Source: a virus (taxonomy: Duplodnaviria > Heunggongvirae > Uroviricota > Caudoviricetes). Taken from it: 9,746 nt of DNA. The notes beneath the pieces were generated by a model. It searched no databases, was not told where the DNA came from, and saw only the letters and a program-made list of their open reading frames with translations. The stretch lies in the IMG/VR virus record IMGVR_UViG_2609459860_000011. One strand, given 5' to 3'. The position numbers were made by a program, and so were the translations under genes. This document shows, piece after piece, positions 1 to 9,746 of the stretch (positions are counted from its first letter, which is position 1; every line of letters starts with the position of its first letter).

Positions 1-411
1 TCTGCAGATTTTAACTCATGGGAATATGTGCCAGACCATCGCGGTGAAATCATCTATAGCACCGAAACAGGAGAATCGAAAGAAATCACAGCTCCGGGTG
101 ATTATCCTGAAAATACAACCACTATCGCCCCGTTAACGCCATACGATAAATGGGATGGTGAGAAATGGGTGACCGATACTGAGGCACAGCATAGCGCCGC
201 AGTAGGCGCGGCAGAAGCACAGCGTCAGTCACTGATTGATACTGCAATGGCTTCCATTAGTCTGATTCAACTGAAATTGCAGGCCGGGCGGAAGCTGATG
301 CAGACAGAAAACACCCGACTTAACGCTGTGCTGGATTATATTGACGCGGTGACGGCAACAGATACCAGCACAGCGCCGGACGTCATCTGGCCTGAACTGC
401 CGGAGGCGTAG
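1..411 (+). CDS. Tail fibre assembly protein (Tfa, P2 gpG-like), 5'-truncated by the window edge; copy in the currently expressed orientation
   Basis: Frame 1 is open from base 1 (no stop) to TAA at 409-411; the ORF track's GTG at 28 is internal. The C-terminus ...NAVLDYIDAVTATDTSTAPDVIWPELPEA carries the Tfa-family motif (LDYxDAx...APD-x-W-P-x-x-P) and is paralogous to the C-terminus of the minus-strand ORF 383..826. The two genes overlap convergently at their 3' ends (383-411), as in Mu G, P1 C and e14 P segments. Confidence 0.75.
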   Translation, partial: SADFNSWEYVPDHRGEIIYSTETGESKEITAPGDYPENTTTIAPLTPYDKWDGEKWVTDTEAQHSAAVGAAEAQRQSLIDTAMASISLIQLKLQAGRKLMQTENTRLNAVLDYIDAVTATDTSTAPDVIWPELPEA

Positions 412-826
412 GCCATTCAATATCTGGAGCGCTGGAGATATCAACCAGTTCCAGTGCGTCCAGATAATCCAGCCATAAATTATATTGTTCCAGCTCGTCA
501 CCTTTCAGACGACCAATAGCAGCTTTGCCAGGCCACTGATGGGTATTGATGTAGGTATTGACTTCTGAAACCAAAGATATTTTTTTCATTTCAGCCGCCA
601 GCACCTCATCCTCTTTTGAAGGCGGTGGGGAATTAATCCATACTGGTCGTCCTGAACTGTCAGCGCCAATTTCTTTCCCTTCTGGATGCAGCCCAAGAAA
701 TTGCTCATATGTTTCTCTGGTAATTTCAATAACATCATCAGGAAGCGTTCCCGCATCCTCATATTCTGGAAACAATTCTTGCAGATAAAAACTTTTACTT
801 CCGGGTGAAAAGAATACTGAGTTCAT
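383..826 (-). CDS. Tail fibre assembly protein, alternate copy (Tfa') in the currently silent orientation
   Basis: 147-aa ORF, ATG at 826-824 (minus). C-terminus ...NLWLDYLDALELVDISSAPDIEWPTPPAVQAR is the same motif as the plus-strand tfa. It starts 2 nt after the stop (831-829) of the upstream minus-strand fibre cassette, i.e. a fibre-Cterm/tfa pair. Confidence 0.75.
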   Translation of the reverse strand: MNSVFFSPGSKSFYLQELFPEYEDAGTLPDDVIEITRETYEQFLGLHPEGKEIGADSSGRPVWINSPPPSKEDEVLAAEMKKISLVSEVNTYINTHQWPGKAAIGRLKGDELEQYNLWLDYLDALELVDISSAPDIEWPTPPAVQAR

Positions 827-828
827 TC

Positions 829-1323
829 TTACCGTCCAATGATTAACGCTGAGACGCTGGTATCTGAAGGAAAGGCTGCATTCAGTGGTTTGTCGACTTT
901 GAACACAATCGTATTATTCCCCCTGACAGCGGCAAAAGAACAAACCGCCGTCGCGTATGAACCTGTAATATTACTGGATACACCACCATAAGCTGTTGTT
1001 GATACCAGAGGGATAACGCCCAGCACCTTATTAGGAAATACAAAGGGCAATGTGGCTGTGGCAATATAAGACTTATTAGAACCTGTAATGGCATAAGCAT
1101 TATCAGTCATTCCATTCATCGCCACTGGACCGCTTATACTTACAGTAACCATCTGAATGATTAGCCCGTCAGGTTGACGAATCACAAAATTTCCATTGCC
1201 ACCAGTAACCGTCCAGAAAGACATATCAGGGATTTGGTTTTCCCCGTTGCCCACATTTCGTTTTGCCGCTTCTCCCAAACCAACGTTTATGAAAATGCAG
1301 AGATAACGGCTAACTGGCATCAT
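829..1323 (-). CDS. Alternate tail-fibre C-terminal (receptor-binding) cassette; probably promoterless and expressed only as a fusion to the constant fibre N-terminus after inversion
   Basis: Minus-strand ORF whose 5' end contains the crossover site (1270-1295, encoding ...IFINVGLGEA...). Gly/Ser/Thr/Val/Asn-rich composition typical of fibre tips. Directly followed by tfa'. The ATG at 1323 may be fortuitous. Confidence 0.6.
   Translation of the reverse strand: MMPVSRYLCIFINVGLGEAAKRNVGNGENQIPDMSFWTVTGGNGNFVIRQPDGLIIQMVTVSISGPVAMNGMTDNAYAITGSNKSYIATATLPFVFPNKVLGVIPLVSTTAYGGVSSNITGSYATAVCSFAAVRGNNTIVFKVDKPLNAAFPSDTSVSALIIGR
1270..1295. other. hix/gix/pix-type crossover site for the serine invertase (right boundary of the invertible segment)
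   Basis: TTCTCCCAAACC-AA-CGTTTATGAAAA: two imperfect 12-bp inverted half-sites around a central AA, matching the remembered hixL TTCTTGAAAACC-AA-GGTTTTTGATAA at most positions. It lies 55 bp upstream of the invertase start and inside the 5' end of the silent fibre cassette. Confidence 0.6.
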
Positions 1324-1350
1324 CTCCGGTTTTTATTCAGGGGATCCATC

Positions 1351-1944
1351 ATGCTTATTGGCTATGTCCGCGTATCAACAAATGACCAGAACACGGAATT
1401 GCAGCGTAACGCGCTGGAATGCGCGGGATGTGAGCGGATTTTTGAGGACAAAATCAGCGGCACGAAGTCCGACAGGCCGGGACTGAAAAAACTGCTCAGG
1501 ACATTATCGGATGGGGATACACTGGTAGTCTGGAAGCTGGACCGGCTGGGGCGTAGTATGCGGCATCTGGTCATTCTAGTTGAGGAACTGCGCGAACGTG
1601 GCATTAATTTTCGCAGCCTGACGGATGCTATTGATACCAGCACGCCGATGGGGCGTTTTTTCTTTCATGTGATGGGTGCCCTGGCTGAAATGGAGCGAGA
1701 ACTCATTGTCGAGCGGACACGCGCCGGACTGGAAGCGGCCAGAGCCAAAGGTCGTATTGGTGGCAGACGTCCGAAACTCACCGCGAGTGAGTGGGAGCAG
1801 GTCGGACGGTTGCTGGCTGCGGGGGAATCTCGTCAACGCGTGGCGCTGATTTTTGATATTGGCCTGTCCACGCTCTATAAAAAATTCCCCTCATCAGCGA
1901 CAAAGAATAAATTGTGTCATCCCTTAGCCAACCGGGACAAATAG
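1351..1944 (+). CDS. Serine DNA invertase, Gin/Pin/Hin/Cin family
   Basis: Starts MLIGYVRVSTNDQNTELQRNAL... (catalytic Ser in RVSTNDQ); conserved ...DTLVVWKLDRLGRSM...GRFFFHVMGALAEMERELIVERT... and C-terminal HTH ...ALIFDIGLSTLYKKF. Close to my memory of Mu Gin and e14 Pin. RBS AGGGGA at 1339-1344. The ORF-track start at 1174 is an upstream in-frame extension running antisense through the fibre cassette; the real start is the ATG at 1351. Confidence 0.9.
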   Translation: MLIGYVRVSTNDQNTELQRNALECAGCERIFEDKISGTKSDRPGLKKLLRTLSDGDTLVVWKLDRLGRSMRHLVILVEELRERGINFRSLTDAIDTSTPMGRFFFHVMGALAEMERELIVERTRAGLEAARAKGRIGGRRPKLTASEWEQVGRLLAAGESRQRVALIFDIGLSTLYKKFPSSATKNKLCHPLANRDK

Positions 1945-2003
1945 CCTGACATCTCCGGCACAACTGAAAATACCACTCACCCATTAACCACGGAGTTAAA
2001 CGG
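1900..2003 (+). promoter_or_regulatory. Probable Ogr-dependent late promoter region (PF-like) for the FI-FII-E-T-U-D operon, overlapping the invertase 3' end
   Basis: Only 59 bp separate the invertase stop (1942-1944) from the FI ATG (2004), so the late promoter and activator site (expected near -55 in P2 late promoters) must overlap the invertase 3' coding end. A partial dyad TGTGTCA...GGGACA is present at 1913-1939, but I could not find an exact TGT-N12-ACA element. Confidence 0.3.
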
Positions 2004-3194
2004 ATGAGTGACTATCATCACGGCGTGCAGGTGCTGGAGATTAACGACGGCACCCGCGTCATTTCCACCGTATCCACGGCCATTGTCGGCATGGTCTGCA
2101 CGGCCAGCGATGCGGATGCGGAAACCTTCCCCCTCAATAAACCGGTGCTGATTACCAATGTGCAGAGCGCAATTGCAAAGGCCGGTAAAAAAGGCACGCT
2201 GGCGGCGTCGTTACAGGCCATCGCTGACCAGTCAAAACCGGTCACCGTTGTTGTGCGCGTGGAAGACGGCACCGGCGACGACGAGGAAACGAAACTTGCG
2301 CAGACCGTTTCCAATATCATCGGCACCACCGACGAAAACGGTCAGTACACCGGACTGAAAGCCCTGCTGGCGGCGGAGTCGGTAACCGGTGTTAAACCGC
2401 GCATTCTCGGTGTGCCGGGACTGGACACCAAAGAGGTGGCTGTTGCACTGGCATCAGTCTGTCAGAAGCTGCGCGCTTTCGGGTATATCAGCGCATGGGG
2501 CTGTAAGACCATTTCCGAGGTGAAAGCCTACCGCCAGAATTTCAGCCAGCGTGAACTGATGGTTATCTGGCCGGATTTCCTCGCATGGGATACGGTCACC
2601 AGTACCACCGCCACCGCGTATGCCACCGCCCGTGCGCTGGGTCTGCGCGCTAAAATCGACCAGGAGCAGGGCTGGCATAAAACGCTGTCCAACGTCGGGG
2701 TAAACGGTGTTACCGGCATCAGCGCGTCCGTATTCTGGGATTTGCAGGAGTCCGGCACCGATGCTGACCTGCTTAACGAGTCTGGCGTCACTACGCTGAT
2801 TCGCCGCGACGGTTTCCGCTTCTGGGGTAACCGTACCTGCTCTGATGACCCGCTGTTCCTCTTTGAAAACTACACCCGCACCGCGCAGGTGCTGGCCGAC
2901 ACGATGGCTGAGGCGCACATGTGGGCGGTGGACAAGCCCATCACCGCAACGCTGATTCGCGACATCATTGACGGCATCAATGCCAAATTCCGTGAGCTGA
3001 AAACAAACGGCTATATCGTGGATGGCTCATGCTGGTTCAGCGAAGAATCCAACGATGCGGAAACCCTCAAGGCCGGAAAACTGTATATTGACTACGACTA
3101 TACCCCGGTGCCTCCTCTTGAAAACCTGACCCTGCGCCAGCGTATTACCGATAAATACCTGGCAAATCTGGTCACCTCGGTTAACAGCAATTAA
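2004..3194 (+). CDS. FI: Contractile tail sheath protein (P2 gpFI)
   Basis: 396 aa, the same length as P2 FI; sequence MSDYHHGVQVLEINDGTRVI... recognised as P2-type sheath. RBS GGAG 8 nt upstream. Confidence 0.9.
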   Translation: MSDYHHGVQVLEINDGTRVISTVSTAIVGMVCTASDADAETFPLNKPVLITNVQSAIAKAGKKGTLAASLQAIADQSKPVTVVVRVEDGTGDDEETKLAQTVSNIIGTTDENGQYTGLKALLAAESVTGVKPRILGVPGLDTKEVAVALASVCQKLRAFGYISAWGCKTISEVKAYRQNFSQRELMVIWPDFLAWDTVTSTTATAYATARALGLRAKIDQEQGWHKTLSNVGVNGVTGISASVFWDLQESGTDADLLNESGVTTLIRRDGFRFWGNRTCSDDPLFLFENYTRTAQVLADTMAEAHMWAVDKPITATLIRDIIDGINAKFRELKTNGYIVDGSCWFSEESNDAETLKAGKLYIDYDYTPVPPLENLTLRQRITDKYLANLVTSVNSN

Positions 3195-3206
3195 GGAGCC
3201 TGACCG

Positions 3207-3725
3207 ATGGCAATGCCGCGCAAACTCAAGTTAATGAACGTCTTTCTGAACGGCTACAGCTATCAGGGCGTCGCGAAGTCCGTCACGCTGCCAAAACTGA
3301 CCCGTAAGCTCGAAAACTATCGCGGTGCGGGAATGAACGGCAGCGCACCGGTAGACCTCGGCCTTGATGACGATGCGCTGTCAATGGAGTGGTCGCTCGG
3401 GGGCTTCCCGGATTCGGTTATCTGGGAGCTTTACGCCGCAACCAGTGTGGATGCTGTGCCGATTCGTTTTGCAGGCTCTTACCAGCGCGACGATACCGGC
3501 GAAACGGTGGCCGTCGAGGTGGTCATGCGTGGACGTCAGAAAGAAATCGACACCGGCGAGGGCAAACAGGGAGAAGACACCGAGTCGAAAATCTCCGTGG
3601 TCTGCACCTATTTCCGGCTGACGATGGACGGTAAGGAGCTGGTCGAAATCGACACCATCAACATGATTGAGAAGGTGAACGGCGTCGACCGGCTGGAGCA
3701 ACACCGCCGCAATATCGGCCTGTGA
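3207..3725 (+). CDS. FII: Tail tube protein (P2 gpFII)
   Basis: 172 aa, MAMPRKLKLMNVFLNGYSYQGVAKSVTLPKL...; RBS AAGGAG at 3193-3198; position immediately after the sheath gene as in P2. Confidence 0.9.
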   Translation: MAMPRKLKLMNVFLNGYSYQGVAKSVTLPKLTRKLENYRGAGMNGSAPVDLGLDDDALSMEWSLGGFPDSVIWELYAATSVDAVPIRFAGSYQRDDTGETVAVEVVMRGRQKEIDTGEGKQGEDTESKISVVCTYFRLTMDGKELVEIDTINMIEKVNGVDRLEQHRRNIGL

Positions 3726-3733
3726 TTTTCATC

Positions 3734-3754
3734 CGGTCAGCCTGGCTGACCGGT
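3734..3754 (+). other. Perfect 9-bp stem / 3-nt loop hairpin in the FII-E intergenic region (possible attenuator or mRNA processing/stability element)
   Basis: CCGGTCAGC-CTG-GCTGACCGG, 9 nt after the FII stop; no following T-run, so not a classical intrinsic terminator. Confidence 0.35.
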
Positions 3755-3781
3755 TAACCCCGATTCAGAAGTGAGAAAACC

Positions 3782-4057
3782 ATGAACAAAGAAAATGTGA
3801 TTACCCTGGACAATCCGGTCAAGCGTGGTGAGCAGGTTATCGAACAGGTCACGCTGATGAAACCCAATGCCGGGACGCTGCGCGGTGTCAGTCTGGCTGC
3901 GGTCGCGAACTCTGAAGTCGATGCACTGATTAAGGTGCTGCCGCGCATGACGGCACCGATGCTGACCGAGCAGGAAGTCGCCGCGCTGGAACTGCCTGAC
4001 CTTGTGGCGCTGGCCGGTAAGGTGGTCGGTTTTTTGTCGCCGAACTCGGTGCAGTGA
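3782..4057 (+). CDS. E: Tail assembly chaperone gpE (zero-frame product)
   Basis: 91 aa, MNKENVITLDNPVKRGEQVIEQVTLMKPNAG..., ending ...KVVGFLSPNSVQ. Confidence 0.85.
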   Translation: MNKENVITLDNPVKRGEQVIEQVTLMKPNAGTLRGVSLAAVANSEVDALIKVLPRMTAPMLTEQEVAALELPDLVALAGKVVGFLSPNSVQ

Positions 4058-4209
4058 CGTTTCCGAAAAATCTCTCGGTCGATGACCTGATGGCAGATGT
4101 GGCAGTGATATTTCACTGGCCGCCATCAGAACTGTATCCCATGAGCCTGACCGAACTCATCACATGGCGCGAAAAGGCGCTCCGGCGAAGCGGAAACACG
4201 AATGAGTAA
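3782..4209 (+). CDS. E+E': gpE+E' extended chaperone made by programmed -1 ribosomal frameshift (analogue of lambda G/GT)
   Basis: Slippery heptamer T-TTT-TTG at 4030-4036 in the E frame (GGT TTT TTG). The -1 frame is open from 4036 to TAA at 4207-4209 and encodes ...VAELGAVTFPKNLSVDDLMADVAVIFHWPPSELYPMSLTELITWREKALRRSGNTNE. The stop overlaps the T start codon (ATG 4202-4204). Total about 142 aa, as for P2 E+E'. Confidence 0.7.
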
Positions 4210-6649
4210 CAATGTAAAATTACAGGTATTGCTCAGGGCTGTTGACCAGGCATCCCGCCCGTTTAAATCCATCCGTACAGCGAGCAAGTCGCTGTCGGGG
4301 GATATCCGGGAAACACAAAAATCACTGCGCGAGCTGAACGGTCAGGCGTCCCGTATTGAGGGATTTCGCAAGACCAGTGCGCAGCTCGCCGTGACTGGTC
4401 ATGCACTTGAAAAGGCTCGGCAGGAAGCCGAAGCCCTTGCCACACAGTTTAAAAACACCGAACGTCCGACCCGTGCTCAGGCGAAAGTGCTGGAATCCGC
4501 AAAGCGTGCGGCGGAGGACTTACAGGCGAAATATAACCGCCTGACGGATTCCGTTAAACGCCAGCAGCGGGAACTGGCCGCTGTGGGAATTAATACCCGC
4601 AATCTTGCACATGATGAGCAGGGGCTGAAAAACCGTATCAGTGAAACCACCGCACAGCTTAACCGTCAGCGCGACGCACTGGCGCGTGTCAGTGCACAAC
4701 AGGCAAAACTTAACGCAGTCAAACAGCATTATCAGGCCGGAAAGGAACTGGCAGGAAATATGGCCTCAGTGGGCGCTGCCGGTGTGGGGATTGCTGCTGC
4801 GGGAACGATGGCCGGTGTTAAGCTGCTGATGCCCGGTTATGAGTTTGCGCAGAAAAACTCAGAATTGCAGGCTGTGCTCGGTGTGGCAAAAGACTCCGCC
4901 GAAATGGCCGCATTACGCAAACAGGCGCGCCAGCTCGGCGACAATACCGCCGCCTCGGCGGATGATGCGGCCGGTGCACAGATAATCATCGCGAAAGCGG
5001 GTGGGGATGTTGATGCCATTCAGGCGGCAACGCCGGTCACGCTGAATATGGCGCTGGCGAACCGCCGCACGATGGAAGAAAACGCCGCCCTGCTGATGGG
5101 GATGAAATCCGCCTTTCAGCTTTCAAACGATAAGGTCGCTCATATCGGGGATGTTCTCTCCATGACGATGAACAAAACCGCCGCCGATTTTGACGGCATG
5201 AGCGATGCGCTGACCTATGCCGCACCTGTGGCAAAAAATGCCGGTGTCAGCATTGAAGAAACCGCCGCAATGGTCGGGGCGCTGCATGATGCAAAAATTA
5301 CAGGCTCAATGGCGGGGACGGGAAGCCGTGCCGTGTTAAGTCGCCTGCAGGCACCAACGGGAAAAGCATGGGATGCACTCAAAGAGCTTGGCGTGAAAAC
5401 CTCAGACAGCAAGGGAAACACCCGGCCAATATTTACCATTCTGAAAGAAATGCAGGCCAGTTTTGAGAAAAACCGGCTCGGTACTGCCCAGCAGGCTGAA
5501 TACATGAAAACTATTTTCGGGGAGGAGGCCAGCTCAGCCGCCGCCGTGCTGATGACTGCCGCCTCAACCGGAAAGCTGGACAAACTGACCGCTGCGTTTA
5601 AAGCCTCAGACGGGAAGACTGCCGAGCTGGTAAATATCATGCAGGACAACCTCGGCGGTGACTTTAAGGAGTTTCAGTCCGCTTATGAGGCGGTGGGGAC
5701 TGACCTGTTTGACCAGCAGGAAGGCGCACTGCGTAAGCTCACGCAGACGGCCACAAAGTATGTGTTAAAACTCGACGGCTGGATACAGAAAAACAAATCA
5801 CTGGCGTCAACCATTGGTCTCATTGCCGGTGGCGCACTGGCGCTTACTGGCATCATCGGTGCCATTGGCCTCGTAGCCTGGCCGGTTATCACCGGCATCA
5901 ATGCCATCATCGCGGCAGCAGGCGCAATGGGGGCAATCTTCACGACGGTTGGCAGTGCCGTTATGACGGCCATCGGGGCGATTAGCTGGCCGGTTGTGGC
6001 CGTGGTGGCCGCCATTGTCGCCGGGGCGTTGCTTATCCGTAAATACTGGGAGCCTGTCAGCGCATTCTTTGGCGGTGTGGTGGAAGGGCTGAAAGCGGCA
6101 TTTGCGCCGGTGGGGGAACTGTTCACGCCACTTAAGCCGGTGTTTGACTGGCTGGGTGAAAAGTTACAGGCCGTGTGGCAGTGGTTTAAAAACCTGATTG
6201 CCCCGGTCAAAGCCACACAGGACACCCTGAACCGTTGCCGTGACACGGGCGTCATGTTCGGGCAGGCACTGGCTGACGCGTTAATGCTGCCGCTTAATGC
6301 GTTCAACAAACTGCGCAGCGGTATTGACTGGGTACTGGAAAAACTCGGTGTTATCAACAAAGAGTCAGACACACTTGACCAGACCGCCGCAAGGACTAAT
6401 GCCGTCACGTATGGCACCGGTGGTTATATTCCGGCGACCAGCTCTTATGCAGGCTATCAGGCTTATCAGCCGGTCACGGCACCGGCTGGTCGCTCTTATG
6501 TGGACCAGAGTAAAAACGAATATCACATCAGCCTGACGGGCGGTACTGCGCCAGGGACACAGCTCGACCGCCAGTTACAGGATGCACTCGAAAAATACGA
6601 GCGGGATAAACGTGCGCGCGCCCGTGCCAGCATGATGCATGACGGTTAA
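4202..6649 (+). CDS. T: Tail tape measure protein (P2 gpT)
   Basis: 815 aa, the same length as P2 T. N-terminal coiled-coil-like Gln/Ala/Arg/Leu-rich region and a central Gly/Ala/Ile-rich hydrophobic stretch typical of tape measure proteins. Start is translationally coupled to the E' end. Confidence 0.9.
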   Translation: MSNNVKLQVLLRAVDQASRPFKSIRTASKSLSGDIRETQKSLRELNGQASRIEGFRKTSAQLAVTGHALEKARQEAEALATQFKNTERPTRAQAKVLESAKRAAEDLQAKYNRLTDSVKRQQRELAAVGINTRNLAHDEQGLKNRISETTAQLNRQRDALARVSAQQAKLNAVKQHYQAGKELAGNMASVGAAGVGIAAAGTMAGVKLLMPGYEFAQKNSELQAVLGVAKDSAEMAALRKQARQLGDNTAASADDAAGAQIIIAKAGGDVDAIQAATPVTLNMALANRRTMEENAALLMGMKSAFQLSNDKVAHIGDVLSMTMNKTAADFDGMSDALTYAAPVAKNAGVSIEETAAMVGALHDAKITGSMAGTGSRAVLSRLQAPTGKAWDALKELGVKTSDSKGNTRPIFTILKEMQASFEKNRLGTAQQAEYMKTIFGEEASSAAAVLMTAASTGKLDKLTAAFKASDGKTAELVNIMQDNLGGDFKEFQSAYEAVGTDLFDQQEGALRKLTQTATKYVLKLDGWIQKNKSLASTIGLIAGGALALTGIIGAIGLVAWPVITGINAIIAAAGAMGAIFTTVGSAVMTAIGAISWPVVAVVAAIVAGALLIRKYWEPVSAFFGGVVEGLKAAFAPVGELFTPLKPVFDWLGEKLQAVWQWFKNLIAPVKATQDTLNRCRDTGVMFGQALADALMLPLNAFNKLRSGIDWVLEKLGVINKESDTLDQTAARTNAVTYGTGGYIPATSSYAGYQAYQPVTAPAGRSYVDQSKNEYHISLTGGTAPGTQLDRQLQDALEKYERDKRARARASMMHDG

Positions 6650-6663
6650 GGAGGTGACGAAAA

Positions 6664-7143
6664 ATGATGCTCGCGTTAGGTATGTTTGTTTTTATGCGCC
6701 AGACGCTGCCACACCAGACCATGCAGCGTGAATCAGATTATCGCTGGCCGTCAAATTCCCGTATCGGTAAACGGGATGCCTACCAGTTTCTCGGTGTGGG
6801 TGAGGAAAACATTACGCTTGCAGGCGTGCTTTATCCCGAACTGACCGGCGGGAAGCTGACGATGACCACGCTCAGGCTGATGGCAGAGGAAGGCCGGGCG
6901 TGGCCGTTGCTGGATGGCACCGGCATGATTTACGGCATGTATGTCATCAGCAGGGTGAGTGAAACAGGGAGTATTTTCTTTGCAGACGGCACACCCCGGA
7001 AAATTGATTTTACGCTGTCACTCACCCGCGTTGATGAATCACTGGCCGCGCTTTATGGCGATATCGGTAAACAGGCGGAATCGCTCATCGGTAAGGCTGG
7101 CAGTATGGCGACTAAATTCACGGGTATGACGGGGGCGGGATAA
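6664..7143 (+). CDS. U: Tail protein gpU
   Basis: 159 aa, MMLALGMFVFMRQTLPHQTMQRESDYRWPS...; RBS AGGAGG at 6648-6653; stop TAA 7141-7143 overlaps the D start by 1 nt (TAATG). Confidence 0.85.
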   Translation: MMLALGMFVFMRQTLPHQTMQRESDYRWPSNSRIGKRDAYQFLGVGEENITLAGVLYPELTGGKLTMTTLRLMAEEGRAWPLLDGTGMIYGMYVISRVSETGSIFFADGTPRKIDFTLSLTRVDESLAALYGDIGKQAESLIGKAGSMATKFTGMTGAG

Positions 7144-8306
7144 TGCTGGATGCGCTGACATTTGATGCAGGCAGTACGCTGACGCCGGATTACATGCTGA
7201 TGCTCGACAGCAGGGATATTACCGGCAATATCAGCGACCGTCTGATGAGCATGACCCTGACGGATAACCGGGGCTTTGAGGCTGATCAGCTTGATATTGA
7301 ACTGAACGATGCCGACGGGCAGGTCGAACTGCCGGTTCGTGGCGCTGTTCTGACGGTGTATATCGGCTGGAAAGGTTTTGCCCTGGTATGCAAAGGGAAA
7401 TTCACCGTTGATGAGGTAGAACACCGGGGCACGCCGGATGTGGTCGCCATCCGGGCCCGGAGTGCAGATTTTCGTGGCACGCTCAATTCCCGCCGTGAAG
7501 GCTCCTGGCATGACACCACGCTCGGTGCGATTGTTGAGGCGATAGCCTCCCGTAACAGGCTGGAAGCCAGTGTCGCTCCGTCACTGGCCGGAATTAAAAT
7601 CCCGCACATCGACCAGTCGCAGGAGTCTGATGCAAAATTCCTGACCCGCCTTGCTGAACGCAACGGCGGTGAGGTGTCGGTAAAAATGGGAAAACTGTTG
7701 TTTCTCAAAGCGGGGCAGGGGGGGACGGCCAGCGGTAAAAAAATCCCGCAGATTACCATCACCCGCAGCGACGGCGACCGTCATCATTTTGCGATTGCTG
7801 ACCGTGGAGCCTACACCGGCGTAACGGCAAAGTGGTTACACACCAAAGACCCGAAGCCGCAAAAGCAGAAGGTAAAACTGAAACGCAAAAAGAAAGAGAA
7901 ACACCTGCGCGCACTGGAGCACCCGAAAGCGAAACCGGTCACGCAGAAGAAAGCGCCAAAAGTACCGGAAGCGCGCGAAGGTGAATACATGGCCGGTGAG
8001 GCTGACAATGTTTTTGCCCTGACCACGGTATATGCCACGAAAGCGCAGGCCATGCGCGCCGCTCAGGCGAAGTGGGATAAACTGCAACGGGGCGTTGCGG
8101 AGTTCTCCATCAGCCTGGCTACCGGTCGGGCTGATATTTACACGGAAACACCGGTTAAAGTGTCAGGCTTTAAGCGCGTCATAGACGAGCAGGACTGGAC
8201 AATCACTAAGGTGACACATTTTCTGAATAATAGCGGCTTCACGACGTCCTTAGAGCTTGAGGTCAGGCTTTCTGATGTGGAGTACGAAACAGAAGATGAA
8301 GAATGA
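7143..8306 (+). CDS. D: Tail protein gpD (P2 late gene D)
   Basis: 387 aa, the same length as P2 D; MLDALTFDAGSTLTPDYMLMLDSRDITGNISDRLMSMTLTDNRGFEADQLDIELNDADGQ...; last gene of the FI-D tail operon. Confidence 0.85.
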   Translation: MLDALTFDAGSTLTPDYMLMLDSRDITGNISDRLMSMTLTDNRGFEADQLDIELNDADGQVELPVRGAVLTVYIGWKGFALVCKGKFTVDEVEHRGTPDVVAIRARSADFRGTLNSRREGSWHDTTLGAIVEAIASRNRLEASVAPSLAGIKIPHIDQSQESDAKFLTRLAERNGGEVSVKMGKLLFLKAGQGGTASGKKIPQITITRSDGDRHHFAIADRGAYTGVTAKWLHTKDPKPQKQKVKLKRKKKEKHLRALEHPKAKPVTQKKAPKVPEAREGEYMAGEADNVFALTTVYATKAQAMRAAQAKWDKLQRGVAEFSISLATGRADIYTETPVKVSGFKRVIDEQDWTITKVTHFLNNSGFTTSLELEVRLSDVEYETEDEE

Positions 8307-8324
8307 TGTGTTTTATTTATCTGT

Positions 8325-8353
8325 TTGTTTTGTAAGGATAAATTAACTAAAAT
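8325..8353 (+). promoter_or_regulatory. Candidate sigma70 promoter for ogr
   Basis: -35 TTGTTT (8325-8330), 17-bp spacer, -10 TAAAAT (8348-8353); would give a 5' UTR of about 28 nt before the ogr ATG. ogr is known to have its own promoter in P2. Confidence 0.35.
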
Positions 8354-8387
8354 GGCACCATCAACAAAACCGGAAGAGGTGCTCGCG

Positions 8388-8606
8388 ATGTTTCATTGTC
8401 CTTTATGCCAGCATGCCGCACATGCGCGTACAAGTCGCTATATCACTGACACGACAAAAGAGCGTTATCACCAGTGTCAGAACGTGAATTGCAGCGCCAC
8501 GTTCATCACTTATGAGTCGGTACAGCGATACATCGTGAAGCCGGGAGAAGTCCACGCAGTAAGGCCGCACCCGTTGCCGTCAGGGCAGCAAATTATGTGG
8601 ATGTGA
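8388..8606 (+). CDS. ogr: Ogr zinc-finger late-gene transcriptional activator (Ogr/Delta family)
   Basis: 72 aa, MFHCPLCQHAAHARTSRYITDTTKERYHQCQNVNCSATFITYESVQRYIVKPGEVHAVRPHPLPSGQQIMWM; Cys4 motif CPLC...CQNVNC. RBS GGAAGAGG at 8372-8379. The ORF-track start at 8325 is an in-frame upstream extension with no RBS. Confidence 0.85.
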   Translation: MFHCPLCQHAAHARTSRYITDTTKERYHQCQNVNCSATFITYESVQRYIVKPGEVHAVRPHPLPSGQQIMWM

Positions 8607-8617
8607 TCACAAAAATA

Positions 8618-8645
8618 GCCCCTCAGTTGAGGGGCTTTATTTATG
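8618..8645 (+). terminator. Rho-independent terminator after ogr
   Basis: AGCCCCTC-AGTT-GAGGGGCT (8-bp GC-rich stem, 4-nt loop) followed by TTATTTAT. Confidence 0.6.
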
Positions 8646-8650
8646 GTCGA

Positions 8651-8669
8651 TGTGGACGCTATGTGGACA
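8651..8669 (+). other. Direct repeats ATGTGGAC x2 (a third, ATGTGGAT, at 8595-8602): candidate integrase arm-type binding sites of the prophage att arm
   Basis: gATGTGGACgctATGTGGACAg between the ogr terminator and the host-side terminator. I recall, without certainty, that P2 Int arm sites resemble TGTGGACA. An IHF-like site TATCATCAGGTTA (8693-8705) lies just downstream. Confidence 0.3.
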
Positions 8670-8734
8670 GTGGTTTATATAAATCCATTTATATCATCAG
8701 GTTAGGTGATTTTTTGTGACACCATCCCTGTCTT

Positions 8735-8762
8735 CCCCCACATGATGTGGGGGTTTTTTTTT
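8735..8762 (+). terminator. Strong rho-independent terminator; possibly the duplicated 3' end/terminator of the upstream host locus (cpxP/CpxQ) forming the att core
   Basis: CCCCCAC-ATGAT-GTGGGGG followed by a run of 9 T (8754-8762). It sits 81 bp upstream of fieF. Confidence 0.65.
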
Positions 8763-8843
8763 ATCCTCAATTTGCCTGCTGCTTAATGCATTGCAGATGA
8801 TTTGCTTCCGTTATACTAGCGTCAGTTGATAGCGGGAGTATTT

Positions 8844-9746
8844 ATGAATCAATCTTATGGACGGCTGGTCAGTCGGGCGGCGATTGCTGCGACGGCGATG
8901 GCTTCGTTGCTATTGCTGATTAAAATTTTTGCATGGTGGTATACCGGGTCGGTGAGTATTCTCGCCGCGCTGGTGGATTCGCTGGTGGATATCGGCGCGT
9001 CGTTGACGAATTTACTGGTGGTGCGATATTCCCTGCAACCTGCCGACGATAATCACTCGTTTGGTCACGGTAAAGCAGAGTCCCTCGCGGCGCTGGCGCA
9101 AAGTATGTTTATCTCCGGTTCGGCACTATTCCTGTTTTTGACGGGTATTCAACATCTGATATCTCCAACACCGATGACAGATCCAGGCGTCGGGGTTATC
9201 GTGACAATTGTGGCGCTAATTTGTACGATTATCCTTGTCTCGTTTCAGCGTTGGGTGGTGCGGCGGACGCAAAGCCAGGCGGTGCGGGCTGATATGCTAC
9301 ATTACCAGTCTGATGTTATGATGAACGGCGCAATTCTGCTGGCGCTGGGGTTGTCCTGGTACGGCTGGCATCGCGCCGATGCTCTGTTTGCATTGGGAAT
9401 CGGCATCTATATTTTATATAGCGCGTTACGCATGGGATATGAGGCGGTACAGTCATTACTGGATCGCGCATTGCCTGATGAGGAACGGCAAGAAATTATT
9501 GATATCGTGACTTCCTGGCCGGGTGTTAGCGGCGCTCACGATCTTCGCACGCGGCAGTCAGGGCCGACCCGCTTTATTCAGATTCATTTGGAAATGGAAG
9601 ACTCTCTGCCTTTGGTTCAGGCACATATGGTGGCGGATCAGGTAGAGCAGGCTATTTTACGGCGTTTTCCGGGATCGGATGTAATTATCCATCAGGACCC
9701 CTGTTCCGTCGTACCCAGGGAGGGTAAACGGTCTATGCTTTCATAA
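8844..9746 (+). CDS. fieF: Cation-diffusion-facilitator family Fe(II)/Zn(II) efflux transporter FieF (YiiP)
   Basis: 300 aa, [51 protein letters not shown]..., recognised as E. coli FieF; RBS GGGAG at 8833-8837; TAA at 9744-9746. The ORF-track start at 8826 is an upstream extension. Candidate -10 TATACT at 8812-8817. Confidence 0.9.

Follow-up and report, generated by a model that had tools for sequence, protein, structure and literature searches.

The right-hand part of a very probable Pin/Gin-type tail-fibre inversion switch in a P2-like prophage of Escherichia coli

Results

Genes and features of the locus

The window (the whole stretch of 9,746 nucleotides that was analysed) belongs to a prophage whose host is E. 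coli. An earlier note on this DNA had placed five features within positions 1-1944, namely two tail-fibre assembly (tfa) genes, a silent fibre cassette, a crossover site and an invertase gene, and all five were located at those positions (Table 1).

Table 1 Features of the fibre-switch region and its right-hand flank
Feature	Position	Strand	Basis and remarks
tfaE-like tail-fibre assembly chaperone, 3' part, 136 of ~200 codons	1..411	+	Caudo_TAP, PHROG 105; inside invertible segment
tfa', complete 147-aa chaperone for alternative fibre tip	383..826	-	Caudo_TAP, PHROG 188; inside invertible segment
Hv', silent alternative C-terminal cassette of fibre gene H	829..1283	-	Gp53-like_C, phrog_12714; stop codon 829-831
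Right-hand 26-bp crossover site, TTCTCCCAAACC-AA-CGTTTATGAAAA	1270..1295		12-2-12 hix/pix layout; strand exchange at core AA (1282-1283)
Pin/Gin-family DNA invertase, 197 aa, intact	1351..1944	+	Resolvase and HTH_7; outside segment
Putative Fis-dependent recombinational enhancer, 5' end of invertase gene	1372..1435	+	G-N13-C 15-mers at 1372-1386 and 1421-1435
Right boundary of module; homology to P2 pF late-promoter region resumes	1912..2003	+	Alignment to P2 17,500-17,660
FI tail sheath gene, first P2 backbone gene right of module	2004..3194	+	ORF list; annotation of relatives and P2

The products of both tfa genes matched assembly-chaperone families, the rightward one at 2e-31 (Pfam Caudo_TAP) and 8e-64 (PHROG 105), and that of tfa' at 8e-28 (Caudo_TAP) and 7e-55 (PHROG 188). 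The rightward gene, which serves the fibre tip currently fused to H, shows 90.7% nucleotide identity to e14 tfaE. It has 200 codons when complete, as in relatives (8809-9411 in the related sequence L001), and the window copy is cut by the start of the window and of the contig. The two genes converge with a 29-nt overlap of their 3' ends, and the C-termini of the chaperones are paralogous (33% identity over 80 aligned residues, E = 6e-10), as the earlier note had proposed.

The leftward ORF at 829-1323 encodes a product that matches fibre C-terminal families (phrog_12714, 7e-48; Gp53-like_C, 5e-5, just under the Pfam cut-off). The earlier note had read all of it as a silent fibre cassette. The fibre assignment stands but the extent does not: only 832-1283 belongs to the segment and codes for fibre, and the 14 codons with which the ORF begins (1284-1323) fall beyond the segment and are fortuitous. 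Within the segment the cassette, Hv', lacks its own start codon; once inverted, it is read as an in-frame continuation of the constant part of H. Fusing the constant part of H to Hv' in silico gave an uninterrupted H of 426 aa, and this fusion is annotated 'phage tail protein' in four flipped genomes (L002, L003, L009 and L013). The locus thus has alternative fibre C-termini, each with its own chaperone, that continue the reading frame of a constant N-terminal part encoded outside the segment.

Just outside the segment lies the serine invertase that the earlier note had recognized, an intact ORF with strong profile matches (Resolvase, 2e-52; HTH_7, 5e-13; PHROG 125 'DNA invertase', 7e-101). 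Residues 1-182 of the protein align to the Mu Gin structures 3UJ3 and 4M6F (E = 3e-94). It has the catalytic domain and C-terminal HTH of a small serine recombinase, with R7, S9, D64, R65 and R68 readable in its sequence, and is 86% identical to e14 PinE and ~75-80% to Mu Gin. A search of four proteins against NCBIfam returned no specific model, and the invertase had only sub-threshold matches, to large serine recombinases. The distance from the centre of the crossover site to the ATG is 68 bp, compared with 67 in Mu and EPEC.

A putative enhancer lies within the 5' end of the invertase gene, a location that we infer from what is known of gin and hin. Mu gin and e14 pinE carry GTATCAACAAATGAC unchanged at the corresponding codons, and the G...C frame of the second 15-mer is kept in all four genes compared; this conservation is partly forced by the conserved protein sequence. 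An M114V change renders Gin independent of Fis, and the wild-type Met114 of the window's invertase suggests Fis dependence. In a scan of 1-2100, promoter-like sites were no commoner than in shuffled sequences. A terminator scan of the same region gave 6 matches against 1.9 expected, all in coding sequence or unhelpful places, and nothing was drawn from them.

To the right of the module the prophage is P2-like. Window 1924-8696 has 96.6% nucleotide identity to P2 17,572-24,342 (blastn), and the late genes follow in the P2 order FI-FII-E/E'-T-U-D-ogr with all ORFs open, up to the prophage end and the host gene fieF. The resumed pF region includes the activator site, the transcription start and the FI leader, and the invertase ORF has its final codons and its stop there. 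The module sits immediately before FI, at the place that the P2 annotation assigns to fun(Z). These results bear out the earlier placement of the module at the Z/fun locus.

Crossover sites

When up to three mismatches to the hix-type consensus were allowed, positions 1270-1295 were the sole match in the window, and none of 200 shuffled sequences contained any match. A half-site scan of the 9.7 kb, which recovered gixL and gixR of Mu and also the e14 sites as positive controls, likewise found this site alone (score 18/20). In the e14 P segment, the right-hand site is the same at 26 of 26 positions. These results confirm the hix/gix-like site named in the earlier note. The breakpoint predicted there, at about 1282-1283, coincides with the core dinucleotide and is the exact counterpart of the experimentally mapped boundaries at the EPEC locus. 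Furthermore, the breakpoints in flipped relatives fall within 1269-1286.

The source contig, JNPN01000049.1 (GCA_000703625.1), begins within tfa, one base to the left of window position 1. The partner site is out of view because it lies upstream of position 1, where this contig has no sequence; comparison with relatives predicts it ~0.66-0.70 kb upstream of that position. A partner was present in every relative examined (at 8325 in L001, 4388 in L002, 3936 in L013 and 4080 in L010), with core TT against AA in each. In these relatives it is inverted and lies inside gene H in frame, with GLGE on both sides and identical inner half-sites, and the frame ...AY(L/V)GLGE... is kept. The earlier expectation of an inverted partner in the fibre gene was thus borne out in the relatives. 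A shufflon-like layout is found in the other EPEC P2 prophage; scoring for a third crossover site at 14/20 or above found none in the window and L001.

Both orientations occur in near-identical prophages

The junction predicted for the flipped state was contiguous in at least 11 E. coli genomes, in one of them at 100% identity. In L013 and L014 the invertase protein is the same as the window's and the segment is flipped relative to the window. L013 carries window 1-1286 on its minus strand with 1 mismatch, and window 1269-2050 on its plus strand at 100%. This difference of 1 nt in 1286 between the window and a flipped prophage indicates a very recent inversion in the lineage.

Two pairs of genomes, each from one study, allowed the same comparison. 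For 23CRST027 and 23CRST031, an in-silico flip at the cores yielded 4411 nt with 0 mismatches and 1 gap, and a SNP in the inner half-site travels with the cassette. For MEI1A-0323 and MEI2O1-23, the stretch between the cores (1938 nt) is inverted, with flanks that match at 100%. In each pair the inversion is essentially the sole difference over the region compared. Together with L013 and L014, and with the experimentally studied EPEC homologue, these pairs support the earlier claim that two orientations exist. Among assemblies, the window state predominates ~9:1 (163 versus 18 genomes), a bias which suggests that switching may be biased or slow.

In the MEI pair the invertase gene carries a 32-nt frameshifting repeat expansion, yet the segment is flipped. 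We considered the underlying 8-bp repeat as a general hypermutable on/off tract and rejected this idea, as five copies occur only in those 2 of 5426 genomes; a search of IMG/VR found no match with two or more copies of the repeat.

Proposed mechanism

Collectively, these data indicate that window 1-1944 is very probably the right-hand part of a Pin/Gin-type inversion switch in the interval between the fibre genes and FI of a P2-like (Peduovirus) prophage. Of the whole switch, the right-hand two thirds fall within the window. The reading of the locus as a Gin/Pin-type fibre switch, put forward in the earlier note, is supported, and every testable part of it holds; the nuance concerns the label, since e14 Pin, and not Mu Gin, is the nearest counterpart of both the recombinase and the site.

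We propose that the invertible segment is ~1.95-1.98 kb long and bounded by one 26-bp site at each end, the left one probably inside H, ~0.66-0.70 kb before window position 1, and the right one at 1270-1295. It would contain two opposed cassettes, each consisting of a fibre C-terminus and its own assembly chaperone. By analogy with the family, dimers of the invertase would bind both sites, and host Fis would most likely be required, bound to the enhancer in the first 90 nt of the invertase gene. The enzyme would then cut the 2-bp cores, and rotation and religation of the DNA would follow. In this way the constant N-terminal 275 codons of H would be joined either to a 'collar'-type tip or to the gp53-like tip (829-1283). 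In the window state the gp53-like tip and tfa' are expected to be silent. The cassettes being convergent, the late promoter would express only the one that is read through from H. A lysogen population, possibly including that of the source strain itself, may therefore be mixed and release virions with two receptor specificities, with a probable effect on host range.

Discussion

Alternative explanations

The switch might mainly serve the host or other elements, either with its invertase acting in trans on further invertible segments (e14 P or those of other prophages), or with the flipped fibre protein being made by the lysogen and blocking the adsorption of other phages. The identity of the right site with that of e14 fits such a role, and the flip in the MEI pair beside a frameshifted invertase points to action in trans by another invertase. 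H, however, lies in the P2 late operon. That operon requires Ogr or phage activation, so expression of H in a quiet lysogen is unexpected. Moreover, a role of this kind would add to a host-range switch and not replace it, and we consider it an unlikely account of the locus. Such an effect has been reported for PinQ and StfE2: the e14 P segment is inverted by PinQ, which is encoded in the Qin prophage, and T2 adsorption is blocked (PMC12529663). It is also doubtful that the Pin-family invertases form a trans-acting network that spans different prophages. In such a network this switch could be flipped by other elements with the GGTTTGGGAGAA half-site (e14, Mu-like and other P2-like prophages), its enzyme could flip theirs, and the lysogen might exploit the flipped fibre genes, for instance against the adsorption of other phages as with PinQ/StfE2. 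The sole hint of a network in our data is the MEI flip beside a dead invertase.

Another explanation is that this genome carries a frozen relic, truncated on the left or deprived of its partner site, with a fossil cassette and an orphan invertase. The contig does start inside tfa, the EPEC homologue sits in a remnant truncated within H, and in some relatives the invertase is a pseudogene. Against this, the invertase, tfa' and Hv' of the window are all intact full-length ORFs, the remaining late region has kept its identity to P2 and its open reading frames, a prophage with the single mismatch noted above is flipped, and the truncated EPEC remnant still flips. A relic is therefore very unlikely.

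It is extremely improbable that the orientation differences arose by homologous recombination, horizontal cassette replacement or assembly error and not by site-specific inversion by this enzyme: fibre cassette swaps are known among P2-like phages and several draft contigs break near the locus, but the shared inverted repeat is only ~15-18 bp, three independent comparisons place the breakpoints at the 2-bp core, the half-site SNP behaves as expected of a crossover at the core, flipped and unflipped copies are otherwise identical over >4 kb, and the EPEC inversion was confirmed by PCR and WGS.

Significance

The inversion switch at this locus is real, functional-looking and already known, and its importance beyond annotation is small. 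Public labels name its parts as a 'recombinase family protein', a 'hypothetical protein' and two 'tail fiber assembly proteins'. Reading the parts as one switch gives the correct gene model of H, with a constant part and two alternative ends, and accounts for the breaks and discrepancies at this locus among assemblies of related strains. It also follows that host-range prediction from a single assembly sees one of the two receptor-binding tips.

Comparison with known systems

The earlier note had set the module against classical P2, which has no invertase. In one respect it was an over-estimate, as the arrangement has already been published for P2-like prophages. Switches of this kind were already familiar from Mu G, P1 C and e14 P, and one was demonstrated experimentally in the EPEC P2-like prophage. 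Fels-2 fin is published as well, and so is the presence of invertases in the Z/fun hotspot of P2, where they are frequent and adjacent genes are inverted (bioRxiv 10.1101/2024.10.15.618418).

The P segment of e14 with PinE shares the gene order of the window's switch (stf constant part, tip and tfa, tfa' and tip', pin), and its inner half-site, GGTTTGGGAGAA, is identical to the window's. However, e14 is a defective lambdoid element, whereas the window's module is set between G and FI in a late region of P2 type. K-12 e14 lacks the silent gp53-like tip, and the C-terminus of the window's invertase is 13 residues longer than that of PinE and reads into the P2 pF region.

The P2-like remnant of EPEC E2348/69 shares both the place (before FI) and the order of tip, tfa, tfa', gp53-like tip' and recombinase. 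This locus (NC_011601.1, 2977580-2979467) was found to be phase-variable by WGS and PCR (Goldberg et al. 2014, PMC4272514), and in our comparison the mapped ends, 2977580 and 2979467, are the exact core dinucleotides of its two sites. Its favoured orientation (93%) is that of the window, and its right site differs from the window's by 1 nt. The invertase, in contrast, is only 80% identical to the window's, the module has ~75% nucleotide identity right of the site, and the EPEC prophage is the truncated one.

Mu G/Gin, like P1 C/Cin and Salmonella H/Hin, shares the 26-bp 12-2-12 sites with the window. In Mu, too, the invertase gene is found directly beyond the right site, at the same distance (67-68 bp), and alternative S/U and S'/U' cassettes are placed on a constant N-terminus as in the window. 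The phage backbone is another one, the cores are TC/GA and not AA/TT, and the segment is 3 kb compared with ~2 kb. Hin, unlike the window's switch, controls a promoter and not a fibre.

Fels-2 of Salmonella is, by its published description, also a P2-like prophage with a pin homologue adjoining an invertible fibre segment. There, LT2 and LT7 differ by an inversion at fin (STM2702; PMC7953296), in a different host genus and with cassettes different from those of the window.

Gene layout and invertase

The gene layout of the window was derived from a six-frame ORF list and family searches. Together with site searches, these confirmed the features named in an earlier note, namely convergent tail-fibre assembly (tfa) genes, a fibre cassette, a crossover site and a serine invertase. 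The C-terminal 80 residues of the two assembly proteins are paralogous (33% identity, E = 6e-10). Among the downstream genes, the P2 E/E' −1 programmed-frameshift site, GGTTTTTTG, is kept at 4028-4036, where E spans 3782-4057 and the E' extension spans 4054-4209.

Genes of the window
Feature	Position	Strand
Tail-fibre assembly gene, 3' 136 codons	1-411	+
Second tail-fibre assembly gene, complete, convergent with the first	383-826	-
ORF with fibre C-terminal domain	829-1323	-
Resolvase + HTH_7 protein, 197 aa (invertase)	1351-1944	+
FI, sheath	2004-3194	+
FII, tube	3207-3725	+
E/E'	3782-4209	+
T	4202-6649	+
U	6664-7143	+
D	7143-8306	+
ogr	8388-8606	+
Host gene fieF	8844 onward	+

We found that the invertase aligns end to end with crystallised Mu Gin (3UJ3, 4M6F; E = 3e-94) and is 86% identical to e14 PinE, 80% to the invertase of an EPEC P2 remnant and 75% to Gin. 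Read directly, its sequence has Ser9 and the Arg/Asp equivalents of R8, D67, R68 and R71 of gamma-delta resolvase. At residue 114 it has the wild-type Met and not the Val of the crystallised Gin constructs. Because M114V is a Fis-independent allele of Gin, the window's enzyme is probably dependent on Fis and an enhancer. The gene gin carries its Fis enhancer within its first 90 nt. The same holds for hin (PMC3798978). The codons that hold G-N13-C 15-mers in gin and pinE hold them in the window's gene as well, at 1372-1386 and 1421-1435, within its first 90 nt. These fit a putative Fis enhancer, but their conservation is no proof of one, since the encoded protein is also conserved in this part.

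Crossover sites and reading frame

Window 1270-1295 reads TTCTCCCAAACC-AA-CGTTTATGAAAA, a hix-type 12-2-12 layout. No other stretch of the window matches the consensus with three or fewer mismatches, and matches arose in 0 of 200 shuffles. A half-site scan, which recovered gixL and gixR of Mu and both e14 sites, picked out a single site in the window, whereas in a 20-kb relative it picked out exactly two. All 26 bases of the window site agree with the right-hand site of the e14 P segment, and 68 bp separate its centre from the invertase ATG, compared with 67 bp in Mu and EPEC.

The window is positions 2-9747 of source contig JNPN01000049.1 (GCA_000703625.1), which starts one base earlier, so the partner site cannot be on this contig. 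The inverted partner that the earlier note expected inside the upstream fibre gene is, however, present in relatives. In L001, the closest complete-genome relative (97% identity), it lies inside the fibre gene H as TTCTCGCATACC-TT-GGTTTGGGAGAA, inverted; 1917 nt separate the repeat arms, the core TT complements AA and the inner half-site is identical. The cores are 1984 nt apart in L013, a relative nearly identical to the window, a spacing that puts the partner about 0.70 kb upstream of the window's first base (about 0.66 kb from the L001 spacing). The exchange, marked here by a slash, keeps the frame in both H (...LLAYLGLGE/GSALP...) and the silent cassette (...NVGLGE/AAKRN...), and joining the constant N-terminal part of H (Hc) to the window cassette in silico gave an open 426-aa protein.

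The end of the source contig, one base outside the window, falls within tfa. Contigs of three sister drafts break 73 nt inside the segment, counted from the right site; past the break, L015 runs into the window cassette, and L016 and L017 run into non-matching sequence, presumably the alternative cassette. Such breaks would be consistent with cultures that, when sequenced, contained both orientations or repeated fibre genes.

Both orientations among relatives

A query that fused Hc of L001 to the reverse-complemented window cassette showed the predicted flipped junction as contiguous sequence in 11 or more complete E. coli genomes, with 100% identity in one of them. The invertase of two relatives, L013 and L014, is exactly that of the window, but their segment is inverted. 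In L013, the minus strand matches window 1-1286 with one mismatch and the plus strand matches 1269-2050 at 100%, an overlap that places the exchange within 1269-1286.

Two isolates of one study, 23CRST027 and 23CRST031, aligned over 4411 nt with no mismatches and one 1-nt gap once one was flipped in silico between the core dinucleotides. An inner half-site SNP (GGGGGAA vs GGGAGAA) travels with the cassette, as core crossover predicts. The chaperone gene tfa' is frameshifted in both loci (L003/L004), and a frameshifted invertase is annotated only in 23CRST027 (L004 5352-5944); this is the 1-nt gap, and either an error in sequencing or a very recent loss of function may account for it.

The chromosomes of MEI1A-0323 (4,849,041 bp) and MEI2O1-23 (4,849,042 bp) have 100% identical flanks around 1938 nt inverted between the cores. 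Their invertase genes (L008 4938-5563, L009 6989-7614) carry five tandem copies of TGGTAGTC, a 32-nt insertion causing a frameshift and stops; the single-copy equivalent is at window 1523-1530, and the expansion is private to this pair among 5426 genomes.

We counted orientations with 500-nt junction probes (window 1033-1532 versus the flipped junction). The gp53-like cassette lay next to the invertase, silent as in the window, in 163 genomes and was fused to H in 18, rough numbers because each probe also needs its flank conserved. This bias is close to the 93% forward in EPEC cultures at the homologous locus, which suggests that the switch is intrinsically biased.

Position in the P2 backbone

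Phage P2 is 96.6% identical to window 1924-8696. The P2 genome has fun(Z) directly to the left of the pF activator site and FI, and P2 homology restarts at window ~1912 by eye (1924 by blastn), inside the pF activator/promoter region. The module therefore fills the Z/fun slot, as the earlier note had proposed. The final codons and stop of the invertase ORF fall in the resumed homology: at 1912-1944 the ORF runs into the pF region, and its last ~11 codons and stop are P2 backbone sequence. For this reason the C-terminal tail, longer than that of PinE or Gin, seems to be a chance product of the insertion junction.

At the right end of the prophage (8606-8844), ogr is followed by a GC-rich hairpin terminator, ~200 nt, a second hairpin with a T-run and fieF, so the prophage sits just upstream of fieF. 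L001 adjoins yegQ rather than fieF, indicating that near-identical P2-like phages use different attachment sites.

A probable inversion switch of fibre tips

Taken together, frame, the partner site in relatives and both orientations support the reading as a fibre-switch inversion module. We consider it very probable that this is a live Pin-type switch, by which one constant fibre shaft would bear either of two receptor-binding tips, each served by a chaperone of its own; the window would be the state with the gp53-like tip silent. Switching would be expected to alter host range, and the source strain would probably be a mixed population.

Because the MEI genomes differ by inversion though the adjacent invertase is frameshifted, their segment is implied to be inverted in trans by another Pin-family enzyme. 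A further host-serving or trans-acting role of the window's module is unlikely, and would add to the switch rather than replace it. It is less likely still that the switch is a frozen relic in the window's genome: the inactivated invertase that the earlier note allowed for was not borne out, the gene being intact, with no frameshift or premature stop. A recombination or assembly artefact is hardly credible; near-identical prophages appear, by genome comparison, in both orientations with breakpoints at the cores, and the homologous EPEC locus flips experimentally.

Comparison with known systems

Using whole-genome sequencing, Goldberg et al. (2014; PMC4272514) described three phase-variable prophage loci in EPEC E2348/69, one Mu and two P2-like, and confirmed coexisting variants by PCR for e14 in MGY and for a four-variant P2 locus. 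Their Table S1 lists an inversion at NC_011601.1 2977580-2979467 with 93 ± 4% in the reference orientation. In the fetched sequence of this locus, the two site cores lie exactly at 2977580-81 and 2979466-67, the right site differs from the window site by one base, and the gene order is that of the window (tip, tfa, tfa', gp53-like tip', recombinase, FI). The window has the reference and majority orientation. For the P2-like prophage Fels-2, Zaworski et al. (2021; PMC7953296) described a like inversion beside fin, a homologue of pin, and a 2024 preprint reported that the P2 Z/fun hotspot often encodes a DNA invertase, with adjacent genes inverted (10.1101/2024.10.15.618418). Furthermore, the invertase is present and annotated in GenBank in the isolated P2-like phages KC618326, pro483, 500465-1, Klebsiella KP12 and Salmonella MET_P1_103_31. 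That P2-like prophages can carry a Pin-type switch at Z/fun is thus already known; such switches are common in E. coli and experimentally documented.

Follow-up and report, generated by a model that had tools for sequence, protein, structure and literature searches.

The pixR-type crossover site of a tail-fibre switch in a P2-like Escherichia coli prophage

The locus and its question

The window analysed here, the whole stretch of 9,746 nucleotides of IMG/VR record IMGVR_UViG_2609459860_000011, corresponds to bases 2..9747 of contig JNPN01000049.1 in assembly GCA_000703625.1. Near its left end, an open frame on the minus strand (829..1323, MMPVSRYLCIFINVGLGEAAKRN...) contains a 26-bp stretch that a first-pass annotation, made from the letters alone, had taken for a crossover site of a DNA invertase embedded in the coding sequence of a silent fibre cassette. 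Tail-fibre switching by Din-family invertases has been textbook knowledge since the 1980s. The question raised by this locus is whether the stretch is one site of such a switch, where its partner lies, and how much of the site has to serve both as recombinase recognition sequence and as codons. We conclude that 1270..1295 is almost certainly the invertase-proximal site of a two-site Din-family (Hin/Gin/Cin/Pin) tail-fibre switch in a P2-like E. coli prophage located beside fieF.

Gene layout and host element

The features on which the analysis rests are as follows.

1270..1295 (unstranded): right-hand 26-bp crossover site, TTCTCCCAAACC AA CGTTTATGAAAA, identical to pixR and unique in the window
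1282..1283 (unstranded): central dinucleotide AA (TT on the minus strand), the presumed point of staggered cleavage and exchange
1270..1281 (minus strand): inner half-site, within the invertible segment, encoding G-L-G-E (GGT TTG GGA GAA) of whichever cassette is expressed
1284..1295 (unstranded): outer half-site CGTTTATGAAAA, outside the invertible segment, read as a non-coding flank that never joins the fibre gene
829..1283 (minus strand): alternative C-terminal part of the fibre, a silent cassette of about 150 codons that runs from GLGE to a stop codon at 829..831
383..826 (minus strand): tail-fibre-assembly (chaperone) gene that belongs with the silent cassette (Pfam Caudo_TAP, E = 7.6e-28)
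1..411 (plus strand): 3' portion of the other tail-fibre-assembly gene, the one that goes with the cassette expressed at present (Caudo_TAP, E = 2.3e-31), cut by the contig start
1..1283 (unstranded): right-hand two-thirds of the invertible segment, which measures 1947 nt from core to core in a homologous prophage (L001)
1351..1944 (plus strand): serine DNA invertase of 197 amino acids (Pfam Resolvase, E = 1.8e-52; HTH_7, E = 5e-13) with Ser9 as the nucleophile
1369..1440 (unstranded): putative recombinational enhancer near the start of the invertase coding sequence; Fis-like G-N13-C motifs lie at 1372..1386 and 1421..1435

Downstream of the invertase, the genes for sheath FI, tube FII, E/E', the tape measure, U, D and ogr follow one another, after which the host gene fieF begins. 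According to the open reading frames and Pfam, the late genes are arranged in the order of a P2-like (Peduovirus-type) prophage: H, G, FI, FII, E/E+E', T, U, D and ogr. Peduovirus records matched the DNA at 94%, and the fieF stretch was 99.7% identical to that of E. coli. The silent cassette had a weak match to Pfam Gp53-like_C (24.1 bits, just under the cut-off of 24.9), and a search of NCBIfam with the invertase, cassette, chaperone and fused fibre yielded no family above its cut-off. A complete version of the truncated assembly gene, encoding 200 amino acids, is present on contig JNPN01000060.1 (contig 60, L012), a second contig of the same assembly (L012 7053..7655). The two convergent tail-fibre-assembly genes share 29 bp at their 3' ends (383..411), and the same overlap is annotated in the e14 prophage of K-12 (tfaP/tfaE) and in L001.

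Two further observations concern the remainder of the element. A TTTTTTG run at 4030..4036, near the end of the gpE-like frame (3782..4057) and before an overlapping frame of 51 amino acids (4054..4209), resembles the known programmed frameshift site in E/E+E', the tail-assembly chaperone of P2. Directly after the ogr-like gene there is a strong hairpin with 21-nt arms and a 2-nt loop, followed by a short gap and then fieF (8605..8648 and 8650..8825); this region probably marks the right end of the prophage, with the attachment site adjoining fieF.

Identity of the 26-bp site

On the plus strand, 1270..1295 reads TTCTCCCAAACCAACGTTTATGAAAA and occurs only once in the window. No match to it was found in 200 shuffles, even with three mismatches permitted. 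To assess chance independently of the Pin system, we left pixL and pixR out and derived a weight matrix from the hix, gix, cix, mix and bix sites in the literature. On this pix-free matrix, position 1270 scored 29.3 bits, the highest value in the window, whereas the next unrelated position in the window reached 6.1 and the highest score among 200 shuffled windows was 18.0; the match is far better than chance would produce. The 26-mer has the architecture of a Din-family site, namely two 12-bp half-sites with imperfect symmetry (8 of 12 positions) flanking a 2-bp core, and in that family cleavage at the two core bases is established (PMC3241671). It is identical at all 26 bases to pixR as printed in Table 3 of PMC3241671, and is also base-for-base the site beside pinE in the e14 prophage of K-12 (L008 5606..5631). 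Judged by its sequence, the 26-mer is therefore an element known before: it is a pixR site belonging to a Pin-like tail-fibre switch, which in this case resides in a P2-like prophage. The alignment to the hix/gix/cix/pix family that the first-pass annotation had proposed thus yielded not only a family resemblance but identity to one member, and its placement of the 26-mer in the 5' end of the minus-strand cassette also agrees with the sequence, since the minus strand of the site lies within the open frame 829..1323 and reads (I)FINVGLGE.

A variant of the site differing at one base, TTCTCCTAAACC, was found in three metagenome and read-archive contigs (L009 9920..9945, L010 5836..5861 and L013 1198..1223) that encode an invertase protein identical to that of the window and in which a third, different cassette adjoins the site. 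The change lies in the inner half and is synonymous for leucine (TTG to TTA), which fits a coding constraint on that half. It follows that the two inner half-sites of that element are not identical.

The invertase and its enhancer

The crossover site lies 55 bp upstream of the invertase gene. The encoded protein has the two parts expected of a serine recombinase, a resolvase domain with the serine nucleophile and a C-terminal helix-turn-helix, and it aligned with PinE of e14 at 86% identity, with Cin of P1 at 78% and with Gin of Mu at 77%. The gene is intact; Ser9 is retained, and 114 columns are invariant across the alignment of this protein with PinE, Gin and Cin. At the C-terminus, the protein carries a tail (…KKFPSSATKNKLCHPLANRDK, window 1890..1944) that is longer than, and unrelated to, the tails of PinE, Gin and Cin (compared in L008, L006 and L007), and DNA homology with pinE stops near base 1781.

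Within the 5' end of the invertase gene, 58 of the 72 bases of 1369..1440 match the annotated enhancer of the P1 record, which occupies the corresponding position in cin. The two Fis-like motifs are 49 bp apart from start to start, and the region lies approximately 96 bp from the crossover site, measured between centres. For comparison, the Hin enhancer spans 65 bp, has Fis sites at both ends and is situated approximately 100 bp from hixL (PMC3798978). We infer that 1369..1440 is probably the recombinational enhancer of this element and that Fis would bind to it.

No sigma-70-like promoter was predicted in 1150..2050, either for the invertase or in the leftward direction. An arrangement in which the outer half-site doubles as recognition site and invertase promoter was accordingly dropped, as none was predicted in that interval. 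Between the crossover site and the start codon of the invertase there is a terminator-like hairpin on the plus strand (1312..1331) followed by TTTTTATT, with the T-run extending to about 1338. This hairpin might shield the invertase gene from late read-through transcription across the segment.

The partner site and the reading frame

An invertible segment requires a second site, which the first-pass annotation had expected in an upstream fibre gene. Neither a mismatch search nor an inverted-repeat search detected a partner in the window, because the contig starts inside a tail-fibre-assembly gene, so that both the partner and gene H are absent from it. The expected partner was found within H in two complete loci: on contig 60 (L012 6169..6194) and in L001, a 97%-identical E. 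coli prophage, at 4325..4350 within H (3511..4809). The expectation was thus borne out as regards the gene, although the site itself lies outside the window, and the link between the two sites consequently rests on a second contig of the same assembly together with homologues. In L001, the longest inverted repeat of the region pairs the right-hand site with 4325..4350, and a matrix scan of the complete L012 and L001 loci recovered exactly two sites above background.

The partner reads TTCTCGCATACC-TT-GGTTTGGGAGAA, and all of it is coding. In both L012 and L001, it stands in inverted orientation relative to the right-hand site and has the same core dinucleotide: the core is TT on the top strand at the partner and AA in the window, and these match after inversion of the site. 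When the left and right sites are read in the same sense, they share 15 identical bases, TTGGTTTGGGAGAAG, which comprise the core, the inner half-site and one more base. In contrast, the outer halves are unlike, with TTCTCGCATACC on the left vs TTTTCATAAACG on the right.

Both sites begin at codon position 2, and the central TT occupies positions 2 and 3 of a codon, a leucine codon (CTT) in H and a valine codon (GTT) in the silent copy; GGT TTG GGA GAA, encoding G-L-G-E, follows in each. Because the two sites share this codon phase, the frame is kept across the core in both orientations, as the first-pass annotation had predicted. When the constant portion of H was fused at the core to the cassette of the window, an open gene of 426 codons resulted (...GKDVAGLLAYLGLGEAAKRNVGNGENQ...), and exactly such an intact gene, with the window cassette expressed as the C-terminus of a 426-aa H protein, is present in L003 and L012. 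The predicted fusion of the constant fibre N-terminus to the cassette in frame was therefore found in nature, and the open fusion in L001 encodes 432 amino acids. The same phase, codon phase 1, was observed in all eight sites examined (those of this element, gixL and gixR of Mu, cixL and cixR of P1, and pixL and pixR of e14), and the inner half encodes G-L-(Q/R/G)-E in this element, Mu, P1 and e14. A single codon phase at the junction of the constant and variable parts, together with a chaperone gene for each cassette, is the arrangement of a fibre-cassette switch.

Both orientations in natural genomes

We constructed the inverted form of L001 3900..6700 in silico and compared it with complete E. 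coli genomes. The inverted locus aligned with NZ_CM135961 as a single piece, with 99.9% identity over all 2801 nt. Among the complete E. coli genomes, 24 had the inverted and 46 the native arrangement at a coverage of at least 80%. Two sister soil isolates, MEI1A-0323 and MEI2O1-23 (NZ_CM149601/NZ_CM149574, loci L004/L005), differ in the same way: their flanks are 100% identical (1950 nt and 2551 nt), and between the flanks lies an exact reverse complement of 1905 nt, with the breakpoints in TTGGTTTGGGAGAAG. The invertase of these isolates is annotated as a pseudogene, frameshifted and with an internal stop; another Pin-like enzyme may have acted in trans to invert the segment there, or the pseudogene annotation may reflect an assembly error. 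Both loci also contain approximately 600 extra bp between the right site and the invertase, with an orphan frame of 105 amino acids (4009..4326) that is possibly a remnant of a third cassette. The observations on these two loci concern locus coordinates 1951..3855 and 3856..5150.

The source assembly itself contains the other arrangement. In the span compared on contig 60 (L012 6181..8929), window 1..1283 is present as the reverse complement of L012 6181..7463 at 100% identity, fused in frame to the constant part of H, and window 1269..2046 is present unchanged beside the other cassette (778 nt, 100% identical). The sole mismatch reported by BLAST in contig 60 is base 1284, the first base of the outer half-site, and because this first difference falls at 1284, the exchanged DNA ends at the central AA. 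Sequence comparison places the exchange within 1269..1283. In sibling assemblies, the window-type cassette abuts the invertase in L016 and the other type in L017 and L018. The 24 and 46 genomes, the sister isolates and the source assembly all present the segment in both orientations, with the breakpoints in the sites.

In GCA_000703625.1, the two orientations of the segment occupy two contigs, and the window's contig starts abruptly inside the tail-fibre-assembly gene. This pattern is probably the assembly signature of a culture that was mixed for the switch. It could also be produced by two P2-like prophages fixed in opposite orientations, a possible, if somewhat doubtful, explanation that concerns this one line of evidence only. 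Contig 60 and the L014 contig of an independent assembly end 4 nt apart, at window positions 2046 and 2050 at the start of the sheath gene, which has the look of a repeat boundary, and contig 60 carries an extra gene of 251 amino acids that is not seen in L009. However, the 1283 nt and 778 nt shared by the two contigs are 100% identical, and an assembler would normally collapse such copies, whereas the overlaps are approximately of the size expected from path extension through a mixed junction. Goldberg et al. (2014) measured inversion at e14 and at two P2-like loci of enteropathogenic E. coli (EPEC), where it produced alternative C-termini of one fibre protein (PMC4272514).

Could the inversions have arisen by general, RecA-dependent homologous recombination at short inverted repeats instead of by site-specific exchange? 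The breakpoints can be placed only within the 15 nt that the sites share, so that comparison of sequences by itself cannot separate the two mechanisms. An identity of 15 nt is below the usual minimum for efficient RecA recombination, which counts against this explanation, as does the fact that each repeat is exactly a Din-family site and that a dedicated invertase lies 55 bp away. Mu, P1 and e14, in which inversion is established to be site-specific, moreover have this architecture and this codon phase as well, and we regard the RecA route as extremely unlikely.

The same data bear on whether the switch is still in use in this prophage. A decayed or orphan pix site beside a permanently silent cassette, with inversion having ceased, would fit the single site in the window and the lack of a predicted invertase promoter in 1150..2050, and invertase genes of prophages are often degraded, as in the truncated or pseudogene copies of L002, L004 and L005. 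Such a relic is nevertheless highly improbable because the site is perfect (26 of 26 bases of the functional pixR), the enzyme is intact (full-length, with Ser9) and the source assembly holds both orientations, with the segment DNA 100% identical; both orientations are also common among genomes. A multi-site system of the shufflon or Min type was rejected, as there are exactly two sites in L012 and L001 and the recombinase is of the serine type. The preferred reading is hence a two-site switch acted on by a Din-family invertase.

The outer half-site and the silent frame

The open frame 829..1323 extends beyond the cassette by 13 residues, MMPVSRYLCIFIN, and this prefix precedes whichever cassette is silent: on contig 60, it stands before the other cassette (L012 7655..8206), where the silent frame reads MMPVSRYLCIFINVGLGEGSALPV... 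As the same prefix is found on either silent cassette, the fixed flank on the invertase side includes 1284..1295 as well as the G of the Val codon, and the outer half 1284..1295 is not exchanged in the inversion. The expressed fibre contains ...AYLGLGE... and never ...FINVGLGE... On these junctions, 1270..1283 (xTT GGT TTG GGA GAA) is the only part of this copy that ever becomes fibre-coding. The first-pass annotation had placed the entire 26-mer under a double constraint of recognition and coding. This holds for 1270..1283 and for the whole of the partner, but not for 1284..1295, where the 'IFIN' codons and the G of the Val codon are fixed flank; given that the outer half is tied to the flank, coding and recognition jointly constrain half of this copy and all of the partner copy. 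One half of the recombinase site is thus locked to coding, with G-L-x-E in every system compared, whereas the other half varies with the flank in which it lies.

The frame 829..1323 could instead be regarded as an independent gene, with the 26-mer encoding part of its N-terminus and the whole site constrained by coding. It is open from ATG codons at 1323 and 1320 with a GGAG just upstream, and RefSeq calls a CDS here in both L001 and L004. However, the 13-residue prefix goes with the fixed flank and not with the cassette, no leftward promoter was predicted, and in other genomes the cassette is the C-terminus of a full fibre protein. The GGAG is only 0–3 nt from the ATG codons, a spacing too close for a normal ribosome-binding site. 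We consider an independent gene very improbable, and the RefSeq 'hypothetical protein' at 829..1323 is best read as the silent cassette plus 13 codons of non-coding flank.

A related proposal is that the outer half-site and the GGAG-ATG-ATG (1296..1327) form a constant translation start from which the silent cassette would yield small amounts of a free polypeptide of approximately 160 amino acids with the leader MMPVSRYLCIFINV. The frame of the silent cassette is open in both orientations. We hold this to be a very slim prospect; if it were true, the fibre-tip fragment of approximately 160 amino acids could serve as a decoy, block receptors or mediate superinfection exclusion.

Proposed mechanism and its significance

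Onto the sites, frame, intact invertase, natural orientations and breakpoints observed here, the reaction known from the family can be mapped, from which the cleavage chemistry, the dependence on Fis and the enhancer, and the effect on host range are taken. Dimers of the invertase would bind this site and the inverted partner in H, approximately 1.9 kb upstream, and the two dimers, each on its site, would come together at the enhancer, occupied by Fis, near the start of the invertase gene. By analogy with the family, all four strands would be cut at the central dinucleotides through phosphoserine links, one pair of half-sites with its subunit pair would rotate by 180 degrees, and the ends would be religated. 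For Hin and Gin, the 2-nt staggered cleavage, the phosphoserine intermediate and subunit rotation are established (PMC3798978). The flipped segment would consist of two convergent pairs, each made up of a C-terminal fibre cassette and its assembly chaperone, and the constant N-terminus of H (...AGLLAY-L) would be joined in frame to G-L-G-E and either cassette. The expected outcome is two fibre tips and presumably, as in other members of the family, two host ranges.

As a discovery, the site carries little weight, as the exact 26-mer has already been published and measurements of inversion already exist for P2-like E. coli prophages. Its value lies in annotation: at this locus, the switch leaves its signature in assemblies as contig breaks and contig duplications, and for the fibre genes of such prophages both orientations should be reported in host-range prediction.

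Comparison with known systems

The closest system is Pin/pix of e14 in K-12. The right site is identical to pixR at 26 of 26 bases, the invertase is 86% identical to PinE, and the layout is the same, in the order fibre N-terminus, cassette and tfa, tfa' and cassette', site, and invertase. Codon phase is shared as well, the inner half encodes G-L-G-E in both, and the tfaE-type gene is 91% identical, although inverted in the K-12 reference. According to the citation in PMC4272514, the invertible P segment of e14 was described by Plasterk and van de Putte in 1985. The differences lie in the surroundings: e14 is lambdoid, whereas the element here is a P2-like myovirus prophage beside fieF; the silent cassette, at 551..1268, has no counterpart in K-12; and the invertase here has a longer, different C-terminal tail. 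The outer half of the left site is CTCTCGAAAACC in e14 and TTCTCGCATACC here, because the site lies in a different constant fibre region (LLAYL here vs ALENL in e14). Homology to e14 resumes at base 1269, the inner edge of the site, and the stretches matched by phages pro483 and S164 begin at 1269 and 1262, respectively. Since homology begins at 1262..1269 with an unrelated cassette to the left, the site is also a mosaic boundary, and the module of chaperone, site and invertase seems to have been exchanged between lambdoid (e14) and P2-like prophages.

The G-segment of Mu (Gin/gix) and the C-segment of P1 (Cin/cix) share the serine invertase (77–78% identical to that of the window), 26-bp sites with 12-bp halves and a 2-bp core that lie, in the same codon phase, where the constant part of the fibre meets the variable part, and a segment containing two convergent pairs of fibre and chaperone genes. 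The enhancer there lies in the 5' end of the invertase gene, as does the putative one here. In Mu, however, the core is TC/GA, compared with TT/AA here and in P1, and the two sites are fully identical. In P1, unlike here, cin is transcribed toward the segment and cixL overlaps the 3' end of cin. Both segments are larger, at 3 kb in Mu and 4.2 kb in P1. The Hin/hix flagellar phase switch of Salmonella involves the same recombinase subfamily and 26-bp sites with an AA core (PMC3241671), and its Fis-dependent enhancer lies approximately 100 bp from one site (PMC3798978), compared with approximately 96 bp for the putative enhancer here. Because Hin flips a promoter rather than coding cassettes, the hix sites are free of a fibre-coding constraint.

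Among P2-like elements, the prophages of EPEC E2348/69 resemble the present one, by description, in having an invertase, inverted repeats and alternative fibre C-termini, and both orientations coexist in cultures (PMC4272514). Three repeats and four variants are present at one of the two EPEC loci, whereas there are exactly two sites here. In the Min system of p15B and the R64 shufflon (Rci), inversion likewise swaps C-terminal cassettes of a surface-recognition protein. The R64 shufflon is driven by a tyrosine recombinase at unrelated repeats, whereas the recombinase here is a serine invertase. Min has six sites as against two here, and the mix sites have the same inner half, TTCCCC(C/T)AAACC AA (PMC3241671).

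Follow-up and report, generated by a model that had tools for sequence, protein, structure and literature searches.

A near-identical prophage copy of the phage P2 E/E' programmed –1 frameshift site and a candidate SD-like element upstream of its slippery heptamer

Two reading frames overlap between the tail tube and the tape-measure genes of a P2-like prophage, and the question that they raise is whether the second is translated as an extension of the first by a programmed –1 ribosomal frameshift, as a small gene of its own, or from a slipped transcript. We analyzed this locus at positions 3782–4209 (+ strand) of a 9,746-nt stretch of DNA (IMG/VR record IMGVR_UViG_2609459860_000011; hereafter the window, which denotes the stretch at its full length), for which an initial annotation had proposed a –1 frameshift yielding E+E'. 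Judged from its sequence, the site is the already known programmed –1 frameshift of P2 E/E' in a near-identical prophage copy, and is in this sense real and ordinary; positions 3782–4209 almost certainly work as an E/E+E' programmed ribosomal frameshift cassette.

The window covers the right end of a Peduovirus (P2-like) prophage adjoining the E. coli gene fieF, and positions 3782–4209 are its E/E' tail-assembly-chaperone recoding cassette. The genes along the window follow the order sheath, tube, E, E', tape measure, U, D and ogr, and a Pfam family was matched for each. FI, the sheath gene, occupies 2004–3194; FII, the tail tube gene equivalent to P2 FII, occupies 3207–3725 (+ strand; PF04985 Phage_tube, E = 1.2e-60); T, which encodes an 815-aa tail tape measure and is equivalent to P2 T, occupies 4202–6649 (+ strand; PF10145 PhageMin_Tail, E = 2.4e-45); U and D follow at 6664–7143 and 7143–8306, and ogr lies within 8325–8606. 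The host gene fieF, for cation efflux (PF01545), covers positions ~8826–9746. E/E' sits between the tube gene FII and the tape-measure gene T, in the conserved order of tube, chaperone and tape measure.

Several features of the prophage outside this cassette were also recorded. Where P2 has Z/fun, the prophage carries an invertible tail-fibre cassette similar to Mu G and P1 C (window 1–1944), which comprises a tail-fibre assembly gene (28–411, + strand), a second, inverted tail-fibre assembly gene (383–826, – strand), an alternative fibre C-terminus, or fibre tip (829–1323, – strand), and a serine DNA invertase (from the ATG at 1352 to 1944) whose protein begins MLIGYVRVST. A possible core of a crossover site of this cassette, AAACCAACGTTT, was found at 1277–1288, and the left crossover site would fall outside the window. 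The junction between prophage and host lies in 8606–8830: a terminator-like hairpin (8617–8636) comes after the end of ogr at 8606, another hairpin, which carries a T9 run, lies at 8735–8753, and P2-like similarity ends at ~8697–8843, at a position that varies with the relative compared. No exact match to the Ogr-box pattern TGT-N12-ACA was found anywhere in the window.

Gene E (3782–4057, + strand, ATG to TGA) encodes a 91-aa tail assembly chaperone as its zero-frame product, which matched PF10109 Phage_TAC_7 (E = 2.6e-12; 47 bits, cut-off 25) and phrog_103 (E = 3.8e-43). The slippery heptamer T_TTT_TTG (TTTTTTG) is located at 4030–4036 (+ strand) in phase with E; since (4030 – 3782) mod 3 = 2, the zero-frame codons read GG[T TTT TTG], a correctly phased X_XXY_YYZ. 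The TGA of E at 4055–4057 is the seventh codon past TTG, and every number that the initial annotation had given for the heptamer and its distance of 7 codons to the E stop was reproduced on recomputation. The –1 frame contains a TAA at 4018–4020 (+ strand), three codons before the heptamer, and opens just after it at 4021, so that E and the –1 frame overlap by 37 nt (4021–4057). The heptamer lies inside this 12-codon overlap, and no other in-phase heptamer exists in E. Further in-phase X_XXY_YYZ heptamers were seen within T (A_AAA_AAT at 5233, G_GGA_AAA at 5359 and G_GGA_AAC at 5413) and within D (G_GGA_AAA at 7688), and these are probably incidental.

Past the heptamer, the E' extension (4036–4209, + strand) consists of 57 –1-frame codons, which run to 4206, and a TAA at 4207–4209. 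The recomputed coordinates agree with the earlier description of a 57-codon open –1 frame whose TAA overlaps the ATG of T (ATGAGTAA), and the –1 frame, which had been read by hand, has no stop codon between 4036 and 4206. Translation of 3782–4036 followed by the extension gives a 142-aa E+E' fusion. Residues 104–139 of this fusion matched PF06528 Phage_P2_GpE (E = 1.2e-21; 76 bits, cut-off 23), and a match to phrog_1756 bridges the junction (residues 82–142). An NCBIfam scan of the fusion matched no family, and a PDB sequence search with the fusion retrieved no relative of solved structure.

The E–E'–T DNA is ~98% identical to that of P2. Alignment of E–E' with P2 (AF063097) revealed 8 substitutions in 428 nt, and the heptamer was invariant among the window, P2 and L-413C. 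The predicted E+E' is identical to that of P2 at 141 of 142 residues, the sole change, N29S, being located in E, and the 57-residue E' extension is the same as P2 E'; the complete fusion is identical to that of a prophage of E. coli O121. At the DNA level, positions 3700–4300 are 95–99% identical to 74 phage records, which include P2, L-413C, fiAA91-ss and Yersinia and Escherichia peduoviruses, and were also matched in ~1,550 of 5,426 complete E. coli genomes. The P2 record itself annotates the same –1 shift, with a joined E+E' CDS described as 'shares amino terminus with gpE; -1 frameshift; essential tail protein' and a feature named 'site of -1 translational frameshift' whose position is homologous to 4036/4037 of the window. 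Joined –1 frameshift CDSs are likewise annotated for L-413C, KS5 and Smp131, and the record of phage 186 states 'probably produced by a translational frameshift'. The earlier assignment of the site to the conserved tail-chaperone frameshift exemplified by P2 E/E', and the comparison with the P2 region proposed as its check, are thus borne out by the invariant heptamer, the identical E' and the P2 annotation.

Because of the 98% DNA identity and the identical E', production of the fusion and the essentiality of E' can be transferred from P2 to the prophage. For P2, Christie et al. (2002, J Bacteriol 184:6522) reportedly obtained a frameshift frequency of ~10% and are said to have demonstrated by complementation that E' is essential. 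Three later papers that cite this work (PMC3091744, PMC3931495, PMC5009743) report that the P2 fusion arises by –1 frameshifting and that E' is essential. PMC3091744 places the –1 shift at TTTTTTG and gives the products as a 91-aa E and a 142-aa E+E', and PMC3931495 describes the P2 E' frame as one that 'extends 37 nt back into E', lacks an RBS and overlaps T.

We further analyzed the conservation of this arrangement among relatives. In 401 of 418 phage records, a tblastn search with the fusion recovered E and E' as two separate pieces, each in a different frame; among the hosts are Burkholderia, Klebsiella, Ralstonia, Pseudomonas, Vibrio and Mannheimia. A diverse set of 17 Peduoviridae loci with protein identities from 80% to 35% was then assembled, and each locus was analyzed mechanically. 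The initial annotation had named the absence of the heptamer from close relatives as evidence that would speak against the shift; an in-phase heptamer was found within the E/–1 overlap in all 17 loci. It was T_TTT_TTG in 14 of them, and different heptamers occurred in the rest, such as T_TTT_TTT in Smp131, T_TTT_TTC in Vibrio MAR, A_AAT_TTT in a Xuanwuvirus and G_GGA_AAG in Mannheimia PHL101. Likewise, in-phase T_TTT_TTN was present in at least 104 of 109 unique IMG/VR loci (85 with G, 10 with A, 5 with C and 4 with T at the last position), a sample that was collected with a degenerate DNA pattern for ADIAxIFHW and is biased to relatives keeping this motif. Four of the five IMG/VR loci scored as lacking the heptamer were artefacts of stop finding in high-GC genomes (–1 frame GFFLAEG or DGFFAAEG). 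The fifth (L137) looks truly divergent: it keeps the E' motif DDAIADIALIFHW with no recognisable F-F/L slip site or in-phase heptamer in the scan, and may join or express E' differently.

In the alignment of fusions, invariant or nearly invariant residues were observed on both sides of the junction. In the –1-frame part, W129 is invariant and A105, D106, A108, E125, R130, A133 and R136 are nearly invariant, which indicates that the –1 frame is under purifying selection at the protein level; ungapped information per codon position past the heptamer was blurred by linker indels. These observations bear on the possibility that an open –1 frame and a heptamer coincide here by chance and have no function. 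The length of the open frame alone would be compatible with such a coincidence, as 4 of 126 –1-frame runs in the tail genes reach 57 codons (P ~ 0.03), and such a run is unremarkable by itself. However, the PF06528 match to the –1 frame is decisive against it, and the conservation of the –1-frame protein down to 35% identity and the heptamer in at least 95% of the 109 unique loci point in the same direction. Chance coincidence is refuted by this homology evidence, and we regard its probability as negligible.

If the –1 frame is translated, it might instead be translated from its own start, as a small gene initiated at GTG 4054 that is no frameshift extension at all. A 51-aa GTG-initiated ORF does exist at 4054–4209, and RefSeq, as well as several phage records, lists E' separately as 'GpE family phage tail protein'. 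The GTG at 4054, however, has no SD sequence upstream: the computed duplex energy with the anti-SD sequence was –2.3 kcal/mol, compared with a background median of –2.5 kcal/mol. In addition, the annotated E' starts vary in position among relatives, whereas the in-phase heptamer is conserved, and the curated P2 annotation and the citing literature describe E' as translated in a fusion and as lacking an RBS. We accordingly rejected an independent start at GTG 4054, which we consider extremely unlikely.

A shift could also arise before translation, if RNA polymerase slipped on the T6 run and added a U to some transcripts, so that ribosomes would reach the –1 frame on these. The slip site is indeed homopolymeric, T6 or T7 is kept in most relatives, and one extra base in the mRNA would bring E' in frame. 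Nevertheless, transcriptional slippage in bacteria is described for runs of ~9 A or T (PMC5009743), next to which six is short, and the heptamers of a Xuanwuvirus (A_AAT_TTT) and Mannheimia PHL101 (G_GGA_AAG) are non-homopolymeric yet canonical tandem-slip heptamers that fit ribosomal rather than polymerase slippage. Relatives also conserve the phase in which the run stands to E, which is relevant to ribosomes and irrelevant to polymerase. Given the short T6 run and the non-homopolymeric heptamers in some relatives, slippage during transcription seems to us highly unlikely, and a –1 shift by the ribosome is the preferred explanation.

With ribosomal frameshifting, the cassette would be expected to operate as follows. 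Most ribosomes would stay in the zero frame and terminate at the TGA at 4055–4057, yielding the 91-aa gpE, while a minority would slip back by one base on T_TTT_TTG through tandem slippage of tRNA-Phe and tRNA-Leu on UUU and UUG. The shifted ribosomes would decode 57 further codons in the –1 frame up to the TAA at 4207–4209, yielding the 142-aa gpE+E'. Two junctions are compatible with the sequence, F-L-V for a tandem slip (...GKVVGFLVAELGAVTFPK) and F-F-V for a P-site slip with –1-frame decoding (...GFFVAELG...). A fixed slip frequency would set the ratio of E to E+E'. By analogy with lambda G/GT, the N-terminal part shared by both products may bind T, the tape measure protein, and the extension encoded by E' may recruit tail tube protein for polymerization of the tube around T; neither gpE nor gpE+E' would remain in the virion.

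The control of chaperone stoichiometry by a frameshift is a textbook case for lambda and is established for P2; it concerns two chaperones that are needed for a tail of correct length. The lambda system has reportedly been characterized in frameshift studies by Levin, Hendrix and Casjens (1993) and by Xu, Hendrix and Duda (2004, 2013 and 2014). The lambda G/GT heptamer is G_GGA_AAG, compared with T_TTT_TTG here, and the P2 tail, unlike that of lambda, is contractile and has a sheath. The present locus shares with lambda the position of the genes, between the major tail (tube) and tape-measure genes, and the layout of two overlapping ORFs, the first of which is left by a –1 shift shortly before it ends, and the lambda genes have no sequence similarity to P2 E/E' (PMC3931495). 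In lambda, G and GT have their N-terminal part in common and use it to bind the tape measure, and the extension added by the frameshift binds the major tail (tube) protein (PMC5009743); for P2, we infer the binding partners and the interaction between E' and the tube from this analogy. The initial annotation had regarded the shift as fixing the ratio of chaperone to a tape-measure-binding form. That the shift would fix a ratio of two products is retained, but the wording is imprecise, as in lambda both forms bind the tape measure (PMC5009743), and the same would apply to P2 by analogy.

Compared directly with P2 gpE/gpE+E' of the FETUD tail operon, the locus has the same heptamer, phase, 37-nt overlap, 91-aa and 142-aa products and overlap of E' with T (ATGAGTAA); apart from the invertible tail-fibre segment, it differs by N29S in E, by the 8 nucleotide differences in 428 and by its location in a prophage beside fieF. 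In the overlap at 4202–4209 (+ strand), the ATG of T (4202–4204) precedes the TAA of E' (4207–4209). Of 97 relatives, 95 have an E' stop that overlaps the T start or lies directly against it, and in 54 of these the overlap is the same 8 nt; T has a weak SD sequence (–3.5 kcal/mol, upstream region 4182–4198). The conserved overlap together with the weak SD of T suggests a probable coupling of T translation to E' termination by the frameshifted E+E' ribosomes. With these two features, the shift might also meter the synthesis of the tape measure.

The efficiency of the shift raises the question of which elements stimulate it. In E. coli dnaX, the heptamer A_AAA_AAG is flanked by an SD-like stimulator on its 5' side and a stem-loop on its 3' side, and the efficiency is ~50%, compared with ~10% for the P2 type. 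The present site resembles dnaX in having a tandem-slip heptamer that ends in G and an anti-SD-complementary sequence upstream; it differs in that a stable stem-loop 5–9 nt 3' of the shift site is not seen. The predicted fold of 4037–4120 had an energy of –24 kcal/mol, compared with a mean of –22.3 kcal/mol for shuffled sequences (z = –0.55), and is therefore not a significant 3' stimulatory structure; this agrees with PMC3091744, according to which P2-like phages have no hairpin downstream of their slip site. It follows that the efficiency must stem from the heptamer itself and possibly from its 5' context. According to PMC5009743, frameshift efficiency in P2 and its relatives is 2- to 3-fold above that of the low-level G–T shift of lambda.

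The sequence directly 5' of the heptamer is AAGGTGGTCGG, and it contains AGGTGGTC (4020–4027, + strand), which is complementary to the 3' end of 16S rRNA and is a candidate 5' stimulator or pause element. Its AGGTG core (4020–4024) occupies positions –10 to –6 from the heptamer, ends 5 nt before it and can be extended to AGGUGGUC. The duplex energy between the anti-SD sequence and the 18 nt upstream of the heptamer was –14.0 kcal/mol, which is within the top 0.35% of in-phase 18-mers of the tail genes. The core is conserved in the relatives L004–L019 and in the IMG/VR loci from L022 onward: among 104 unique relatives, A was present at –10 in 89, G at –9 in 99, G at –8 in 90, T at –7 in 99 and G at –6 in 72.

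Position –9 is the third base of an AAG (Lys) or GAG (Glu) codon, and this codon ended in G in 86 of 88 loci, compared with 39–44% for Lys and Glu codons elsewhere in the same E genes. When one representative was taken per cluster of ~80% identity, 38 of 39 ended in G against an expectation of 0.40 (binomial test, P = 2.5e-14, a value that overstates independence since the sequences are related). Over the five upstream codons, the observed mean duplex energy was –11.5 kcal/mol, compared with –7.6 kcal/mol under synonymous resampling, and was thus stronger by ~4 kcal/mol (paired Wilcoxon test, P = 3.5e-17; cluster representatives, P = 3e-10). The synonymous-site conservation and the stronger duplex point to selection at the nucleotide level for an anti-SD-complementary element.

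SD-like elements that stimulate –1 frameshifting lie 9–14 nt 5' of the shift site (PMC5009743). Unlike the stimulator of dnaX, the present element is separated from the heptamer by 5 nt, which falls outside this range; if functional, it is therefore not dnaX-like in its geometry. Our literature search, which covered papers other than the primary P2 paper of Christie et al. (2002), found no mention of an SD-like element at this site. We tentatively raise the possibility, which we hold to be rather less than even, that AGGTG is a previously undescribed functional 5' element of the P2-type slip site at a non-canonical spacing. Such an element could keep the ribosome at T_TTT_TTG or make it pause there, and pausing of this kind might explain the 2- to 3-fold higher efficiency of the P2-type shift relative to lambda.

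The frameshift as such matters for annotation only. The claim that standard ORF callers miss it was correct in part: in PGAP and many phage records, E' (window 4054–4209; compare 6355–6510 in L021 and 855–1010 in L002) stands by itself as a 51-aa 'GpE family phage tail protein' that starts at GTG, whereas curated records such as those of P2, L-413C, KS5 and Smp131 join it to E. As E' is split off as a separate ORF, the joined 142-aa E+E' is missing from most annotations, and ~1,500 E. coli genomes with the cassette are among those whose proteomes miss it. Some submissions label the separate E' 'hypothetical protein', and one record gives the name 'GpE+E'' to the plain E ORF. The sole part of our results that possibly adds to the record is the anti-SD-complementary motif, which is conserved at synonymous sites and whose distance to the slip site is non-canonical, and, if functional, AGGTG would extend the spacing rules for bacterial 5' stimulators of –1 frameshifting.

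Follow-up and report, generated by a model that had tools for sequence, protein, structure and literature searches.

The right-hand end of the window, as we call the whole 9746-nt stretch of viral DNA analyzed here, consists of the end of a WPhi-type P2-like prophage (tail genes, D and ogr) joined to the host gene fieF. Within it, positions 8647–8765 very probably represent the attR (P arm and core, POB′) of this prophage, inserted at the cpxP terminator between cpxP and fieF, a reading to which we assign a probability of about 92%. A WPhi-type attR between cpxP and fieF is a kind of site that has already been characterized, and its location has been described before. An earlier note had proposed a putative attP arm of a tyrosine integrase at this place, with arm sites, IHF site and core in that order; comparison with WPhi, P2, the complete genome N68 and K-12 lends support to this layout, and ogr, which the note took to adjoin attP in P2-type genomes, does hold that position in both WPhi and P2.

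The junction between prophage and host

The phage part of the window carries P2-type late genes, named by synteny with the N68 prophage: the sheath (2004–3194), tube (3207–3725) and tape measure (4202–6649) genes, U (6664–7143) and D (7143–8306). Every late gene in the window is an intact open reading frame. The final phage gene before the attachment site is ogr, encoding the late-gene activator (8388–8606, plus strand; Pfam Ogr_Delta, E = 1.1e-21). A rho-independent terminator for ogr and the late F operon follows on the same strand at 8617–8645; according to the terminator scan, its stem-loop AGCCCCTCA-GT-TGAGGGGCT (8617–8636) leads into a T-rich tail, and it aligns with the P2 feature annotated as 'rho-independent terminator for ogr transcript and F operon'.

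At the opposite end of the window, positions 28–1944 form an invertible tail-fibre cassette resembling the Gin/Cin/Pin host-range switches. It comprises a tail-fibre assembly gene on the plus strand (28–411), a second such gene on the minus strand (383–826), an alternative fibre C-terminus, also on the minus strand (829–1323), and a plus-strand serine recombinase with Resolvase and HTH_7 domains (ORF 1174–1944, probable start near 1357). No inverted repeat flanking the cassette was found inside the window, so its left crossover site presumably lies upstream of the window. N68 has a different gene at the corresponding position.

The boundary between phage and host was delimited from both sides. 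Similarity to the records of WPhi-group phages (WPhi, L-413C, fiAA91-ss and many others) ends at position 8765 of the window, whereas prophage-free E. coli, including K-12 MG1655, is similar to the window only from 8718 on, with cpxP lying immediately upstream in these genomes. Strand exchange must therefore have occurred within 8718–8765. This interval falls inside the 8706–8765 range in which the junction had been predicted, and host DNA does not begin before 8650, an outcome that the earlier note had named as damaging to its proposal. From 8766 to 9746 the window is host DNA, containing on the plus strand the fieF upstream region and fieF itself (ATG at 8844), which is annotated in all E. 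coli genome matches. The analysis narrows the right prophage boundary to 48 nt (8718–8765) and marks the prophage as WPhi-type; beyond this its value for annotation is small, since both att arms of the P2 type and the integration site of WPhi are known from earlier work.

The common core (8718–8765, plus strand), defined by the identity of attP and attB in the K-12 and WPhi comparison, reads GACACCATCCCTGTCTTCCCCCACATGATGTGGGGG-T9-ATC in the window, and the three-way alignment of window, WPhi and K-12 gives GACACCATCCCTGTCTTCCCCCACATG(A/C)TGTGGGGG-T8-ATC. It is 47 nt long in WPhi and K-12 and 48 nt long in the window because of a ninth T in the T-run at 8754–8762, which has eight in WPhi, N68 and K-12. 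In the host, the core is the rho-independent terminator of cpxP. Its 19-bp palindrome, CCCCCACAT-G-ATGTGGGGG at 8735–8753, is the cpxP terminator hairpin, and the terminator scan accordingly returned a second hairpin at 8735–8762, made up of the same palindrome followed by nine T. WPhi attB has been placed at MG1655 coordinate 4104392 (PMC3448106), and cpxP-fieF is the site given for 'Wphi1', a prophage of E. coli W (PMC3032704).

A single substitution distinguishes core sequences: position 8745, a base of the hairpin loop, is A in the phage, in lysogens and apparently in most E. coli, and C in K-12; N68 has A at both prophage ends. Among all complete E. coli genomes, no attR or attL junction with C at 8745 was found, the best matches being one mismatch off (99.2%). 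This search thus yielded no informative hybrid junction with which the crossover could be mapped inside the core.

N68, the closest complete genome, is 99.4% identical to the window over positions 7000–9746 and provides the other prophage end, with a full prophage in the order cpxP, attL, int, C, cox ... ogr, attR, fieF. The identical core is present at both ends, its attL copy adjoining int and cpxP. About 90 bp beyond the attL core, just before int, lies GTGTGGACACTATGTGGACAC, which contains two direct repeats 11 bp apart, so that the N68 P′ arm carries TGTGGAC twice; the same P′ repeats are seen in WPhi attP (L001 3040–3060). The core sought at the int-proximal end is hence in place, together with matching repeats, and absence of the repeats from the other arm or from related phages, which would have spoken against the proposal, is not observed: they occur in N68 attL, in WPhi and in P2. 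The window itself is without int; the N68 integrase has Int_N and Phage_integrase domains and is 99% identical to WPhi Int.

Over the stretch from ogr through the core, the window is 99% identical to WPhi attP and to the cpxP-fieF attR type (E. coli W Wphi1, L-413C, fiAA91-ss), with the same arm repeats, IHF-like site, core (47 nt in WPhi) and host site. The window differs from WPhi by two substitutions in the arm (T for G at 8680 and A for C at 8711) and by nine rather than eight T in the core T-run. The right flank differs in kind: in WPhi attP it is the P′ arm, whereas in the window, a recombinant attR, it is host DNA.

Arm repeats and the IHF-like site

Exact copies of ATGTGGA occur near the junction at 8595–8601, 8650–8656 and 8661–8667. 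All three copies reported in the earlier note (at 8595, 8651 and 8662) exist and the first was placed correctly, whereas the others start at 8650 and 8661; overall, three of its four coordinates, those of these two repeats and of the IHF site, were one base too high. The second and third copies extend to identical 8-mers ATGTGGAC at 8650–8657 and 8661–8668, in direct orientation and 11 bp apart from start to start. With the next base included they read ATGTGGACg (8650) and ATGTGGACa (8661), matching the consensus tgTGGaCa published for P2-type arm repeats (PMC3448106). We therefore designate positions 8647–8674 on the plus strand, TCGATGTGGACGCTATGTGGACAGTGGT, as the P arm with two predicted integrase arm-type sites, on the strength of the P2 alignment, the published consensus and the relatives of the phage; the limits of this range were set by alignment to the P2 record, where the matching stretch is annotated as an Int binding site ('Int, P arm').

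Only the copies at 8650 and 8661 can be kept as arm sites out of the three that had been suggested, the copy at 8595 being the coding end of ogr. It coincides with the last codons of that gene, ATG-TGG-ATG-TGA (Met-Trp-Met-stop), upstream of the ogr terminator, and lies outside the annotated Int P-arm binding site of P2. Its occurrence is also limited to phages with ogr in this place, and it is absent from SEN4, phiT5282H and ev239, in which the same two-repeat arm stands behind a gene other than ogr. A weak arm-like sequence, TATGGTC at 8642, located 9 bp upstream of the first repeat, was not counted either; it overlaps the terminator tail, is off the 11-bp register and is absent from P2.

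The IHF-like sequence TATCATCAGGTTA lies at 8692–8704, with one mismatch to WATCAANNNNTTR. The near-consensus IHF site claimed earlier is thus present between the repeats and the core, though at 8692–8704 and not at 8693–8705, and this location of the putative site is the one that a P2-type attP or attR requires. The element aligns column for column with TTTCAATTTATTG of P2, which lies within the annotated IHF site of that phage, and the A/T-rich block ATAAATCC(A/T)TTTAT just upstream of it is kept in both window and P2. From the consensus match and the P2 alignment, we delimit a predicted IHF binding region at 8678–8711 (plus strand), composed of the A/T-rich element followed by TATCATCAGGTTA. 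The second arm site and the IHF consensus are 30 bp apart in window and P2 alike.

We also observed a perfect or near-perfect IHF consensus (e.g. TATCAATCACTTA) that begins at the last four bases of the core and extends into the P′ arm. Such a match is present in every phage using the cpxP-terminator core, across four genera (WPhi, L001 2954–2966; N68 attL, L005, minus strand, ~35000–35012; L007 630; L008 1542; L009 619), and the corresponding host sequence at attB and attR, TATCCTCAATTTG (window 8762–8774), has two mismatches to the IHF consensus. The P′-side match may represent a second IHF site; the P2 record annotates none there.

Motif counts on the window alone are weak and not statistically compelling. 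ATGTGGA is present in five copies against 1.5 expected (at least five in 5 of 200 shuffles) and TGTGGAC in three against 1.2 (at least three in 21 of 200), and exact 8-mers repeated 8–15 bp apart occur at four separate places, with ~1.5 expected at random. The IHF-like match, with its one mismatch, is no commoner in the window than chance allows, since the pattern at up to one mismatch occurs nine times against 6.6 expected (at least nine in 49 of 200 shuffles). Three ATGTGGA copies within 75 bp were seen in none of 2000 random sequences, although this test was post hoc. As these counts decide little by themselves, we based the case on what other phages and genomes show.

The P2 record (NC_001895) lists, in order, the ogr terminator, 'Int, P arm' (24293–24320), 'IHF' (24324–24357), the attP core, 'Cox' and 'Int, P′ arm', and the window aligns with the first three of these features. 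P2 and the window share ogr, the terminator, two direct arm repeats 11 bp apart, the IHF site and the core in the same order, and their sequences can be aligned as far as the IHF site. P2 differs in its 27-nt core, AAAAAATAAGCCCGTGTAAGGGAGATT, and its host site, and its first repeat is ATGTGGTC. The IHF site lies ~31 bp from the presumed crossover in P2 and ~52 bp from it in the window; this difference of 21 bp corresponds to roughly two helical turns, and the geometry of the two sites is not identical.

Phage 186 belongs to the same family and likewise has two or more direct repeats in each arm flanking the core, but these repeats follow the consensus tgccGCCActt, and tRNA genes serve as its integration sites (PMC3448106). 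This motif is lacking near the window junction, with no match at up to two mismatches anywhere in 8300–9746. Of the arm sites of P2, WPhi and 186, against which the repeats were to be compared, they thus fit the P2-type consensus tgTGGaCa and WPhi attP, and not the 186-type consensus.

A wider comparison covered seven Peduoviridae att regions, in which the arm repeats are always 11 bp apart, in both arms. Repeats on both arms were also found in P2, YpM115, SEN4, phiT5282H and ev239, those of the P′ arm being inverted in ev239. SEN4 and phiT5282H have TGTAGAC in place of TGTGGAC in both arms, a matched change of the kind that would be expected if one protein domain read all four sites. In P2 and YpM115 the shared P arm continues as far as the IHF site, beyond which different cores follow, so that arm and core modules have evidently been exchanged independently. 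In every phage with the cpxP-terminator core, the distance from the second arm site to the palindrome is 73–75 bp, while the intervening sequence has diverged. Judged by sequence comparison, the cpxP-terminator core is a shared integration hotspot.

Proposed recombination and alternative readings

The mechanism that we propose is derived from the P2 and lambda models. The phage tyrosine integrase would use its N-terminal arm-binding domain to recognize the two ATGTGGAC repeats as P-arm sites, and host IHF would bind the A/T-rich element together with TATCATCAGGTTA (8678–8711). The sharp bend imposed by IHF would allow the arm-bound integrase to reach the core ~70–80 bp away. Strands would then be exchanged within the 47/48-nt core that phage and host have in common, probably in the region of its 19-bp palindrome, whose arms would act as inverted core-type sites flanking an overlap of ~7 bp; the exact cleavage positions are likewise predicted from these models. 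Integration would put the P arm beside fieF, as in the window, and would leave cpxP flanked by the P′ arm, which carries two matching repeats, the presumed Cox sites and int. Excision would require the attR arm, attL, Int, IHF and phage Cox. At attR, the second terminator copy separates the phage late genes from fieF and might insulate the one from the other.

Lambda attP and attR, the paradigm for integrases with both arm and core binding, likewise combine arm-type sites, an IHF bend and a core. As with the arm in the window, the lambda P arm goes to attR, away from int. Lambda differs in the sequence and number of its arm sites and has a 15-bp core, compared with 47 nt in the type seen here; Xis of lambda binds the P arm, whereas the P2 directionality factor binds the P′ (attL) side.

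Among the alternatives, the one that survives best, though we consider it unlikely, is that the attR is an inert scar left at the right end of a prophage that has decayed beyond excision, in which the sites would be functionless relics. Both int and attL lie outside the window, and remnants of this kind do occur: EM22-18-53 (L004 689–1247) keeps attR and ogr next to a partial tail gene fused to a partial D. The attR of the window is found in 788 of 5426 complete E. coli genomes (~14%), and the matching attL in only 530. Against decay stand the uninterrupted late-gene ORFs of the window, the near-identity of its att arm to that of the active phage WPhi (two substitutions and one extra T only) and the complete prophage of N68, the closest genome. 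Even if true, the scar reading would alter the present activity of the sites and not their identity.

Much less probable is that the direct repeats bind the directionality factor Cox instead of integrase. WPhi Cox recognizes sequences other than those of P2 Cox, which leaves room for this reading, as does the general form of directionality-factor sites. These, too, are typically direct repeats about one helical turn apart, and an 11-bp spacing like that of the repeats is common among them (PMC7498355). However, the homologous P2 sequence is annotated as an Int site, with the P2 Cox site on the opposite side of the core; the same repeat occurs in both arms, as arm-type Int sites would; and the repeats are unlike the cox-box consensus TTAAAG/CNCA.

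Hardly credible is a coincidental origin of the repeats and the IHF-like site in the spacer that separates the ogr terminator from the junction, with the core alone sufficing for recombination. The weak motif statistics of the window on its own would allow it, but the number, spacing and position of the repeats are conserved across peduoviruses with differing flanks and cores, the TGTAGAC variant recurs in both arms of one phage, and the P2 record assigns Int and IHF binding to the homologous sequence. We thus retain the reading of 8647–8765 as a WPhi-type attR, with sites for integrase and IHF predicted in its P arm.

The core within the CpxQ small RNA gene

Of note, the integration site, a very common one that is occupied in ~14% of complete E. 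coli genomes, sits within the gene for the small RNA CpxQ. The cpxP 3′ UTR is processed to CpxQ, a 58-nt Hfq-dependent sRNA that comprises nearly the entire UTR (PMC9438474, PMC6755755). Counting 58 nt back from the end of the T-run places the start of CpxQ near K-12 position 1187 (record L002), so that the sRNA spans 1187–1244; with the core starting at 1201, the core covers approximately nucleotides 15–58, i.e. the 3′ part and ~44 of the 58 nt. Within the literature searched, we found no paper linking CpxQ to an integrase or an attachment site.

In this arrangement, attL keeps an intact CpxQ and cpxP terminator, and attR in the window holds a second copy (8718–8762) without the 5′ seed. Because the phage brings its own copy of the core and the 5′ seed at attL is host-derived, both the cpxP terminator and CpxQ are preserved upon integration. 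Integration into CpxQ parallels that of phages entering tRNA or sRNA genes, and P2-type prophages have been listed at rybB and cyaR (PMC3032704). The same cpxP-terminator core was observed in four Peduoviridae genera, Peduovirus, Senquatrovirus, Novemvirus and Evevirus, in phages from Escherichia, Salmonella and Enterobacter (L007, L008, L009; records SW3, SW5 and SI7) whose arms have otherwise diverged.

The CpxQ copy at attR is fused to the phage P arm. It retains the internal single-stranded region, the terminator and the U-tail, and on these features it should bind Hfq. Read-through of the ogr terminator could then yield a phage-driven CpxQ-like RNA or an Hfq decoy, which would make the core more than a recombination target; we regard this as a long shot. 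If it held, expression of the phage late genes would be coupled to the envelope-stress response, and the strong conservation of CpxQ would account for the one core used by peduoviruses of four genera. The promoter scan detected no sigma-70-like promoter in 8250–8900 and so gives no support for an independent promoter driving the attR copy of the core.

An Rfam scan of 8300–8900 returned nothing at gathering score, the one notable hit being a sub-threshold match to Hrs1 on the wrong strand. This family (RF02628, Hfq-regulated sRNA 1) matches the cpxP 3′ UTR on the strand opposite cpxP, at L002 1172–1244 in K-12 (41.4 bits, E = 1.8e-6; gathering score 56.4) and at 8717–8761 on the minus strand of the window. 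The Hrs1 model starts with a run of A followed by a hairpin and resembles a CpxQ orthologue in reverse complement; possibly, the wrong strand was used to build the Rfam family.

Follow-up and report, generated by a model that had tools for sequence, protein, structure and literature searches.

The window, i.e., the whole analyzed stretch of 9,746 nucleotides (IMG/VR record IMGVR_UViG_2609459860_000011), combines genes of a P2-like phage with a bacterial gene at its right end. A P2-type tail block on the plus strand (positions 2004-8306) encodes sheath FI, tube FII, E/E', tape measure T, U and D (Pfam Phage_sheath_1, Phage_tube, PhageMin_Tail, Phage_P2_GpU and Phage_GPD), and its gene order matches that of phage Wphi and of the lysogen PEC408. 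It is followed by ogr (8388-8606, plus strand; Pfam Ogr_Delta, E = 1.1e-21), which specifies the late-gene activator, is the final phage gene before the attachment site and has a counterpart annotated as ogrK or ogr in matching lysogens and in phage Wphi. At the right end, fieF (yiiP; 8844-9746, plus strand) encodes a cation efflux transporter of the CDF family (Pfam Cation_efflux, 8.6e-51; ZT_dimer, 1.5e-26) and is annotated in all matching genomes. The left end of the window, 28-1944, looks like an invertible tail-fiber (host-range) segment of the Gin/Cin type within a P2-like prophage: a serine recombinase with Resolvase and HTH_7 domains is encoded within 1174-1944 on the plus strand (197 aa in the PEC408 annotation), and beside it, on the minus strand, are an open reading frame for tail-fiber assembly (383-826, Caudo_TAP) and one for a tail-fiber C-terminus (829-1323).

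Two terminator-like hairpins are present in the region between ogr and fieF, at 8617-8636 and 8735-8753. The one 3' of ogr, AGCCCCTCAGTTGAGGGGCT, was scored on both strands in a terminator scan and is found at the same place in Wphi attP. Further downstream, a repeat search revealed two direct repeats on the plus strand, ATGTGGAC, 11 bp apart (8650-8668, with copies at 8650-8657 and 8661-8668), as candidate arm-type integrase sites on the ogr side. They fit the P2-type arm consensus tgTGGaCa (PMC3448106), and so does a similar pair, TGTGGACACTATGTGGACAC, in the int-side arm of attL and attP; we infer from these sequences that the ATGTGGAC repeats serve as arm-type binding sites of the integrase. 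From the arm repeats to the attachment core extends an A+T-rich phage arm (8669-8717) that is absent from attB and features a palindrome (8677-8694) as well as an A/C polymorphism at 8709. Over the complete ogr-side arm (8607-8717) the window differs from Wphi attP by two substitutions, one of them at 8709, where the window has A and both Wphi and PEC408 have C. An IHF-like match, TATCATCAGGTTA, was spotted by eye only at about 8692-8704 and is not claimed as a site. Beyond the core, positions 8766-8843 (plus strand) are host cpxP-fieF intergenic DNA 5' of fieF that was not damaged by the insertion, as seen in a base-for-base alignment with the uninterrupted site of Escherichia coli HS. The right end of the window is therefore attR of a Wphi-type P2-like prophage (Peduovirus) with host DNA beyond it.

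The second hairpin had been noted in the preliminary description, which placed it at 8735-8762, 81 bp before fieF, and regarded it as a plausible copy of the cpxP terminator. This description of the sequence is accurate. On the plus strand, the stem is formed by 8735-8742 and 8746-8753, the loop by 8743-8745 and the T-run by 8754-8762, and the distance from the T-run to the fieF start codon ATG at 8844 is exactly 81 nt (8763-8843). RNA folding yielded an 8-bp stem with six G-C pairs and a 3-nt loop, followed by nine T, within a perfect 9-nt inverted repeat, CCCCCACAT (8735-8743) and ATGTGGGGG (8745-8753); the stem appeared in the minimum-free-energy structure of every construct folded. Positions 8735-8762 thus have the build of an intrinsic terminator, a G+C-rich stem-loop followed by a T-run, and a terminator scan of 8300-9000 returned three sites, this hairpin included, where 0.9 were expected. 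Apart from the length of the T-run, the same bases are found directly 3' of cpxP in prophage-free E. coli, e.g., strain HS, and hairpin plus T-run correspond to nt 32-58 of the published 58-nt small RNA (sRNA) CpxQ (PMC9753035, Table S3). This recurrence 3' of cpxP in uninterrupted E. coli and in published CpxQ shows that the hairpin is not a chance structure, and its identification as the cpxP/CpxQ terminator is borne out. The window has nine T in the T-run, compared with eight in the attB, attL, attR and phage attP copies extracted from E. coli, while runs of seven and nine T do occur in other contigs and species. The ninth T belongs to the host-derived part of attR; in E. coli, the closest match to 8600-8900 reaches 99.7% identity. 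Either this T is a rare variant, or the homopolymer was misread in sequencing.

The hairpin forms part of a longer attachment core at 8718-8765 (plus strand; 48 bp here and 47 bp elsewhere) that consists of CpxQ nt 15-58 plus ATC; its first base is CpxQ nt 15, and its last lies 3 nt past the final U of CpxQ. An overlap of the attachment core with the CpxQ 3' end had been predicted and is thereby established. Except for the extra T of the window, the core is identical in attB (HS), in attL and attR (EM22-18-53), in attR of the window and in Wphi attP, the extra T being the sole difference between the core of the window and that of Wphi attP. The common block, GACACCATCCCTGTCTTCCCCCACATGATGTGGGGG-T8-ATC (GACACC...GGGGG-T8/9-ATC), is bordered by sequences that diverge immediately outside of it and on the expected sides; the flanks are swapped around it, just as reciprocal site-specific recombination predicts.

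To delimit the junctions, positions 8600-8900 were compared with 5,426 complete E. coli genomes. All 5,426 gave a match, and only 789 of them covered the phage side. Among the matches listed, prophage-free genomes (HS, O157:H7 and others) aligned only from 8718 (query base 119) onward and were 98.4-99.5% identical over 8718-8900. The converse search with the attL segment of a lysogen resulted in 793 full matches, with prophage-free genomes stopping at the equivalent of 8765. The insertion point is identical in the 789 (attR) and 793 (attL) genomes; the site is uninterrupted in 4,591-4,594 of the 5,426 genomes and occupied in approximately 15%. Of the integration range 8706-8765 originally proposed, the end at 8765 is consequently correct, while the start has to be moved to the junction at 8718, since 8706-8717 belong to the phage arm. 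The alignment of prophage-free genomes from 8718 onward also means that the hairpin is not a phage-derived element lacking a match in prophage-free cpxP-fieF regions.

The window holds attR only, and its own attL and cpxP are outside of it, so statements about attL rest on related lysogens. None of the complete E. coli genomes carries the exact window (best whole-window match 97.4%), and PEC408 is its closest full-length relative. In HS, fieF follows directly after cpxP; in EM22-18-53 and PEC408 the gene order is cpxR-cpxP-int-C-cox...D-ogr-fieF-pfkA. cpxP is thus the gene at the other prophage end in both of these lysogens, as had been surmised, and together with a tyrosine integrase it is found at the attL end of EM22-18-53, PEC408 and ETEC1748. 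The integrases adjoining attL have 326 aa with Int_N and Phage_integrase domains and, in related lysogens, are 99-100% identical to Wphi Int, whereas that of a divergent phage using the same core is 68% identical. As attL alignments and the segregation of a loop base described below show for related lysogens, the other prophage end rebuilds an intact CpxQ 3' end from phage DNA, in agreement with the proposal. As neither a phage-borne hairpin foreign to prophage-free genomes nor a gene other than cpxP at the far prophage end was encountered, the hypothesis of integration at cpxP/CpxQ stands. The EM22-18-53 prophage has a deletion from just after lysC to the end of D (seen at L002, 19149-19707) and no baseplate or tail genes; with both attachment junctions, int and ogr still in place, it occupies the same site as a defective prophage.

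We assign a probability of about 0.9 to the reading that 8718-8765 is the attR core resulting from Wphi-type site-specific integration into the 3' two-thirds of CpxQ and the cpxP/CpxQ terminator. The attP of the phage, located between ogr and int, carries a 47-bp copy of CpxQ nt 15-58 plus ATC. According to this model, the ATGTGGAC arm repeats flanking the core are the expected binding sites of the tyrosine integrase, and strands would be exchanged in the leftmost part of the core, with CCATCCC as the most likely place. attL would then be composed of cpxP, host CpxQ up to about nt 18-25, phage CpxQ from about nt 26 to 58, and int, with the cpxP-CpxQ unit rebuilt intact, while attR comprises ogr, the phage arm, a promoterless CpxQ nt 15-58 the right part of which is original host DNA, the region upstream of fieF and fieF itself. 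The extended match rightward of the crossover would restore the 3' end of the cut gene, as it does at attachment sites in tRNA genes. CpxQ of a lysogen has a phage-derived 3' part and is expected to be expressed normally from attL.

A polymorphism in the terminator loop allowed the position of the crossover to be narrowed down. Position 8745 (plus strand), corresponding to CpxQ nt 42, is A in the window and varies between A and C in hosts: about 20% of uninterrupted sites, including that of K-12 MG1655, have a C-loop, and HS and O157:H7 have A. In PEC408, the loop reads ATGCT at attR versus ATGAT at attL. Alleles were counted as exact matches to junction-spanning queries of less than 100 nt under a strict E-value cut-off. 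At attL, exact matches were obtained for loop C in 0 of 528 and for loop A in 356 of 762 cases. At attR only loop C was counted, with 151 exact matches among 687 for the arm with C at 8709 and none among 744 for the arm with A at 8709, so that C, the K-12 host allele, is present in no fewer than 151 of the roughly 740 copies of attR. For attP the query comprised 81 nt of arm plus core with C at 8709 and T8, and the 43 phage records included 0 exact matches with loop C and 35 with loop A; all 43 read as loop A, each listed record having exactly one match more with the A version of the query than with the C version. The strains M217, 4/2-1, ECCWS199, H9Ecoli, AR435, 219 and PEC408 each combine an A-loop attL with a C-loop attR. 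IMG/VR contigs fit this pattern: 5 of 31 attR copies have C, and these five represent two unrelated arm types, whereas C is absent from all 24 attL copies and from all contigs of the attP type.

Because the C-loop at attR was tied to one arm haplotype in the E. coli genome counts, the host background was tested directly with the PEC408 flanks. When the 700-nt flanks of this prophage were rejoined at the C-loop core, the product was 100.0% identical over 1,447 nt to prophage-free K-12 strains (BW25113, MC4100 and others). The C at attR is the host allele and the A at attL comes from the phage, which places strand exchange to the left of 8745. The same linkage with the arm haplotype implies that the 151 cases are not independent and reflect clonal population structure; the association of the 8709 arm allele with the loop allele suggests that integration took place independently only a few times and that the lysogen population is strongly clonal.

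Together with the left junction, the marker would confine strand exchange to 8718-8744. Within this interval, about 30 different phage left arms, taken from IMG/VR and from other genera, have their identity with attB end two or four bases before CCATCCC (8722-8728). This 7-bp candidate overlap is flanked by the dyad GACA (8718-8721)/TGTC (8729-8732), of which some lineages keep only CA/TG. The sharp common left boundary and the dyad GACA-CCATCCC-TGTC make CCATCCC the most likely strand-exchange overlap, an assignment derived from boundaries and symmetry. With the overlap at this position, the other 37 bp of the core would rebuild CpxQ nt 26-58, the terminator and ATC from phage DNA.

A different location of the crossover within the same attachment site has to be weighed against this assignment. 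If strands were exchanged to the right of the loop, i.e., in the 3' stem, the T-run or ATC, CpxQ at attL would be entirely host-derived and the C at attR would be phage-borne. The restriction of the C-loop to one phage arm haplotype at attR indeed gives it the appearance of a phage-linked trait. However, none of the 43 phage attP records and no attP-type IMG/VR contig has a C-loop, phages with the C-arm show both loop alleles at attR (11 A, 4 C), and C at attR is also found on a second, unrelated arm type (L025). In addition, the PEC408 flanks represent exactly the K-12 haplotype, which carries C, and C is as frequent at attR (about 20%) as in uninterrupted hosts. On the attP census and the reconstruction of the PEC408 flanks, a phage-borne C-loop at attR was rejected, and an exchange to the right of the loop is very unlikely. 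Since a perfect inverted repeat of 9 bp occupies the center of the core, the terminator palindrome might also be taken for the recombination site itself, its stem halves acting as inverted integrase core sites and its loop as the overlap, in analogy to tRNA attachment sites where the anticodon stem-loop provides core sites and overlap. This first guess was dropped. Heterology within the overlap normally blocks tyrosine recombinases, yet the loop is A in the phage and C in K-12-type hosts and lysogeny occurs at the frequency expected from host abundance, with no reduction in the frequency of lysogens. The loop marker, moreover, segregates cleanly with the right flank, and the identity common to all phage lineages starts 15-17 bp to the left of the stem, which would be needless if exchange took place in the loop. 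We consider the palindrome extremely unlikely as an integrase core site.

Direct repeats around an inserted element arise by transposition as well, and the CpxQ 3' repeat at both prophage ends might accordingly be a target-site duplication or a product of homologous recombination. This explanation is refuted by the presence of the core in attP: free phages already carry the 47 bp in the interval from ogr to int. Beside attL the element has genes for a tyrosine integrase and Cox, the core lies between arm-type repeats, and the single insertion point shared by all attR and attL matches given above likewise speaks against it. In line with this, experimental work on Wphi Int/Cox recombination at this site is cited in PMC3448106. 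Transposition and homologous recombination are hardly conceivable as the source of the repeat, and site-specific integration into CpxQ with strand exchange in the left part of the core is retained as the preferred reading.

Integration leaves two unequal versions of CpxQ in a lysogen. The cpxP stop codon lies 9 nt before CpxQ nt 1. A full-length copy linked to cpxP was found at attL in lysogens; in comparison with the uninterrupted allele it differs by one loop base in K-12-type hosts and otherwise equals the common A-loop allele. The copy in the window is limited to CpxQ nt 15-58, with nt 1-14 replaced by the phage arm. These first nucleotides include U7, which has been shown to pair with nhaB, and CpxQ, the 5' base of which is U, is released from the cpxP 3' UTR by RNase E (PMC10250213). 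As the fragment in the window follows ogr and the phage arm instead of cpxP and has lost the RNase E site of the CpxQ 5' end, the window copy is a promoterless 3' fragment and not a CpxQ gene. The promoter of fieF has been placed between CpxQ and fieF (Grabowicz et al., PMC4817254), and cpxP, CpxQ and the fieF upstream region all stay intact after insertion.

A search with Rfam produced no CpxQ family match on the plus (transcribed) strand of the window. The family Hrs1 (RF02628) gave a hit at 8717-8761 on the minus strand with 31.4 bits, below the gathering threshold of 56.4, and an assignment of the window to Hrs1 was rejected on account of score and strand. In an Erwinia contig (L106, 182-255), RF02628 passes with 58.2 bits on the strand opposite to an open reading frame of the CpxP family, whereas in the source paper of Hrs1, hrs1, cpxP and fieF share one strand. 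The RF02628 model (Hrs1, Erwinia amylovora) seems to represent the CpxQ orthologue in reverse-complement orientation.

The partial CpxQ copy on the phage or at attR, or antisense transcription from int into attL, might exert a regulatory effect, a possibility that we regard as very unlikely. In Wphi-type phages CpxQ nt 15-58 are located about 80 nt downstream of the ogr terminator, and lysogens keep a second copy at attR. This stretch is an Hfq-binding terminator module devoid of the CpxQ 5' end; if ogr or late-gene transcripts read through, an Hfq-binding truncated CpxQ could act as a competitor or a mimic of the host sRNA while the phage multiplies. On the int strand of EM22-18-53 attL, no terminator-like site was detected from the end of int to the CpxQ terminator (L002, 597-760), and the CpxQ hairpin is not followed by a T-run on that strand; a convergent C-int transcript of the lysogen could therefore run antisense into cpxQ and cpxP. 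During lambda infection, CpxQ is reported to be one of two RNAs that dominate the sRNA-containing E. coli-lambda RNA pairs captured on Hfq (bioRxiv 10.1101/2024.10.31.621285), so that an interaction between phage and CpxQ is not far-fetched.

The cpxP-fieF region is already known as a phage attachment site. In the genome of E. coli W, prophage Wphi1 (P2) is inserted at cpxP-fieF and P2-type prophages reside at cyaR, rybB and ssrA (PMC3032704), which agrees with the general statement of the preliminary description that P2-like phages integrate at sRNA genes. Nilsson and co-workers located attB of Wphi and L-413C at MG1655 coordinate 4104392 and reported one core common to both phages (PMC3448106), and a study on Salmonella Pullorum described a P2-like prophage at yiiP-cpxP (PMC6449608). 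The window is an instance of the Wphi/L-413C site (cpxP [yiiO]-fieF [yiiP]), with which it shares the core, the ogr-side arm, the arm repeats and the flanking host genes; nothing essential differs, the window having a ninth T and A at 8709. Within the literature searched, descriptions of the Wphi site refer to it as intergenic (cpxP-fieF) without mentioning CpxQ, which was described in 2016, and no paper linking CpxQ with a prophage, an integrase or attB was found. The overlap with CpxQ follows directly from the published cpxP-fieF site; this overlap and the marker-based position of the crossover are small additions to a known site.

P2 at locI (cyaR), P2-type prophages at rybB and Fels-2/SopEphi at ssrA are likewise cases of a P2-family integrase acting at the 3' end or terminator of an sRNA gene, and there, too, the phage-borne core restores the target (PMC3032704, PMC3448106). 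The target gene and the core sequence differ from those of the CpxQ site, and CpxQ, unlike these targets, is not free-standing. Since it is processed from an mRNA 3' UTR, its restoration by the phage extends to the terminator of an mRNA as well as to an sRNA. A similar logic applies to tRNA-gene sites, e.g., those of 186 at tRNA-Ile and HP1 at tRNA-Leu, where the crossover lies within the gene, identity reaches to just past the 3' end as here, and attL carries a hybrid but intact gene; restoration at such sites has been described (PMC3448106). The CpxQ site is set apart from them by its target, an Hfq-dependent regulatory RNA with an intrinsic terminator instead of a tRNA, and by the probable exchange in a short upstream dyad instead of an anticodon-like loop.

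For annotation, the consequence is that the "intergenic cpxP-fieF" site in fact corresponds to the body of the CpxQ sRNA together with its terminator. The CpxQ expressed from about 15% of complete E. coli genomes would have a 3' part made of phage DNA, and in K-12-type hosts lysogeny turns CpxQ nt 42 from C to A, a change that is probably neutral because A is the commoner natural allele. The overlap is worth knowing both when cpxQ is deleted or engineered and when Wphi Int is employed as a recombination tool. The current understanding of P2-family integration is unchanged.

The site is used by several phage lineages in several genera. In a collection with one genome per species, an exact 41-nt core pattern was retrieved from at least 120 loci in Klebsiella, Citrobacter, Enterobacter, Kosakonia, Salmonella, Serratia, Erwinia, Mixta and other genera. 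Among the 120 listed loci, all copies have an A-loop, 110 are preceded by a perfect CpxQ 5' part, and nine have phage-type left arms, including copies in Kosakonia, Citrobacter, Yokenella, Kluyvera and Pseudocitrobacter. That one core can serve several diverged integrase lineages in many enterobacterial genera is explained by how very strongly CpxQ is conserved.

Fifteen Yersinia (pestis) phage records, including L-413C, vB_YpM_22/50 and HQ103, also combine a Wphi-type ogr-side arm with the CpxQ core, and the full-length matches among those listed show no mismatch to the 81-nt query of arm plus core. A P2 phylogeny paper of 2011 noted that no sequenced Yersinia had a matching attB (PMC3448106), and the Wphi-type Yersinia phages were probably acquired from E. 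coli-like hosts. In Citrobacter amalonaticus P55, two copies of the core occur on the same strand about 1.8 kb apart (L125, 1047-1087 and 2885-2925), one of them with a phage-type left arm; the pair may be a highly reduced remnant at the site. A 32,330-bp circular sequence from E. coli 2020N21-246-1, deposited as "plasmid unnamed3" (NZ_JBQJRQ010000002.1; L006), represents a complete P2-like phage genome whose attP contains the same CpxQ core between different arms and whose integrase shares 68% identity with Wphi Int; the assembly probably picked up a phage in its excised or episomal state.
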